NCBI GenBank assembly: GCA_963835065.1
Contig: CAWIEK010000011.1
Span: forward strand, 105,145-169,144
From: an uncultured Chthonomonadaceae bacterium
Lineage (GTDB): Bacteria; Armatimonadota; Chthonomonadetes; Chthonomonadales; Chthonomonadaceae
Reading direction: 5' to 3'
Length of the DNA stretch: 64,000 bases
Position 1 is the stretch's first letter, and the number at the start of each line of letters is the position of its first letter. The notes under the pieces were generated by a model, which was given only the letters and a program-made list of their open reading frames with translations, had not been told where the DNA came from and did not search any database. The position numbers and the translations under genes were made by a program. Of the stretch, positions 1 to 64,000 are shown piece after piece.

Positions 1-282
1 CCGATTGTCACCACGTCCATTGCGCCCAACGCGGAATTGATCCAACACGATGTCACGGGGCAGATCGTGCCCCTTCGCTCACCGCAGGCGGTTGCGCAGG
101 CGATAGCGCGTTTTGTTGAGAGTACCTCCTTAGCCGAACGCTGTGGGGCTAATGCGCGCGAACGCGCGGTGAAACGCTACACGATTTCGCGCATGTGCCG
201 CGAAACCTGGGACTTGTACCAAACGCTGTCGGCAGAAAAGCAAACCTACAGCCCACCCGCTCACGCCACGCTGCCGGTCTGA
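1..282 (+). CDS. Glycosyltransferase family 4, C-terminal fragment (5' end outside the window)
   Basis: Open frame from the window edge: PIVTT..ELIQHDVTGQIVP..A.AI..L..G..ARER...Y matches the GT4 C-terminus; sits next to a sugar transferase. Confidence 0.75.
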   Translation, partial: PIVTTSIAPNAELIQHDVTGQIVPLRSPQAVAQAIARFVESTSLAERCGANARERAVKRYTISRMCRETWDLYQTLSAEKQTYSPPAHATLPV

Positions 283-286
283 TTCC

Positions 287-1006
287 GTGGAGGATTGTAT
301 TGTAATGGATAGTTCTCATTTGATGGACGAGGTGAATGTCGCAGACGTCGCGCGCAACGGCGTCGGGTTGACGGGTTCACCGGAAAGTTCAAGCGAAAAG
401 GGCTTGCGTGTCGCCGGGTGGCAGGCGGGAATGAAGCGCGGGCTGGATATTTCGGTTTCGCTGCTGCTGCTTGCCGCGCTCAGTCCGCTTCTGCTGCTGA
501 TCGGGCTGGCGGTGCGCCTGACTTCCCCCGGCCCCGTTTTGTTTCGCCAGAAGCGGTTGGGGCGCAAGGGCGCGATCTTTGCGATCTGCAAGTTTCGCAC
601 CATGCGCAATGATGCGCCGGACATTCGCAACGCGGACGGCTCGGCGTTCAGCAGCGAACACGATCCGCGCGTCACGCCGATTGGCAAATGGCTGCGCAAA
701 ACCAGCCTGGACGAACTGCCGCAGTTTCTAAATGTGCTGGCGGGCAGTATGAGTCTGGTCGGCCCGCGTCCCGATCAGGCGGATCAACTGGCGTATTATA
801 CGGAAGCGGAAAAACAGCGGTTGGCGGTCAAGCCGGGAATTACGGGATTGGCGCAGATCAGCGGGCGCAATCTGCTGTCCTGGGAAGCGCGGAAGCAGTT
901 GGACATTACGTATGTGCGGCAATGGTCGCTGCGTCTCGATCTCATAATTTTGGCGCGAACTCTGCCGTACGTCCTGCTTCAGCGCGGCGTTAATGCGCAG
1001 GGGTAG
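287..1006 (+). CDS. Polyprenyl-phosphate sugar phosphotransferase (Bac_transf)
   Basis: Motifs KRGLD, KFRTM, DPRVT..G..LRKTSLDELPQF.NVL.G.MSLVGPRP, KPGITGLAQ. Confidence 0.95.
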   Translation: MEDCIVMDSSHLMDEVNVADVARNGVGLTGSPESSSEKGLRVAGWQAGMKRGLDISVSLLLLAALSPLLLLIGLAVRLTSPGPVLFRQKRLGRKGAIFAICKFRTMRNDAPDIRNADGSAFSSEHDPRVTPIGKWLRKTSLDELPQFLNVLAGSMSLVGPRPDQADQLAYYTEAEKQRLAVKPGITGLAQISGRNLLSWEARKQLDITYVRQWSLRLDLIILARTLPYVLLQRGVNAQG

Positions 1007-1033
1007 CCGTCGCCCTTCGGCTGTAGAAACGCA

Positions 1034-2089
1034 TTGTTACCCATGAGCATTGCCCGTCGTGCCAATGCAGAAACAGAAAAGAGCAGAGTTATGCTAAATA
1101 TGGAGCCTTACGAAGTAGATATGTGGCCTTGCGTGGCGAAATTGTTGGCGCAATGGAAATACATGCCGTATGCGCAAAGTCGCTATGGAGTGGCGGCAGC
1201 GACATCGTTATGGTTGGAGCGGACGGAGAAGGTTCTTGGTAATTCATCCGCACAAGCGCTGGTGGCGATGGACGCGGACGCGCCCATTGGTTTGGGCGTC
1301 CTGACGCCGCTGCCCTGGGATGGCGAGCAGATCGGCATGGCGGCGGCGCGGCTGGACTGCTTAATCGCAAGCGGCGATTATACGCGGCGGCATGACATTC
1401 TTGATATGCTGATTGCGCGACTGGTGACGGAAGCGGAGCGGCAGAACATTCGTCATCTGAGCGCGCGCATTGACGCCGGCAACCTTGCCGCCACTCATGC
1501 TTTGGAACAAGCGGGTTTGCAGATGATGGACGGCTTGCTCACGTTTGCGCTGGATTTAACGACTGCGCCCCTACCGGAAAATGCCAACGCGCAGCCCGCA
1601 CAGGAACGCTCATTCCACTTGCGGCTGGCGACGGCGGAAGATGCGGAACGGGCGGGGCAATTGGCCTACGGCGCGTATCAGCATGACCGCTTTCATGCCG
1701 ACCCCGCTATTGCGCCGGAAAAGGCGGACGCGCTTCATGCCTGCTGGGTGCGCAATGCGTGTCGCGGGCATGCGGCGGATGGGGTTATTCTGGCCGAAGA
1801 AGGAAACGAACTGCTCGGTTTTGTCACCTGCAAACTGCATCGGGACGCGCAGGCGCATTTCGGCGCGGCAACGGGAACCATCGCGCTTGTCGCTGTCGCA
1901 GAAGCGGCGCGTGGCTTCGGCATAGGGCGGGCAATGACAATGGAAGCCCTGCGCTGGATGCGGGGGCAGGGCGTGGAACTGGCGGAAGTCGGCACACAGA
2001 TAAGCAACATCAGCGCAAGCCGCCTGTATGAGCAATGCGGGTTTCGGCTGGCCGGCAGCAGCCTGACGTTTCACAAGCTGCTGATTTGA
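1034..2089 (+). CDS. Tandem GNAT acetyltransferase, WecD/RffC (dTDP-fucosamine acetyltransferase)-like
   Basis: HDRFHADP motif; acetyl-CoA motif RGFGIG; GTQISNISASRLYEQCGF; polysaccharide-locus context. Start may be ATG 1091. Confidence 0.8.
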   Translation: MLPMSIARRANAETEKSRVMLNMEPYEVDMWPCVAKLLAQWKYMPYAQSRYGVAAATSLWLERTEKVLGNSSAQALVAMDADAPIGLGVLTPLPWDGEQIGMAAARLDCLIASGDYTRRHDILDMLIARLVTEAERQNIRHLSARIDAGNLAATHALEQAGLQMMDGLLTFALDLTTAPLPENANAQPAQERSFHLRLATAEDAERAGQLAYGAYQHDRFHADPAIAPEKADALHACWVRNACRGHAADGVILAEEGNELLGFVTCKLHRDAQAHFGAATGTIALVAVAEAARGFGIGRAMTMEALRWMRGQGVELAEVGTQISNISASRLYEQCGFRLAGSSLTFHKLLI

Positions 2090-2244
2090 AAATAGCCGCG
2101 AATGAACACGAATAGGCGGTATGATTTTAGCCATAGTTGTGTCCTGCATAGTAAAGAACATTCCTGCAATATCTCTATGCGCGTTTTCTTAGCGTTCCTG
2201 GCGCGTATGCAGGAGAGCATGGGATGAATGGCTAATAGGCAGTC

Positions 2245-2871
2245 ATGCCATACGTGCCATTTAGAAAAAAGGATCAGGCGGCTTCTCCCTATGGCCGCGC
2301 CACCGATCAGGGCTTGATTGCCGCCTGCGTGGGGGGAGAGGCTGCCGCGTGGGACGAACTTATCCGTCGCTACGCCGCCCTGATTTACTCCACTTGCCTG
2401 CGTATGGGCGTTTCGCAGGCGGACACTGAAGACGTCTTCCAAAATGTCTGCCTGATTCTGCTGAACCATCTGGCGGATTTACGCGATACGGCCAAACTTT
2501 CCGGCTGGTTGATTTCCACGACAAAGCGCGAGGCATGGCGCGTCCTGCGGCGGCAGGGCGCGACTCTGGCAACGGATATGGGCGAGGGCGCATGGGAAAT
2601 GGAAAGCGCGGAAAGCGTTTACCAGACCCATGCAGGCGCGAACCCGGAGGCCGATGTAATAGCCCTGACAGAGCAGCAATTGATGCGCGAAGCCCTGAGC
2701 CGCCTGCCTGACCGCTGCCGCGATCTCCTCACCCTGCTGTACGTTACTGAAAATCCGCTCAGTTATCAGGAACTTTCCGCAAAGTTCTCCCTTCCGATTG
2801 GAAGCATCGGCCCGACCCGCGCCCGCTGCCTGCAAAATCTCCGCAAACTCCTTCAGGAACTTGGCTATTGA
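2245..2871 (+). CDS. ECF sigma-70 factor
   Basis: Region 2: AWDELIRRY..DTEDVFQ..GWL; region 4: LPDRCRDLL..SYQELS..PIGSIGPTRARCL. Confidence 0.95.
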   Translation: MPYVPFRKKDQAASPYGRATDQGLIAACVGGEAAAWDELIRRYAALIYSTCLRMGVSQADTEDVFQNVCLILLNHLADLRDTAKLSGWLISTTKREAWRVLRRQGATLATDMGEGAWEMESAESVYQTHAGANPEADVIALTEQQLMREALSRLPDRCRDLLTLLYVTENPLSYQELSAKFSLPIGSIGPTRARCLQNLRKLLQELGY

Positions 2872-3145
2872 TCCTCTTGTCGCTTTTCCTCCCAATCTCC
2901 GCTTGCATTTGTTCTCCTGTTCCCTTTATTCCGGCAGCGAAAAACTTTCTGCAAAATTTTTGACAACATGTATTTTTCTGGATTTACTCGCCTCTATGGT
3001 ATGTGCCGTATGTGCCGCAGAACGTGGAGCAAACAAGGAAACCCTTGTGGCAATGTCGTATTGAGGATTTGTTGGGCGGTGGAAGTTTTTGCTCAAGTTT
3101 TTACTACAGAAGTCAGGTGCGGATACAGACGAGGGGAGCGAACCG

Positions 3146-3775
3146 GTGAAGCGTTGCGGAATAGCCTTTGAAACGTTGGCGGACTACCACGAGGGAAAAG
3201 CGGAAGCAGGCGCAACAGCGCAAATCCGCGAACACCTCGACCGGGATTGCCCGCATTGTCGGCAAAACCTCGCCTGGCTGGAGCGCGCGGAAGTTACGTT
3301 GCGGCAGGCGCAGCCCGTACAGGTTCCCGAAGCCGCGATGGAAAAGGCGCGCGCCCTGTTCCGCGAACAGTTCCGCCCCGCTGTTACGGCTTCCGCTCCC
3401 AATCCTGTTTTTGCCTGGCTGGCGAGTTTGCAGTTCGACAGCCGCAGCAGTACGCTTGCGCTGGCCGGGGCGCGCGGCGGGAAACGCGAAGGCGTTCAGC
3501 TTGTGTACAGCACCGAGGTTCACGACATTGATTTGTTTCAGGAGCCGAACGCGCAGGGAAGTTGGTATCTCATCGGGCAGGTGATGCCGCGCAATGGGGA
3601 AACGTCTATCGTGCCGAGCGAGATTGTTTTGACGGAGCAAAACGGCAGTCGGCTGACGTTTACGCCCGAAGGCGAGGAGTTTCATCTGCCTGCCGTTCCC
3701 GAAGGAATTTATGAGATCGCGCTGCGCCTGGCTGAAGGACAAATCACGCTTCCGAACGTCGGGGTCGGCCAATGA
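3146..3775 (+). CDS. Putative soluble zinc-binding anti-sigma factor with a C-terminal beta-sandwich domain
   Basis: HLDRDCPHC zf-HC2-like motif, FDS motif, no transmembrane segment; GTG start after a GAGGGGAG RBS. Confidence 0.7.
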   Translation: MKRCGIAFETLADYHEGKAEAGATAQIREHLDRDCPHCRQNLAWLERAEVTLRQAQPVQVPEAAMEKARALFREQFRPAVTASAPNPVFAWLASLQFDSRSSTLALAGARGGKREGVQLVYSTEVHDIDLFQEPNAQGSWYLIGQVMPRNGETSIVPSEIVLTEQNGSRLTFTPEGEEFHLPAVPEGIYEIALRLAEGQITLPNVGVGQ

Positions 3776-6700
3776 GCGATGTCATGCCCTTAGAGGATTC
3801 GATGAATGGCGGCGTTTCGGTGGAATCGTTATGCGAACGCCTGCTTAATCTGCCTGAATCGGCAGAGCGCGACGCGCTGCTGCAAGAAGCCGCCGGACTG
3901 CCGGATTGCCTGCCGTATCTGCTGCAATCAGCGCGCGAGCGGATGAATGGCGACACGACGGGAACGCTGCTGCGGGCGCGTCTTGCCGCCGCGCTTGCGG
4001 AACGGAGCGAGGATGGGACAGGCGGGGCGCAGGCATGGCGCGTAATTGGACAGGCTTTGCGCGTTCAGGGCGACCATACGAATGCGGTGACGGCGCTGGA
4101 AACGGCTGCTTCCTGTGCCATGCAGTCGGGTGACGCTCGGCTGGCCGCGCAGGTGCAGATTGGGCGTATTGACTCGCTGAACTGGCTTGGGCGCTACGAC
4201 GACGCGGTTCTGCTGGCTCGGCGTCTGGAAACCGAACTGCGCGCGCATGGCGAGGAAACGGATGCCGCCAAAGTCCTCGTGAATTTAGGCGCGCTGCACT
4301 ATCGGCGCGATCAGTACGCGCTTGCCCTGTCCTGCTACGAGCGCGCCCTGCAAACGCTGGAGCAAAGCGGCGAAGTGGTGGCTTGCGCCACCGTGCAGAC
4401 CAACATCGCTGCCGCGCTGATGGAACTGCATCGCGTGGACGAGGCGATTGCGCTTTTTGAGCAGGCGCGCGCCACGTTCGCCGCGCATGAATTGCTCACG
4501 CCCGCCGCCAAAGTGGATGCCAATGTCGGCTTTCTGCACTATCTTTCGGGACGCTACGCGCAGGCGATTGCCGCCCTGCTGCGGGCGCGCGAGGAGTTTA
4601 CGGCGCGGGGGCAAACGCTGGAAGCGGCCAAGTGCGACGCGGATGTGGCCGAATCCTACCGGGAACTAAATCTGTATCCCGAAGCCAGCGAAGCGTATGC
4701 CCGCGCTTCCCGCGAACTGGAATCCTTCGGCGTCGGCTACGAGCGCGCCCGCGTTGAATTGGGCCGCGCCGCCGTATCCATCGCGCAGGAACAGTTTGCG
4801 GACGCGCTGGCAAGTCTGGAAACGGCGGATTCGCTGTTTGCCGCGCACCGCAACGTGACCCAACAGGCGCGCGTCCGCCTGCTCCGCGCCCGCCTGCTGC
4901 GACAGGAAGGACGCCATGACGAAGCCATACAGGAGGCAAAGCGCGCGGCGCGAACCCTGACGCGCAGCGGCCTGCGCGGTTGGGCGGCGGAAGCGCGCCT
5001 GCTGCTGGCGGAAATGGCGGGCGAGGAGGGGAACGACGCAGTTCGCTCCCTGCATACGGTTCGGAACACGGCGCGGACAACGGCGCGCGGCTGGCTGGAA
5101 GCACAGGCGGAGCGCGCGCTTGGACGCCATTACCTGCGCAAAGGCAATGTGGGGCGCGGCCTGCGCCATTTGAAAGACAGCGTACAGGCGTTGGAGCAGG
5201 CGCGTACCCTGATTGCTCCCGAAGAGATGCACGTCTCGTTTTTGCGGGACAAACTGGCGATTTATGAGGAAACAGTGGGCGCGTTGCTGGCGCGCGGACG
5301 CAGGCAGGACATTGCGGATGCGCTGGAATACGTGGAGCGAGCAAAATCCCGTCTGCTCTTGGAACGGGTACAGGCCGCGCTGGACAGCCGCGCTCCTGCC
5401 GAGACCTACGCTGCCATCCCCAGCCCGCGAGCGATTGGCGACCCTACGCTCCGAACTGAGCCGAAGTTATCAAAAGCTGAATGTTGTGGATGAAAGCGAA
5501 GCGCGGCGTATCGGCGCGGCAGGGATTGCGGAAACGTCTGCCCTCAACGCGCTGGAACAGGAATATGCGGATGTGCTGCGCAAAGCAGAACGGACGTCTC
5601 ACGCTGCTTCCGGCCTGTTCAGCCTGCCCGACGTGGTTCCCACACAAGATTTGTCCGACCGGCTGCAAAGTAACGAAGCCTTGTTGGTATACTACACCGT
5701 TGGCGGGATGGTTTGCGCGTGGATTGTCACGCGGCAGGAAGTGCATTTCCGCGCCAACATCGCCGATCTGGAAGACGTCAGCCACGCCGCCCGCCGCCTG
5801 CGCTATCAATTGCAGCGCGTCGGGTGGGACGGTGAACTTTCGCAGCGACACGCGCTTCGGTTTCAGGCGGACGCGCAGGAAGTTCTCGCGCGGCTGTACG
5901 ACCTGCTGCTGCGCCCTATCACCGATTTGCTCACGAGGGAACACCTGGTTGTCGTTCCCCATGCCGAATTGCACGGCCTGCCGTTTCATGCGTTTTTTGA
6001 CGGCGCGCAGCCGGCGCTGGATCGCTGGGAAATCAGCTATGCGCCGAGCGCGGCTTTGTGGCACCGGGGCGCAATCCGGCAGCAGGCGGGCGGGGAAAGC
6101 GTCGCAAATTGGGCAGATGCGGAAGCTTTGCTTGTCAGCGTGCCGTCGCCCGGTATCGCGCAGGTAACGCGGGAAGTGGCGGCGTTGGCGCATTTATTGC
6201 CCCATGCCTGCGTTCTGCATGGCGAAGCGGCCACGCTCCGGGCGGTGCAGGCGCGCGCCGGGAATTGCCGCCTGCTGCACCTGGCGACCCACGCTTTGTA
6301 CCGCGCCGACAACCCTTTATTCTCCGGCTTGCAGTTGGCGGATGGCTGGCTGCTTGCGCGCGACCTGTACGCGATGCGCCTGCCCTGCGACCTGGCAACG
6401 CTGTCCGCCTGCCAAACCGGGGCGGCGCAGGTGGAATGTGGAGACGAGTTATTCGGACTGGTGCGCGGGTTTCTGGCGGCGGGCGTCCGATCCGTAGCCG
6501 CGAGTTTATGGCCCGCCGACGATCAGGCGACGGCGGCCTTGATGCAGGAATTTTATCCGCGTCTGTTGCAGGGGCAATCGAAAGCGGCGGCTTTGCGGGG
6601 CGCGCAGCAGGCGATGCGCCTTCGGTTCCCACACCCTTACCATTGGGCGGCCTTCGCGCTCATTGGCGAACGCGGCAACAGCGTTTCCGCGCCTGCCTGA
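3772..6700 (+). CDS. TPR + CHAT (caspase-like) protease; split by one frameshift near 5420 (probable sequencing error)
   Basis: ORF 3772..5493 carries TPRs and ERAKSR; ORF 5213..6700 carries the CHAT motifs LHGLPF, HLATHA, LSACQTG, ASLW, HPYHWAAF. Confidence 0.88.
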
Positions 6701-6826
6701 CTATCGCTCAGGACATACGCAAACCGGCGCAGCAGGAAAACATACAAAAAGATACACGGGTTAAAACCGCCGGAACAAAGGCGTCCGGCAGGGAACGCGC
6801 AGCAAGGAAAGATAGGAATAGCAATC

Positions 6827-8074
6827 ATGAAACAGGCTTCGATAACACAACATGCGAAAGGCAAGACTGTCCTGAAACTGCTGACCGCCGTATTTGCTTT
6901 GCTCACGATGTTCGGTGTGCGCGCCAAAGCGGACGACATCGTTGCCGGGCACGTTCTGGTACGGGTTGCGACCGGCGTAGACATTCGCGTTCTGGCGGCA
7001 AGTTACAATACCACCGCGCAGGATCAGGTTCCCGGAACCGACCTGTACAGTGTCGCCACGCCGCGCGGCACGAGTGAAACGCAGTTTGCCCAGAATTTGA
7101 GCAAGGACAAGCGCGTTCTGTATGCCGAGCCGGACCGTCTCATTATTTCCCCCGAAGTCGGCGGCAGTCCGTTTCATCTGGCGTTCGACTTCACGCCACA
7201 GCCGACTACGTATGTCAACTCCGTCAGCTATACGCAGGTGAATTTAGGGCAGGTGGACGCGCTGCATCAGATCAACGGGAGCCGCCCATTAGCGACGGGC
7301 TACGGCGTTGTCGTGGCGGTGCTGGATACGGGCGCGACGTTCACGCACCCGGATTTGCAGGGGCACTACCTGGTCGGCTACAACGCGCTTGCGCCCGATA
7401 CGCTTCCCCTGGACATCGCCGATGGCGCGACTAACGCGGAAGTGGGGCACGGCACGATGGTTGCGGGCGTGATTGCCCGTCTCGCGCCCCAGGCCGCCAT
7501 TCTGCCCATTCGCGTTCTCAACGGCGACGGCACCGGAACCCTGCTGAATTTGGTGAAAGGCATCCACTACGCGAACACGCACGGCGCGCGCATCATCAAC
7601 ATGAGTTTTGGCTGCTCGGTGAAATCCGGCGCGCTCAATGACGCCCTCGACGAGTCGGAACTGGCGGGCATCGTGCTGGTTGCCGCCGCGGGTAACAACA
7701 ATCTCAATCAGGCGCTCCCGCCTACGGTCAGCCGGGGAACCATTGCCGTCGCCGCCGTCGAGGGGGACAACACGAAAAGCCCGTATTCCAATTATGGCTC
7801 CTTTGTGCGCGTGGTTGCGCCCGGAAGCAACATTCGCAGCACGTATGCGGATGGCGGGTACGCAACCTGGTCGGGAACGTCGTTCGCCGCGCCGTTCGTT
7901 GCCGCCGAAGCCGCGCTGATTCTGTCCGTATCCCCGTCTCTGACCGCCGATCAAGTAAAAGACTACATCCGCTCCACCGCCCGCTCGGTAGACAATCAAA
8001 ACAAAGCCTACAAAGGGCAGCTTGGCAAGGGAATCATTGACATTGAATCCGCCGTGAAAGCGGCGCATCCCTAA
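6827..8074 (+). CDS. Secreted subtilase (peptidase S8) with propeptide
   Basis: Signal peptide; catalytic triad motifs VLDTG, GHGTMVAG, SGTSFAAP. Confidence 0.95.
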   Translation: MKQASITQHAKGKTVLKLLTAVFALLTMFGVRAKADDIVAGHVLVRVATGVDIRVLAASYNTTAQDQVPGTDLYSVATPRGTSETQFAQNLSKDKRVLYAEPDRLIISPEVGGSPFHLAFDFTPQPTTYVNSVSYTQVNLGQVDALHQINGSRPLATGYGVVVAVLDTGATFTHPDLQGHYLVGYNALAPDTLPLDIADGATNAEVGHGTMVAGVIARLAPQAAILPIRVLNGDGTGTLLNLVKGIHYANTHGARIINMSFGCSVKSGALNDALDESELAGIVLVAAAGNNNLNQALPPTVSRGTIAVAAVEGDNTKSPYSNYGSFVRVVAPGSNIRSTYADGGYATWSGTSFAAPFVAAEAALILSVSPSLTADQVKDYIRSTARSVDNQNKAYKGQLGKGIIDIESAVKAAHP

Positions 8075-8101
8075 ACGCACTATGATACGGACTTTTCATC
8101 C

Positions 8102-8292
8102 CAATATCGTTCAAATAAGAGTTCGTAGGGGCGTGATTCATCACGCCCGCAACGTACCGCATTCCGCAAAGGGCGCAACATATTGGAGGATGCAGGCGCA
8201 AGCATGGCAGAGGGCGTAAGCATGGCAGAGGGCGCAAGCATGGGAGGGCGCAATAAATTGCGCCCCTACGAACTTTTCTTTGAACTTGTTTT
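8102..8292. repeat. GTAG-type REP/MITE-like element with internal 18-nt tandem repeats
   Basis: GTAGGGGCG...CGCCCCTAC palindromes; its 31-nt end matches the reverse complement of 28045..28075 with one mismatch; ggcgcaagcatggcaga-like unit x3. Confidence 0.7.
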
Positions 8293-8296
8293 GAGT

Positions 8297-8332
8297 AAAA
8301 GCCGGGCTGGTGAACAGTCCGGCTTTTGTTTT
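8297..8332 (+). terminator. Intrinsic terminator (probably bidirectional)
   Basis: aaaagccgggctg-gtgaa-cagtccggctttt hairpin followed by T-rich sequence. Confidence 0.6.
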
Positions 8333-8507
8333 GCCGAATTTTGGCGCTTTACAGAAAAATATGTGGAAAAAGACCGCGAAAACTCTGCCTTGATGTATCA
8401 AAACCGGTTTGGCGTTCCTCTCCTGTCACGAAGAGCGCGCAGAACAAGATTAAGGTTCTGCAAGCCACACAGATTACTGTTCATTTCTCAGGAGGATTGA
8501 TTTCGCT

Positions 8508-9329
8508 ATGAAAGTTGTTACCACCATTTCCGCGCTGATTGCATCCCTGTCTGCGTTTGCCGCGTTCAACGCCGCGCCCGTCCGCGCCGATGTGACGGAT
8601 CGCCTGTATGACTTCACCGACGCCTACTACGCGCAGAACGGCATTAATCCCGCCAAACTCGCGGGGCGCAAGCAGGCTCCGTCCGCCAACGCCGTGATTG
8701 ACAAGCCCTTCTTTGCCTCGCAGCGCAATGTGCGCGTGATCGGCCTGGGCGGAACCTACACGGCCAACGGCTCCGTCGCCTACTTTGCGGTGATGGCGGG
8801 TTTCGGACCGGACGGCTTTACCAATGACGCAGCCGGGCAGCGCGCCCACCAGATCGCGGACACCTACATCGAATACATCTTCCCGCAGCGTAACGCCGAT
8901 CCGATAGGACTCGCCAATGCGCGGCAGGCTACGGTACAGGATACCGATCACGGGTATTTCAGCAACGATCCGCTCGGCCTGTGGCTGCACGTCTGGGTCA
9001 ACTACACGGATGCCGCCTTCAGCACCAAAGACGGCCAGAAGGCGCTGTCCGATCTGGCAAAGAAGAACGGGCTGGCGCTGGACGGCACACCGATTATCAA
9101 GACGACGAGCGACATTCAGAACTTGAACAGCAAGGGTTTTGTCACCCTGCGCACCCGCAATGACGGCCTGCGCTACGCCGTCTGCCCCGAAATCCGAGAC
9201 CCGCGCCGGGGCGGTATTTCCCCCGAGGCCTTCCTCAACACGGCACACAAGCCGGACGGCTCGCCGCTCGATTTCGCCTTCACCGTCAACTTCGACAGTC
9301 TCAAAAACACAGGCGAATGGGCGCGGTAG
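8508..9329 (+). CDS. Secreted hypothetical protein
   Basis: AGGAGG RBS, Sec signal peptide ending VRA-D, strong codon bias. Confidence 0.8.
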   Translation: MKVVTTISALIASLSAFAAFNAAPVRADVTDRLYDFTDAYYAQNGINPAKLAGRKQAPSANAVIDKPFFASQRNVRVIGLGGTYTANGSVAYFAVMAGFGPDGFTNDAAGQRAHQIADTYIEYIFPQRNADPIGLANARQATVQDTDHGYFSNDPLGLWLHVWVNYTDAAFSTKDGQKALSDLAKKNGLALDGTPIIKTTSDIQNLNSKGFVTLRTRNDGLRYAVCPEIRDPRRGGISPEAFLNTAHKPDGSPLDFAFTVNFDSLKNTGEWAR

Positions 9330-9546
9330 TACACGGCGGCATAAATATGCCTGCATAACCGGATTATAAAAATCCCGTTTGCAGGCATGCGACCAATCGT
9401 CCTAAAGACGAAAGAACTACCGGCGTATTTACGCCGTGATCTACTAAAAGGCTGGCGCATCGTCCTATTCAAAGTGCCCTGCGCAGACAGCGAAGGAGTA
9501 AAATTGTTGGCGGTTGAGTACAGCGCCTTGTTCGGCGGCGGGTACG

Positions 9547-9903
9547 TTATGCCTGAGGTTTGCGGATTCGCAAGACTCCGGGAGAAATAACCGTAAAAGC
9601 GTTTGGCATTTCTGCGCCATGTTCCTCCAGGACTTTGGATACGGTAGCGGCCTTCGTTAAAGACGCGAACCCCATAAGCCGGAGCAGAATGACGCCCCTA
9701 TGCACCAGCCGCTGCCGGTAAACAAGTTCGCCAAAATCTTTATCTTCAGTGACAAGCAATGCGCTATGCTCGTTGGCTCGCTGCAAAACAACTTCATCGG
9801 TGATGCCCGGTTCCATTTCCGCCACGTACAAGACATTGTGACTGTCGCGCCGCAGCCTTTCCACAACTTGCCTGTCAACACCTTCATCTGCCAGTAAATT
9901 CAT
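9547..9903 (-). CDS. DUF5615 PIN-like toxin
   Basis: LLADE, D..VL..A, LVTEDKDFGEL, GVILLR motifs; overlaps the DUF433 gene. Confidence 0.9.
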   Translation of the reverse strand: MNLLADEGVDRQVVERLRRDSHNVLYVAEMEPGITDEVVLQRANEHSALLVTEDKDFGELVYRQRLVHRGVILLRLMGFASLTKAATVSKVLEEHGAEMPNAFTVISPGVLRIRKPQA

Positions 9904-10148
9904 GCCGCTTGCTCAACCAGAGGGTAAATAACATCGGCCCGCAACGCTCGAGCGGCGAAGGCGACGGATGCCAGAACTGCCTGATGCGTGAGGCGCGGAT
10001 GCGCCGCCACAATTTGTTCGGCTGTTTCGCCCGCGCCTAACCGCTCTAAAATAGATTCAACTGTGATGCGCGTACCAACAATGACGGGCTTCCCCATCAT
10101 AATGTGTGGGTCTGATTGAATCGGTGAAGTGTCCATGTTTGCCTCCAT
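9900..10148 (-). CDS. DUF433 antitoxin
   Basis: DP.IM.GKPVI.GTRITV motif; start may be ATG 10136 (GGAGG RBS). Confidence 0.92.
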   Translation of the reverse strand: MEANMDTSPIQSDPHIMMGKPVIVGTRITVESILERLGAGETAEQIVAAHPRLTHQAVLASVAFAARALRADVIYPLVEQAA

Positions 10149-10241
10149 ATCTCATTATACCGCCTTTGGCGCTGTCGGTTCTTGCCAAATTGCACACCCT
10201 CTGCGAACGAGCCTGACAACGGCGGGCAATATCGCTTGCTT

Positions 10242-11363
10242 CTAAACAGGAGAAGCCGCGTGCGGCTTCTCTATTGCACCGGAGCGTTCAGCTACAGTCT
10301 GTGCGTTCTCTAGCGGTTTGACGATACAACGATCTATAACTCTTGGATCATCGGGGTTTTTTGGCACACGGACAATCGCGGCAAACTCTCTATCCCCTAC
10401 AGGTCTGCCGTCCTTATCCTTGATGTTGTAAAGTTCCTCCCAACACTCGGCCAGGTATTTCCCCGCTCCTTCTGTTCCATCTGCGCCAACGCCCGCGATG
10501 ATGACCCAAGTTTTCTCATGAATATCACTCCCCGTCGGATGAAATTTGAGAATTATGCCATAATCGTTTATGGTGTCGTCTTTGTACTCCCGCAACTCAT
10601 TCACTGGCTTATACTTGGGACAGTCCCAATCCGGGTTTTTCAGTGTAAGATGCCCGCCTACAGGAGCATCATATTCCTTCTCGAAGAACTCTTCTGCTCC
10701 TCTTCTTAGACTAGAATCAGTGAAGTAGTTGGAGAATAGCCCGAACATTATCAGGTTGCTGTCTCGCCCTTTCATTTCTATGAGGTCAGTATCTGTCAGA
10801 ATTTCAGGTGTTTCTTGTGACATCTCGCCTATTAAAGCAGCTACATAACCTAACGCCTTCAAATCCTGCAAAGCTGCCGTTTCCGTGTGGTCGAAACTCA
10901 CATTCTTTAATGCTGAGTTAGGCCGTTCACGAACTTTTTGCGAACGAAAGAAAGGCAAACAGTTGTGAATCGAAAGCTGAAACAGGCCAGTTTGATGAAG
11001 TGGAACGGGTGTCCTACCAGGAGAAGGCATTTGAGACGTAGGGATGGTGGGCACAGGTACAAACTCCGGGAAGATAAGGCGAACCTTACCCGGCGCGAAA
11101 CGCCCAAAGAACATCTGCCTGAACATCCGCCGCCTTTTGAACATGGGTACGAAATCGAGCAACAGAACTACCAACTCAAAGGTGGCAGCGGTGAGCAAAG
11201 CTATAAATATACTGTAGAAGGGTTGCTGAATCGGCTTGCAAAGTGACAATCCCACGCCGCCCAACACTGCCGCGCCAAGCAATGCAAAGAAGCGGCTCTT
11301 CCCAAACCGTGAGCGTTTTAAGTCTTCCAACAGTATCCGCAACTTCATTGCCATCCCTGCCAT
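10242..11363 (-). CDS. Hypothetical protein with two N-terminal transmembrane helices and a soluble alpha/beta domain
   Basis: 373-aa ORF, visibly lower GC than its flanks; NLIMFG..SN, DYGII, IIAG...GT.GA motifs. Confidence 0.7.
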   Translation of the reverse strand: MAGMAMKLRILLEDLKRSRFGKSRFFALLGAAVLGGVGLSLCKPIQQPFYSIFIALLTAATFELVVLLLDFVPMFKRRRMFRQMFFGRFAPGKVRLIFPEFVPVPTIPTSQMPSPGRTPVPLHQTGLFQLSIHNCLPFFRSQKVRERPNSALKNVSFDHTETAALQDLKALGYVAALIGEMSQETPEILTDTDLIEMKGRDSNLIMFGLFSNYFTDSSLRRGAEEFFEKEYDAPVGGHLTLKNPDWDCPKYKPVNELREYKDDTINDYGIILKFHPTGSDIHEKTWVIIAGVGADGTEGAGKYLAECWEELYNIKDKDGRPVGDREFAAIVRVPKNPDDPRVIDRCIVKPLENAQTVAERSGAIEKPHAASPV

Positions 11364-11728
11364 TCACAAAAGTAAGAGTGTGTTCTAATACGCGACATGT
11401 TGCATTGTAGCTGAACTAAGAATTTTGCCGCACCTGTGCAGCAAAACCCCAATTCCGCCTGCAAAAAAGCGCAAAATTGTAGTCTTTACCTGAAATTGCG
11501 TCTTGCGACGTAACAGGCCATGTTTTGCGGCAAAAGCCGTATTTTAGACATGTACGCGCTAATATCTCTCTTATTTTAACATAAAGGTTACGTAGTGTCA
11601 ATATCTACCCTTGAGACAAATTACGCCTTCGTTCGTGATGTTATGTATTCCCAACTCCTCTGTTTCGGCATAGAGTAAACGCATTTTGGCATCATTCGCT
11701 TTACGTCAAGTTCTACAGGAGTACATGA

Positions 11729-12502
11729 TTAAGAAGGTGTCTTGTGGCGTGTTTCTTCCGAACTCAGGTTGCGGAAGCGGGGCCAGCGTTTCAGGTGTAA
11801 AAACGTCAGTCGGGCAAAGAATATCTTGATGAGGATGTTCTTCGTTTTGTACCACAGCGTGGCGTAATTGCGGGCAGGAAGGGGTGGCGTCTGCAGCGCG
11901 AAATCGAGCGGCGGAAAGTACGCATAGATGTTGACCGCGCCCAGCGCCTCGTACTCCTCCACGCCCGCATAATCGCATGGGGCTGCTTCCATCCCGGCCA
12001 GATTCCGCGCGGATTCGGTCAGCAGCAGGTATTGTTTCGCTTCGAGAGAGTTTTTCAGCAGACGGTGGATTAAAATCACGTCCGTTCCCGCCAGTTCGGT
12101 AAAGCGGTCAATGCGGTGCATCAGGGCGGTTCCGACGTGCAGCAGGATTTTCAGGCGCAGACATTCCGTATGGCGGCAGGCTTCGCACTGACAGATGTTG
12201 GATTGCGACAGTTCCCGCAGTTTGCCATCGAACGCGCGGAAAAAACTGTCCATCTTCGCCAGCACGTCGCGCATCTGCAAAGCCGCCGAAGCGGGGTCGA
12301 GTTCGCAGTACAGAAACACGGCGTCGCCTTCCAGCTTGGCGACCACGAGCGGCATTTTGGCTTCGCGCAGCACGGTTTGTATCAACTGCGTGATGATGAT
12401 TTGCCCGTGCGCCAGCGCCTCTTTATGCGACACCATGAACTGCGTATACCCGCTGATGTCGCACATAGCCAGCAGCACGGATTTTGCCTCGTTCGCCACC
12501 AC
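11729..12502 (-). CDS. DUF2652 class III nucleotide cyclase-like protein
   Basis: Metal-binding DISGYT and EGDA; CxCxxC; LK..LH.G; LAG.DVI..HRLLKN. Confidence 0.85.
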   Translation of the reverse strand: MVANEAKSVLLAMCDISGYTQFMVSHKEALAHGQIIITQLIQTVLREAKMPLVVAKLEGDAVFLYCELDPASAALQMRDVLAKMDSFFRAFDGKLRELSQSNICQCEACRHTECLRLKILLHVGTALMHRIDRFTELAGTDVILIHRLLKNSLEAKQYLLLTESARNLAGMEAAPCDYAGVEEYEALGAVNIYAYFPPLDFALQTPPLPARNYATLWYKTKNILIKIFFARLTFLHLKRWPRFRNLSSEETRHKTPS

Positions 12503-12857
12503 ATTCTCCCGTCTACAGTTGCCGCAAAGATTTTCTTCTTACTTTTCATTGTTCAAAGTTGGTCGTTGCTAAATTGTTCATGGCTGCGCGACTTTCCTGT
12601 TTAAGCGTCCTGTGCAGACGACTTTCCGTGCCAATAATCTGTTTTGCGCCGTTTTCTGTGGCTGTGAAGTCGCTTTTCACGTTCTGCGCGCAGCCTGGCG
12701 TACATTCGGGCACAAGTTGGCATGTTGGCTCGTCTGGAAGGTACGGCGTGTCCCATGCGCCGGTTCGTGACGTTCTGCTCGCGCGGTCAGGGGAGGCCAT
12801 TCCTGTGGGAACTCGCCGGAACCCGCCGCAGGGCAGAAATCGGAAGAGAGGCTGACA

Positions 12858-13040
12858 ATGCAGATACGCAAACGTCTGAAACAAGCAATGCCTGTGGATA
12901 CCACTCGTTTAACGGACGCTTACCGTCAGGTAGTTTCCAGTCTACGCGAAGCGCGGAGCGTACAACCCGCGCAGGAGAAAGAACGCCAGATGCAGCGTTT
13001 GATGCGCTATATGTGTCCTGCCGATCCAATGAAACCGTAA
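12858..13040 (+). CDS. Small hypothetical protein
   Basis: GAGAGG RBS, 60-aa ORF followed by a strong hairpin. Confidence 0.4.
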   Translation: MQIRKRLKQAMPVDTTRLTDAYRQVVSSLREARSVQPAQEKERQMQRLMRYMCPADPMKP

Positions 13041-13076
13041 ACTCTCGAAAACATAGCGCGACAGTTCGATATACCG

Positions 13077-13119
13077 GGCGGTACACAATCCTTTGGATTG
13101 TGTACCGCCTACTTTATTT
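13077..13119 (+). terminator. Hairpin / intrinsic terminator
   Basis: Perfect 15-bp stem ggcggtacacaatcc-ttt-ggattgtgtaccgcc followed by a T-rich tail. Confidence 0.6.
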
Positions 13120-13392
13120 CAGGGCTTCTTAACACAATATACGTTACCCTGAGCGCGTCGTGAACGCCCCGTCTAAAAGCTTATCCCAATTGGCCGGATA
13201 TTGAAAATACCCGGCAGGAAAGTGCAAGCGTCCTACGGACGCAAGGACAAGCCCTATCGGGAGAGGCTCTAAAGGGCGTTCCGCCAGCCGGTCTGTGAAC
13301 GGAACACTTCTTTGCTTGGAAAGCCCATATCACCTTCTTTCCTGCCTTATTTTCTCTCCCGCTTATTTCAACTCAGAATTTTTTCAGGTTAC

Positions 13393-13452
13393 TTGACAAG
13401 TTGACGAACAATGTTGTATCCTTTTTTAGCACTCGCATGGTTAGAGCGCTAA
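13393..13452 (+). promoter_or_regulatory. Sigma-70 promoter and CIRCE (HrcA operator) of groESL
   Basis: TTGACA at 13393; TTAGCACTC-N9-GAGCGCTAA at 13426..13452 (one mismatch to the CIRCE consensus). Confidence 0.9.
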
Positions 13453-13501
13453 TTTCAGCGCAAAGCACACTTTACGAGTTATTCTGACAGGAGGAACGCG
13501 A

Positions 13502-13783
13502 ATGGCATTGCGACCGCTGCGCGACAAAGTTGTTGTCAAGCCCAGTGACGCGGACGAAAAGAGCACGGGCGGCATTTTCCTGCCCGATGCGGCGAAGAAG
13601 AAACCGCAAGAGGGCACGGTAATTGCTGTCGGTTCAGGACGCCTGCTCGACGACGGCACGGTGAAAGCGCTTTCCGTCGCCGTTGGCGACAAAGTGGTGT
13701 ATTCCAAGTACGGCGGCACGGACGTCAAGATGGACGGTTCCGACTACGTGCTTTTGGACGAAGATCAGATTTTTGCGATTCTT

Positions 13784-13789
<6 letters not shown>
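13502..13789 (+). CDS. groES: Co-chaperonin GroES
   Basis: LRPL.DKVVV, GGIFLPD.AK.KPQEG.V.AVG.G, YSKYGGT. Confidence 0.99.
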
Positions 13790-15557
<1,768 letters not shown>

Positions 15558-15752
15558 GCGCAAAGGATGAAGGCGGAAGGAGGAAGGATGAAAATCAATT
15601 CCTTCTTCCGCTTCCTGTCCCAAAAAAACGCCCCGCTTTCCTTATATGGAAGGCGGGGCGTTGTGCTTGACGCGCCATAGAAAATTCGTTGCAATGAAAC
15701 AGGAGCGATGAAAATTTGTCTTGTTTGATGCGGTTGCGGAGGCTGTTGAGCG

Positions 15753-16088
15753 ATGGATAAAATAAATGAGTATGTGCAGATCGTGAAGCGCGTGATACAG
15801 GATGTGGCGGACTATGTGCCCGAAGAAGAAGGCGTTCGCAAGGAAGTTATCTTTGATGACGCTTCCGGGCATTACCAACTGCTGCAAACCGGCTGGAAGA
15901 ACCGCCGCCGGGTTCACGGCACACTGGTTCACATTGACGTGCGCGATGACAAAGTATGGGTAGAACACGACGGCACGAACTTAGAGATAGTGCAGGATTT
16001 ACTGGACGCGGGCATTCCGCAAGAACAAATCGTGCTTGGCTTTCACGCCCCCGAACTGCGGCAGTTTACCGAGTTCGCTCCCGCTTGA
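15753..16088 (+). CDS. xisI: XisI family protein
   Basis: IFD...HYQL...GW....RVHG..VHID....KVW.EHDGT..., IVLGFH.P..R..T.FA. Confidence 0.92.
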   Translation: MDKINEYVQIVKRVIQDVADYVPEEEGVRKEVIFDDASGHYQLLQTGWKNRRRVHGTLVHIDVRDDKVWVEHDGTNLEIVQDLLDAGIPQEQIVLGFHAPELRQFTEFAPA

Positions 16089-16322
16089 ACGCGCCTGGGG
16101 TCAGGCTTTGAAACCGAACAGGAACTCTGTTGCCCGCAGCCGCTTCCGTTAGCCGGTAAGGCAAAAACAGCGTATTGTACCGCGTTTTCAACACAGTGAG
16201 CAGGAGAAAAGTTGCGCGGCGTGGAAACAATCCGCACAAGCAAGCGCGAACTAATCCTGACGCTCACTTGTTTCTTGAACCGGGCGTCCGTTGATTTTGT
16301 CTGTAAAGGTTAGCCGCATCCT

Positions 16323-17702
16323 ATGAGCCACGATTCTGAGCGTTTTCCATCCGAACTTGCCCACATTTTGTTCATGGACATTGTAGGCTATTCCCTGCTG
16401 CTCATAAACGACCAGAGGCGTGTGGTCGCCATGCTGCAAAGCCTTGTGCGCAATGCCCCGGAGTTCCAGCACGCGCAAGCAGCGGGCAGAGTAATCTCCT
16501 CAGATACAGGAGATGGATTGGCGCTGGTGTTCTTCGGCGACCCGACCTCACCGGTGTATTGCGCGGTGGAGATCGCCCGCGCGTTGCGTGAAAAGCCTGA
16601 ACTACAGTTGCGCATGGGCATCAACAGCGGTCTGGTGTCGCGCACAACCGACTTTAACGGCCATGATAAAGTCACCGGCAGTGGTATCAATATGGCGCAG
16701 CGGGTGATGGATTGTGGAAACGCGGGGCATATCTTGCTGTCGCACGATTGCGCAAAAATCATGCGTCAATTCAGCGAGTGGGCCAACGCGCTTCACGACC
16801 TGGGCGAGTATCAAATCAAACATGACCTCACCCTGCGCCTGTACAATCTGTGCATGGAGCAGGTTGGCAATCCCGCCCCGTCGCAAGCCACACCAAAAAG
16901 CGCGCCCCCTGCAAACGCGCCAAAGAACGGCAATCCGCCCGGGACAGGCGGTGCAGCGAAGCAAAATGCCGGTATGGAAAGCGGCACAGAAAGCAAGACA
17001 AAAACCAACTCGGCGGATGGCGCGGAAATGGCGTGGATACCAGCGGGAACCTTCCAGATGGGCGGGAACGGTGAATACGACGGCAAGCCGGTTCATTCGG
17101 TGACATTGTCAGGTTTCTGGATGTACAAAACGCCGGTGACAGTGGCGCAGTTCCGCACGTACGATGCAGCGAACGGAAGCAAGTACGACTGGACGAAGAA
17201 CAAACCGGATTGGGGTTGGCTGGACGAGCATCCGATGGTAAATGTCTCCTGGACAGAGGCCTCGGCGTATGCGCAGTGGGCGGGCGTCGTGCTGCCGACA
17301 GAGGCGCAATGGGAATATGCGGCGCGGGGCGGTTTTGCGGGGAAGAACTATCCCTGGGGCGATGATTGGGACGGGAGCAAATGCGCCAATTCCGTCAAGC
17401 CGAATGACTTGAAGGGCACAAAAGCAGTCAAGAGTTACGCAGAGAATGGCTGGGGCCTGTATGATATGGCGGGCAACGTGTGGCAGTGGTGCGCGGACTG
17501 GTACGACAAAGCCTACTACCAGACAGCGGCGGCCAGCCAGACCGACCCAAGAGGGGCGAGTTCGGGCACATTCCGCGTCCTGCGGGGCGGTTCTTGGGGC
17601 GGCGATTCCGAGACCTACTTCCGCTGCGCGGACCGCGACTACTACATTCCCGACGACTGGAACGGCATTATCGGGTTTCGTTGCTGTTCTCCAGGACTGT
17701 AA
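16323..17702 (+). CDS. Class III adenylate/guanylate cyclase fused to an FGE-sulfatase (CLec-fold) domain; probable DGR target
   Basis: Cyclase: FMDIVGYS, TGDG, LRMGINSG, GINMAQRVMD. FGE domain: F.MG, PVTVAQF, LPTEAQWEYAARGG, GLYDMAGNVWQW, RVLRGGSW...GFRC. Confidence 0.92.
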   Translation: MSHDSERFPSELAHILFMDIVGYSLLLINDQRRVVAMLQSLVRNAPEFQHAQAAGRVISSDTGDGLALVFFGDPTSPVYCAVEIARALREKPELQLRMGINSGLVSRTTDFNGHDKVTGSGINMAQRVMDCGNAGHILLSHDCAKIMRQFSEWANALHDLGEYQIKHDLTLRLYNLCMEQVGNPAPSQATPKSAPPANAPKNGNPPGTGGAAKQNAGMESGTESKTKTNSADGAEMAWIPAGTFQMGGNGEYDGKPVHSVTLSGFWMYKTPVTVAQFRTYDAANGSKYDWTKNKPDWGWLDEHPMVNVSWTEASAYAQWAGVVLPTEAQWEYAARGGFAGKNYPWGDDWDGSKCANSVKPNDLKGTKAVKSYAENGWGLYDMAGNVWQWCADWYDKAYYQTAAASQTDPRGASSGTFRVLRGGSWGGDSETYFRCADRDYYIPDDWNGIIGFRCCSPGL

Positions 17703-17771
17703 TGCTAACCATTTAACCTTTTACTCTTTTACTCTTTATTCTTTCAAGCCGGCAAAGCCGACTTGAAGAAT
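17574..17771 (+). other. Putative DGR variable region, IMH and downstream hairpin
   Basis: 22 of the 25 codons between GGSW and GFR end in C/T and none ends in A; pyrimidine-rich ttttactc repeats; stem-loop at 17738..17771. Confidence 0.7.
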
Positions 17772-17853
17772 CGAATTTTGAAAATTTGACGTTGTTTCAG
17801 AGTAAAGCCGAATTTTCTTTTCGCGCCGCTATGGGAAGGCAGGAATCAACGCT

Positions 17854-17979
17854 GTGGCTGGCGAAGTAAGCGCTGTTACGAAAACGTATGAGTTTTTGCT
17901 CTGGCTCCTCCCGCAAATCGCCCGCTTTCCCCGCGATCATCGCTTCACGTTGCAACGGCGGCGTATTCGGCGGTTGTAA
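17854..17979 (+). pseudogene. avd: Truncated DGR accessory variability determinant (Avd), N-terminal ~33 aa only
   Basis: Not in the ORF track. GTG-start frame reads MAGEVSAVTKTYEFLLWLLPQIARFPRDHRFTL, the typical Avd N-terminus; similarity stops at ~17952. Confidence 0.8.
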
Positions 17980-18024
17980 CCCTCGTTCCCGGATGCTCTC
18001 GCTCTTGCCGGACTTCGATACTGT

Positions 18025-18255
18025 TTAGGTTGCGCTTGCAGCGAGTTCGCAAGCAGTCTTTGGTAACAGTTCAACATCCGAGGCGTAAACGATGCTATGA
18101 TCTTCGTGCCACTCTGTTACAACCGTGATTTTGATCTCATCACCGTTGTTCGCTTCGTGGCAGAGACGCTGAAACAAAGTTTCGTCCGGCACGTTCACCT
18201 TCTGCGTGAACAATCGGTTTCCACCTTTGTAGCGTGTTTTCTTCTCATACAGCAA
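18025..18255 (-). CDS. Small hypothetical protein (beta-rich; true start may lie further upstream)
   Basis: Protein-like 76-aa ORF co-oriented with the GNAT/TPR genes; frame stays open upstream to ~18375. Confidence 0.45.
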   Translation of the reverse strand: MLYEKKTRYKGGNRLFTQKVNVPDETLFQRLCHEANNGDEIKITVVTEWHEDHSIVYASDVELLPKTACELAASAT

Positions 18256-18359
18256 TGCAGGCAGATTGCCGGGTAACAGACCAAGAAGCGCTGCCTGTAT
18301 CGTTGCTTTCGTCGTTTCCGTCAGTCCAAAATACTGTATTCCTGTTATTTTGTCTTCCC

Positions 18360-18844
18360 TTAATAGACACCAACGAGTTTAAAAAACAGCGTATCCGCTT
18401 CGCCGCATCTATTTTCGGCGCAAAGCAAGGCCGCATAAGCCTCTCGCGCTTGCATGGTCAGGGCATGTTGTAAGCCGAACGTTTGTTCTCGCAGGGTCAG
18501 GGCGCGGGCATACAGCGGTTCCGCCGCCGGATTGCCGCTTGCCTGATACTGCTTTGCAAGGCTGTAGAGAATTTGCGCCAGCATGGGATCGTTGGCGGGC
18601 AGGGCGCGTTCCGCAATGGCAAGCAGGCGCAGATACAATTCCGTCACATTGCCGTACTCGGCAGCTCCAAGCCGCGCGAACAATCTCCGGCGCATAGCCT
18701 GAACCCGTCAAGCGGTCGAATATATCCGTCATTCGTCACATGGTCCAACTCTTCCTGGCTTACACCTGCATCAAGCCACTCCTGATCCATCATTTCTTTT
18801 GCGCGTTGATATACCTGATCGGAACGGAGTTCTGTGGTTGTCAT
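18360..18844 (-). CDS. Kinesin-light-chain-type TPR protein, paralog of 18872..19408, interrupted by two frameshifts
   Basis: Three overlapping frames together give WLDAGVSQEELD / DIFDRLTGSGY / DPMLAQI.Y.LA..Y..A.PLY.RAL, colinear with the neighbour. Confidence 0.65.
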
Positions 18845-18871
18845 AGTAATGGTTCCTTTTTGTCATCCCTG

Positions 18872-19408
18872 TCATACGGGCTGTAAAGCGCGGGTTTTCA
18901 GAAGCGCATTTGCTTCGCTGCTGCGGCCTTCCGCGTGGAACTTTTCGATTTGATGGTCATAAGACTGGTATAGCCGGTTCCGAGCCTCAATAGTGCGGGG
19001 ATGTTCCAGGCCAAGTGTTTGGCTCCAGAGTTTTAGAACGCGCGTAAAGAGCGGAATGGCGGATTGGTAGGCTTGATTGGCGTCGTATCCTATCGCCAGC
19101 CGATACCAGATCAGTGCCAGCATGGGATCGTCCGGCGCGAAGGCGCTTTCCGCAATCGGCCACAGGGCATGGTAGAACGGCATTTTGTCCGATGTGGCAG
19201 GGTACTCGGTTTCCCACACGGCGCGTATGCCTTCTTCGGGGTAGCCGGAACCCATCAGTCGGTCGAGAATATCCGCGAGTTCATCCCCCTCGTCAAGTTC
19301 TTCCTGACTCACGCCTGCTTCCAGCCAGCTTGTATTGATGATTTCTCTTGCGCGTCGGTAAGCGTCTTCGCTGCGGTTCAATTGGACTTGCTGCACTGCC
19401 ATAATCAC
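18872..19408 (-). CDS. TPR-containing protein (TPR_10/12-like)
   Basis: DPMLA...LA..Y...Y..A.PLF.R.L...QTLG.EHP.T. Confidence 0.8.
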   Translation of the reverse strand: MIMAVQQVQLNRSEDAYRRAREIINTSWLEAGVSQEELDEGDELADILDRLMGSGYPEEGIRAVWETEYPATSDKMPFYHALWPIAESAFAPDDPMLALIWYRLAIGYDANQAYQSAIPLFTRVLKLWSQTLGLEHPRTIEARNRLYQSYDHQIEKFHAEGRSSEANALLKTRALQPV

Positions 19409-19441
19409 TCTTCTCTTTTCGACATAACAACATCAGCGCGG

Positions 19442-20005
19442 CTAAGGAACGGCATGAACGCTTTGCAGCAGTTGCCGCGCTTCTGCCTGGTACAATTTGA
19501 GTTGCTTTGCGCCGTAAGGCAAACCGCTGAAGCCTAATCTGCGGTAAAAACCTTCCGCCTCGCGCCGCGTTTCCACGAGAACGCGCCCCTGCGCTCCTTG
19601 CCGATAGCTTTCTACAACCAGGCGAGCGACAAGTACGCGCCCAACTCCCCGATAGCGCGGCGTTCCGATATCATGCCGATTGTGGGGCGCAGTTTCCAGA
19701 AGACTTTTCCGCAAGAAATTACCTGCAAAGGTTGCATTTCCTAACCGAACAAGACCTTGTATGGCTGTGTCTACTTGATTCGCGCACACCAGTTTCAAGG
19801 CTTGCCCCTCGGCGGCATGAACCGGCCAAACATCCCTAAATACAGCCTCGTTCCAGTTTTCTCCGTGTAGTTCGGCAATATCACTTGCACCCAAAATTGC
19901 AAACTGAACAGAAATTTTGTCACCCGTTGCTGCTTCTGTAACGAAGTAAGGCAACATGTTCGGATCGGCGGTGAGCAAAACATCAAGTTCCAGGTCGGCA
20001 TCCAT
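19442..20005 (-). CDS. GNAT family N-acetyltransferase, probably leaderless
   Basis: LETAP.N, YRGVGRVL, AEGFY.RLGF; TTGACG-17-TACACT promoter ends 5 nt before the ATG. Confidence 0.8.
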   Translation of the reverse strand: MDADLELDVLLTADPNMLPYFVTEAATGDKISVQFAILGASDIAELHGENWNEAVFRDVWPVHAAEGQALKLVCANQVDTAIQGLVRLGNATFAGNFLRKSLLETAPHNRHDIGTPRYRGVGRVLVARLVVESYRQGAQGRVLVETRREAEGFYRRLGFSGLPYGAKQLKLYQAEARQLLQSVHAVP

Positions 20006-20075
20006 ATTGTAGTGTAGCAAGTTCCGTCGCTTTCGTCAAGAGGCTTAACACCGCAAGAAACATATTATGGATGCC

Positions 20076-21161
20076 CTAATCCCTGAAAGCGTTTGTTGCC
20101 GCCCGCAAATGATCGAGCAGGATTTGCATTGCGGAGGGCAGGGGAACCTGAAAGTCGAGGCGGACGCCGGTACGCGGCTGGCTGAAACTCAGGGCGTAAG
20201 CGTGAAGCGCCTGCCCGCCTAAATTGGCAATATCGGCTTCGAGTTGGGCGCGAACGCTTGAGGGAAATACGTCTGCCCCCAATTTGCGTAAGCCGCCGTA
20301 CAAAGGGTCGCCTACGATGGGATGGTGGATGTACGCGCAATGGACGCGAATCTGGTGGGTGCGGCCCGTGCGCAGCGTGGCTTCCAGAAACGCAAACGCG
20401 GTGGCGAAGGTTTCCAGACGCTGAAGTTCTGTTTGCGCGGTTCGGGCTGTGTGGCGGGCATCCGTCAGCACAGCCATTTTTTTGCGGTCGGAAGGGTGAC
20501 GCCCGATGGGAGCGTCTATCGTCGCCCGCTCAAACGCGGGAACGCCCCACACAAGCGCCTGATAGCGGCGCTTCGCCGTCCGCGCCTGTATCTGCGCTTG
20601 CAGGTCGCGGTGCGCAAGGTCGTTTTTCGCCACCATGATCAGCCCGCCCGTATCTTTGTCCAGGCGATGCACAATGCCCGGACGCTGCTCCCCACCAATC
20701 CCCGACAAGTCCGTCGCATAGCCGAGTACGGCGTTTACAAGCGTTCCCTGCGTCGCGCCGGGAGCCGGATGCACCACCATTCCCCGCGCCTTGTTGATCA
20801 CCAGCACATCGGAATCTTCATAAACGATTTCCAGCGGGATGGACTCCGCCTCGATGCGCGCGGTTTTCGGCTGCGGCTGCTCAATAGTAATTACATCCCC
20901 GACGCGCAGGCGGTAATTGGATTTTTCCGGCTTGCCGTTGACCCGAACGCCCTCCGCCTCCGTTCCTGCCATTTCGATAAGCCGCTGCGCTTCCGCCCGC
21001 GAAGCGGAACCAAGCGCGGCAGTCACAAAAACATCCAATCGCTGTCCTGTATTCTGTGGAGAGACATGATGCGTAACAACGGCTTTGCTGCTTATCAGAG
21101 CAGGCGAGGCTTCCACTTCACTAAGCTCCTCGTCTTCATCGTAGGTATCGCGCATCTGCAT
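20076..21161 (-). CDS. rluD: RluD-type pseudouridine synthase
   Basis: S4 domain RLD; NK..GMVVHP; RPGIVHRLDKDT; TGRTHQIRVH; GDPLYG. Confidence 0.93.
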   Translation of the reverse strand: MQMRDTYDEDEELSEVEASPALISSKAVVTHHVSPQNTGQRLDVFVTAALGSASRAEAQRLIEMAGTEAEGVRVNGKPEKSNYRLRVGDVITIEQPQPKTARIEAESIPLEIVYEDSDVLVINKARGMVVHPAPGATQGTLVNAVLGYATDLSGIGGEQRPGIVHRLDKDTGGLIMVAKNDLAHRDLQAQIQARTAKRRYQALVWGVPAFERATIDAPIGRHPSDRKKMAVLTDARHTARTAQTELQRLETFATAFAFLEATLRTGRTHQIRVHCAYIHHPIVGDPLYGGLRKLGADVFPSSVRAQLEADIANLGGQALHAYALSFSQPRTGVRLDFQVPLPSAMQILLDHLRAATNAFRD

Positions 21162-21539
21162 TGAGTATTCCTGTTGGCTGGCGTAGACTAAGCAAGCATG
21201 TTCGGCGTCAGAAATCATAAGAGCGACTGGTGAATGTTATCGTTGAAACCCGGTGAATATAAGCCGAAAGAATGATTGTATGGGCGAATAATGTTTTCTG
21301 GAGCAATTTTAACATTCTGATGCAACTTTTTGACAGCCCAACCGTCTGAATACCTGTAAGTGTATGCAAAGGACGCGGAAGTCCAAACGCCATTTGTCTT
21401 TGACAGTATTGCGTCTTGTTCCGCGTCCTTGTTGCGTCTGCCGCCGAAAACATATTCACGACAAGATACGAACGGCCTGCTGTTCTATTCCAACATTCCT
21501 CAAGCGGGGAAGGTTCACGCCAACCAGGGAGATACATCA

Positions 21540-22223
21540 TTGACCGCCATTGCAAACCATATACAAACGAGCCGCCGCCTGAAAAAAAGCACGGCCTACC
21601 TCGCGGCGTTCGCCTGTACCGGGCTTGTCGGGTGGAGCGGCTATCAGAAGTTCCACAACCCGGAACATCCGCAGGGAACCCGCTATTCGCGGACGCAAAT
21701 CGCAAGCCGCGCCACAGAAATTGGGCTTGCGCTGAACGGTTCAATCCAAGTTCTGTGCGAACCCGTACTGCACCAGGAACAGCAATTTTCCGGCGAAACG
21801 AGGTTCGCTAACCGCAAGCTGTGGATCGTGCTGTGTGAAAGCGGTAATCGGCAGATGAATCTTACTTTCGATGATGCCACCGGGCGGCTGCTGTGCCTGA
21901 TTATGGATGCCAGGCCGATGAACGCGAAAGCATTGGACACGAAAGCGCAAATCGCGCAAAAACGGCGAATCGGGCTGCGCGTCACGTCGGAACGGGAAGC
22001 GGTTCAGATAGCGGCGGCGCGTCTGCGCGTCCTGCAAACGCTGCCCCCCACCGCGCAAATCGCCCTGAGCGACGAACCCCGCGAGGATTTAAAACAAAAC
22101 CTGTGGCGAATCTCGTGGCTGGCCCGCAACACGCCGACCTCCAAACCCTACGCCATTAAAATGGCGGTGGAGCGCACATCGGGTCTGCCAACCTATATGA
22201 TGAATCTGGAGAAGAAAGGGTAG
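21540..22223 (+). CDS. Hypothetical membrane-anchored or exported protein
   Basis: TTG start after AGGGAG within ORF 21360..22223; basic plus hydrophobic N-terminus. Confidence 0.6.
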   Translation: MTAIANHIQTSRRLKKSTAYLAAFACTGLVGWSGYQKFHNPEHPQGTRYSRTQIASRATEIGLALNGSIQVLCEPVLHQEQQFSGETRFANRKLWIVLCESGNRQMNLTFDDATGRLLCLIMDARPMNAKALDTKAQIAQKRRIGLRVTSEREAVQIAAARLRVLQTLPPTAQIALSDEPREDLKQNLWRISWLARNTPTSKPYAIKMAVERTSGLPTYMMNLEKKG

Positions 22224-22234
22224 GGGAGGATGGT

Positions 22235-22347
22235 AGGTATTCAGGTGTTCGGTGTTCAGGTGTTCAGGAGATACAAAAGTACCGAAGTCTACTGTAGCGT
22301 GACAAGGTTATCAGCCAAATTCCTGAACACCGAACACCTGAATACCT
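22235..22347. repeat. Palindromic element with GGTGTTC(A) 7/8-mer arms
   Basis: aggtattcaggtgttcggtgttcagg... inverted as ...cctgaacaccgaacacctgaatacct around a ~50-nt core. Confidence 0.85.
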
Positions 22348-22364
22348 GATTGTTGGGAAGGAAA

Positions 22365-22451
22365 CGGAGAGGGTGGGATTCGAACCCACGGAGACATTAC
22401 TGCCTCACGGCTTTTCGAGAGCCGCACCATCGACCACTCGGACACCTCTCC
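22365..22451 (-). tRNA. tRNA-Ser (CGA)
   Basis: GGAGAGG acceptor stem, anticodon loop CT-CGA-AA, long variable arm, GTTCGAATC. Confidence 0.95.
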
Positions 22452-22506
22452 GCAGAGGAACGCGCGAAAGACACAGCAACTTGACATTTAAGCCACGCCT
22501 GAAGTT

Positions 22507-23043
22507 TCAATCCACAACGGCGGCATGGGCGGGAACTTCAATCATACCGGCGTGGATTTCGCGGTGACACCGACAGCAAACCAGAAGGCACTTGTCTAAT
22601 TCGATCTTGATACGCTCAAAAGAACGGCTTTTCATGCCCGATATATGTAGTTCCTTCAAGTCCGATTCAAGATGATGAAACTCTAAAGCCTGCATACATC
22701 GATTGTAGCCACAAACCAGACAACTGCCGCCTTTATACTCTACGCACTGGCGTTTAATATTCTTCTGACGCTCATGCGTGAGTTTGTTGAAGCAGTTCTT
22801 GCACCAGGGTTGAAAAGTAAAACTTGTCGGCTTTTTATAGCAGTTCGCTTCCGTGAGTTCAGTGCTGCACCGGGTACAATGCGTCGTAATCGGTAACCGA
22901 CGCCCTGTGATCAAGTTTTTAGTGTTGTGACTGCCGAATGGTGAACATGCAAGACAATAATGACGGTTAGAGAGGTTACGCGGTTTGTTGTCAATTACAG
23001 CCCAACAAGCAAAATAGGCTTGGCATTTTTTACAGGTGGGCAA
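22507..23043 (-). CDS. Free-standing HNH endonuclease-like protein with zinc fingers
   Basis: Several CxxC pairs; YKGG.C..CGY..C..ALEFHH...E.DKC.LVC..CH.E.H; lower GC. Confidence 0.85.
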   Translation of the reverse strand: MPTCKKCQAYFACWAVIDNKPRNLSNRHYCLACSPFGSHNTKNLITGRRLPITTHCTRCSTELTEANCYKKPTSFTFQPWCKNCFNKLTHERQKNIKRQCVEYKGGSCLVCGYNRCMQALEFHHLESDLKELHISGMKSRSFERIKIELDKCLLVCCRCHREIHAGMIEVPAHAAVVD

Positions 23044-23088
23044 GGTCGGCTGCCTTAAGAATACACTTGCAATGTCTGAACAAGAAAA

Positions 23089-23161
23089 TGGGGTCGGGCG
23101 GAATCGAACCGTCGACACGCGCCTTAGGAGAGCGCTGCTCTATCCCCTGAGCTACGACCCC
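23089..23161 (-). tRNA. tRNA-Arg (CCT)
   Basis: GGGGTCG acceptor stem, anticodon loop CT-CCT-AA, GTTCGATTC. Confidence 0.95.
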
Positions 23162-23273
23162 GCAAAAACAGCAGTAAAATCACGTTTATTGGACATAAAT
23201 TCTTCTAAAACAAACGCCCTGCTGCCGGAGCAGAAACAGGGGCGTTTACAGAACCATTGGTTTTTGCAGAGAA

Positions 23274-23346
23274 TACGCCCGGAGGGACTTGAACCCCCGG
23301 CCTACAGGTCCGCAACCTGTCGCTCTATCCACTGAGCTACGGGCGC
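23274..23346 (-). tRNA. tRNA-Arg (GCG)
   Basis: GCGCCCG acceptor stem, anticodon arm ACAGG-TT-GCG-GA-CCTGT, GTTCAAGTC. Confidence 0.92.
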
Positions 23347-23385
23347 ATAGTGTTCAAACTACGAAACAGCAACTTAAACGCTTTT

Positions 23386-23414
23386 AGTATACGGGCAATC
23401 GCTTTGTTTGTCAA
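23386..23414 (-). promoter_or_regulatory. Sigma-70 promoter of the tRNA operon
   Basis: TTGACA-17 nt-TATACT on the minus strand. Confidence 0.8.
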
Positions 23415-23464
23415 GGCATTTGACAGGATTTCCTGTTCCCCGCCCGTACCGAACCCTGCAACAA

Positions 23465-24580
23465 TCAGGCCGGCGTTCCCGTGACCTCGCGCACGGCTTC
23501 TTTGGCCGCTTCCTTCACCGCTTCCTTGATGGCTTTGGTTTCCGGCGTTTCCGGCAGCGATTCCAGCAGAATGTCCTTGATGGCTTCCTTGACGGCTTCC
23601 TTGACTTGCAGGGGAGACAAAATTGTGGCTTCTGTCGGTGGCGTTGGCGGCAAGGTTTCGGCATCAGGCGGGGTTTCTTCCTCTATGATTTCCGCTTCCG
23701 TTAAAGGCACGTCCTGCCGGTTTTTAATGCGCCCCCAATCCGCCTCGAACGTGGACTGCACCTTCTGTATGATGTCTTTGTCGTCCAGCAAAACGCCCAC
23801 TTCGCGCCGCTGATCCAGTTCCAGCGTCCGCAAACTCTGGCTGCCCAAATACATCTGTTCGCCGTCGCGGACAATGGCCTGCGCGTGGAGGCGCATATCG
23901 AGCGGCGCAACCACAATGCCGGGCGCGTGTTTGCCCGCTTTGCCGATGACCCGTATTTCCACGCCGTCTTTCGCCTTTTGCGTCAGCAGGCGCATCATGT
24001 CGGGATCGGACAGCTTGCCGTCGTAAATCAGCAGTTGGCGCTTGGCGTTTTGAATGAATTGTGTTAGTTGCGCCCGCGAATTGCCGGGGCTGACCAGAAA
24101 CGTGTCGCAATTCGGCGAGTAGGTTTGGCGCGTGGCGTCCGCGAGGAACAGCTTTTCGGCTTCTTCGACCCATTCCGGCTTTTCTGTCGCAATGCCGAAG
24201 CTGCGGCTGCGCTCGATGTCAATGTAGGTATAATTGAAGCCGAGCATGAACAATTTGCGCCGGTCAATGATCATCAGCTTGTCGTGGTAGCGCACCAGAT
24301 CGGTGGCTGTGCGGGCGACGCTCACGCCATCTGAGAGCAGGCGCATTTCCAGATTGCGCAGCGTCCGTTCGCCGCCCTGTCCCGTGCTGGTATACGCGAC
24401 AAGGGCATGCACGAACACGCCACGCCGGGCTGCGCGGGATAAAGCGGCTTCGATTTCTCCCCGGTCAAACCGAAAAATAACGATTTGAATGGTTTCTTTG
24501 GCCTGATCAATACCGGCTAAGAGGGGCTTGATGCCTGTTCCCGGCTGCGTCAATAGTTCCACGTCGGCTTCCCTGCTCAC
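23465..24580 (-). CDS. Phospholipase D / cardiolipin synthase-like protein
   Basis: First HKD motif HDKLMIID; second degenerate (HAQAIVRD) with GSQS...RREVG. Confidence 0.85.
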   Translation of the reverse strand: MSREADVELLTQPGTGIKPLLAGIDQAKETIQIVIFRFDRGEIEAALSRAARRGVFVHALVAYTSTGQGGERTLRNLEMRLLSDGVSVARTATDLVRYHDKLMIIDRRKLFMLGFNYTYIDIERSRSFGIATEKPEWVEEAEKLFLADATRQTYSPNCDTFLVSPGNSRAQLTQFIQNAKRQLLIYDGKLSDPDMMRLLTQKAKDGVEIRVIGKAGKHAPGIVVAPLDMRLHAQAIVRDGEQMYLGSQSLRTLELDQRREVGVLLDDKDIIQKVQSTFEADWGRIKNRQDVPLTEAEIIEEETPPDAETLPPTPPTEATILSPLQVKEAVKEAIKDILLESLPETPETKAIKEAVKEAAKEAVREVTGTPA

Positions 24581-24664
24581 TTGGGTTTTCTCACGGATGG
24601 CTTGCGAAGGATGTTTACAGATTATACTAATAGGGGTATCAGAAGTTCAGCATACTCCAGGAGT

Positions 24665-24716
24665 GGGCTTGATGAATCAAGCCCCAAGAGCGGGCTTGAT
24701 TCATCAAGCCCCTACG
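24665..24716. repeat. GTAG-type REP doublet
   Basis: gggcttgatgaatcaagccc followed by gggcttgattcatcaagcccctac. Confidence 0.7.
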
Positions 24717-24746
24717 ATGTGAACTTTTTACGCGCTGTTTAGTATA

Positions 24747-25331
24747 CTACGCGCGGCGCAGGGGTTCTACACCCGGCTTTGCGGCTTTCGGCTTGATAAA
24801 CTGAACGATCAGCAGCAGCAGAGCAAACAGCGCGATGTAAATGCCGGTTGCCGTCCATGCCAGTTCAATGGAGTTCAGGCCACAGGCCATGCCCGCGAGA
24901 ATGGCGAACAGCAGGGACGCATTGATGCTTTTTTGGTCCAGCTTGACGCGGAAGCGAACGAGGGCGATGGCGGCGGCAATGGCAAAGGCGCGGGCCAGAT
25001 TGTCGTTGACAAGCAGCATCAGCCCGGTCAGCCCGACGCACAAAAACAGCAGGTTGGATGCGCCCAAAAACTGCTGCAAGGTTTCGTCCTTACTGCCGAT
25101 TTTGGCCTTCACTTTCGTAGGCGAACTGCCGCTCCCATCGTCGTCATCGTCGTCATCTGTGTCGGGCGTGAATTGCGCTTCATAGCCGCTCAGATACTTC
25201 ATTTCTACAAAGGTGGTAAGCACGAGAACGAAGCCGATCCCAACCGCGTTGAGCAAGAGCATCAGCATGTGCTGATAAGACATTTGGGTCAGGTTTGTGG
25301 CGGAATCCGAGAATTTTGCTAGTTTGTTCAT
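24747..25331 (-). CDS. DUF4956-like membrane protein
   Basis: NLARAFAI..A..LVRFR and GMACG motifs; several transmembrane helices; poly-Asp loop. Confidence 0.75.
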   Translation of the reverse strand: MNKLAKFSDSATNLTQMSYQHMLMLLLNAVGIGFVLVLTTFVEMKYLSGYEAQFTPDTDDDDDDDGSGSSPTKVKAKIGSKDETLQQFLGASNLLFLCVGLTGLMLLVNDNLARAFAIAAAIALVRFRVKLDQKSINASLLFAILAGMACGLNSIELAWTATGIYIALFALLLLIVQFIKPKAAKPGVEPLRRA

Positions 25332-25682
25332 AGATGGTCGCTCAGAATGGTTGTTTGGAAAATTGTGGTTAATGGCCGTTTTGGTATAGGAAGGTAACAG
25401 ACGGAAACAAGGCATAAAGGTTCGCGCAACAATTGCCTTGCCGCTTGCATAGTGGAAGGACGCAGCAGGAGGTAAGTATTGTTCCCATGTTACCGTTCCA
25501 GTGATTACGAGAAAATCGGGTATTGTGTTCTTGAAAACTGCCACGCCATGAAACACAGTTTTAACGCCGTAAAAGTACCGGCGAGGCAGCGACATCAAAT
25601 ACAAAGCGCTAAAATAAATGGAAAAGTTCGTTTGTGGCGCGACACTTTTTGAGTAGTCGGCGCGTCGTGACAGGGGAGGGGC

Positions 25683-26255
25683 ATGGTGGCAGAAGGGCGA
25701 GACGGAAGCGCGCTGCAACGCGAAACCGCGTATGAGCGGCGACTGATAGCTCGCTTACAGGCGGGGGAACCGGAAGCGCTGGGCATTTTGTTCGAGATGC
25801 ACGTAGAGCGCGTGTTCGCGTTTGCGCGGCATCTGCTCGGCAACCGCGAGGATGCCGAAGAAGTAACCTCGGAAGCGTTTCTGCGCGCTTTTGAACGCGC
25901 GGCTTCGTTTCGGGGCGAGTGTCCGTTTCGTGGCTGGCTGTTCGGCATCACGCGCAACCTGTGTTTAGACCGCCTGCGGCAGCCCCGGCTATTACTTCTG
26001 GAACCGGAAACAACGGAGCGAATCACGGATGAGGGGCGACAATCGGCGCAGATGGAAACGGGTGTGCTGGTGCGCCGCGTCCTGTCGGAACTGGAACCGG
26101 AGTACCAACTCGTGCTAAGGCTGTGCGACGTGGAAGAATGGGACGCGAAGGACGTGGCGCTGGCAATGGAAAAAACACTGGCGGCCACCAAATCCCTGCT
26201 GTACCGCGCCCGCCGCGCTCTGCGGACGCGCTTAACGGAGTTGTGGGGGGAGTGA
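25683..26255 (+). CDS. ECF sigma-70 factor
   Basis: DAEEV.SEAFLRAF, FRGWLF.I.RNLC.D; region 4 KSLLYRARRALR. Confidence 0.93.
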   Translation: MVAEGRDGSALQRETAYERRLIARLQAGEPEALGILFEMHVERVFAFARHLLGNREDAEEVTSEAFLRAFERAASFRGECPFRGWLFGITRNLCLDRLRQPRLLLLEPETTERITDEGRQSAQMETGVLVRRVLSELEPEYQLVLRLCDVEEWDAKDVALAMEKTLAATKSLLYRARRALRTRLTELWGE

Positions 26256-26370
26256 GGCATGTAGGCATTAGGCATTAGGCATCAGGAACACGCTGTTCTC
26301 TGTACCTTTACCAGTGCTTTGGTTGCCGCTCCAGCATCTACTAATGCCTAATGCCTAATGCCTAATGCCT
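26255..26370. repeat. Palindromic element with (AGGCATT)n arms
   Basis: aggcattaggcatt... / ...ctaatgcctaatgcct around a ~55-nt core, between the sigma and anti-sigma genes. Confidence 0.85.
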
Positions 26371-26385
26371 TCTCAGGAGGTAGCG

Positions 26386-26694
26386 ATGCGCTGCGACGAA
26401 CTGCGAGATTTGCTGGATTTGCACATGGACGGAGATCTGCCGACGGAAACGGCGCGTAAGATGGAGCGGCATCTGCTGCGCTGTCAGACGTGCGCCGCCG
26501 ACCTGCATACGCTTCAGCAGTCGCGGGCGATGCTGCGCGAAGCGGAACCGGTTTCGGTAACCACATCCTCGTTCCGGGAACGGACGCTGGCGCGGCTGCT
26601 CGACAACTTTGCGCCCCATGCGCGGAAGAATGTTGTCAATGGCAGGCAATGGACGCTGCCGTTTCGGGACGAAGCCGACAAGCCGCAATCTTGA
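26386..26694 (+). CDS. zf-HC2 anti-sigma factor
   Basis: AGGAGG RBS; MRC...LDL.MDG.L...HLLRCQTC. Confidence 0.88.
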   Translation: MRCDELRDLLDLHMDGDLPTETARKMERHLLRCQTCAADLHTLQQSRAMLREAEPVSVTTSSFRERTLARLLDNFAPHARKNVVNGRQWTLPFRDEADKPQS

Positions 26695-26898
26695 ACAATA
26701 GGGCACGGCGGTTATAAGGCGGGCGTTACGGCGTTTGACTTTCGCGCCGACTTGCTGGTACAGTAGCTTGCCTGAATTACAGGCCATTCGTGAGGGTGGG
26801 TTCTCCGATACGAAGAGAATAGGGGACGATGTTGTCCTTGCATAGCGCTTGCGTCACCATATTCAATCATGCGGTGACGCTTTGACGAGACTGAAAGG

Positions 26899-27792
26899 AT
26901 GGCATCTGTGAACCGATTTATTTCCCGCCGTCAGGGTTTTACCCTGATCGAACTGCTCGTGGTCATCGCCATTATTGCGATTCTGGCCGCGATTTTATTC
27001 CCCGTGTTTGCGCAGGCGCGCGCCAAAGCGCGGCAGACGTCGTGTTTGTCCAACACCAAGCAGATGGGCACCGCCGTTCAAATGTACGTTCAGGATTACG
27101 ACGAGCAGCTTCCGGGCTATCGCTTCAACGGCCCGTCTGGTTCCAACCTCAATCCGTATGCCAGTGATGCCCGCGTCGGCTCGTCGGCCAAAGACGTGAT
27201 TTTTATCAACCAACTGCTGAACGCCTACATCAAGAACGATGATGTGTGGAAATGCCCGTCCGGGATCAACCAGTGGGTCAACATTGACAACAAGACCGGC
27301 GCGACGGGAGCCTTTCAAAGCTACGGCGGCGAGAACTCCTACGCGATGAGCAATTATCTGTTCCGTTCCAACTCCGGCCTGAGCATTGCCGCTATTTCCG
27401 CTTCTGCCAGCACCGTCGGCATGGTGGACGCGACCTATTACAACACGCTGCCGCACGGTCCCAGGCAGGCTGCCGGTCCCTGCCGACTGAAAGGTGAAAC
27501 GTATGGTACGCCCGCCTCACCCGTAGACCCGACAGCCAACACGTACCCGTACTACTGGAAGAACATGGGTAACAGTCTGTACAACTTCACGACGGGCAGC
27601 AACAACCCGGATGATTCGACCAACGCGCAGGTGCTTTCCGACGGCAAAGCGCGTCACAGCGGGCAGCTCAACGTGATGTTTATGGACGGACACAGCAAGT
27701 CCTATCCGTATGACCGCCTCGTGTTCGATCCCGATTTGGTTGTGGGCGGCACGTCCAGCGTCTGGGACCCCTACAAACTTGGCTGCCAGTAA
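26899..27792 (+). CDS. Prepilin-type N-terminal methylation / DUF1559 / H-X9-DG protein
   Basis: [50 protein letters not shown]. Confidence 0.95.
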
Positions 27793-27877
27793 ACATCAGC
27801 GTGAATTGACTTGAAAAGTAGTCTCTACGAACATTCGTGGAGACTACTTTTTACTGAGGCTGCAATTCTCCTGAATG

Positions 27878-28075
27878 CAATGCCGTTCCAAATAAGACGA
27901 TTCTCACCTCAAAAAGAACGTTGTAGGGGCACAACATGTTGTGCCCTCTTCCTGCGGTGTTGTGCCCTCTTCCTTTACTATAGGGGCGGGCACGGTTTAG
28001 AAACGGGGGCACAACATATTAAGAGCGCGGGCACAACATGTTGTGCCCCTACGAACTCTTATTTGAACGGTATTG
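27878..28075. repeat. GTAG-type REP/MITE-like element
   Basis: Repeated gggcacaacatgttgtgccc palindromes; inverted ends caatgccgttccaaataaga / tcttatttgaacggtattg. Confidence 0.75.
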
Positions 28076-28110
28076 CTCCTGAATTATTCAGATAGAAGTC
28101 CATGAAGTTT

Positions 28111-29466
28111 TTACGTTGTGACGGTATCCGGTTTGTGTTCCTTTTCGGGGGTGGCAATGGGCGTCAGGCGAACGCGGCGGATACGGCGTCCGGCTAATTC
28201 CGCCACTTCCGCCTGCCAGTCGCCAAGCCGGGTTGTGTCGCCAATTTTGGGGTTGCCGGGGAGGGAAGCAAGGACGTAGCCGCCGATAGTTTCGATGTCG
28301 GGTACTTCGACGCCGATGTTGTAATCCCGCACCAGACGCGCCAGCGTCACTTTGTAATCCACGAGATACGAGCCGTCCGGCAGAGGATGGATTTCGGGCA
28401 GGCTGGGTGTGAATTCCTGCTGAATTTCGCCTACCAGTTCCTCCAAAACATCCTCCAGCGTGACCACGCCAGCCGTTACGCCGTACTCGTCCTGCACAAT
28501 CGCCATTTCCATGCGCCCGGCGCGAAAATCATCCAGCATGGCATCCAGCGATTTGATTTCCGGCACGAACATCACCGGGCCGCACAATCCTTCCAGCCGC
28601 GCCGCCGGTTGATCAGGCTTCCATTGATCGGTTTCCCACGCCAGCGCCAGCAGATCGCGCACATGGACGCGCCCGATGACGTTTTCCAGATCGCCCCGGC
28701 AGACGGGGAAACGCGCGTAACTTGTCTGCTGTACGATGTCCAGAATTTGCTTCATGGGCTGTTCCAGCGTCAAAAACACCACTTCCGGGCGCGGCGTCAT
28801 TACGTCGCGCACTTTGCCCCGGCCAAAGTGAAACGCGCGGTCTGCAATCTCTTCGGCCACTTCAGGGATCGCCCGCGCTTCCTGCGAGTCGGACAACACG
28901 CGGCGCAGTTCGTCTTCGGAAAACGCCGCTTCATTTTCGCCCATAGGCTCCACGCCAAGCGGCTTGAGCAGCATTGTGCCCGATGAGGTTATCAGGCGCA
29001 CGAGCGGATAAAAGGCGCGGTAAAATAGTTCAAAGGGAACGGCGGTCAGGAGTGCGATTCGATCCGGCTTGCCGATAGCCACCCATTTCGGCCCCAATTC
29101 CCCGAAGATAATATGCAGGTAGGTGATAAGCGTAAACGCGACGGCAACGCCGATGATGTTGGCGGCAACCGTGCTTGTCACCGGCTCCAGATGGGCATGA
29201 AACCAGGGTTCGATGGCGTGGGCAATCGCCGGCTCACCGACAGAACCCAATCCCAAACTGGCAAGCGTGACGCCAAGCTGCGAAGCCGTCAGGTACGCTT
29301 CGAGGTCGCCTTTGATGCGCTGCACAATCAGCGCCGAGCGGACGCCCTGCTCCACCAGTTCCTCAATGCGCGTCCGGCGCACCGTGACAACCGAGTATTC
29401 GGCGGCCACGAAAAAGGCGTTGAGCAATACCAGCGCGATGGCCGCTGCAATTCCCCAGGATGACAT
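28111..29466 (-). CDS. CNNM/CBS/CorC-HlyC ('hemolysin family') Mg/Co transporter
   Basis: NAFFVAAEY, QLGVTLASL.LG, GELGPK, VMTPR, DEYG...G.VTLED.LEELVGEI. Confidence 0.95.
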   Translation of the reverse strand: MSSWGIAAAIALVLLNAFFVAAEYSVVTVRRTRIEELVEQGVRSALIVQRIKGDLEAYLTASQLGVTLASLGLGSVGEPAIAHAIEPWFHAHLEPVTSTVAANIIGVAVAFTLITYLHIIFGELGPKWVAIGKPDRIALLTAVPFELFYRAFYPLVRLITSSGTMLLKPLGVEPMGENEAAFSEDELRRVLSDSQEARAIPEVAEEIADRAFHFGRGKVRDVMTPRPEVVFLTLEQPMKQILDIVQQTSYARFPVCRGDLENVIGRVHVRDLLALAWETDQWKPDQPAARLEGLCGPVMFVPEIKSLDAMLDDFRAGRMEMAIVQDEYGVTAGVVTLEDVLEELVGEIQQEFTPSLPEIHPLPDGSYLVDYKVTLARLVRDYNIGVEVPDIETIGGYVLASLPGNPKIGDTTRLGDWQAEVAELAGRRIRRVRLTPIATPEKEHKPDTVTT

Positions 29467-29477
29467 GAAAACTCCAA

Positions 29478-29582
29478 GTAGGGTTTTAGGGTTGTAAGGT
29501 TTTAGGTTGTTAGGGGAGATGCTGTGTTGATAACGGCCATCATTTTATATACACCTAGAACCCTAAAACCTTACAACCCTAC
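29478..29582. repeat. Palindromic element with AGGGTTTT-like 8-mer arms
   Basis: gtagggttttagggttgtaaggttttagg / cctagaaccctaaaaccttacaaccctac. Confidence 0.75.
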
Positions 29583-29589
29583 CAAATGA

Positions 29590-30451
29590 TTATTCTTGTT
29601 GATCGGCGCGTAACAGCTGTTCGGGCGGCGTTTGCTGATGCTCGGCGGCGCTCGTCGAAGCGCGGAGCAGCACGTCGGGTGCGGATGTGCGCGCGTCGGC
29701 AGGCCGCAAATAGGTCGCGCCCCGCCGGTGTTCTTCCGATTTCTCGAACAGAAAGCGGAAGGCAGTTGTTCGCGGCTTCCCGTATCGCATTGTCGGACGA
29801 CCACTTTGCCAATTTTTGTACGGCAGGCAACGCCTCCTTATCGCCAATCTGCTCCAAAGCTTTCAGGATGGCAAGAATTAACTCTTTGTCATAGTTCCAA
29901 CTGTTGAAACGCGCGCGGGAAAGGATTCTGTACAGGCAGGCGCGTTGTTCTTTACTGAGCAAATGCGCGTCGGAAGCCTTCAGTTTCGGCAGCGAACGGC
30001 GCAAAGCGGAAGCAACCGATGGCTGAGGCGCTGACTTTTCGGCGTCCAGTAACTGCGCTAAAGGCCCAATGAGGCGAACATCATCAATCTGCTCCATAAG
30101 AGAACGCGCTTTTGCTTCCTGTCGCACTGCGAACATACGAAACAACGGAAACAGGAACGAGACAAGCAAAATAGTTGCAACGTGAAATGCGGTGGAACCA
30201 ATCAGGCCGAAGGTAACGACCATCAACCCCACAAAGCAGAGCAGCAATCCACTGACAACATGGGCCAGCCCTCGCGCGGCTGCCTGACGGTGGTGTTGGT
30301 GAATAATGGCTTTCGTCCGCGCGAGATTTTGCTCCGAACTCTCAGAAGACTGCATATCCGTCTCCTCAACTTCTATATCCTGCGTCTGCGGCGGCGTGGA
30401 TTGCCACGTATTTACTTCTTCTAGTTCTTCCTGTTGGGTTTGCTGCATCAT
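29590..30451 (-). CDS. Two-TM HEAT-repeat protein with an LLRA-repeat tail; frameshift near 29760
   Basis: D.R.IGPL, AILKALEQIGD..ALP.V.KLA; the alternative frame continues ATYLRPA..LLRAS..PEQLLRA to a stop at 29590. Confidence 0.75.
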
Positions 30452-30663
30452 CTTAATTATTTCTCAGATTACCGGATTTTTAGTGAAAATGTGCAAATCG
30501 CCTGCACTTTGGGCAAGGAAGCAGGGAAAACCGCTTCTTGTGGTGAAAAGCACCGCTTGAATATAGATTACGCACTCTTGTTGATTCTTCCTGCCGGTTG
30601 GGTTGAGAAGATTGAGACGGGCGCGTTTGACGAATTAAGAATACGAGGAGGTAGGACCCCATC

Positions 30664-32743
30664 ATGGCTGATGAATCTTCCGCCGCGTCCACGCTGACGG
30701 CTGCGCAACTGGTTGCGGATCGGTATCGCCAGATACATCTGGATTTTCATACGTCGCCCTTGATCCCGGATGTCGGCGCGGAGTTCGACGCCGAGCGGTT
30801 TGCCGATACGCTTGCCGATGCCCGCGTCAACTGGGTCACGTTGTTCGGGAAATGCCATCATGGGATGAGCTATTATCCGACCAAAGCCAAATTGGGCATG
30901 ATGCACCCCGGCTTGAAGTTCGATCTGTTGGGCGCGCAAATCGAAGCCTGCAAGAAGCGGGGGATTGCTACGCCCGTATACATTTCGGCGCGCGTGGATC
31001 AGCACATCGGCATGACGCGCCCCGACCTGCTGTGCCGATTGGAAGACGGCAAATTGTGGGGGCCGGCGTACAACGAAGCCAAATGGTATCAGGTGTGCCT
31101 GAATAACACGGAGTACATTGACTACCTTGCCGAGCAAACGCGGGAAGTGTTCGCCAATTATGACGCGGACGGCATCTTTTACGATATGTGCTATTACCCG
31201 CCCGACCCCGGCTGTTTTTGCGAAAAATGCCTTGCGCGACTGGAAGCGAACGGACATAAGCGTGACGATAAAGCCGCGCACCGCCGCCAAACGTTCCAAA
31301 TCCTGCGCGAATACAGCACCCGGCTTGCCTCCTTGTGCAAGGAACTTCGCCCCAACGCCACCACCTTTTTCAACTCCCGCGTCACGCCCAACGTACACCG
31401 GGAACTGGATGTGCTGACGCATCTGGAAATCGAATCCCTGACGACGGGCGGGTGGGGCTATCTGTATTTCCCGTGCCATTCGCGCGTTGTCCGAACCTAT
31501 GACCGACCCTTGCAGGGCATGACCGCCCGGTTCCACAAATCGTGGGCGGATTTCGGCGGCCTGAAAACAACCGCGCAACTGCATTATGAAGCCGCGACGA
31601 TTCTGGCTGCAAACGGCGTTCTCAACATCGGCGACCAACTGCACCCGCGCGGCACACTGGACACAGGCGCGTATCAGGTCATTGGCGACACTTTTAAGAA
31701 GGTGGAAGCGGTTGAGGAATACTGCCGCAACGCCCGTCCGCTTGCCGACATCGCCGTACTGCTGCTGCCCGACAATCAGGACATTGCCGAAAATGGTGAG
31801 CAGGACACGCGCGGTATGGTGAAGATGGACACCAACATCGAGGGCGCGGCTGCCGTCCTTGCCGCCTTGAAGCACCAGTGGAACGGCGAAACGCCCGACC
31901 GAGACAACCTGAACAACTACAAAGTGGTTATCATTCCCGACAAAGGCTATGTGTCACCGGAAATGCGCGTTCGTCTGGAAGCGTTTCTGAGGAATGGCGG
32001 CAAAATCCTGTTTTCGCATGAGGCCGGATTGCAGGATGGACAATTCAACATCCCCAATTCGCCCGTTCGCTATATCCGCGAGTGTCCCTACACGCCTTCC
32101 TATATGAAACTTGGCGACGTGTTAGGAGCCGGTCTGCCGGACAGCGAGTTCGTCAACTATCGCGCCGGTTCCTATGTGGAAGCCGTTGAGGTAAGAACCG
32201 CGCTCGGCCAGGTACTGGAGCCGTACTTCAACCGCGCTCCTGAACATTTCTCCTCCCATGCGCAAACGCCACACGATAAGTTGACAGACTTTCCCGTCGC
32301 CGTAATCGGGCCTTACGATGCCAGCGCGTACATTTATGCCGCCGTGTTTCGGGGATACCGCGAAGACGCCTTCTTCGTCTATAAAGAAATCATCGGGCGG
32401 GTGCTGAAACGACTGCTTCCCGAACCCTTAGTGCGTCCGGGGCAGAACGTGTCGCCCGCTATGGAAATCGCCGTACTGAGCCAGCCGTCTCACAACCGGC
32501 TTGTCGCGCATGTCGTCAACTTCCAGCCGCAGCGCCGCACGTCCACCAACGAGTTCATCGAAGAAGCCACGCCCGTCAACAACATCACCTTCGCCGTCCG
32601 CACCCAAACCGCGCCAACGCGCGTGACTGCTCGTTCCTTCCGGCGAAGAGATCGCGTTCGAGCAGCAGGGTTCGTACTGCCAACTAACGCTGCCCGTCCT
32701 TTTGACGCAGCAGATTGTTGCTTTTGAGGGTGTGAGTGTGTAA
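30664..32743 (+). CDS. Putative glycoside hydrolase (GHL6 / beta-galactosidase trimerisation-like); frameshift near 32628
   Basis: RQIHLDFHTS, FGKCHHG.SYYPT, DGIFYD, HLEIESL, GMT.RFHKSWADFGG; plausible tail in another frame ending at 32743. Confidence 0.85.
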
Positions 32744-32874
32744 GCACATAAGTGTAAGCAAGCCATAAGCAGGAACATTGCGGCGGCTTTGACTGTAATT
32801 CATGCGCGGCAGTTACCAATTGCCGCGCAGAAAACAAAAACAGGGTTTATCCAAACCCAAATGGAGAACAGAGA

Positions 32875-33933
32875 ATGCAGGATGATTCCTTTGAGTTTTT
32901 GCGGCAGATCGTCAATACGCCCGGACCGTCGGGGTACGAGCAGGCTGTGCAGAAGGTTTTTCGTGAGCGCATACAGCCCTATGCGGACGAAGTGCGTACC
33001 GACATCATGGGCAGTGTGATCGCAGCCAAAAATCTACAGTCCACAACCCGCGTGATGCTGGCCGGCCATGCGGACGAAATTGGCTTCATTGTCCGCTACA
33101 TCAGCGACGACGGCTGCATTTATTTCGGGCAGATCGGCGGGCATGATGCCATTGTCGCAGTGGGGCAGCGCGTCCAAATCCACACGGAAAAGGGACCGAT
33201 TTTGGGCGTGTTGGGACGCAAGGCCATTCATCTGCTCGACAGCGCCGAGCGCGACAAAGTGCCGAAAACCGATGAACTGTGGATTGACATCGGCGTTTCC
33301 ACGCGCAAGGAAGCGGAAGAACTGGTGCAAATCGGCGACTGCATCACGTATGCGCAGGAATTGCAGCGGCTGCAGGGCGAACGCTGTACGGCCCGCAGTT
33401 TCGACAACAAAATGGGGTGTTTCGTGGTAGCGGAAGCCATGCGCCTGCTGCAAGGCAAACAGCTTAATTGCGGAGTCTACGCTGTCGCCAACGTTCAGGA
33501 AGAGATCGGACTGCGCGGGGCGCGAACGGCCAGTTTCAGCATTGACCCGCTTGTGGGCATTGCGACCGATGTGGGCCACGCGATGGACTTTCCCGGCGCG
33601 GACAAAAAGAAAGTAGGGGATATTAAACTCGGTGGCGGGCCGGTGATCGGCAGAGGCGCGAACATCAACCCCAAAGTGTTCGCTATGCTGGTGCAGACCG
33701 CCAAAGACCTCGAAATACCCTACCAGATCGAAGCGTTCGGCGGCGGCACGGGCACGGACGCCAATGCCATGCAGGTCAGCCGGGCAGGTATGGCAACCGG
33801 CCTGCTGTCCGTTCCCCTGCGCTACATGCACACGCCTTGTGAAGTGATGTCGCTGGACGACATTGAAAACACCGCCCGCCTGATGGCCGGCTTCGTCGAG
33901 CGCGTCACCCCGGACATTGACTGGACGCCATAG
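32875..33933 (+). CDS. M42 family metallopeptidase
   Basis: PSGYE, GHADEIG, DNK.G, QEEIGLRGA, GTDA, LRYMHTP. Confidence 0.95.
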   Translation: MQDDSFEFLRQIVNTPGPSGYEQAVQKVFRERIQPYADEVRTDIMGSVIAAKNLQSTTRVMLAGHADEIGFIVRYISDDGCIYFGQIGGHDAIVAVGQRVQIHTEKGPILGVLGRKAIHLLDSAERDKVPKTDELWIDIGVSTRKEAEELVQIGDCITYAQELQRLQGERCTARSFDNKMGCFVVAEAMRLLQGKQLNCGVYAVANVQEEIGLRGARTASFSIDPLVGIATDVGHAMDFPGADKKKVGDIKLGGGPVIGRGANINPKVFAMLVQTAKDLEIPYQIEAFGGGTGTDANAMQVSRAGMATGLLSVPLRYMHTPCEVMSLDDIENTARLMAGFVERVTPDIDWTP

Positions 33934-33934
33934 G

Positions 33935-34287
33935 AGAAATAACCACCCGCTGCGCTAGAGACACAGAGACACAGAGGAAAAAGAATGCGAGGAAAAACAA
34001 AGAAAAGGAGAGGAGAGATGGAAACCGCGAAACACACGAAATAAACGAAAAAGAACCAAAAGATTACGAAGAACGGAAAGAACAAGAGAAACGCCGTACC
34101 AAAACCCTGTGAAGTGACTGCTCCTCTTTGCCTTCTTTGCCTCTTTGCGGTTCTTTTTGTTTTTCTTTTCTCCCCTTTTCGTTTCCTTCGTGTGTTTCGC
34201 GGTTCCCCTCTCTCCTCTTCTGTTTTTCTCGCATCGGCTTTTCCTCTGTGTCTCTGTGTCTCTAGCCGCAGGCGGGTGGTTATTTCT
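33935..34287. repeat. Nested ~350-bp palindrome built from 9-mer repeat modules
   Basis: agaaataaccacccgc / gcgggtggttatttct; perfect 27-bp ctagagacacagagacacagaggaaaa pair; inner aaccgcgaaacacacgaa pair. Confidence 0.9.
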
Positions 34288-35083
34288 TCTTCCACTGCGG
34301 GGTTTCAATCTCGCTGTGTTCGGCGGTGAAGGACTCGCCGCGCAGTTTGGCTCCCACGCGGCGGATGGTGTCGTAGGTGGGGCTGATGCCGGTTTTGCCG
34401 CGCAATAAGGAATGGAACAGGGCGGGGTCGCGCTGCTGTACGGCTTGCAGGAGGGCGTCAACCTGTATTTCTAAGGCGCGTTCCTGGGCGTGGAGGAAGC
34501 GTTTGCGGTTGAAGCCGGGGGCGGTTGTGGAAATGCGTTCGATGGGCGCGACGGACACGAACGCTTCGGGCAGGCGCTCATTCCAGAACTCGTAGTGGAA
34601 GGCGACACGGGTGTAGTAGAAATCTTCCAGGCCGGCAGCCAGATAGCCCAGTCCGGGCTGAAAGGTCATCGGGCGGGCGTAATTGGACAGCATCGCGCCC
34701 TGCGGCGTCAGCCAGAGTGAGCGGCGCTTGCCTTTAAGCAGGTTTTGGCTGTAATTTAGAAATTCTTTAGCTCCGCTCAAAGAAGTGCGGTCTACGCCGA
34801 TCACGCCCAAGCGGGTAAAGAACGTGTACCGCTCCAACTGCCGCGCATCCATCACGGTGTACCACTCCCAGCCGAACAACTCGGTTTCCACCAACAGCCC
34901 CAGCAGCACGTCCCACCAACTGCTGTGGTTGACGCAGACCAGAAGGGGCGTGTGTCCGTCGTCCTCCCATTGCGGCCTTTCGCCAAGCAAGTGAACAGCA
35001 TGAAAACTGCGCCGCAGATAGTGGCGCGTATACAGCAGAAAATAGTGTTCGAGTAAAGGCCATTTGCCTGCCGGGATCAACAT
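34280..35083 (-). CDS. Lysophospholipid (PlsC-like) acyltransferase, probably leaderless
   Basis: NHSSWWD (HxxxxD) motif, PQG; TG-g-TACAAT 6 nt upstream of the ATG. Confidence 0.88.
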   Translation of the reverse strand: MLIPAGKWPLLEHYFLLYTRHYLRRSFHAVHLLGERPQWEDDGHTPLLVCVNHSSWWDVLLGLLVETELFGWEWYTVMDARQLERYTFFTRLGVIGVDRTSLSGAKEFLNYSQNLLKGKRRSLWLTPQGAMLSNYARPMTFQPGLGYLAAGLEDFYYTRVAFHYEFWNERLPEAFVSVAPIERISTTAPGFNRKRFLHAQERALEIQVDALLQAVQQRDPALFHSLLRGKTGISPTYDTIRRVGAKLRGESFTAEHSEIETPQWKKK

Positions 35084-35282
35084 ACGTATATTGTACCAGA
35101 ACGGCCATAAAGGAAAAAATAATTGTTGGAATTTTATTGTTAAACGGTTATAAACCCCTTGACACTTCTCAAAAATGAGACTATAATGGACGCGGCAATG
35201 GGAGAAGCAGTCAGAAATTATTTCATAATTGGAAATTCCTGTTGCGAGACAACCCTTGTCAGATGACGATTGTGAGGCGAGT

Positions 35283-35864
35283 ATGACATCAGATGATGCG
35301 GCAGAATTTGAAGAAGCGGATACGAAGGCGGATGAGGCTGCGTCTCCCATCTCTACTGCGGACGTGGTATGGCATCCGATTCGGCTGCGCATTATGAACG
35401 CGCTGTCTCCCAACCGCCGCCTGACAACGCCGCAGATCGGCGCGCTGTTGCCGGATGTCGCCACACCCTCGCTTTACCGCCATTTGAAAACGCTCGTGGA
35501 CGCGGAAGTGGTGCAGTTGATTGAAACGCCAACGCCGCGAGGCACAATGGAGAAGCAGTACACTCTGCCGGAGCAGGAGACGGTTGTGGACCTTGCCAAC
35601 GCGCGCCCTGAAGACCTGGTGCGCTATTTCACGACCTTTGCCAGCGCTTTGCTCACGTCCGGGCGGCAGTTTTTCGGCCAGCCGGACGCGGAAAAACGGC
35701 GGGGTGGCAACTACTCCGCCAATGCCCTTTACCTGACGGAAAAGGAGTACGAATACTTCTGCGCGGCGCTGGAAGGATTATCCAATCTGGCGAAAATGAA
35801 CCGGCCCGAAGAGGGACGCCGCCGCCGCATGTTTTATACGGCTATTTTGCCGGAGGGAGAATAA
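35283..35864 (+). CDS. ArsR-like winged HTH regulator
   Basis: HPIRLRI...LT..QI...L.DV..PSLYRHL..L...RG..EK.Y. Confidence 0.88.
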   Translation: MTSDDAAEFEEADTKADEAASPISTADVVWHPIRLRIMNALSPNRRLTTPQIGALLPDVATPSLYRHLKTLVDAEVVQLIETPTPRGTMEKQYTLPEQETVVDLANARPEDLVRYFTTFASALLTSGRQFFGQPDAEKRRGGNYSANALYLTEKEYEYFCAALEGLSNLAKMNRPEEGRRRRMFYTAILPEGE

Positions 35865-35868
35865 ACGT

Positions 35869-38800
35869 ATGCCCGGATATTATCGCTATCCCACTATTCA
35901 CGACGACACGCTTGTTTTTGTCTCGGAAGACGATCTTTGGACGGTTTCTGCCGAAGGCGGCATTGCCCGCCGCCTGACAGCCAATCTGGGAACCATTTCA
36001 CACCCCTTCTTTTCCCCGGATGGCAGTCGGCTTGCGTTTACCGGGCGCGAAGAGGGGCACAATGAAGTGTACGTCATGCCGGCTGAAGGCGGGCCGGTGA
36101 AGCGCGTCACGTATCTCGGCGTGAGCAGCGCGGTCATTGGCTGGACACCGGACGGCAGTAATATCCTGTTTTCCAGCGACTACCGCCAGCCCATTGACCG
36201 CATCGGGTTCGCGTATGCGGTCAGCCCGGAAGGTGGGGAACCGGAACCCTATCCCGTCGGCCACGCGGTCAGCATCGCCATTGACGGCAAGGGACGAACG
36301 GTTATCGGGCGCAACAACAACGACCCGGCCCGCTGGAAACGCTACAAGGGCGGCACGGCGGGGGATATATGGGTAGACGTGGAAGGCAACGGCGCGTTCA
36401 AGCGCCTGCTGCAACTCAAAGGCAACGTCGCGCGGCCTTTGTGGTTTGGCGACAAAATCATATTTTTGTCCGACCATGAGGGCGTGGGCAATCTGTACTC
36501 GTGTAATCTGGAGGGGAGTGACGTTCAGCGCCTGACCAATCAGCGGGAGTATTTTGTACGCTTCCCCAACAGCGACGGCAAGCGAATCGCCTACCATGCG
36601 GGCAGTGACTTGTACGTGTTCGACCCGGCGACAAATACTGAGAAGAAAGTAGATATTGCCTATCACAGTTCGCTGACCCACCGGCAGCGCAAATTTGTGG
36701 AAGCGGCGAAGTACATGGAAAGTTACGCCCTGCATCCCAAAGGCCATTCGCTGGCAATCACGTCACGGGGCAAAAGTTTCACACTGGGCAATTTCGAGGG
36801 CGCGGTCACGCCACAGGGCGGCGAGAACGCTCCCCTGCGCTACCGACTGACCGCGTGGCTCAACGACGGCGAGCGCGTTGTAACAGTGACGGACAGGGGC
36901 GGCGTGGAAACGCTGGAAATCCATGCCGTCAAAGGCAATGCGGAACCTGTCCGTCTGGAAGGTCTGGACATCGGGCGTCCTACCGGCCTGCGCGTGTCGC
37001 CGACTGCCGATGAAGTAGTGTTGAGCAACCATCGCAACGAACTGCTGGTCGTGGATTTGACGGCAAAAACCATGCAGCAGATAGATAAAAGCCCGGCGCG
37101 GCATATTCAGGGCATGAATTGGTCGGGAGATGGCCGCTGGATCGCGTATGGCTTCGGAATCAGCTCGTACCAGACAGAAATCCGGGTTTGGGACAAAACG
37201 ACGAGCGAAAAGCGAACCGTGACAAAGCCCGTTCTGCACGACACGGAACCCGCTTTCGACCCGGACGGCAAATTCCTGTACTTCATCGGCAGCCGCCAAC
37301 TGAACCCCGTATACGACAACCTCCACTTCGATCTAGGCTTCCCCAAAGGCCAGCGCCCCTACCTGCTGACCCTCCGCGCCGACCTGCCGACGCCGTTTAC
37401 GCTAAAGCCGGGTGAAGAAGATAAGGAAGAAGAGAAGAAGCGAAGAAAAGAAGAAGAGGAGAAGGGGAGCGGCGAAAACGGCGACAAGGACAAGGAAGAC
37501 GACGAAGCCGAAACCCCAACACCCAACACCCAACACCCAACACCCGTAACGATTGATTTCGACGGTATTGAAAACCGCGTGGTGGCGTTTCCGGTTGCGG
37601 ATGGATTGTACGCGCAGATTGCAGGGATGAAGGGCAAGGCGCTGTTCACGTCGTTCCCCGTAGAAGGCGCGATTGGGCAGGATGCGTTTGGGAACGAGCG
37701 CCCGCCGAAAGGTTCGCTCGAATCGTTCAATTTCAAAGACCTCAAGCACGAAACGCTGGTGTCGGGCATGACCGATTTCGAGGTTTCGCAGAACGGCAAA
37801 ATGCTGGCGTACCGCGCCAACCGCAAACTGCGCATTTTGCGGGCGGGCGAAAAGCCGGATGAAAAGAGCGGCAATGATCCGGGACGCAAAAGCGGATGGG
37901 TGGATTTGAAGCGCGTCCGCGTCGCGGTTGATCCGGGCAACGAGTGGCAGCAGATGGCGCGGGAAGCGTGGCGGCTGCAGCGCGAGTATTTCTGGACGGA
38001 GAATATGTCGTCTGTAGACTGGCAGGCCGTTTGGGAACGGTACGCGCCGCTTATAGAACGGGTCGGAACGCGGGGCGAGCTGTCCGATCTGCTGTGGGAA
38101 ATGCAGGGCGAATTGGGCACGTCCCACGCCTACGAAATGGGCGGCGATTACCGGGCGGAACCCTCGTATCCGCAGGGCTTTTTGGGCGCGGATTACGATT
38201 ACGACGCGGCTTCGGACGCTTATGTGATTTCGCGGATTGTGGTCGGCTCGCCCGGAGAAGCGCGGGCAAGTTCGCCCTTGATCGCGCCGGGAGTCAATGT
38301 CAAAACCGGGGATAAACTGCGGGCGATCAACGGGCGCAAAGTCAGCCGCACCGATCCGCCGAATGAATTGCTTGTCCATCTGGCCGACAGTGAAGTGACC
38401 CTGACGATTGAGGACGCGGACGGCAAAACGCGGGATGTGTCCGTGAAAACCCTGCGCTCCGAGGTTCCCGCCCGGTATCGGGAATGGGTGGAGGCGAACC
38501 GGGAGCAGGTGCATAAAGCGACAAACGGGCGCGTGGGTTACGTGCATATCCCCGACATGGGAGCGCACGGCTACGCGGAATTCCACCGTACCTATCTGGC
38601 GGAAGTGGCGTATGACGGCCTGATTGTGGACGTGCGTTACAACCGGGGCGGGCATGTGTCGCAGCTGCTGATCGAAAAACTGGCGCGTAAGCGCGTGGGT
38701 TACGACATACAGCGGTGGGGTGAGCCGGAACCATACCCCTCGTATTCGCCCGCCGGCCCGCTTGTGGCGATTACCAACCAGTGGGCAGGTTCGGACGGCG

Positions 38801-39141
38801 ACATTTTCAGCCACGTGTGGAAACTGATGAAACTTGGCCCGCTGATTGGTAAGCGAACGTGGGGCGGCGTCATCGGCATCTGGCCTCGCAACCCGCTTGC
38901 GGACGGAGCCATTACGAGCCAGCCGGAGTTTTCGTTCTGGTTTCAGGACGTAGGCTGGGGCGTGGAAAACTACGGAACCGACCCCGACATAGACATAGAC
39001 ATCGCGCCGCAGGATTACGTGAGCGGCTACGACCCGCAGATGGAAAAAGCGCTCAGTCTCATCAACGAAGCGCTCGAAGCCAATCCGCCCGTCAAGCCGT
39101 CCTTTGCGGATAGGCCAAACCTCGCCGCGCAAATGCCGTAG
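35869..39141 (+). CDS. Tricorn protease (S41 family, PDZ)
   Basis: GYYRYPTI, RWKRYKGG.AG, GEL.TSHAY, GYVHIPDM, AGSDGD, GKRTWGGVIG. Confidence 0.96.
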   Translation: MPGYYRYPTIHDDTLVFVSEDDLWTVSAEGGIARRLTANLGTISHPFFSPDGSRLAFTGREEGHNEVYVMPAEGGPVKRVTYLGVSSAVIGWTPDGSNILFSSDYRQPIDRIGFAYAVSPEGGEPEPYPVGHAVSIAIDGKGRTVIGRNNNDPARWKRYKGGTAGDIWVDVEGNGAFKRLLQLKGNVARPLWFGDKIIFLSDHEGVGNLYSCNLEGSDVQRLTNQREYFVRFPNSDGKRIAYHAGSDLYVFDPATNTEKKVDIAYHSSLTHRQRKFVEAAKYMESYALHPKGHSLAITSRGKSFTLGNFEGAVTPQGGENAPLRYRLTAWLNDGERVVTVTDRGGVETLEIHAVKGNAEPVRLEGLDIGRPTGLRVSPTADEVVLSNHRNELLVVDLTAKTMQQIDKSPARHIQGMNWSGDGRWIAYGFGISSYQTEIRVWDKTTSEKRTVTKPVLHDTEPAFDPDGKFLYFIGSRQLNPVYDNLHFDLGFPKGQRPYLLTLRADLPTPFTLKPGEEDKEEEKKRRKEEEEKGSGENGDKDKEDDEAETPTPNTQHPTPVTIDFDGIENRVVAFPVADGLYAQIAGMKGKALFTSFPVEGAIGQDAFGNERPPKGSLESFNFKDLKHETLVSGMTDFEVSQNGKMLAYRANRKLRILRAGEKPDEKSGNDPGRKSGWVDLKRVRVAVDPGNEWQQMAREAWRLQREYFWTENMSSVDWQAVWERYAPLIERVGTRGELSDLLWEMQGELGTSHAYEMGGDYRAEPSYPQGFLGADYDYDAASDAYVISRIVVGSPGEARASSPLIAPGVNVKTGDKLRAINGRKVSRTDPPNELLVHLADSEVTLTIEDADGKTRDVSVKTLRSEVPARYREWVEANREQVHKATNGRVGYVHIPDMGAHGYAEFHRTYLAEVAYDGLIVDVRYNRGGHVSQLLIEKLARKRVGYDIQRWGEPEPYPSYSPAGPLVAITNQWAGSDGDIFSHVWKLMKLGPLIGKRTWGGVIGIWPRNPLADGAITSQPEFSFWFQDVGWGVENYGTDPDIDIDIAPQDYVSGYDPQMEKALSLINEALEANPPVKPSFADRPNLAAQMP

Positions 39142-39242
39142 AGCAGGCAGTAGGCAGTAGAAATCAGTTATTGCTGCAGCAGGACAGTGCCGGTATGTTG
39201 ACACTTCCATTGCTTCCCAAGTTACGCAGGAGCCTCTAAATT

Positions 39243-40334
39243 ATGAACGCATCCCTACGAACCGCGCTGAGGCGCATGTGCAGCAGTGTTGTATTTGCAA
39301 TGTCAGGCATCTTCCTGCTGGGATTCGCGTCGAAGCATGAATCTGAGCAACCTGCCTACATCCTGACGGATCTGGGTGCGAGCGTAAGCCCGACCGACAT
39401 CAATAATAAAGGCCAGATTGTCGGAACGTTTGCCCGAGGACCCGGTATGAGGAGTGCCAAATCGTTTATTTACGAAGCGGGCAAAAGGCGAACGCTGCCG
39501 ATTTCAGGGGATTTTACCGCTGTATATGCCAACCGCATCAATGAAGCTGGAATAGTTGTCGGTACCATGCGAACGGCGGTGTCTACTCAGGGTGATCGTG
39601 GGTTTCGCTACGATTCTGTGCGCAACCTGATGGAACTGATTCCAACATTAGGAGGCAAATCCAGTCATGCTTGGGATGTAAACGCCGCCGGTCAAATTGT
39701 GGGCGATGCAGATGCCCCTGCAACACAGGCAAGCTTTTTTAAACGTTCTCGTGCCTTTATCTTCAAAGATGCTCGCATAACGGACATCAACACCCTCGAT
39801 GGGGAAGACAGCAACGCCATTGCATACGCAATTAACAATGCCGGACAGGTAGTGGGTAACTCAATGCATTTGCCTGTCAGAGAGGGATGGGAAGCTTTCC
39901 TCTATAAAGATGGCAAAATGGTTGGGCTTGGCACACTTGGGGGCAGAGACAGCGAAGCGGAGGGGATCAATGACAAAGGCCAGGTAGTTGGCAACTCTGA
40001 TGTGAAAGGTGATAATTATACACACGCCTTTTTATATGATAGAGGCAAGATGAAAGATATTTACCCGTCTGCTCGCTCCGAGGTAAGAGCCAAAGCCATC
40101 AACAATCAGGGGCAAATCGTGGGGACATATCATATCCTCTCCACAAAACCTTATGATCACTTGCATGGTTTCCTGTGGAAAAACGGCAATCTCTTGGATC
40201 TGAACCGCTTAATGCCACACACGGACTGGATACTGGCATACCCGGAGTTGATAAATGACAAAGGACAAATTGTTGGCGTAGGAATTTACAAGGAGCGCGA
40301 ACGCGGTTTTCTACTCACACCAGTCTCTCGATGA
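39243..40334 (+). CDS. Extracellular HAF-repeat protein
   Basis: Repeated LGTLGG..S.A..IN..GQVVG...HAF units; signal peptide. Confidence 0.9.
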   Translation: MNASLRTALRRMCSSVVFAMSGIFLLGFASKHESEQPAYILTDLGASVSPTDINNKGQIVGTFARGPGMRSAKSFIYEAGKRRTLPISGDFTAVYANRINEAGIVVGTMRTAVSTQGDRGFRYDSVRNLMELIPTLGGKSSHAWDVNAAGQIVGDADAPATQASFFKRSRAFIFKDARITDINTLDGEDSNAIAYAINNAGQVVGNSMHLPVREGWEAFLYKDGKMVGLGTLGGRDSEAEGINDKGQVVGNSDVKGDNYTHAFLYDRGKMKDIYPSARSEVRAKAINNQGQIVGTYHILSTKPYDHLHGFLWKNGNLLDLNRLMPHTDWILAYPELINDKGQIVGVGIYKERERGFLLTPVSR

Positions 40335-40556
40335 CAAGCATCAACTCGGTACGAGTACGCACAATCCGGCATCGTCATAACGTGAAATTGAGAAGGAGAG
40401 ACGATGAATTATCTCAGCCTTTGTCAAGAGAGAGTTCCAATTATGCGATCCGAAACCTACGTGTCTCCATCGGTCACGCTCAACGCGACGGCTTTAAAGG
40501 ACCACCTTAGCTCTTGAATTATCATTATCGGTGCAAGACCATACATCACGGCTGTC

Positions 40557-40808
40557 CGTATAGAAGTGAAAAGTTTTCGCAGCGCATCGGCGATATACGA
40601 GTTTCATCAGGCATTGGGACAGTACATTGGGTATCGTGATCTGCTGGCAGAGTTGGGACGGCCATACCGCATCTATCTTGCGCTTACAGATGAAGCGTAT
40701 CAGACAATATCTGATATTGATGCCGTGCAGGTTATATGTGAGCGGCAGCGCGTTCTCTTGTTGGTTGTGGATGCGCAACGGGAAGAGGTGAAGGAGTGGA
40801 TAGAGTAG
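40557..40808 (+). pseudogene. xisH: XisH family protein, N-terminally truncated
   Basis: IEVKSF...S.I.EFH.ALGQY..YR..L....R.YLA; the XisH N-terminus is not recognisable upstream. Confidence 0.75.
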
Positions 40809-41137
40809 CCGAGTATCGGGAGATTATCAAGCGCCTGTTGCGCGAGCGCGAACGCATGGCGCAGTTTGCCTTGCCGGAAGACTTGGAAGTGCGCTGTTTC
40901 TTTGATGATGAACGAGGGCAATACACCCTGATAACATTGGGATGGATGAAGCGCAGGCGTATCAGCGGCAACACGCTTTTTCTTACCCTCCGCGGACAGC
41001 AAATCTGGATTGAAGAAGACATGACCGACGCGCCCATTGCCGACGACCTGATTGCGGAAAGTGTTCCGCCGCAGGACGTTGTACTTGCCTTCCATTCTCC
41101 GGTCACGCGCCAATACGCAGAAACCGCCGCCGCATGA
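40796..41137 (+). CDS. xisI: XisI family protein
   Basis: FD.ER.QY.L...GW, IWIEED.T...IA.DL, VVLAFH.P..R. Confidence 0.9.
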   Translation: MDRVAEYREIIKRLLRERERMAQFALPEDLEVRCFFDDERGQYTLITLGWMKRRRISGNTLFLTLRGQQIWIEEDMTDAPIADDLIAESVPPQDVVLAFHSPVTRQYAETAAA

Positions 41138-41204
41138 ACATCGCGCAAAGTTAAGAAAAACATCAAGCGAGACTATGATACACGGATATTTGGAGGAAAG
41201 AGAA

Positions 41205-41504
41205 ATGGATGCTTCTCAATATCAACGCTGGCAAAGTCTGCATGGCCGCAGAATGTCGGGAGAAACGTTGAGTTTGGAAGAACAAGCGGATTACGATACT
41301 GCCTGCCGCGAACTTGACGCTGAGGAACAACAGCAATTAGACGGCAACCTTCAACTTCTGCGTAATCTGCGCGTTCAAATCGCACAAGCCGATACGGAAA
41401 CCCAGCGTCTGCGGCAGGAAGTTATTCAACAGGACGCGCGCATTGCACTGTTGGAAGCCCACTTAGATTCGCGGACGCGGCAGCTATTGGGTATTGGAAA
41501 CTAG
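41205..41504 (+). CDS. Small coiled-coil hypothetical protein
   Basis: GGAGG RBS; helical 99-aa ORF coupled to the HNH gene. Confidence 0.65.
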   Translation: MDASQYQRWQSLHGRRMSGETLSLEEQADYDTACRELDAEEQQQLDGNLQLLRNLRVQIAQADTETQRLRQEVIQQDARIALLEAHLDSRTRQLLGIGN

Positions 41505-41509
41505 ACCCG

Positions 41510-42025
41510 ATGGCGCATCCACGACTTCAAGCGGTGCGGCAACGCTATGATTTTCGCTGTGGCTACTGTGGCGTTTCAGAAACTGATACGGGCGGCGAAC
41601 TGACCGTAGATCATTTTCGGCCCGTGTCTGCCGGTGGCGACGACAGCGATGATAATCTGGTGTATGCCTGTGTGCGTTGTAATCAGTACAAGGGCGCGTT
41701 GTTGCCGCAAGCAATGGACATAGCGCAACAGCGTCGTCTGCTGCATCCTCTGCGTGATAGTTTGCCTGCACACTTGCGGGAGGACGCGCAAACGGGGCAG
41801 TTGGAAGCCTTAACCGAAACAGGAACCTTCCATATTGAGGCGCTTCACCTCAATCGCGCAGCCTTGATCGTTAATCGGCAGAGGCGGCAGTTAATTGCCA
41901 TGCTGCAAGCCCGTCTGGAGCAGTCACTTGCGGAAATTGCCACATTAGAGGGCAGATTAGCTCGGCGCGACATCTACATTGACGCATTGGAACAGGAGTT
42001 GAAACGCTGGACACAACCAGAGTAA
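41510..42025 (+). CDS. HNH endonuclease
   Basis: CGYCG...LTVDHF.P...GG.D...NLVYAC.RCN..K. Confidence 0.93.
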   Translation: MAHPRLQAVRQRYDFRCGYCGVSETDTGGELTVDHFRPVSAGGDDSDDNLVYACVRCNQYKGALLPQAMDIAQQRRLLHPLRDSLPAHLREDAQTGQLEALTETGTFHIEALHLNRAALIVNRQRRQLIAMLQARLEQSLAEIATLEGRLARRDIYIDALEQELKRWTQPE

Positions 42026-42034
42026 AATGAACCG

Positions 42035-42820
42035 TTACTCTGCAGGCGGAATTTTATTGCGGAAGTCTTTCGCGCTTGGTGGCTGGAGTAAAATGCGCTG
42101 CGTTTCCGTCAGTTCTTCCACGATGGGGGCGATTTCAGGGTCAGACGGGCTGGGATAATAGCGCTTGTTCGTCCACGCGATTACGGGCGGCGCGTACTTG
42201 AAGAACAGTGTGCGGCGCTCGCCCGGCCCCTGCCATGGAAATGTGCCGTGCATCAGCTTCTCCGTGAAAATCACGCAGTCGCCCGCTTTGGTCGGGATTT
42301 GCTGCACGATGGGGGAGGGACGGCGGAAAAAGCGGATGTCTTCGGGCGTGACAAAGTTGTTTTTGTGGCTGCCCGGTATCAGGCACAACCCACCCTGCCC
42401 CGGCGCAACATCCGTCAGGGCGAACGTCGCCACGCACAGCCCGCAGAATATCTGGCCGTTGATGCAATGGTAGTAGTGGCACGGGTCATAAGGCGCATAC
42501 GCGGTCGGGCCGTGCAGTTCCAGTCCCTTGTGTCCCGGCCTGAGAAAAATGGCGTAATCGTGGTCAAGCCGCAGCATGTCGCCCATCAGCGCGCGCAACA
42601 CGGGCAGGGTTTTGGGATGATCCATCAGGTTACGGAACATCGGCCCCCATGTAATCACGTTTTCCAGATGTGTGTTGCCGGTTTGCGATTGAAATGCCGG
42701 GTTTTCCTCCGCCTGCCGGTCAATCCAGCCGTTCATAGCGGCAACCGTCTCGGCGTCCAGAACGTTTTCGATCTTGATATAGCCCTGCAAGTCAAACAGA
42801 TATTTTTCTTCCTCGTTCAT
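42035..42820 (-). CDS. Phytanoyl-CoA dioxygenase family protein
   Basis: EKYLFDLQGY, GGL..IPGSHK, AGD..IFTE.L.HG. Confidence 0.9.
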   Translation of the reverse strand: MNEEEKYLFDLQGYIKIENVLDAETVAAMNGWIDRQAEENPAFQSQTGNTHLENVITWGPMFRNLMDHPKTLPVLRALMGDMLRLDHDYAIFLRPGHKGLELHGPTAYAPYDPCHYYHCINGQIFCGLCVATFALTDVAPGQGGLCLIPGSHKNNFVTPEDIRFFRRPSPIVQQIPTKAGDCVIFTEKLMHGTFPWQGPGERRTLFFKYAPPVIAWTNKRYYPSPSDPEIAPIVEELTETQRILLQPPSAKDFRNKIPPAE

Positions 42821-42983
42821 AAAGTCGTAGTGTTCCTTCTATCTTCCGGCGCGTTGCGCGAATTTTGTGGCGTAAATTTTCCGTATGGTAGGTTAGTTTA
42901 CCCTGAAAAGCGTTGCCTGCAACTTTTGACACTCATTCCTGATAGATGGTACAATGGCAACATTCAGGAGGAATGGAACCCAC

Positions 42984-44228
42984 ATGTTTTTGACCCTAAA
43001 CTCTTTATATAAACCTGTACAAAAGCAAGCGCGAAGCCGCAAGCACCCCGGAATGTTGGTGGCTTCCAGCCTGTTGGCTGCCGGTGTGTTTGCCGGCATC
43101 AATGCAAACGCGCAGAAGGCTGTTCCAACGGGCAAGCCGACTGCTAATCCGGCGACCAAAAAATCAGCGGGCGCAAAACCCACCGGCAAGGCCGCGAGTA
43201 CAAATAAGCCTGCTGCCAATGCGATGGCCGTTCCCACGCCCGCGCAGCTTGCCTATCAGTTTACGCCGGGAACCACGTATCGTTACCGACTATCCGCGCT
43301 GTTCGACGGGCATATCCCGCCGTTTGCGCAACCGGACAGCCCTCCCATTCACATCAAGGTTGATCTGGTGTATGTGGCAACCGTAAAGAAAGTAGATAAG
43401 ACCGGCGCAACTGTTGAGTTTACGGTAGACAGTTCCGATTTATCCCTATTCGACCATGAAATCAAAGAGAATGAAAATATCAACCCGAATACGGTAACGA
43501 CGTTTCCCATTGCGCTGGAAGACGTGCAAAAAGCATTGAACGCGACAGCGGTTTTACGCCCGGACGGCTCGATTGCCAGTATACTTACCAAGAGCAGCGT
43601 GAAAGTGCCGCTGGACGTGGGCTTCGACATACGCAAACTGTTTTTGCTGCTGATGCCCGTCACCCTCTCCAATCAGCCCGTCAAGATAGGGGATACGTGG
43701 CTGTCAACTGACGGCGTGTTAGGTTCCAAAGCGGGACGTATTGGTTATACCAACAAACTGGCCGACGCCAAACGCAAGGGCAAGGACGGCGAATACGCGC
43801 TGAACCAAACGGCAACCTCCACTGTGGAAGACAAGCTGGACAAGGAAGGCAATTCCACCACCAATCCGAACGAGACTTACCGGACGCTGACGGGCAAAAT
43901 AGACCTGAACGCCGATATGACGCTGTCAACGCCACTCGGCGCGCTGCCTGGTCCCTTGCTCGGACAGGTGAAGTCCGCCCATATTTTGATGAACGCCAAC
44001 GTCAACCGCAAGCGCATGAAGATTGATCCTGACCATCCCGAAGTTTTGGAAAACGATCCGCTGGATGTAAAGGCGCGCATGACGATTGTACGCGAAAACG
44101 CTCCGGCAAAGTCCGGCAACAACCGCATAGCCGAGGCCGGCGCGAAGCCCAAAAGCGGCAAGCCTGCGGTTCCCGGCAGCAGCAAGCCTGCCCTGCCCGG
44201 TGACAAAACGGCGGCGGGAAGCAAGTGA
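42984..44228 (+). CDS. Exported beta-rich hypothetical protein (paralog 1, DUF6263-like)
   Basis: Signal peptide, low-complexity linker, L.Y.F.PG...Y, PVKIGDTW. Confidence 0.7.
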   Translation: MFLTLNSLYKPVQKQARSRKHPGMLVASSLLAAGVFAGINANAQKAVPTGKPTANPATKKSAGAKPTGKAASTNKPAANAMAVPTPAQLAYQFTPGTTYRYRLSALFDGHIPPFAQPDSPPIHIKVDLVYVATVKKVDKTGATVEFTVDSSDLSLFDHEIKENENINPNTVTTFPIALEDVQKALNATAVLRPDGSIASILTKSSVKVPLDVGFDIRKLFLLLMPVTLSNQPVKIGDTWLSTDGVLGSKAGRIGYTNKLADAKRKGKDGEYALNQTATSTVEDKLDKEGNSTTNPNETYRTLTGKIDLNADMTLSTPLGALPGPLLGQVKSAHILMNANVNRKRMKIDPDHPEVLENDPLDVKARMTIVRENAPAKSGNNRIAEAGAKPKSGKPAVPGSSKPALPGDKTAAGSK

Positions 44229-44234
44229 AGCTCT

Positions 44235-45353
44235 ATGAAACCTGAACAGTTCCCACACAAACGGACTCGTCTGCGTCAATCAACGCGAGCGGCGGCTATC
44301 GGCGCATTGGCAATGCTTTGCGCCACAGGCTGGGCCGCGCCACAAAACCATGCGCAAGCACCCGAAAACACCCGAACGGCGAATGTAGGTACGGAATCTC
44401 CTGCGCAATCGGGACAGAATCAGACGGGGCAGAACGCGCCGCAGGGAGCGCAAAACGCGCCGCAGCCTGCGCCCGCGCCGCTTATTACGGAAGGCGTGAC
44501 GTTTGCGCCGGTTGCCGCTTTTGATAAGGGGCAGTCTTTGCGGTATGCCACGCAGCAGAGCATGACCCTGCGCATCCCCGGCCAGAACGGCGCAGTTTCC
44601 AGCTTTACGGCTTCCATCAGCATGGCGCTGACGCTGCGCTACAAGGTGCGTGACACCAAGCCGGATGGCGCGGCGCAGGTTGGCGTCACCTCAGAAGGCG
44701 GGCGGATGCTGGACGCCAGCAGCGCGTTCCACGACATACCCAAAGAAGCCGATAATGCCGCGCGCCTGCTCACGCTGGATCGGCAAAGCCATATCACTTC
44801 GTTCAAAGACCAAACGGCAAAAAGCAAGAACGGCGGATTGGACGCGCTGTTTACGCAGTCGAATTTGCTGGTTCCCCTGCACATTCTGCCCCTGCCGGAC
44901 AAGCCCGTTCATGTTGGGGAAAGCTGGACGGCGCGTTATGCGTCCCCCGGCAAAAACCTGGGCGTGGCGGATGCGAGTACAGAGGGTAATGGGGAGAATG
45001 ACGATGTACGCGCAACCCTGACCTTGCTCGGCATCGAAAAGATCGGCGATGTCAATACCATCAAAATCAAACAAGTCTTGACCGTGCCTTACATCGCCTA
45101 TACCGATGCGCAGGGCAGGCCTGTCGGCGCGAGGGGCGCGCAGGGCCGCATGACCATGCAGTTGACGTTTACCCAACTCATCAATGCCCTGCCGCAAACC
45201 GGCCTGCTGGTACGCTCGGAAGGCGCGATTGCGGGCACGATCAAGTTCGAGGGCGCGCTGCTCAAACAGCTTCCGGGCGACACCATGACCATTGGCGGCA
45301 AATTGGTCGCCATTCGCGCCGACGACACCGCGCCCGATCCGGCGGCTAAATGA
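44235..45353 (+). CDS. Exported beta-rich hypothetical protein (paralog 2)
   Basis: Signal peptide, F.KGQ..RY, LPDKPV.VGESW. Confidence 0.72.
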   Translation: MKPEQFPHKRTRLRQSTRAAAIGALAMLCATGWAAPQNHAQAPENTRTANVGTESPAQSGQNQTGQNAPQGAQNAPQPAPAPLITEGVTFAPVAAFDKGQSLRYATQQSMTLRIPGQNGAVSSFTASISMALTLRYKVRDTKPDGAAQVGVTSEGGRMLDASSAFHDIPKEADNAARLLTLDRQSHITSFKDQTAKSKNGGLDALFTQSNLLVPLHILPLPDKPVHVGESWTARYASPGKNLGVADASTEGNGENDDVRATLTLLGIEKIGDVNTIKIKQVLTVPYIAYTDAQGRPVGARGAQGRMTMQLTFTQLINALPQTGLLVRSEGAIAGTIKFEGALLKQLPGDTMTIGGKLVAIRADDTAPDPAAK

Positions 45354-45425
45354 ATTGTAATTATTCACCACCAGGATACTAAGAACACCAAGAAGAATGA
45401 ATTCAAGCGAGAATCCGATATTAGA

Positions 45426-46436
45426 ATGAGTACCCAAAACATCAATTCCCTACGTTTGCGGCGCGTGGCGCTTGCCGGGGTGGGAAGTTTTCTGACGTGC
45501 TGGAGTTTTACGGCTCGCGCGCAGCAGAAACAAACGCCGCCGCCACAACCGTCGCTTCGAGCAACGCAAGTTGCGCCTGCTCCTGCCAAGACTGTGCCGC
45601 CGCCCGCCGCCACGCCCGGCAACGCGCCTCTTGAACTGCGCATGAAGTTCAAGCCCAACGATCTGAGCCGCTACCAGATGACGATGCAGGCGGATTTGCA
45701 GGTTCCGGGCATGGCGCAAAGCGCGGGCGGGCAGTATAATACCAGCCTGAACATGGTGATACAGCAAAAAGTCATCAAACTGCACCCGGATGGCAGCGCG
45801 GATGTGGCGATGACAACCCTGAGCAGCAACGGCGTTGTGAACCAACAGCCAATCAAGCCTAATATCTCCGGCAAGCCGTCCATTATTACCTTTGATACGC
45901 GCAATAACATCGTAACCGCCCGCGACCTGCCGCAATCCACAACGGGCATGGACCCGACAAGCCGTATTTTCCAGTCGGGGGCGTTGAGTACGCAGGGCGT
46001 GTACCTTCCCAAACAAGCCGTTCGTATCGGCGACAAATGGACGCAAAAAATCAACGTTGCCGGGTTGGGCAAGGACACGATGGGCACGGTGCAGAGCAAA
46101 CTGGTGCGTCTGGAGCCGGTAGGAACCTTTCAAACCGCCCGCCTCCATTCCACTATAAACATTCCGTTTGTCATGGTGGATAAAACCGTCAAGCCGCCCG
46201 TTCCGCTCAAAGGCGTCATGGTGATGAACTACGACAGCAACCTCGCGCTTGGCGAAGGCAAAGTGGTACGCTCCACAGGCGATGGCGACATCAGCGTTGT
46301 GGTAAACATGCCCGCAAGCTCCGCTTCCAAAAGCGGCAACGCAAAACCCGGTAAGGCCGCCGCAGCGAATACGCCGCCCCCAACCCAAAAGGTCAGCGTC
46401 CGGCTGCGTATGGGCAACAATCTAATGACACAATGA
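45426..46436 (+). CDS. Exported beta-rich hypothetical protein (paralog 3)
   Basis: Signal peptide, LR.KFKP....RY, LP..AVRIGDKW. Confidence 0.72.
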   Translation: MSTQNINSLRLRRVALAGVGSFLTCWSFTARAQQKQTPPPQPSLRATQVAPAPAKTVPPPAATPGNAPLELRMKFKPNDLSRYQMTMQADLQVPGMAQSAGGQYNTSLNMVIQQKVIKLHPDGSADVAMTTLSSNGVVNQQPIKPNISGKPSIITFDTRNNIVTARDLPQSTTGMDPTSRIFQSGALSTQGVYLPKQAVRIGDKWTQKINVAGLGKDTMGTVQSKLVRLEPVGTFQTARLHSTINIPFVMVDKTVKPPVPLKGVMVMNYDSNLALGEGKVVRSTGDGDISVVVNMPASSASKSGNAKPGKAAAANTPPPTQKVSVRLRMGNNLMTQ

Positions 46437-46570
46437 TGCAGAAGAATCGCCGGGCCGTGTAAACACGGCATACTCTCGTGTTTACAGGACAATCGGCTGC
46501 TGGCCTGACAACCCGTATTTTATATGCTGGTTGAACGCGCCTGAAATTCATTTCATAACGAGGAAAACGC

Positions 46571-47300
46571 ATGTCGCTGATGGACATTACCACGCTGAAC
46601 ACCGGCGCGGGAGCCTTTATTTCTTATCTGGAGGATTGGCTGGCGGACTTGCTGCCCCTGCCGTCTGGAAAGCCTGATTCAGGAAGCGGGCGGGCCGCAG
46701 CATATCGGCGTGTTTTGCGTGGATGTTATCAACGGTTTTTGTTACGAGGGACCGTTGGCGAGCGAACGGGTTGCCGACATTGTGCCGCCCATCGTGGATT
46801 TATTTGAAAACCTGTATGCGGCGGGCGTGGAGCATTTCGTGCTGACCCATGACGCGCACAATCCGGCGGCGGTGGAATTCGCCGATTATCCGCCGCATTG
46901 CATCCGGGGTACAAGCGAATCTGACATCGTACCCGCGCTGATGCAGTTACCGTTTGCCTCCAAGTTCCATCTGATTTCCAAAAACAGCATCTCTTCCAGC
47001 GAAGGCACGACGCTCGACGCCTGGCTGGACGCGCATCCCGATATTACGCACCACATTGTCGTGGGCGACTGCACCGACATTTGCGCGTACCAACTGGCGA
47101 TGCACCTCAAATTACGCGCCAACGCCGCCGACAAACTCCATCCCGTTATCGTGCCTGCCGACTGCATGGACACCTACGATATTCCCGTCGAAGTGGCGCA
47201 GGCCGAAGACATCCCCGCCCATCCCGCCGATGTATTCCATGCCATGTTTCTGTACAGCATGGAGTGTAACGGCGTCCGCGTTGTCGCCAACATCCGCTAA
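46571..47300 (+). CDS. Isochorismatase/nicotinamidase family cysteine hydrolase; frameshift near 46663
   Basis: VDVINGF, DAH, PPHC..GT.E, GDCTDIC; N-terminal 30 aa in another frame with an RBS. Confidence 0.85.
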
Positions 47301-47429
47301 TGTCTAATCTTCATGGTAAAAAAGACATCAGCCGCGAATGAACGCGAATGAACGCGAATAGCCGGACGGCCTGTAATTAACCGAGTGTACAGCCGCATAG
47401 AGTATTGCAGAAAAATGAGCGACAGACGC

Positions 47430-47459
47430 TTGACAAAGCGTAGGTCAACTGAGTATAAT
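47430..47459 (+). promoter_or_regulatory. Sigma-70 promoter of the T-box leader
   Basis: TTGACA-18 nt-TATAAT. Confidence 0.8.
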
Positions 47460-47511
47460 GGGCAAAATTTGAACAATTTACCCTTCCTTATCGGGAAGGA
47501 ACCAATTCTAA

Positions 47512-47926
47512 AAGCATCGAGAAGGTGGAGTACGCAGGCGGCGCGATCACAGCGAACCGGGTTGGTGTGAGCCGGCATGAGCGAACCTGCTGAAATGGCC
47601 TTTGAGCTGCGATCCTGAAAGGGGTAAGAGATAAGGGATAAGGGATAAGAAGATACGTTAATCTTCATCCTTCATCCTTTATCCTTCATCCTTATTAAGC
47701 ATCGCCGGGGGGCTCCCGTTACAGGGTTAGAGCCTCAACGTTTTTCGATTTTCGATTGCTGATTTGCCTCTGATTCACAGGGCGTTTAATCGTCAATCCA
47801 CAATCGTCAATCCGTTGGCGCTCGCTGAGGCCGTGACCGCAAGGGCGCGGCGAAGACAGGTGGAACCACGAAGGCAGCAGCCTCTCGTCCTGTGCATTAC
47901 TCATGCATGCCGGGCGAGAGGCTTTT
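47512..47926 (+). ncRNA. Transcriptional T-box riboswitch, probable Met (AUG) specifier
   Basis: Stem I with GA motifs, AGTA (47529), AGCGA bulge, GGTGTGA loop, GAA-ATG-G (47592..47598); CCGTTA box; T-box AGGTGGAACCACG (47858..47870); antiterminator/terminator to 47926. Confidence 0.9.
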
Positions 47927-48058
47927 GTATTTTGTATTTTCGATTGACGATTTAACGCAGGCGCGCTTGCTTCTGTCTGTAACCGGCAATCCAAAAGACT
48001 CACGCCTCGAACCGTATACAATCGAAAATCGAAAATCGAAAATCGCAAGGGGGCTGGA

Positions 48059-49312
48059 ATGAAGAAAACTTTGGGAATGAAGTGCCGCGAGTGTGGGGAA
48101 GAATACCCGCTTGCGCCCATTCATGTGTGTGAACTCTGTTTTGGGCCACTGGAGGTCATGCTCAACTGGGAAGAAATCGCGCCCCGCGTGACGCGGGAAA
48201 GCATACAGGCCGGGCCATCCTCTATGTGGCGTTACCATGATCTGCTGCCCGTAGAAGGCCCGCCGACAGTCGGTAAAAACGTCGGCTGGACTCCCTTGAT
48301 TAAGGCGAATAATCTGGGCCGCGAACTTGGGCTGAATAATCTATACATCAAAAACGATGCCGTCAACCATCCGACGCTTTCTTTTAAGGATCGGGTTGTC
48401 GCGTTGGCCTTGACCAAAGCGCGCGAATTCGGCTATGATACCGTAGCCTGCGCAAGCACCGGCAATCTTGCCAACAGCGTGGCCGCCCATGCTGCGGAAG
48501 GCGGCTTCAAGTCCTACGTCTTTATTCCGTCCGATCTGGAGCAGGGCAAGGTGTTGGGAACGCTGGTGTACGGCACGAATGTACTGTCCGTATCGGGCAA
48601 CTATGACGAAGTGAACCGCCTTTGCGCCGAAGCGGGCGACAAGTATGGCTGGGCGTTCGTCAACATCAACCTGCGCCCCTTTTATGGCGACGGCTCCAAA
48701 TCTTTCGGATATGAAATCGCGGAACAGCTTGGCTGGCGCGCGCCCGACCACGTAGTTGTGCCATGCGCGGGCGGTTCGCTGATTTCCAAAATCTACAAGG
48801 GCTTGAATGAACTGGATCGCCTGAAACTCATTGACGGCGGCGTTCCGACGCGGATGTACGCGGCGCAGGCCAAAGGCTGTTCGCCCATCACAACGGCCAT
48901 AAAAACCCATGCCGAAGTTTTCCTGCCGCAAAAGCCCAATACCATCGCCAAATCCATCGCTATCGGCAACCCCGCGGACGGATACGTGGCAATGGAAACC
49001 GTGCGCAAGTCGGGCGGCTGGGCGGACGATGTGACGGATGAGGAAGTCATTGACGGCATCCGCCTGCTCGGACGAACCGAAGGCATCTTTACCGAAACCG
49101 CAGGCGGCGTCACCGTGTCCGTCGCCAAAAAACTGGCCGAGCAGGGGCGGTTCGGCAGAAACGATGTTGTTGTCATCGCCATCACCGGCAATGGCCTGAA
49201 AACGCAGGAAGCCGTCACCGGGCAGCTAGGGCAAACCGTCGGCATTGCCCCCAACCTGGCTTCCCTCGACGCCGCGCTGAAAACCGAAAAACTGCTGGCG
49301 GGAGTAGGATAG
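48059..49312 (+). CDS. thrC: Threonine synthase family PLP enzyme (probably MetM-type homocysteine synthase)
   Basis: N-terminal CxxC..CxxC, PTLSFKDR, CASTGNLA, NLRPFY, ITGNGLK. Confidence 0.9.
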   Translation: MKKTLGMKCRECGEEYPLAPIHVCELCFGPLEVMLNWEEIAPRVTRESIQAGPSSMWRYHDLLPVEGPPTVGKNVGWTPLIKANNLGRELGLNNLYIKNDAVNHPTLSFKDRVVALALTKAREFGYDTVACASTGNLANSVAAHAAEGGFKSYVFIPSDLEQGKVLGTLVYGTNVLSVSGNYDEVNRLCAEAGDKYGWAFVNINLRPFYGDGSKSFGYEIAEQLGWRAPDHVVVPCAGGSLISKIYKGLNELDRLKLIDGGVPTRMYAAQAKGCSPITTAIKTHAEVFLPQKPNTIAKSIAIGNPADGYVAMETVRKSGGWADDVTDEEVIDGIRLLGRTEGIFTETAGGVTVSVAKKLAEQGRFGRNDVVVIAITGNGLKTQEAVTGQLGQTVGIAPNLASLDAALKTEKLLAGVG

Positions 49313-49315
49313 AGG

Positions 49316-49434
49316 AAAGTAGTCAGTAGTCAGTAGTCAGTAGAACCCCGCTTTTGGAAGCCTTCTGCAAAGTGTAAGGATGTGAGTAGACTTGCATTTC
49401 TACTGACTACTGACTACTGACTACTGACTACTTT
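49316..49434. repeat. Palindromic element with (GTAGTCA)n arms, copy B
   Basis: Same arms as copy A; core homologous, in reverse orientation. Confidence 0.9.
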
Positions 49435-49449
49435 TCAGAAGGAGATTTC

Positions 49450-49725
49450 ATGCCTGTAAACGTACTGATACCAACGCCCCTGCGCAAGTTCACAGAGAAT
49501 GAGGATACCGTGTCCGTGTCGGCTGGCAGCATCGGCGGCATTGTGACGGAACTGTCGCAGCGCTTTCCCGGTATCGTCAAGCCACTGCTGGACGACAAAG
49601 GGGAATTGCGCAAGTTTGTGAATATTTATTTGAATGGGGAAGACATTCGTTTCGCGTCGGGCGTGGACACGCCAACCAAAGACGGCGATGAAGTGTCTAT
49701 CGTGCCTGCCATTGCCGGCGGGTAA
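49450..49725 (+). CDS. MoaD/ThiS ubiquitin-like sulfur carrier (CysO/MetO-like)
   Basis: IPTPLR, FVNIYLN.EDIRF, C-terminal IAGG. Confidence 0.93.
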   Translation: MPVNVLIPTPLRKFTENEDTVSVSAGSIGGIVTELSQRFPGIVKPLLDDKGELRKFVNIYLNGEDIRFASGVDTPTKDGDEVSIVPAIAGG

Positions 49726-49744
49726 AGAAGGATGAATTGCAGCC

Positions 49745-50272
49745 ATGCCAGTAGTTACCGTAAACCTTAGCGCGAAGAACGAAATGGCGCGTCTGCCCTT
49801 AATCTGGCGATTGGGCCGCAAGTTCAACGTCGTTACCAATGTGCGGGCAGCCCGCGCCACGCCGGACTTCGCCGTTGTCGCGCTGGATGTGGAAGGTTCC
49901 ACGCAGGAAGTGGAGCAGGCCACCAGCTATCTTCGCGCGCTCGGTGTGACGGAAGGCAGTGGCGACGCTCTGGTTCCCGCCCGCGTATGGGAACCCGAAG
50001 ACACGGTTTCGCGGGCCAACACGATCTACGTCCGCTTGAATCCCGTGAACCCGGCACAGTACAACGTTCCCGTGCTATATCGCCTGGGCAAAGATTTCGA
50101 TGTCGTGTACACGCTGGAACACGCCGGTTTCGATGACGAAGAGGGCGGCTATGTGGAAATCGCCATTTCCGGGCCACTCGGAGAAATCCAGCGCGCCATC
50201 GCCTACCTGCACACCACCGGCCTGCACGTCAATCCCCGGCAGCGTTCCGTAACGGATTATGGAAATCTTTAG
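49745..50272 (+). CDS. Protein with two tandem NIL domains
   Basis: Two repeats of P.I/LxRLG+.F.V......A......L.G....I/V..A..YL...G. Confidence 0.8.
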   Translation: MPVVTVNLSAKNEMARLPLIWRLGRKFNVVTNVRAARATPDFAVVALDVEGSTQEVEQATSYLRALGVTEGSGDALVPARVWEPEDTVSRANTIYVRLNPVNPAQYNVPVLYRLGKDFDVVYTLEHAGFDDEEGGYVEIAISGPLGEIQRAIAYLHTTGLHVNPRQRSVTDYGNL

Positions 50273-50401
50273 GAAGTAGTCAGTAGCCAGTAGTCAGTAG
50301 TCAGTAGAGAAACCCGTTCTTGTAAGTTGTTATTGAGCCATGCATCTACGAGTAACAGGTATTTCTACTGATTACTGACTACTGGCTACTGACTACTTCC
50401 T
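50271..50401. repeat. Palindromic element with (GTAGTCA)n arms, copy C
   Basis: Variant unit GTAGCCA mirrored as TGGCTAC in the opposite arm; core homologous to copy A. Confidence 0.9.
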
Positions 50402-50518
50402 CAAAAATTTTCTGGCACATTCCCGCAACCTGTGATACAATGAGGGTGTAGGAAGTTACTGCTCTCTGCGGTTTGAAAACAACAGATTGAAAACTACAAA
50501 GAGGAAAGGAGAAGCCTC

Positions 50519-50704
50519 GTGGAACAACCCGTCCAGGTTGGCCTGGTGTTCCCACGCAGCGGACAACAATTGTTTGTCACGGTTACGGCGCAAGCCGCCG
50601 AATTGATGCAAACGCAATATGCAGACCGTAACGCGCCGCGTGTGAATACAAACGCTTCCACTCGCAGTATGCGAATGGGAACCGACAGCGACGCACATGC
50701 CTAA
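50519..50704 (+). CDS. Small hypothetical protein
   Basis: AGGAG RBS and GTG start; extended -10 at ~50433..50441; terminator at 50783. Confidence 0.45.
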   Translation: MEQPVQVGLVFPRSGQQLFVTVTAQAAELMQTQYADRNAPRVNTNASTRSMRMGTDSDAHA

Positions 50705-50782
50705 TGACGTTCACCCCTTTTTCCTTATCCGGTGAACGAACAACCCTGAACTTATTTATTCATACCCCGCATGTGCAAACGC

Positions 50783-50821
50783 GAACCGCTCCACAGAGTT
50801 TTCTGTGGAGCGGTTCTTTTT
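50783..50821 (+). terminator. Intrinsic terminator
   Basis: 15-bp stem gaaccgctccacaga / tctgtggagcggttc followed by T5. Confidence 0.85.
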
Positions 50822-50912
50822 GTGTTTCCATCTGTCTGGTATTTGGAGCGATACTTAAGCGCTGGTAAGCTAAAAGTTGATAGTTCCTGTCTCTCTATCA
50901 ACTATCAACTTC

Positions 50913-51302
50913 TTAAACTTCTGAGAGATAGGCAGGCCGTAAGGCAATGCTTGCAAGATCATTAACATTAATGAAAACTTCTGCAATCTCAAAACGATAG
51001 CAGGGTTCCTCGCCGCCCGCGTCAAGCCTGCCTATGTACGCCTGCGCCACATTCAGCAATCGGCGCTGCTTACGCAGGTCTACCGCTTCGACAGGAGAGC
51101 CATACGCCGTTCCATGCCGCGTTTTCACTTCGATAAATACCAGTGTCTTACCTTCAGACGTATGTTCTTCAGCAATGACATCTATTTCCCCCTGCGCGCA
51201 ACGAAAATTCGTTTGCAGGACGCGCCAGCCCAGCCGTTCCAGATGCTTCGCCACAAGCTGCTCGCCCCGCGTTCCCAATTGCTTACGTTTATCGTCCGGC
51301 AT
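50913..51302 (-). CDS. yraN: YraN family (UPF0102) endonuclease
   Basis: LG..GE, NFRC..GEID.IA, LVFIEVKTR; follows rnhB. Confidence 0.92.
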   Translation of the reverse strand: MPDDKRKQLGTRGEQLVAKHLERLGWRVLQTNFRCAQGEIDVIAEEHTSEGKTLVFIEVKTRHGTAYGSPVEAVDLRKQRRLLNVAQAYIGRLDAGGEEPCYRFEIAEVFINVNDLASIALRPAYLSEV

Positions 51303-51355
51303 GATTGTTACCCCGCTGTCTCTAACTGTTCCTCTACGAAATCGAGAAGGCTGCG

Positions 51356-52015
51356 TTATGAACGCGCCTCCGCTTTCTGATTACACACTTCGGCTACAGG
51401 ACGATAGGAGCGGCGATGCAGGGGGCAGATGCCGTTGGTTTGGAGCGCGCGCAGGTGGATGGGAGCGGGGTAGCCTTTGTGCCCGGCAAAGCCATACGCG
51501 GGATACTCGTCATGGTAGGCGCGCATCAGGCGGTCACGGGTGACTTTGGCGATGATGGACGCGGCGGCAATAGTCGCGCTGCGGCTGTCACCTTTAACAA
51601 GGGCGATTTGATCGAGGGGAAAAGGACATACGGGCAGGCCGTCAATCATTGCCACATCAGGAAAAAGGCCGGGGGGAAGGTTGCGGAGGGCAAGGCGCAT
51701 GGCTTCGTGCGAAGCGCGCAGAATGTTGATGCGGTCAATGGTCGGCGCGTCCACGATACCAACACCAACGCCCCGCGCCATATTTCTAATTTCTTCATAA
51801 AGCCGTTCGCGCTGTTCGGCGGAAAGCATTTTGCTATCGTTGACGCCAACCGGAACGCGCTCAAACGGCAGTACGACACACGCCGCCACCACCGGCCCCG
51901 CCAACGCCCCGCGTCCCGCCTCATCAATCCCGGCCAGACAGCGATAGCCTTCCGCCCGCGCCCGCCGCTCTTCGCTCCAGAAGTTGATAGTTGATAGTTG
52001 ATAGTTGATAGGCAT
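51356..52015 (-). CDS. rnhB: Ribonuclease HII
   Basis: GIDEAGRGALAGPVVAA, DSK.L, KGD.RS..IAAASIIAKVTRD, HKGY. Confidence 0.96.
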   Translation of the reverse strand: MPINYQLSTINFWSEERRARAEGYRCLAGIDEAGRGALAGPVVAACVVLPFERVPVGVNDSKMLSAEQRERLYEEIRNMARGVGVGIVDAPTIDRINILRASHEAMRLALRNLPPGLFPDVAMIDGLPVCPFPLDQIALVKGDSRSATIAAASIIAKVTRDRLMRAYHDEYPAYGFAGHKGYPAPIHLRALQTNGICPLHRRSYRPVAEVCNQKAEARS

Positions 52016-52077
52016 ACTCTTCTCCACACTGCTTGGCCTGAAGTGTCCAGCACTATCAACTATCAACTATCAACTTT
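51981..52077. repeat. Palindromic element with (AGTTGAT)n arms overlapping the rnhB start
   Basis: (gttgata)4 / (ctatcaa)3 around a ~41-nt core; related arrays at 50873..50911 and 56392..56422. Confidence 0.88.
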
Positions 52078-52081
52078 CCGC

Positions 52082-52954
52082 CTAATGCAGCAGCCGAATC
52101 CTTCCAAGCGGCCAGAAGATCACGCTGGCTTTGCCGATCACGCGCCAATCGTCGAGCGGCCCCCAATAACGGCTATCGTTGCTGTCGTTGCGGTTGTCGC
52201 CCATGACCCAGTATTGGTGCGGCCCAAGCTTTAATGGCCCGCCACGATAAGGCGTAGCGTAGTTGAAATGGTCTTCCAGATTCGGGTCCATTTTTTCTTT
52301 AATGGAGTAGGGCAGTTTGGAATTTTGAAATTCTTCGAGCTGCTCGTTGTTGCGGTAAACGTGTCCGTTCTTTATTTCCATCGAATCGCCCGGAACACCC
52401 ATCAAGCGCTTTATGAGTACATTTTCAACCTGCGCGCCGCTGTTACGGTGTTCCGCATCCGCCTCTTTGGGCGCGCGAAAGACGATGATGTCTCCCCGGT
52501 GAGGAGACCCGAAGCGATACACCAGTTTGTTGACAAAGATGTGGTCGTGAACGGTTTCTTTGTGGGTTTGGCTGGAATCCCCGGCAACCGGCTGGCCGGC
52601 CTCATGGCCGAGCAGGGTGTTTTCCATGGACTCGGAAGGAATGAAAAAAGCCTGCACGAAGAACGGACGAATGACCAGAAAGACGAGAACGCCGGCAATA
52701 ATCAGCGACTCAAGAATTTCCGCCAGGCCGCGCGTAAAGCCCGCATCGCTGCCCCCAGCCGCGACGCCCATTTTCATAGCGGAAAGAGAGGGTGTGCCGG
52801 AATCACTGCTGCTTCTCATGCGCGGGCGCATGGCTCCGCCCACCTGCAGTATCAGCAACCGCAGCAGCGTCAGCACAAGCGCTGCCGCCACAATCGAACT
52901 GACGCTCAGGTTCGCCAAAAACTCCGTTGCGCCCACATCTGTTGATGGGTTCAT
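52082..52954 (-). CDS. lepB: Signal peptidase I
   Basis: IPSESME.TL, RGDIIVF, IKR, MGDNRNDSNDSRYWG. Confidence 0.96.
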   Translation of the reverse strand: MNPSTDVGATEFLANLSVSSIVAAALVLTLLRLLILQVGGAMRPRMRSSSDSGTPSLSAMKMGVAAGGSDAGFTRGLAEILESLIIAGVLVFLVIRPFFVQAFFIPSESMENTLLGHEAGQPVAGDSSQTHKETVHDHIFVNKLVYRFGSPHRGDIIVFRAPKEADAEHRNSGAQVENVLIKRLMGVPGDSMEIKNGHVYRNNEQLEEFQNSKLPYSIKEKMDPNLEDHFNYATPYRGGPLKLGPHQYWVMGDNRNDSNDSRYWGPLDDWRVIGKASVIFWPLGRIRLLH

Positions 52955-52972
52955 GGAAAACTCCAGGAGAAA

Positions 52973-53088
52973 GTAGTCAGTAGTCAGTAGTCAGTAGAAT
53001 TGCTCTTACTTACTAAGCTGTTCCCGTTCTGCACAGCCAAGATTAAGTAGTTATTTCTACTGACTACTGACTACTGACTACTGACTAC
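52973..53088. repeat. Palindromic element with (GTAGTCA)n arms, copy D
   Basis: Same arms; supplies the rplS TAG stop codon. Confidence 0.9.
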
Positions 53089-53553
53089 CTCTTCGCATTT
53101 CGATCTTCCTTGATGCGCGCCTGCTTGCCGACTTTGCCGCGCAGGTAGTACAGCTTGGCGCGGCGTACCTTGCCGAAGCGAACCACTTCGATTTTTTCGA
53201 TGCGGGGCGAGTACATCAGGAACGTGCGCTCCACGCCGACGGTATGCGAAATTTTACGCACGGTAAAGCTTTTGCGCGCGCTGGTGTGATTGTCGGCGAT
53301 GACAACGCCTTCAAACACCTGAATGCGCTCTTTGTCGCCTTCCACAACCTTGGCGAAGACCTTGATGGTGTCGCCGGGGCGGAATTTGGGCAGTTCGGCG
53401 CGCTGCTCGACGCGAGACGCGCTCGAAATCAGGGCGCTTTTTTTCTTTCGCTTCCTGTTCGCGGCGGCGGTTTTCGGTGTCCGCCCAAATTTGACGGGCG
53501 CGCACAATCTCTTGACGTTCGATCTCGCGTATGGTTTCAGGTCCCAGAGCCAT
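53085..53553 (-). CDS. rplS: 50S ribosomal protein L19 with N-terminal extension; frameshift near 53415
   Basis: [35 protein letters not shown]; 5' part in frame 53311..53553. Confidence 0.92.
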
Positions 53554-54562
53554 TGATTTCCTCGTTTTCTATCAGTTCCAAAGTGTCCGGGCCGAGCGCG
53601 GGCGCAGTTGTCTCACTATTGCCAGGGCGCGTCTCGTCCGGTGCGGCTTGCTTCCCTTCCGATGCCGTTCCGGGCGCGGAGGATTTGTGAGCAGCGGCCT
53701 TCGAGTCGGGAGGAGCGGTCGGTTCCTCCCCGTTGATTAACTTCCAGTCTTTATCAGACAGGTTCAGACGCGCGAACAGGTCGGGACGGCGTTCCCGCGT
53801 CTCGCGCAGTTGATGCCAGCGCCGCCAGCGTTCGATTTGCGCGTGGTGTCCGCACATCAAAATATCCGGCACACTCCAGCCTTGAAAATCGCGGGGACGG
53901 GTGTAGTGCGGATATTCCAGTAGATCGTCGGCGAATGTGTCCTTGTCGGGAGCCAAACTATCGCCCAGTGCGTCCGGCTGCAAGCGGGTCAGCGCGTCGG
54001 CGATAATCAGGGCGGGCAATTCCCCGCCCGTCAGAATGTAATCGCCGATGGAAACTTCATCCGTCACCAGATGCCGGCGAACGCGCTCATCCACGCCTTC
54101 ATAGTGGCCGCACAGCAAAATCAGATGCTCTTCCCGCGCCCACTGCCGCGCCGTGTCCTGCGTAAAGCGCGGGCCGCGCGGATCGGTCAGCGCGATCCGC
54201 GGACGCGACCGGCTGCCAACCAAATCTTCCGTATACTGTACCTCATTTACGCCCGTTTGTGGTGAAAACGTTTCACTTTCCGCAGCAAAAGATGCAGTCA
54301 GGGGCATGGTGGAAGGAGATACCGGAGGATTGGAAGCCGTCACATGCGCTAATGCGCGGGCAATCGGCTCGATCTTCATAATCATGCCGCCGCCGCCACC
54401 ATAGGGCATATCATCCGTTGTTTTGTGGCGGTCAAACGTAAAATCGCGCAGGTTGACTACGTTAATGGTAATCAGCCCGCGCTCCCGCGCCCGCTTGATA
54501 ATGCTATGCTCCAGCGCGCCCGCAACCATTTCGGGCAGCACGGTGAGGATGTCAATTTGCAT
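53537..54562 (-). CDS. trmD: tRNA (guanine37-N1) methyltransferase
   Basis: [38 protein letters not shown]. Confidence 0.97.
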
Positions 54563-54683
54563 AGTAGTCAGTAGTCAGTAGTCAGTAGTCAGTAGAAATG
54601 CCTGTCTCTTCAAGACTGTGCGCTTCAGTAGAAGTCTGCAAAACGAGACGTTACTGACTACTGACTACTGACTACTGACTACT
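54563..54683. repeat. Palindromic element with (GTAGTCA)n arms, copy E
   Basis: Same arms; directly abuts the trmD ATG. Confidence 0.9.
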
Positions 54684-54685
54684 TC

Positions 54686-55222
54686 TCATGCCTCTTCCGC
54701 CTCCCCCGGCAGCAATCCGGGCGTGGGCGTGACGACGATGCGGCGGCGCGTCAAATCTACTTCGCGGATAACTTCTTTGATGGCGGGAAGCAGGATTTCG
54801 GTCTTGCCTTCGCCGATCACATACACATCGTTGCCGCCGCCGCGCAGGATGGAATTCAAACGCCCCAACGGGCGCGCGTCCTGCGTGAAAACGTCGCACC
54901 CGATGAGGTCATAGATGTAGTATTCATTTTTCGGCAGGCGTACCGCATCCTGCGGACGCACCTGCAAAAACGTGTTGCGCAGACTTTCGGCTTCTTCAAT
55001 GGTAGAAACGCCGCGAAGCCTCAACAATATCTGGCCTTTATGCGGGCGGGCGCTTTCCACGGCGTACATTTCCGCCTGTTCCGGGGAACGGCGGACGCAT
55101 ACATTGCGCAAATGGTCGAAGCGTTCGGGAAAATCCGTTTCCAGACGCACCTTCATTTCGCCCGCCAGCCCAAAAGGAGCAACGATCTCCCCGATTGTCA
55201 GGCTCCACTCTTCTAACTGCAT
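54686..55222 (-). CDS. rimM: Ribosome maturation factor RimM
   Basis: IG.IV.PFG..GE.KV...TDFP, EYY..DLIG, NDVY, LLPAI; synteny. Confidence 0.95.
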   Translation of the reverse strand: MQLEEWSLTIGEIVAPFGLAGEMKVRLETDFPERFDHLRNVCVRRSPEQAEMYAVESARPHKGQILLRLRGVSTIEEAESLRNTFLQVRPQDAVRLPKNEYYIYDLIGCDVFTQDARPLGRLNSILRGGGNDVYVIGEGKTEILLPAIKEVIREVDLTRRRIVVTPTPGLLPGEAEEA

Positions 55223-55439
55223 GGTGATTTACAGGGATTCCGGCTTGCGGAACCGACCGAGTAAGGAACAGCGTGTCGGCGGCAAGCGGAAAGGGAAAAA
55301 CATAGCATAACAAGTGTAGCGGGATTCAGATTTGAACCCGAAGCGGCACACATCGCCTTCCTCCCTGCTGTTGTCGATTTGGAGAGGAATCAGGCCGCAC
55401 GGAGCCAAGACGATGTTACGGCACAACAAACGCGCGAAT

Positions 55440-55670
55440 TTAGGCGATGATTTCTACGTACACTTTGCGCTTGTTCTTCATGGCGGCGGCTTTGGCGACG
55501 GTGCGCAGGGCGTTGGCAATGCGGCCCTGCTTGCCGATCACTTTGCCCAGATCACCAGGCGCGACGCGCACTTCATACGTCGTCGCTTCGTCCTGTGGCA
55601 CTTCTTTGATTTCTACCTGATCCGGCTCGTCTACGAGCGCTTTTACCAGATACTCGATGAGGTTTTCCAA
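55440..55670 (-). CDS. khpA: KH-domain RNA-binding protein KhpA (YlqC)
   Basis: [26 protein letters not shown] start after AGGAG. Confidence 0.92.
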
Positions 55671-55743
55671 CGTAGTGACTCCTTCGCGATATTCCAAGAT
55701 TCACCTGGCTTGATCAGGCAAAAAACGTTGCCCGTGCGCCCGT

Positions 55744-56035
55744 CTATTGGGTTGAGTTCCTGGCGCGGAGCGGCTTTCACCGCCGCGAGACGGTCCAGGA
55801 GGCCCTGCTTTTTGAGCAGAGCGCGAGTGGTATCGGTCGGCTGCGCCCCATAGCCGAGCCAGCGCAGGGCTTTCTCCTCATCAAAAGTGACGGCGGGAGG
55901 GTCCATGTTGGGATCGTAGGTTCCAATCGTGTCGATAAAGCGGCCATCGCGCGCTTCGGTGCTGTTGGCAACGACCACGCGGTAGATGGGATGCTTTTTC
56001 GCGCCCATGCGCTTCAAACGAATCTTTACTGGCAC
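55744..56035 (-). CDS. rpsP: 30S ribosomal protein S16; probable indel near 55768 extends the computed ORF
   Basis: [36 protein letters not shown]. Confidence 0.93.
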
Positions 56036-56424
56036 TCTGCAAGGCTCCTTTCAAGTGGAAACGAAACGGCTCCCTCTATTTGACTGGAAGCAAACGTCGT
56101 TCAGGAAAATAGATGGATGCCGCACTGATTTCAACTCTGAGGACGCGCAGGCGTCAGTGAGCGAAACGAGGCTCAACCGGAGGCTTCTTTGTTTTGACGA
56201 TTGGCGCGGGAAACATGTTCCCACCGGCAGCAAAAAATTTTGCTATTCCGGTATATTTCCCCTCGTCAATTCTCCCGTTACGGCATCCATTTCAAACGGA
56301 AAACAATCGAAAACAAACGAACTGCAAACGAAAACATTCCCCTCATATCCAAACTACAGAGGAGCGCTGAACATGCGTAGTTCACGCCTGGCTATCAACT
56401 ACAAACTATCAACTATCAACTTCT

Positions 56425-57859
56425 TTAGCGCCCCTTGCGCCCGAAGGGAAAGCGGGGCATTTTAGGTCCGGGACCTATGGGACGGCGCGGCAGGCCACCC
56501 GGCCCGCCCTTCCCGAACGGACCTTTGCCCGGCCCGCCCTTGCCCCCCGGCATTTGTCCCATCAAGGTGCGGATCATTTTGCGCATCTGCTCGAACTCAT
56601 TCAAAAACTGGTTGACTTCCTGCACCTTCATGCCGCAGCCCTGCGCAATTCGGCGTCGGCGCGGGCCGTTGAGGATAGCCGGGTTGCCGCGCTCCTGGGG
56701 CGTCATGGACTGCACGATGGCTTTTTTGCGCGACATGCACCTTTTGCGCTTCGGCGCTGTTGAACTGCTCCATCATTTCGCTGTTCATGCCGGGAAGCAT
56801 TTTCAGAATGTTTTCCATCGGCCCCAGCTTGTTCATCTGCTCTAGTTGATCCAGAAAGTCGTTGAGATCGAAGCGGCTTTCGCGCAGCTTGGCTTCCATC
56901 TCCTCGGCTTTTTTCTCGTCAATGTTCTCCTGCGCTTTTTCAATCAGGCTGAGAATGTCGCCCATGCCCAAAATGCGCGAGGCCAGACGGTCGGGATAAA
57001 ACAATTCCAGCGCGTCGAGTTTTTCGCCCACGCCCATAAACTTGATGGGAACGCCCGTTACGGAACGAATGGACAGCGCCGCGCCGCCGCGCGTGTCGCC
57101 GTCCATTTTGGTCATCACGAAGCCGGTAATATCCAGCTGGCTGTTGAATTCTTCGGCGAAATTAACGGCATCCTGCCCCACCATCGCGTCCACAACCAGC
57201 AAAATCTCGTGCGGCTGTACGCGGGCTTTCATCTGGCCCAGTTCGTCCATCAGCTCTTTGTCAATGGCAAGCCGCCCTGCCGTATCCAGAATCACAATGT
57301 CGTTGCCGTTTTGCTTGGCTTGTTCCATCGCGCGGACGGCAATCGTGGGCGGGGCTTTCTTTTCTTCGGGCGCAATGGTGAAAACGGGGATTTTGATTTG
57401 TTCGCCAAGCACTTGCAATTGCTTCACCGCTGCGGGGCGGTAAATGTCGCAGGCGACCATCAACGGATTGCGTCCCTGCTTCTTAAACCACGCGGCCATT
57501 TTACCCGTAAGCGTAGTTTTGCCAGCCCCCTGCAAGCCGCACAGCATGATAATCGTCGGCGCAACGGGAGCCATGCTGACGCCCACCTGTTCGCCGCCGA
57601 GCAGGTCAATCAGTTCTTTATTAACAATGTCTATGACTTGCTGCCAGGGCTGAAGGCTTTCCAGCACTTCCACGCCAAGCGCTTTTTCCCGCACTTTGGC
57701 AATGAAGTCCTTGACCACTTTCAGGTTGACGTCGGCTTCCAGCAGAGCCAGGCGCACTTCGCGCATCGCTTCGCTGATATCGGCTTCCGTGACCTTGCCG
57801 CTCTTGCGCAGGCGGGAAAACAGCGTTTTTTGAAGTTTGTCGGACAGGCTTTCAAACAT
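56425..57859 (-). CDS. ffh: Signal recognition particle protein Ffh; frameshift near 56742
   Basis: ALLEADV, GLQGAGKTT, DTAGR, TKMDGDTRGG, RILGMGD; the M domain (SMTP.ER.NP..RRRRIA.G) continues in frame 56425..56736. Confidence 0.96.
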
Positions 57860-58117
57860 GCGACCACTTCCTTGTCACTAACACCAAAACCAAAGTCGAA
57901 CAACAGAGCCGCCACAGCAAACCCAGTCACCAACAAAGCCGAAAACAGCGTCACAGATGACCACACGGCACAAAACCCGACGTCGCGCCTGAGAAGAGGA
58001 GAACGGCGAGTGCAGGCGACATCGGGCAGCTTCCGTTGTCTGCATGGGAATTACAAAAAGGTTGTATGGATTAGTATACTGTCTGCGGGAGGAATTTGTC
58101 AATGCCGGGGGAGGAAG

Positions 58118-58250
58118 GTATTCGGGTGTCGGGTATCGGGTGTCGGGTATCGGGGGAGAGTGATCAGGTATTCGGGTATTCAGGCTTCCTATATTCCATA
58201 TTCCTATATTCCGTCTTCTGTCTTCTCCTAATATCTAATATCTAATATCT
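58118..58250. repeat. Mosaic of short tandem 7/8-mer repeats
   Basis: (gtgtcgg/gtatcgg)n, (cctatatt)n and (ctaatat)3 in the divergent intergenic region. Confidence 0.75.
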
Positions 58251-58659
58251 TGTCAAAAAAGTGAAACGTTCGCCGTTTGCTCATTGTAGCGAACGTTTCA
58301 CAAAAATGCCGAGAGCAACCCTTTGCCGCTTCCTGGCGTCAAACCCCGGCGGTGTGGCGTTACCACAAGCAGTGTGGAATTACCACGATAGGAGTATCCA
58401 TAGTATAGTCGGTTGGCGTGTCCGTTCCCGTGTCTAAAAGGTGACAAAAAACGTGTCAGGCTCCAAAATAAAGGAGTTTTTTATAAAAACAGGAAACCTT
58501 ACGGGGAGACAAATGTGTTTTACGGATGTATGGCGGCCAGTGGAATCAATGTCGGCGGCGGGCAAAGCGTTGATTTTGTGTGGTGGGTGGAAGGAAACGG
58601 CTTTCATGAGGTTTGTCAAGACGACGCAGGCGGAGGCGCAGGTAGCTGAGGAGGAGGCA

Positions 58660-61600
58660 ATGCTGCCGGAAGCGGAGGCTCCGCTGTGCCTGCGCTTGTT
58701 CGGGGCGGGAGAAATTATCGCGCGCGGGGTTCCGTCACCGCGTCCGAAACAGCGCAAAGATTATTTGCTGTTGGCCTTACTGGCGCTGCGGGCGGGACAG
58801 ATGCTGGAACGCGATTGGCTTGCCGGCGCGCTGTGGCCGGACAGCGAGGCAAGCCAGGCGTTGTACAATCTGCGGCGCAGCCTGAGCGCCGCGCGCCGCG
58901 CATTGGGGGAGGAGGGCGGGCGCATTGAATCGCCCACGAGCCGTACGGTACGGTTCAATGCGGCAGGGGCGCATGTGGACGCGCTGCTGTTCGACAGGCT
59001 GATACGGCGGCGGGATCAGGCTGCGCTGCTGCAAGCCGTCTCTCTCTATCGTGGCCCTTTGCTGGAAGGTCTGGATGCTGCATGGGCGCTGTCGGAGCGA
59101 AACGCGCGCGAACAAGCCTATCTGGATGCGCGGCAACGCCTGGCGGAACAAGCGCGCGACGAGGGAAATTGGACAGAGGCTGCGCGGCATCTGCGCGCCG
59201 TGATCGAAATTGATCCCCTGCGCGAGTCGGCGCAGCGCCGGTTGATGCAGGCGCTGGCGAGTATGGGCGATGTGGCTGCCGCAGTGCAGGCGTATCGCGC
59301 TTTGCGGCTGCATCTGCATCAGGAATTGAATGTGCTCCCTTCCGCCGAAACGATTGCCCTGTATCAGCGGATACAAAGCGAGGCGCGGCGAACGGTTCCC
59401 CCGCGCCGTGCCGCCGGGGAGACTGCCGAACGCGCTCCTGTTTCTGCCCCTGCTTCCACTCCACAGCAAAATCCGCGGCAACAGTCCACTGAGGAGCAGG
59501 AACAACACTATCTGAACGAAATCGCTTCACAACCAAGCAATCAACACGAAATCGCTTCAAACGAAAGCTGTCAACAGGAGGAAGCCAATTTCTCCACTGC
59601 GCAAAGCGGAAGTGACACTGTTGGCTTTCTGCCGCAGCCGCTGACCCGGCTGATCGGACGCGAACAGGAGGCCGAAGAGGTTCGGGAACAACTGCTTACG
59701 GCGCGTCTGGTGACATTGACGGGAACGGGCGGCGTGGGCAAAACGCGGCTGGCGGCGCATGTTGCCCACGCAAACCGCGCGCTGTATCCGCATGGCGTCT
59801 GGTTCGTTGACCTTTCCAGCCTGTCGCGTCCCGAACAGGTGGCTCCGGCGATTGCATCCGTCTTGAAGGTTCAGGAAGCGCCGGGGCAGGGATTGGACAC
59901 CGCGCTTGCCGACTGGTTTCATTCCCGCCGCGCCCTGCTGGTGCTGGACAACTGCGAACATCTGGGGCAGGAGTGCGCGCGGCTGGCGCATCTGCTGTTG
60001 CAGGCCGCCGCGGATTTGCAGGTTCTGGCGTCCAGTCGGCATCCCCTGGGATTGCCGGGGGAAGTGACATGGCGCGTTCCCTCACTGTCGCTGCCGGACG
60101 GGGTATGGGAGGAAGCCGCGCCCGCGCGGGAAAAGCAGGAGCATTTGCCGGAACTGCTGGCTTCGGATGCGGTGCTGTTCTTTGTGGAGCGCGCGTGTCA
60201 GGCGCGGCCCGGATTTCGGCTGACGCCGCAGAACGCGCCCCTGGTCGCCCGCCTGTGCCGCAAACTGGACGGTATCCCGCTGGCATTGGAATTGGCGGCG
60301 GGACGGCTGCGCGCGCTTTCGCTGTCACAACTGGTGTCGCGCCTGGACGATTGTTTTGCGTTGCTGACATCCGCCTCCTCGGTTTCCACGCGGCAGCAAA
60401 CTCTTCGCGCGCTGATGGATTGGAGCGTCGCCCTGCTCACCCCCGCCGAAATGCGCCTGCTGCGCCAATTGTCCGTCTTCGCAGGCGGCTGGACGCTGGA
60501 AGCGGCGGAAGCGATCACAAAGGATGAAGGCGGAAGGATGAAGGATGAAATAGGGAATAGGGAACAGGAAACAGGGAACAGCGCGCTCCAACACCCTCTT
60601 CATCCTTCATCCTTCATCCTTCATCCTTTTCTTGACGTTCTCACCGGCCTGGTGGACAAGTCGCTGGTGGCGTATGAGGAGCGAAACGGGGTGGGGCGGT
60701 ATCGGCTGCTGGAAACGGTGCGGCAATACGCGCTGGAGCAATTGACGCGCAGTGGCGAGGAAAGCGCGATGGGGATTCGCCATGCGCAGTTCTACCTGAA
60801 TTTTGTGGAGGAATGGAGTCGGAAACTGAAAGGGGCGGAGCAGATACGCGCCCTGCACGAACTCGAGGCCGAACATGATAACTACCGCGCCGCGTTGGAT
60901 GCCTGCCTGCGCGCGCCGAGCGCGACAGAGCGCGATAGAGGTTTGCGCTTCGTAAACGCGCTGCGGCAGTTCTGGGTCATGCGGGATCATTTCAGCGAAG
61001 CGCGTTTTTATCTGCAAGCGTTCTTGAACCATCCCGCCGGCGCGTCGGAAGGCCGCTTGCGCGCGGAGGCGCTGAATGGACTGGGAGCGTTTTGTCGCAA
61101 TCAGGGCGACAATGCGGCGGCGCGGGCGTGTTACGAAGAATCGCTGGCATGGGCGCGTTCGCAGGGCAGCGCAGAATTAGCGGCCAAAGTACAAAGCAAC
61201 CTGAGCGATGTGGCGCGTATGCAGGGCTGTTACAACGAAGCCGGAGAACTCCTCCATGCGACGCTGCAATGGGCGCGGGAAACGGGCGACCTGTACGCTG
61301 AAGGGCGCTGCTTAAACGGTTTAGGCGAGTTGGCCGTTGTACACGGGGATTACGAAGCCGCGCTTCCCTTGTGGGAGGCGGCGCTGGAAACCGCGCGCAA
61401 AATGGACAATCCTCACGCTGTGGGCATGAGTTTGCTTAATTGTGGTTCGGCTCGCATGTTTACGGGTGATTACGACGGAGCCAAAAAACGGTTCGTGGAA
61501 GCCCTGCGATTGCACCGGGAACTCAACAGCAAATATAATACGGCGATGGCGCTGCTGTGCCTGGCGCGATTGGCCTTTCATACGCAGCAGTATCAGGAGG

Positions 61601-61926
61601 CTCGCCGGGAGGTGGGGGAAGCCCTCAGGTGCAGCGCGCAGGTTGGCGATACGGCGATGCTGGCGGAGGAATTGGTGGCGCTATCCAAAGTGGAAGCGGC
61701 GCAGGGCAACCCTCTGGTGGCGGCGCGACTGTGGGGGATGATGCAGCAGTTGGTTGGCAGCCAGCCGTTTTTTACCGCGCCCGGAGCCTCCGAAGAAGCC
61801 GCCGCGTTTGTGGCAACATTGAATCAAACGTTGGGCGCGGCGGAGTGCGAAACCGCGATGATGCGCGGGCGAACCCTGCCGCGCCCGCAACTGCTGGCCG
61901 AAATCGTGGAGCGGGCCGGCCAGTAG
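58660..61926 (+). CDS. AfsR/SARP-type regulator: winged HTH + BTAD + NB-ARC ATPase + TPR
   Basis: LYRGPLLEG, DPLRE.AQR.LM; P-loop GTGGVGKT; LVLDNCEH, LDGIPLALELAA; C-terminal TPRs; GAGGAGG RBS. Confidence 0.93.
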   Translation: MLPEAEAPLCLRLFGAGEIIARGVPSPRPKQRKDYLLLALLALRAGQMLERDWLAGALWPDSEASQALYNLRRSLSAARRALGEEGGRIESPTSRTVRFNAAGAHVDALLFDRLIRRRDQAALLQAVSLYRGPLLEGLDAAWALSERNAREQAYLDARQRLAEQARDEGNWTEAARHLRAVIEIDPLRESAQRRLMQALASMGDVAAAVQAYRALRLHLHQELNVLPSAETIALYQRIQSEARRTVPPRRAAGETAERAPVSAPASTPQQNPRQQSTEEQEQHYLNEIASQPSNQHEIASNESCQQEEANFSTAQSGSDTVGFLPQPLTRLIGREQEAEEVREQLLTARLVTLTGTGGVGKTRLAAHVAHANRALYPHGVWFVDLSSLSRPEQVAPAIASVLKVQEAPGQGLDTALADWFHSRRALLVLDNCEHLGQECARLAHLLLQAAADLQVLASSRHPLGLPGEVTWRVPSLSLPDGVWEEAAPAREKQEHLPELLASDAVLFFVERACQARPGFRLTPQNAPLVARLCRKLDGIPLALELAAGRLRALSLSQLVSRLDDCFALLTSASSVSTRQQTLRALMDWSVALLTPAEMRLLRQLSVFAGGWTLEAAEAITKDEGGRMKDEIGNREQETGNSALQHPLHPSSFILHPFLDVLTGLVDKSLVAYEERNGVGRYRLLETVRQYALEQLTRSGEESAMGIRHAQFYLNFVEEWSRKLKGAEQIRALHELEAEHDNYRAALDACLRAPSATERDRGLRFVNALRQFWVMRDHFSEARFYLQAFLNHPAGASEGRLRAEALNGLGAFCRNQGDNAAARACYEESLAWARSQGSAELAAKVQSNLSDVARMQGCYNEAGELLHATLQWARETGDLYAEGRCLNGLGELAVVHGDYEAALPLWEAALETARKMDNPHAVGMSLLNCGSARMFTGDYDGAKKRFVEALRLHRELNSKYNTAMALLCLARLAFHTQQYQEARREVGEALRCSAQVGDTAMLAEELVALSKVEAAQGNPLVAARLWGMMQQLVGSQPFFTAPGASEEAAAFVATLNQTLGAAECETAMMRGRTLPRPQLLAEIVERAGQ

Positions 61927-62151
61927 CGCTTTCGCTTCAAAGCAGAATAATTGTGCTATAACGAATTCTGCTTTGAGGGATTGTGCTTGGATACCGGGCG
62001 CTTGTGATACAATGATAGAACCTAATCAATAACATAGCGCAGGGAACCTGCTTCCGAGGAACTCTGACGGGCGTATGGAGACCCATACGTCCAAAAGAAA
62101 AACTCCTGGGTAAAACTGCCGGACAATGGCAGCGACGTAAGTGGCATCATC

Positions 62152-62469
62152 ATGGCCGAGAAGCGTATGCACTGCTGGAATTGCCCGCGTTACAGCCGAA
62201 CGGAACGCTCGTGCGCAGACGGCAAAGCCAACCCCAAAAAGAAAGCCGACAGCGTGACCGTTGCGGAAGTGCTGGGCTTGCGCGCCCTGTGCCACTACAA
62301 CCCGTACCGCGACGCTCTGGCCGCGCGCATGTATTTCCCGCATACCCGGCTGGGCATCCACTCCGTCCCGCCACGCCGCCCGCGCCGGGGCAAGTACGGC
62401 GACCTGACGCTGCCGGAGCCGCAAGAGCAGGGGACAGGGGACAGGGAACAGGGAACAGAAGAGATATAA
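62152..62469 (+). CDS. Small Cys-rich hypothetical protein
   Basis: CWNC..Y...C.DGKANP...LC.YNPYR; C-terminus encoded by a heptamer repeat. Confidence 0.6.
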   Translation: MAEKRMHCWNCPRYSRTERSCADGKANPKKKADSVTVAEVLGLRALCHYNPYRDALAARMYFPHTRLGIHSVPPRRPRRGKYGDLTLPEPQEQGTGDREQGTEEI

Positions 62470-62533
62470 GAGACAAGGCATAAGATATAAGTTAGTATCA
62501 TGCAAGGTATGTTAGAGAAGGAACAGGGAATTC

Positions 62534-63994
62534 GTGACGAGCGCTTTGTCAGCCATATTCGTGTACAACAAGTTGTGTCCGCAGGACACTCGGCGGAACG
62601 CCATACAACGAAGGAGTTTACTCCGTCGCCACAGGTCCCAACCGCGCTTTCTTTGCGCGCTGTTCATGGTTTGTTTTTTGTTTTTGTTGGCAATTGAGCC
62701 GCGTCATGCTTGCGCCGGTGCGCGGGAAGCGCAGGCGAAACTGTATGTGACGCGCGTGCCCACGCCGCAGGAAGTCGAGGCGCGTAATTCTCATGCGCTT
62801 CACGAACCCGCTTTGGGCTGTTATTTGGGCGCGTTCATTGATTTCGATCCCAGTTTGAAGCGCCCGGTTATCATTGATAAATCGTGGCCGCACCAGGACC
62901 CCGCCGGGTTCGAGCAGATTGTGCAGAAATCCCATGCCGTCTACTTTTTCTACATGGGCTATGGGCGTCCGCTGCCGCTGGAATGGGTGCGCTGGCTCGG
63001 CGCGCATGGTAAGTACGTGCATATCGCGCTGGAGCCGAACAGCGGGTTGGACAAGGTTCAGGACGATGCTTATCTGCGCAAGCTGGCGGACGATATGAAG
63101 CGTTCGGGGGCTAAAATCTTTCTGCGCTACGCTTCGGAAATGAACGGCGAATGGGTCAACTATCATTTTCATCCTGAAGAATACCGGCGCAAGTTCAAGT
63201 TGGTGCATGATGTGATGCACAGCCGCGCCCCCAATGTGGCTCTTGTCTGGTGTCCCTACATGACGCCGGAAGTGGACATTGCCAAATACTGGCCGGGCGA
63301 CGATGCCGTAGATTGGGTGGGAGTCAATATGTACAGCGTGACGTACCACAACAACACGCTGAACGAGCCTGCCGAATCCGAGCATCCGAGCGATTTTGTC
63401 AATTACGTGTATACGCATTACACCCGCCACAAGCCGATGATGATTTGCGAGTTTGCCGCCACGCACTATGCCGCCTGCGAGGACAAAGTTCGCGCGGATT
63501 TCGCGGCCCGCAAAATTTCTACCCTGTATGCCGCCCTGCCCCGCCTGTATCCCCGCGTCAAGTGCATCAACTACTTCGACAGCAACAACATGAAGTACAC
63601 CAAAGCCGCGAACAACAACTATTCCGTGACCAATGACCCAACCGTGCTTGGCATTTATCGCAATGCCGTTCGCGCTCCCTATTTTCTGGACAGGCTCCTG
63701 CCGCCAAACGCGCCCCAGCCCTCCTTTGCCGTTCCCATGCCCATGCGACAGGGCGAACCGCTTCGAGGACAGGTGGAGTTGTCGTGCTTTGCCCGCGCCC
63801 CCGGTGACGAAGTGACAATCCGCTACAAGGTGGATAATTACGTCATTTATACCGCCAATAACCCCGACCAATGGGCCTGCCACTGGAACGCCGGCAGCGT
63901 CAAGCCGGGATCGCACAAACTCACGCTGGAAGTATTCAACGCGCAGGGCAAACTCGCCGCGTCCCAAACCATTTCTATTGTCACCAGGCCGTGA
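62534..63994 (+). CDS. Glycoside hydrolase family 26-like protein with a C-terminal Ig-like domain
   Basis: FLRYASEMNGEW, VWCP, YWPGDD.VDWVGVN.Y, KPMMICEF; start uncertain. Confidence 0.88.
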   Translation: MTSALSAIFVYNKLCPQDTRRNAIQRRSLLRRHRSQPRFLCALFMVCFLFLLAIEPRHACAGAREAQAKLYVTRVPTPQEVEARNSHALHEPALGCYLGAFIDFDPSLKRPVIIDKSWPHQDPAGFEQIVQKSHAVYFFYMGYGRPLPLEWVRWLGAHGKYVHIALEPNSGLDKVQDDAYLRKLADDMKRSGAKIFLRYASEMNGEWVNYHFHPEEYRRKFKLVHDVMHSRAPNVALVWCPYMTPEVDIAKYWPGDDAVDWVGVNMYSVTYHNNTLNEPAESEHPSDFVNYVYTHYTRHKPMMICEFAATHYAACEDKVRADFAARKISTLYAALPRLYPRVKCINYFDSNNMKYTKAANNNYSVTNDPTVLGIYRNAVRAPYFLDRLLPPNAPQPSFAVPMPMRQGEPLRGQVELSCFARAPGDEVTIRYKVDNYVIYTANNPDQWACHWNAGSVKPGSHKLTLEVFNAQGKLAASQTISIVTRP

Positions 63995-64000
63995 GGGTGC

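Follow-up and report, generated by a model that had tools for sequence, protein, structure and literature searches.

The window analysed here is a 64,000-nucleotide stretch (G000:C11:105145-169144) of an 8.0 Mb metagenome assembly in 71 contigs that is 91.9% complete. Within it, one open reading frame (16323-17702) joins a nucleotide cyclase to a C-terminal domain of the FGE type, and both the frame and its end are as the initial annotation described them, with Pfam and structure models in agreement. The fusion carries a variable region (VR) of the kind rewritten by diversity-generating retroelements (DGRs), and the beginning of an avd gene follows it. The neighbours of the locus are xisI, a small gene without assignment, TPR genes and GNAT genes. 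A soil metagenome was the sole run found to contain pieces of the organism, and its three near-exact 151-nt pieces all lie outside the VR and the junction that ends the avd stub. The host is probably an Armatimonadota bacterium, a protein (P0090) from a genome in the same family being assigned to Chthonomonadaceae at its source. The features of the locus are as follows.

15753..16088, + strand: xisI, the left flank, syntenic in the congeners G001 and G002
16089..16322, no strand: left part of a lineage-specific block, with DNA likeness to stretches on contigs C44 and C23
16323..17702, + strand: cyclase-CLec fusion gene, 459 aa, frame intact
16350..16880, + strand: predicted class III nucleotide cyclase domain, about aa 10-186 (PF00211, Guanylate_cyc, weak at E 2.8e-5; model pLDDT 92.6; fold matches)
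16881..17003, + strand: Pro/Ala/Gly-rich linker, at the beginning of which DNA similarity to a paralog on contig C54 ends
17004..17699, + strand: FGE-type C-type-lectin (CLec) domain (PF03781, FGE-sulfatase, E 8e-56; model pLDDT 87.4; tree)
17598..17672, + strand: VR core, 25 codons from GGSW to GFR (codon endings; clade identity test)
17673..17699, + strand: constant 3' end of the VR, putatively IMH-like by its position, near-identical in the G020 relative
17703..17737, + strand: pyrimidine-rich spacer, matching the post-VR spacer of intact Armatimonadota cassettes
17738..17771, + strand: hairpin whose loop is 3 nt long (AAA), with a single mismatch and a single bulge (fold z)
17854..17952, + strand: avd stub, codons 1-33, followed in frame by 8 unrelated codons and a stop at 17979
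18025..18330, - strand: small convergent gene, the right flank, no Pfam match, ending 32 bp from xisI in G002

A predicted class III cyclase on a lectin-type domain

A fold search with the model of the N-terminal domain matched Rv1900c (E 2e-12, TM 0.72-0.79), and comparison with 3et6 gave Z 20.0 at an rmsd of 2.7 over 168 aligned residues. Purine cyclases scored higher overall (Z 18-20) than Pycsar cyclases (Z 14-17). The CLec model matched both FGE and the Treponema DGR variable protein TvpA (TvpA E 6e-17). A true formylglycine-generating enzyme was considered and rejected, as both catalytic cysteines after RGGS are replaced in an alignment to Streptomyces FGE.

All 78 aligned family rows have the two metal-binding aspartates (D19 and D64) and, for the transition state, the Asn/Arg pair of N123 and R127. 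We took the roles of the catalytic residues, along with the base-specifying sites K101 and D157, from the available text on Ma1120 (PMC4215837). These two sites are occupied by S60 and K116, the alignment at the first being uncertain by one residue. The family mostly has Leu and Asn there, and K116 replaces a near-invariant Asn. Neither canonical base-specifying pair, Lys/Asp for ATP or Glu/Cys for GTP, is present in the alignment of the cyclase domain. Judging from sequence, the product is probably a purine cNMP. The accessible text on the Pucsar cyclase (bioRxiv 10.64898/2026.08.12.744502) reports that it makes cGMP and reads guanine with Glu and Lys at the base sites, and K195 of PucC places a Lys at the second base-reading site as K116 does here. 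Because the Pucsar cyclase reads guanine in this manner, K116 with the nearby D61 leans towards GTP and cGMP by analogy, which we offer as a guess. The non-canonical K116 could also signal lowered cyclase activity.

We therefore considered whether the cyclase has little or no catalytic activity and just provides dimerisation or nucleotide binding, or whether the gene is a passenger at a variable site and heading to loss. Aside from the non-canonical S60 and K116, inactive cNMP cyclase domains are described from conflict systems in the part of PMC7159879 available, and a passenger would fit with the fusion being a singleton cluster that is absent from congeners. However, none of the four catalytic residues has been replaced, the reading frame is unbroken, and dN/dS is 0.25 for the cyclase against its in-genome paralog and 0.15 for the CLec domain against its G020 relative. 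We regard this explanation as very unlikely.

The genome has 11 matches to cNMP-binding domains, which are possible readers of the signal, and none adjoins the locus. PADLOC gave no defence match, and no effector gene is adjacent to the fusion. Identification as a Pycsar operon was rejected because no neighbouring gene encodes a cNMP-binding TIR or transmembrane effector.

A DGR-type variable region and the remains of its cassette

The initial annotation cited codon endings in its case for a DGR, and its count was accurate: the stretch between GGSW and GFR has 25 codons, 22 with C or T in third position, three with G and none with A. This bias is strong relative to the gene's own first 421 codons, 47.7% of which end in C or T (P = 3e-5). 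Given the encoded amino acids, the expected number of such codons is 19.0 (P = 0.044), and other FGE-type tails yielded 12-23 of 25 in the same comparison. The codon count is thus modest evidence, its signal being mostly one of amino-acid choice.

Much stronger evidence came from the relatives of the CLec domain. In a quick tree of 73 domains built with the VR excluded, the domain groups with five Ser/Thr kinase-CLec proteins to form a clade of six (SH-aLRT 98). We chose variable and fixed columns from related template repeats (TRs) and excluded four mixed columns. Across the clade, the 14 template-adenine codons showed 25 pairwise identities out of 210 (12%), whereas the seven fixed codons showed 89 out of 105 (85%) and the scaffold 61%. 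Amino acids that cannot be reached from AAY codons (K, E, Q, M and W) occupied 2 of 84 variable sites, compared to 22.8% in the scaffold. This contrast in identity is a DGR signature, and it bears out the claim that the variable region is DGR-derived.

A match to Avd at E 1e-8 or better was found in 27 of 401 genomes of the phylum, and the TRs of these genomes share the frame of the VR. Against the best of six Armatimonadota 25-codon TRs, the VR differs at 18 of 30 adenine positions and at 4 of 20 others (p = 0.005). The remaining five TRs gave p = 0.04-0.11, and none of the six is cognate. Variation was not concentrated on the VR in the cluster pairs that we compared.

The elements following the VR resemble those of intact cassettes. 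The hairpin reported in the initial annotation folds as DNA better than all 200 shuffles of a 51-nt piece (z = -3.69), while the wider 171-nt piece around it is unremarkable (z = -0.56). It lies about 40 nt 3' of the stop codon, the same position as in intact relatives. Its loop is AAA, several relatives have GAA, and others differ. At this locus there was no terminator at the hairpin, no promoter excess and no Rfam match above threshold.

A truncated avd had been proposed downstream, and a profile search of the short frame returned the expected family: from GTG 17854 it matches positions 3-33 of 104 in the NCBIfam Avd model NF033474 (E 9.4e-7, 29 bits relative to a cut-off of 80), and Pfam bAvd matches at E 0.009. 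Similarity to Avd stops at codon 33 of the 41-codon frame. Over these 33 residues, the stub has 17-22 identities with its five closest matches among 17 full Avds, which is like the 15-23 found among intact Avds themselves. It keeps 11 of 12 invariant Avd residues and has no stop. A four-helix bundle like the 23S rRNA IVP was rejected as the stub's identity, since the three other four-helix-bundle matches in the genome agree with it at only 5 of 33 positions. The locus is consequently a degenerate DGR target, with a VR of a DGR lineage and the spacer, hairpin and avd start in native position.

Such decay has parallels. The order avd-TR-RT, taken as standard in the initial annotation, holds for only 3 of the 15 Armatimonadota loci that have all three parts; 10 are arranged avd-RT-TR and two otherwise. 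At four more Armatimonadota loci, avd is followed by just the front of an RT, and at a Terriglobia locus avd residue ~45 is joined to the middle of an RT. It follows that DGR decay by deletion is common.

The rest of the machinery was sought across the 91.9%-complete assembly. The Avd model recovered three weak full-length IVP-like proteins and the stub, and no full avd. Based on motifs and neighbours, the three RT matches are one among Cas-like genes, one that is retron-like and one weak fragment. The two complete ones fall with CRISPR/group II-like and retron-like enzymes; their identity to a DGR RT is 26-28%, as compared with 48-63% shared by DGR RTs, and no DGR RT was thus found in the assembly. 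A TR differing from the VR only at adenines, which the initial annotation proposed to look for, was not found: the best match in an exhaustive genome scan still had 23 non-A mismatches in 117 nt, and no TR-like Asn-rich motif occurred in the assembly. In the congeners G001 (97% complete) and G002 (80% complete), Avd was likewise not found, and each has a single retron-like RT. Scanning metagenome contigs for the motif yielded four loci, none with avd or RT, of which two are copies of a G011 target and two match none of our DGR queries. The same scan gave no loci on viral contigs, and on genome contigs the matches listed were mostly distant FGE proteins.

The locus is therefore not a member of the active DGRs, as RT, TR and full Avd were looked for in the 91.9%-complete assembly and not found. 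The initial annotation had allowed for a target either frozen or diversified in trans. We consider the target most likely frozen because the search of the assembly turned up neither a DGR RT nor a TR nor a full avd. For it to be a remote target still diversified in trans, the block would be a partial copy of a cassette residing in unassembled genome or in part of the population. The available text on Thiohalocapsa PB-PSB1 documents trans activity and a mixture of intact and degraded variants (PMC10907252); moreover, the block is extra relative to congeners, the assembly lacks about 8% of the genome, and the cis elements are for the most part preserved. Set against this are the failure to find machinery in 8.0 Mb or in either congener, and the hairpin's mismatch and AAA loop. 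In the available texts, the loop sequence is reported as critical in BPP-1 (PMC3240598), and archaeal DGRs are described as having GRA loops (PMC4372165). Continued diversification in trans appears quite unlikely to us.

We also asked whether the truncation of avd is an assembly error. Several genes in the assembly are frameshifted, and no independent contig bridges the junction near 17953. Nevertheless, the missing portion of avd turned up neither in any frame here nor elsewhere in the assembly, the DNA past the junction is the xisI-flanking gene of G002, and the block has native synteny on either side, making such an error extremely unlikely.

Proposed origin of the fusion and loss of the cassette

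The locus lies in DNA that its congeners lack. In G002, groEL-xisH-xisI is followed by 32 bp and then the small convergent gene, while about 1.93 kb (16089-18020) separates xisI from that gene in the present genome (G000); the block is likewise missing after xisI in G001. Positions 16238-16315 share 91% identity with the DNA immediately preceding a transposase-like ORF on C44, and 16173-16316 are 74% identical to an intergenic stretch on C23. The likeness to C44 gives a weak hint that a mobile element may have helped, and neither direct nor inverted repeats of at least 6 nt flank the ends of the block. Because the block is extra relative to congeners, it may have arrived whole and then been trimmed, or it may have come as a partial copy. 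Accordingly, the proposal that the cassette was cut after about 33 Avd codons stands insofar as the stub ends at codon 33 with RT and TR not found, and a cut in place is only one reading. We found no full-length match to the same fusion in 40 relatives, nor, in a weaker search that scored at most four candidates per genome, in 400 genomes of the phylum.

The cyclase domain has a close counterpart in the same genome. It is 70% identical in amino acids and 75.7% in DNA to a cyclase-TIR-AAA_35 paralog on C54, the nearest among the 120 cyclase matches listed, the rest being 59% or less. DNA similarity to this paralog ends at the domain boundary. Since the five closest relatives of the CLec domain carry kinases and the cyclase resembles the in-genome paralog, the simplest history would be a swap of kinase for cyclase on the CLec domain.

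Divergence offers a rough clock for the two events. The dS between the cyclase and its paralog is 0.77, and congener orthologs have dS of 0.3-0.83. When neutral decay was simulated, 0.2 changes per site left a stub so intact in 2.4% of cases and 0.38 changes per site in 0.06%, which suggests that the loss of avd is recent. Because the stub has barely decayed while the cyclase has a dS of 0.77, the fusion is probably older than the loss of the cassette, provided that no closer donor was lost or remains unassembled. This argument on timing assumes that the C54 lineage is the cyclase donor.

Our preferred explanation, to which we assign a probability of roughly 0.55, is a frozen former DGR target: a class III cyclase on a once-rewritten lectin tip that would now be a fixed-specificity cytoplasmic sensor, with the swap from kinase to cyclase preceding the loss of the cassette. 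Under this explanation, an Armatimonadota kinase-CLec DGR target would have exchanged its kinase for a cyclase of the in-genome cyclase-TIR-AAA_35 family. The fusion would have landed between xisI and the small gene, with RT and TR lost later, and a DGR probably rewrote the tip up to the time when the cassette was severed behind avd codon 33. Class III cyclases need to form a homodimer. Ligand binding may then cluster two CLec heads and favour the cyclase homodimer, such that the tip binds its ligand and a cyclic nucleotide would be made. The diversifiable soluble receptor for defence put forward in the initial annotation is plausible as a past role, and today the receptor is most likely fixed.

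Alternatively, the cyclase could have been grafted after the DGR had died, in which case an orphan CLec domain was recycled by domain shuffling and the cyclase-bearing protein was never hypermutated. The family commonly includes orphan VR-like CLec domains behind a wide range of N-termini, and members of the same cyclase family occur in fusions with numerous unrelated proteins. Furthermore, the closest relative, in G020, is a kinase-CLec protein with no avd found in its genome, and we found no intact DGR with a cyclase target. This order of events conflicts with a cyclase that stands at a dS of 0.77 from the nearest known paralog under purifying selection next to a stub that is little decayed. 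We judge it unlikely.

Related proteins and comparison with known systems

Cyclase-FGE architectures make up no fewer than five Atlas clusters. Among the 386 proteins collected in the analysis, 20 pair this cyclase family with an FGE tail, the present one included. In the cyclase-FGE proteins P0050, P0062 and P0066, the tail is constant in spite of 28-61 differences elsewhere, and for this reason a cyclase-FGE architecture alone does not imply a DGR. P0050 and P0065 lie far from the present CLec domain in the quick tree. VR-like tails were seen in P0026 (cyclase-TM-CLec, with the Armatimonadota-type VR frame), P0367 (cyclase-NACHT-CLec) and P0327/P0038 (kinase-cyclase-CLec). The NACHT-CLec part of P0367 is 41-60% identical to Terriglobia proteins, and these relatives, which have other N-termini, lie ahead of avd and RT in four of seven Terriglobia genomes with a match. 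No cyclase-CLec protein was found beside an intact DGR in 300 Acidobacteriota genomes (query P0023) or in plasmids, nor in 370 (P0367) and 340 (P0327) Terriglobia genomes with 2-3 candidates scored in each. No cyclase was seen among targets adjoining intact Armatimonadota DGRs.

These proteins raise a broader and rather doubtful possibility, that DGRs repeatedly diversified ligand-gated nucleotide cyclases as an undescribed class of soluble receptors, in which the lectin tip would control a cNMP (possibly cGMP) and of which the present locus would be a recently frozen member. If true, P0026, P0367 and P0327/P0038 would be independent members, some perhaps still active. Synthesis of a second messenger would join kinase, protease, TIR and STAND among known outputs. 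A small soluble two-domain protein with a measurable cyclic-nucleotide output also makes a handy test of whether a variable tip gates an effector. The weight of our results is limited to one gene in one metagenome assembly that is most likely no longer diversified.

CLec domains diversified by DGRs have been proposed as antigen sensors. The closest published parallel in design is the clade 5 DGRs of Thiohalocapsa PB-PSB1 (Dore et al. 2024, PMC10907252), the available text of which likewise describes a C-terminal FGE-type CLec domain with a VR, swapped N-terminal effectors, loci without RT or TR, and a proposed sensor role. Target domains in that genome include vWA, NACHT, nSTAND1, CHAT, TIR, kinase and cAMP phosphodiesterase, and its text and nine supplements, as available, never mention a cyclase. 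PB-PSB1 retains a complete cassette of each class, whereas none was found in the present assembly. Other Armatimonadota RTs stand in the clade 5 tables of the same paper, which further states that STAND-linked CLec domains lack experimental characterisation. By analogy, the present protein may work like a clade 5-type CLec sensor.

Cyanobacterial DGR proteins (Vallota-Eastman et al. 2020, PMC7517822) carry signalling domains, mostly Ser/Thr kinases, on a C-terminal CLec domain and have dispersed paralogs, according to the text available. The sister proteins of the present CLec domain are kinase-CLec proteins like these. Remote cyanobacterial targets have a TR in the genome, while none was found for the present target. 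The available material from that study includes no cNMP cyclase target, its CLec list having seven diguanylate cyclase entries and its count table one cyclase annotation. In the FGS conflict systems (Kaur et al. 2020, PMC7159879; 2021, PMC8195603), as far as the available text covers them, the FGS/CLec domain is a proposed invader sensor linked to DGRs and cNMP cyclases are recurrent. Those systems use MoxR-vWA, STAND or EAD partners, which the present locus is without. The same papers describe a Gemmata massiliana protein that combines a nucleotide cyclase with FGS, TRADD-N and caspase, although its FGS domain is not C-terminal and the text available claims no VR for it.

Intact Armatimonadota DGRs (G203:C106, G033:C13, G370:C351 and others) share the VR frame, spacer, hairpin position and Avd subfamily with the present locus and differ in keeping avd, RT and TR. 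Class III purine cyclases (Rv1900c, CyaB and Ma1120) and the Pycsar and Pucsar cyclases have the fold and the Asp/Asp/Asn/Arg set in common with the present domain. The word cyclase was not mentioned in the available text of PMC8144416 with the 13 supplements searched, of PMC5758913 with one supplement, or of PMC11661182, and our literature search found no paper joining diversity-generating retroelements, guanylate cyclase and target protein. A cyclase as the effector domain of a DGR target is apparently unreported. Degenerate DGR loci have already been published, and what is new at this locus is a cyclase joined to a DGR-type binding tip.

Damaged cassettes in other genomes

Diversity-generating retroelement (DGR) cassettes carrying internal losses were observed at three loci in other genomes. 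On the minus strand of L062 (G008:C115, ~1140-1510), the front of the reverse transcriptase (RT) is fused straight to the last part of the template repeat (TR). A single deletion took out most of both RT and TR at this locus; avd and the target are whole. At L215 (G203:C106, ~1276-1420), six codons are gone from the template, because the TR core has 19 codons versus 25 in its variable region (VR), and the cassette is otherwise complete. At L290 (G856:C184, ~7780-8060), RT from about residue 107 onward directly follows avd residues 8-45, with the target and TR still present.

CLec genes and cyclase relatives

Two further CLec genes with VR-like ends and without avd lie in the source genome at G000:C54:126869-127575, which is frameshifted, and at G000:C44:377558-378229. 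At L052 (G014:C12, ~6000-11700), CLec domains are arrayed in tandem and no two share the same VR-like end; Avd was not found in the 98%-complete genome that carries this array.

The window cyclase has at least six paralogs in its source genome, on C7, C54, C57, C58, C60, and C68. Several carry fused TIR-like and AAA_35 domains, and three look frameshifted, possibly due to assembly errors. Proteins P0050, P0062, P0065, P0066, and P0250 form a distinct cyclase-FGE family in which the C-terminal tail is constant, and which seems to be a non-diversified receptor.

Other reverse transcriptases and the left flank

The source genome contains an RT surrounded by Cas-like genes and repeat-like DNA (G000:C49:678900-685400), as well as a retron-like RT (G000:C50:52695-53327) that is kept in both congeners, G001 and G002.

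Left of the cyclase-CLec gene, a short tandem repeat with a 7-nt unit lies 3' of groEL (window 15560-15600), and this repeat also occurs at about 100 intergenic sites throughout the source genome. In both congeners groEL is followed by xisH-xisI, whereas in the window (15690-15753) xisI stands without its xisH partner.

Follow-up and report, generated by a model that had tools for sequence, protein, structure and literature searches.

A methionine T-box upstream of a Chthonomonadaceae operon for predicted MetM/MetO-type homocysteine synthesis, with an antiterminator bulge that mismatches both tRNA-Met species

A route from O-phosphohomoserine to homocysteine that depends on a thiocarboxylated carrier, with MetM, MetO, Mec and MoeZ as its components, is already known from Streptomyces albulus (Hasebe et al. 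2024, as summarized in excerpts of PMC13759103 and PMC12172450). A cyanobacterial (Microcystis) homologue, at 51.6% to MetM, acts in vitro as threonine synthase and deaminase and was judged not fully a MetM, according to the excerpted text of PMC12172450. On the side of RNA control, the methionine T-box of the Staphylococcus aureus metICFE-mdh operon binds initiator tRNA strongly and elongators weakly, and that work, in the portion available, leaves open how the two are discriminated (PMC3771891).

Here, we describe a locus within a 64,000-nucleotide stretch of DNA (the window) from an uncultured Chthonomonadaceae bacterium, in which a methionine T-box with an AUG specifier lies upstream of an operon that very probably makes homocysteine by the MetM/MetO route. 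We favor this reading because the specifier is AUG, the enzyme belongs to a MetM-like clade apart from short threonine synthases (ThrC), MetA, MetX and MetY were not found, the genome encodes MoeZ, JAMM, MetH and a frameshifted HomK, and, in the order sampled, MetM-like genes and MetX are largely exclusive of one another. The sequence establishes how the switch is built, that its register is AUG, which three genes are present and to which clade the enzyme belongs. The new part of the finding is the mismatch between the UGGA bulge of the antiterminator and tRNA-Met. The features, in window positions, are as follows.

47430..47459, + strand: sigma-70-type promoter, TTGACA-18 nt-TATAAT, 12/12 consensus positions
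47508..47895, + strand: transcriptional T-box leader (Stem I, II, IIA/B, III, antiterminator), RF00230 positions 1-219, 66.7 bits, E 3.5e-14
47595..47597, + strand: specifier AUG (Met), loop GAA-AUG-G, closing helix AAGG/CCUU
47621..47688 (approximate ends), + strand: repeat-derived hairpin in the Stem II loop, an insert in the Rfam alignment that folds as a hairpin
47722..47814 (approximate ends), + strand: second repeat-derived hairpin, between Stem IIA/B and Stem III, an insert in the Rfam alignment
47861..47864, + strand: antiterminator bulge UGGA, whose N (A) has no pairing partner in elongator A73 or initiator C73
47880..47932, + strand: intrinsic terminator hairpin and U-tract, overlapping the 3' strand of the antiterminator (RNAfold)
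48059..49312, + strand: MetM-like PLP enzyme (annotated thrC), 417 aa, with an N-terminal CxxC...CxxC, a likely homocysteine synthase from PALP match, tree and diagnostic residues
49316..49436 (approximate ends), no strand assigned: intergenic repeat hairpin, not operon-specific, motif count 289 genome-wide
49450..49725, + strand: MetO-like ThiS/MoaD sulfur carrier, 91 aa, mature C-terminal GG, PF02597 E 4.5e-15
49745..50272, + strand: tandem NIL-NIL protein, 175 aa, two MetN-C2-like ferredoxin folds, PF09383 in two stretches, E 3.6e-14

The original prediction placed a consensus promoter ahead of a complete transcriptional T-box, and both are present. The promoter boxes (TTGACA at 47430-35, TATAAT at 47454-59) form the sole perfect pair among promoter-like sites, which number 5 in 3.3 kb versus 1.9 ± 1.3 in shuffled sequence, and comparable elements are seen upstream of most orthologous leaders inspected. 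The covariance match (Rfam model, E-value mode) is full length, from Stem I to the antiterminator. Its score falls under the RF00230 gathering score of 93 because of the two inserted repeat hairpins, and the leader was therefore missed by a whole-window Rfam scan at the gathering threshold; orthologous leaders without the inserts score 94.5-106 bits. Motifs of the Stem II insert are counted 29 and 220 times genome-wide, and that of the second insert 146 times. The terminator (-28.1 kcal/mol), which a simple terminator scan did not return, and the antiterminator (-14.1 kcal/mol) have their 3' strand in common and are mutually exclusive in RNAfold. Of 16 loci from farther away in the phylum, 12 had neither a T-box nor a SAM switch at E<=0.01, and metagenome loci, mostly distant homologues, yielded a parsable T-box in 9/80. 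Within the Chthonomonadaceae, one member (G154) has the operon with no recognisable T-box.

The specifier loop had been read as GAA-ATG-G, for methionine, and this holds: all 49 parsed orthologous leaders align to AUG, not ACC. The closing helix has 190/196 Watson-Crick pairs in the AUG register versus 109/196 when shifted by +1, and compensatory G-C/A-U changes in this helix across the orthologous leaders fix the register. AUG also sits where the excerpted TBDB rule places the codon of a methionine T-box, at positions 2-4 counted back from the end of the specifier loop. The same parsing applied to other leaders gives GUC before valS in 22 and CUC in 8, of which one is confirmed to precede leuS. 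It could be argued that the T-box instead recognizes, in a different frame, a tRNA with U73 (Gly GGC, Thr or Cys), or tRNA-Trp through UGG, given that UGGA pairs Watson-Crick with the U73 of the genome's tRNA-Gly, tRNA-Cys and tRNA-Thr(CGU), and that a +1 helix, AAGG/CUUU, looks possible from the window alone. We regard this as extremely improbable. Across the 49 leaders, the spacer before AUG varies (none in 36, A in 8, C in 4, U in 1), as does the base after it (G in 41, A in 7, U in 1), which excludes the UGG and GGC frames; A or U after AUG destroys both codons. No ACN or UGY codon occurs within the loop, and the genome's tRNA-Trp carries G73. The parse rejects readings of the loop as Trp (UGG), Gly (GGC), Asn (AAU), Thr or Cys alike.

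The first gene would ordinarily be called a threonine synthase. Its product matches PALP (E 2e-69) and passes the TIGR00260 thrC cut-off. In a quick tree, this 417-aa enzyme nonetheless groups with 19 actinobacterial proteins (SH-aLRT 99), apart from 22 short ThrC. Among the diagnostic positions, it has the MetM-like residue at 27/31 and the ThrC residue at 2/31 (MetM-like at 25/28 after dropping three positions fixed by the search pattern), and the ThrC residues R160, S155 and N188, numbered as in the genome's own short ThrC, are lost. The enzyme thus lies outside the canonical ThrC clade, with the conserved ThrC residues mostly replaced. Orthology was tested against Streptomyces orthologues (49-54% identity) as proxies for S. 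albulus MetM (UniProt A0A059WBP2). Of 81 actinobacterial MetM-like loci, 57 have an adjoining MoaD-like match, and SAM-I lies upstream in 20/20 of the 81 that were scanned for it. The proposal that this 'thrC' makes homocysteine is thus supported, as judged from sequence, by grouping with SAM-I- and MoaD-linked MetM-like proteins rather than short ThrC. The neighboring ubiquitin-like protein is, as predicted, a GG-ended carrier of the ThiS family; it terminates in AIAGG, and G90 and G91 are invariant in 30 orthologues. MoaD-NIL fusions occur in 3 genomes.

Could the enzyme be a second threonine synthase, or a threonine deaminase, under methionine control, with the carrier serving another pathway? 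The TIGR00260 match, the in vitro activities of the Microcystis homologue (PMC12172450, in excerpt) and G154, for which no short ThrC is shown, speak for this possibility. We consider it very unlikely. The search for a second thrC, which had been suggested, found one of the short type in this genome, and short ThrC is encoded in 39/40 relatives (none shown in G154). The ThrC-specific residues are lost, methionine-linked switches lie upstream in two phyla, and it is MetX, not ThrC, that the MetM-like gene excludes. Another possibility is that the carrier thiocarboxylate, or free sulfide, is used for a different sulfur product, for example cysteine or cysteate from phosphoserine. Related PLP families do so, as reflected in a weak match to the cysteate synthase model TIGR03844 (E 3.8e-15), and some orthologous loci contain cysK/cysM and sulfite reductase. 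The match, at 55.6 bits, is far below the 324.9-bit cut-off, though; CysK and CysM+JAMM are already in the genome, the specifier is Met and not Cys, and no other homocysteine route was found. This reading, too, has little chance of being correct, and MetM-type homocysteine synthesis remains preferred.

The rest of the genome was surveyed with that route in mind. The assembly is 92% complete, so absences are given as 'not found'. With this proviso, MetA, MetX, MetY and DUF39 were not found, in line with the suggested absence of other routes, and the genome's one Cys/Met-metabolism PLP enzyme scores best as racemase/MGL-like, below every listed cut-off. Both the MoeZ/rhodanese-type enzyme and the JAMM peptidase that were sought lie elsewhere in the genome: contig C42 carries a ThiS-MoeZ fusion (E 2e-166, with the best models below cut-off) and a Prok-JAB (JAMM) protein beside cysM. 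MetH, Hom and CysK are present. No ThrB above cut-off and no canonical or APH-type homoserine kinase was found in the genome, weak GHMP matches being far below cut-off, and the short-thrC neighborhoods have no recurring kinase. A homK gene on contig C71 is split over two frames in this assembly; HomK is above cut-off and intact in 4/4 relatives. Among 33 genomes of the order, 15 have only the MetM-like gene, 13 only MetX, 3 both and 2 neither, a pattern that amounts to few events because kin are not independent.

These elements suggest how the operon may work. When uncharged tRNA-Met accumulates, the T-box likely allows read-through and turns the operon on. A HomK-type enzyme would phosphorylate homoserine, while a MoeZ-type enzyme, for which the ThiS-MoeZ fusion is the candidate, would adenylate and thiocarboxylate the C-terminal glycine of the carrier. 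The MetM-like enzyme would then swap the phosphate of O-phosphohomoserine for carrier-bound sulfur, the JAMM peptidase beside cysM would free homocysteine, and MetH would convert it to methionine.

The original prediction cautioned that UGGA pairs best with a U discriminator, rather than with the usual A73 of tRNA-Met. The bulge is real and pairs poorly with Met tRNA, but it gives no pointer to Thr, Cys or Gly; the mismatch extends across the Chthonomonadaceae and affects both tRNA-Met species. In this genome, A73 holds only for the elongator, the initiator having U1xU72 and an unusual C73. UGGA makes only three Watson-Crick pairs with either tRNA, its N forming neither a Watson-Crick nor a G-U pair with the discriminator, whereas such pairing is satisfied in UGGU outgroups (elongator) and in two UGGG leaders (initiator). 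In Chthonomonadaceae leaders, N is A in 24/28, G in 2/28 and U in 2/28 (G318, and G335 with a degenerate bulge). Outgroup Met leaders have UGGU, matching elongator A73. On the tree, N changes 4 times, to A at least twice and to G once, and it is never C in 45 leaders.

This pattern suggests retuning towards initiator tRNA-Met, or deliberate weakening. We see slightly more likelihood, from these comparisons, that the initiator (C73) is the effector in Chthonomonadaceae, ahead of the elongator (A73). That the elongator is still sensed, with UGGA as a mismatch that the switch tolerates and that reduces read-through into an expensive pathway, has somewhat less than an even chance; this concerns the effector only. 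In its favor are the match of outgroup UGGU to elongator A73, the return of U in the two genomes mentioned, and the mixed effects of bulge substitutions in the S. aureus met leader, some of which enhanced binding (excerpt of PMC3771891). Co-variation of bulge N with the tRNA-Met discriminators was sought among these leaders without success: outgroups combine UGGU leaders with C73 initiators as well, so bulge and tRNA did not change together. Against it, N changes only to purines, which is what a pyrimidine discriminator would predict, G can form a Watson-Crick pair with C73 and not with A73, and Val/Leu T-boxes keep UGGU in 29/30 leaders.

The third gene encodes, as predicted, a protein with two NIL domains (PF09383 above cut-off; MetN matches at E 3e-4). 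Its structural model (pLDDT 87.5) has MetN C2/NIL domains as its top three VIA matches (Z 7.1-7.7); the second domain scores a middling Z of 7.7, with rmsd 2.2 over 76 residues, and Foldseek returned only low-TM ferredoxin-like matches. MetN N295 and A299 align with N32/A36 in domain 1 and positions 123/127 in domain 2. At the N295 position, where the Asn of MetN contacts Met, Asn32 is shared with 94/119 relatives, and domain 2 has Thr123 where 95/119 relatives have Asn. Three of 16 double-NIL genes lie away from the operon, and a paralogous NIL gene abuts metX in 6/6 retrieved loci of this type, with HMM confirmation for 3. On contig C63, the second NIL gene is preceded by a 788-aa gene that encodes a glycogen debranching enzyme rather than a sulfite reductase. 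NIL relatives are present in 31/31 genomes of family f11 and 18/18 of family f16, versus MetM-like genes in 0/31 and 0/18. Of the earlier suggestion of a methionine-sensing or accessory subunit, the tie to Met genes and the MetN-C2-like fold stand; a dedicated MetM subunit is weakened because single-domain relatives persist in families where no MetM-like gene was found. Going by sequence and model, the protein is most likely a methionine-binding regulatory or accessory module of Met synthesis.

A broader scenario joins these strands, although we hold it to be doubtful. The Chthonomonadaceae T-box may have been retuned from the elongator (UGGU/A73) to a lineage-typical initiator (C73, open 1:72 pair), with a bulge purine that would exclude A73 but admit C73 (through a tolerated A-C contact or, in one genus, a G-C pair), such that initiator-tRNA charging would gate homocysteine synthesis via a single base; the duplicated NIL-NIL protein would be a free-standing methionine sensor on the carrier pathway, the first such MetM/MetO partner.

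These results correct a common 'thrC' misannotation and offer a likely path to methionine in a family where MetA, MetX and MetY were mostly not found. The specifier of a T-box spells out the cognate amino acid, which makes this leader a line of evidence for MetM function that does not depend on the actinobacterial SAM switches. The initiator/elongator question becomes testable here, since the tRNAs differ at the discriminator (C73 versus A73) and natural leaders offer UGGU, UGGA and UGGG. Across three different homocysteine routes, the NIL protein is repeatedly encoded next to pathway genes or fused to them. In the literature searched, we found nothing specific on a T-box for a MetM/MetO operon, a standalone NIL partner or a C73 initiator; the text or supplements of Hasebe et al. 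2024 may list Armatimonadota homologues or upstream switches.

Like the S. albulus system, the present locus encodes a ThrC-like PLP enzyme and, directly after it, a carrier ending in GG; MoeZ and JAMM lie at other sites of the genome, and the RNA control is linked to methionine. It differs in having a T-box instead of SAM-I, a carrier that already ends in GG, and phosphohomoserine that likely comes from HomK. A NIL-NIL gene follows here, whereas a weak BLAST test gave no NIL match within ~2.5 kb in the 81 actinobacterial loci. The enzyme shares the type II PLP fold of short ThrC (B. subtilis/Thermus; PDB 2zsj, 6cgq, 1uim, 2d1f; E 3e-53 to 1e-45), but at 33-38% identity it forms a separate clade, most diagnostic residues differ, and it has an extra N-terminal four-Cys motif and an adjacent carrier gene. 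The NIL-NIL protein has the fold, and the association with Met genes, of the MetN NIL/C2 regulatory domain (PMC6233128, in excerpt) and of the NIL-ferredoxins MA1822/DvMF_0262 of the DUF39 route (PMC5764234, in excerpt); unlike these, it is a standalone tandem without ATPase or ferredoxin, with Thr at the N295 position of its second domain, and DUF39 itself was not found in this genome. Finally, the leader resembles that of S. aureus metICFE-mdh in its AUG specifier, its terminator/antiterminator and its control of Met synthesis; as described in the excerpted source, the latter pairs UGGU with a trans-sulfuration operon, whereas UGGA and an initiator with C73 are found here, in a member of the Armatimonadota whose leader has acquired two repeat hairpins.

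The T-box operon of the window has the layout the original prediction gave it; the promoter, a complete T-box and three genes were recovered by consensus match, Rfam alignment and open reading frames with domain matches.

47508–47895, + strand, T-box leader
48059–49312, + strand, MetM-like enzyme, a 417-aa PALP protein annotated thrC
49450–49725, + strand, MetO-like carrier, a 91-aa ThiS-family protein with C-terminal GG
49745–50272, + strand, NIL-NIL, 175 aa, NIL matched in two stretches
47621–47688, 47722–47814, 47925–48050, 49316–49436 and 50275–50400, repeat hairpins built from 5–7 nt units

The promoter, upstream of the T-box, matches consensus at 12/12 positions. The T-box aligns over the whole Rfam model (E 3.5e-14), and two inserted hairpins, built from repeats found genome-wide, keep its score at 66.7 bits, under the gathering threshold. 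Antiterminator (-14.1 kcal/mol) and terminator (-28.1 kcal/mol) share one strand. Hairpins of this short-tandem-repeat kind number hundreds genome-wide and are placed at tolerated sites within the T-box; two relatives, G261 and G145, have other inserts at similar sites. In one family member, G154, the operon lacks a recognisable T-box: upstream of G154:C1:578854–580080 (locus L073) lie a promoter and a terminator-like remnant, with Stem I and bulge not recognisable. Short ThrC was not found in the G154 genome. Compared with the full-length copies of G261 and G075, an isochorismatase/nicotinamidase-like gene upstream of the leader in the window (46571–47300) has an apparent frameshift close to its start.

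From the window alone, the loop GAAAUGG could present AUG, or UGG if the helix shifts. Among the orthologous leaders gathered from upstream of MetM-like genes, Stem I could be parsed in 49, and every one of these has AUG as specifier (40 genomes and 9 metagenome contigs, some near-duplicates), while both the spacer 5′ of AUG and the base 3′ of it vary. Watson-Crick pairs in the closing helix, counted with the 5′ strand mis-picked in one leader row, number 190/196 in the AUG register versus 109/196 in the shifted one, and G-C/A-U exchanges are seen. The proposed Met specifier holds across the leaders. As calibration, similar parsing resolved 48/90 T-box loci of the order, with GUC upstream of valS in 22 and CUC in 8, leuS being confirmed downstream of one of the latter.

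A second thrC is present in the same genome (351 aa, 37% identity to the window enzyme), and short-type ThrC occurs in 39/40 relatives. Named close homologues are from Chthonomonadaceae, Armatimonadota. A quick maximum-likelihood tree built from 80 proteins groups the window enzyme with 19 proteins from Actinobacteria (SH-aLRT 99) and places 22 short ThrC separately. Streptomyces short ThrC genes adjoin homoserine dehydrogenase. The actinobacterial long enzymes have a SAM-I upstream in 20/20 loci scanned, out of 81, and a MoaD-like neighbour at 57/81; S. albulus metM/metO is described with this same layout (PMC12172450; PMC13759103). At 31 group-separating columns, three of them fixed by the search pattern, the window protein agrees with the MetM-like group at 27 and with ThrC at 2. 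These comparisons, made through Streptomyces and actinobacterial proxies rather than S. albulus MetM itself, suggest a MetM orthologue. Against this reading, threonine synthase and deaminase activities were seen in a Microcystis homologue, and this protein was considered to fall short of full MetM function (PMC12172450). Met-T-box operons of family f29 (L093, L097, L103, L115) have an extra gene separating the carrier from the MetM-like gene; at L093:3975–4694 it has HemQ/chlorite dismutase-like model matches below cut-off.

In a sample of 33 genomes from the order, the MetM-like gene occurs without MetX in 15, MetX without the MetM-like gene in 13, both in three and neither in two, and MetY tracks MetX (2/17 in family f1, 14/15 in f2). 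The MetM-like gene alternates with a Met pathway, not with ThrC, and since the genomes sampled are kin, the pattern represents few events. MetX, MetA and MetY, whose absence the original prediction proposed to check, were not found in the window's genome, G000 (92% complete), nor was DUF39; its sole Cys/Met-metabolism PLP enzyme falls under every listed cut-off. The MoeZ and JAMM partners were found, as a ThiS-MoeZ fusion and a gene adjoining cysM, and Hom and MetH are also encoded. The fusion (G000:C42:9989–11524, L024) joins a ThiS/CysO-like carrier in-frame to MoeZ (ThiF and rhodanese) with an internal AGG, and freeing the carrier would need JAMM cleavage. None of 19 family genomes yielded a ThrB above cut-off; a HomK-type homoserine phosphotransferase (TIGR02535), demonstrated as a ThrB replacement (PMC13759103), appears to stand in for it in Chthonomonadaceae. 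Its gene is intact in 4/4 relatives and lies in two frames in G000 (C71:20293–21478), possibly through assembly error. Judged by sequence, the operon very probably encodes the MetM/MetO homocysteine pathway. G000 also has two near-identical valS T-boxes (GUC, UGGU; C69:35105–35334 and C43:73959–74187). The valS copy on C43 and a second metH copy (C60:192905–194741) carry frameshifts, which suggests that the assembly includes a second strain or contigs rich in indels.

The usual pairing partner of the last base in the antiterminator bulge is the tRNA discriminator (TBDB; PMC4695836), for which A73 is the textbook base in Met tRNAs (PMC9976931). The original prediction had flagged UGGA as ill-suited to A73. 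That mismatch is real for elongator-type CAU tRNAs (A73 in 21/21 genes parsed, 20 genomes), but the usual A73 is not shared by the initiator, which has C73 in 38/46 parsed genes (53 loci), including 15/15 in Chthonomonadaceae, and a mostly open 1:72 pair.

G000:C45:88898–88974 (L098; also L118–L142, L517–L541), initiator tRNA with C73, mostly U72 with U1 or C1 mismatch

By the usual pairing rules, UGGA matches neither tRNA-Met and UGGG only the initiator. Among 28 Chthonomonadaceae leaders, 24 have UGGA, two UGGG (one genus) and two UGGU (one degenerate); leaders outside the family have UGGU, which fits the elongator, with one exception (G053, UGGA). A tree of 45 leaders needs four changes at this base, with two or more gains of A, one of G and none of C. 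UGGU is retained in 29/30 Val/Leu T-boxes, which read tRNAs with A73; this argues that the bulge A of Met leaders is maintained rather than drifting. The bulge may have been retuned towards initiator tRNA-Met, for which the S. aureus met T-box is a precedent of initiator preference, its mechanism not known there (PMC3771891); however, UGGU outgroups have C73 too, so tRNA and bulge did not change together. About equally probable is a tolerated mismatch that weakens read-through. Genus g3, with UGGG leaders, has an unassigned Cys-containing gene of ~210 aa between carrier and NIL-NIL (L061:4124–4756, L062:592–1272). Of the 75 ARAGORN calls in G000, just two are CAU tRNAs, one of the initiator and one of the elongator type, and none is an obvious Ile2(CAU); a UAU-anticodon tRNA lies within a dense tRNA array (C49:430274–432286), and a selenocysteine tRNA is present (C1:196596–196693).

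Full-length NIL-NIL occurs in 16/17 sampled Chthonomonadaceae genomes and adjoins the operon in 13/16; it resembles a duplicated form of the single NIL found in sister families. The protein has homology to MetN C2 (E 3e-4), and the top three structural matches of its model (pLDDT 87.5) are MetN C2, at middling Z of 7.1–7.7. MetN binds Met across the C2 dimer via N295 (PMC6233128); the aligned positions are 32 (Asn in 94/119 relatives) and 123 (Asn in 95/119), and the window protein has Asn32 and Thr123. Carrier-NIL fusions occur in three genomes. Of the Met-sensing or accessory function first proposed, a Met-binding accessory role is likely; a dedicated MetM subunit is weakened, since single NILs persist in families with no MetM-like gene found, often with no Met genes nearby. 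NIL also belongs to the DUF39 route (PMC5764234), and a NIL paralogue abuts metX in 6/6 such loci examined. G000 has a second NIL gene, a single one (C63:118143–118400; L026:8147–8401, minus strand), following a glycogen debranching gene; its homologues adjoin metX in six other genomes, so it may be what remains of a metX locus since lost.

The MetM pathway (2024) and Met T-boxes are already known. In the literature searched, which excluded the 2024 primary description, we found no publication joining the two, and none on NIL as a standalone partner or on an initiator with C73. The interest lies mainly in the testable question of tRNA selectivity and in a NIL protein without an assigned role.
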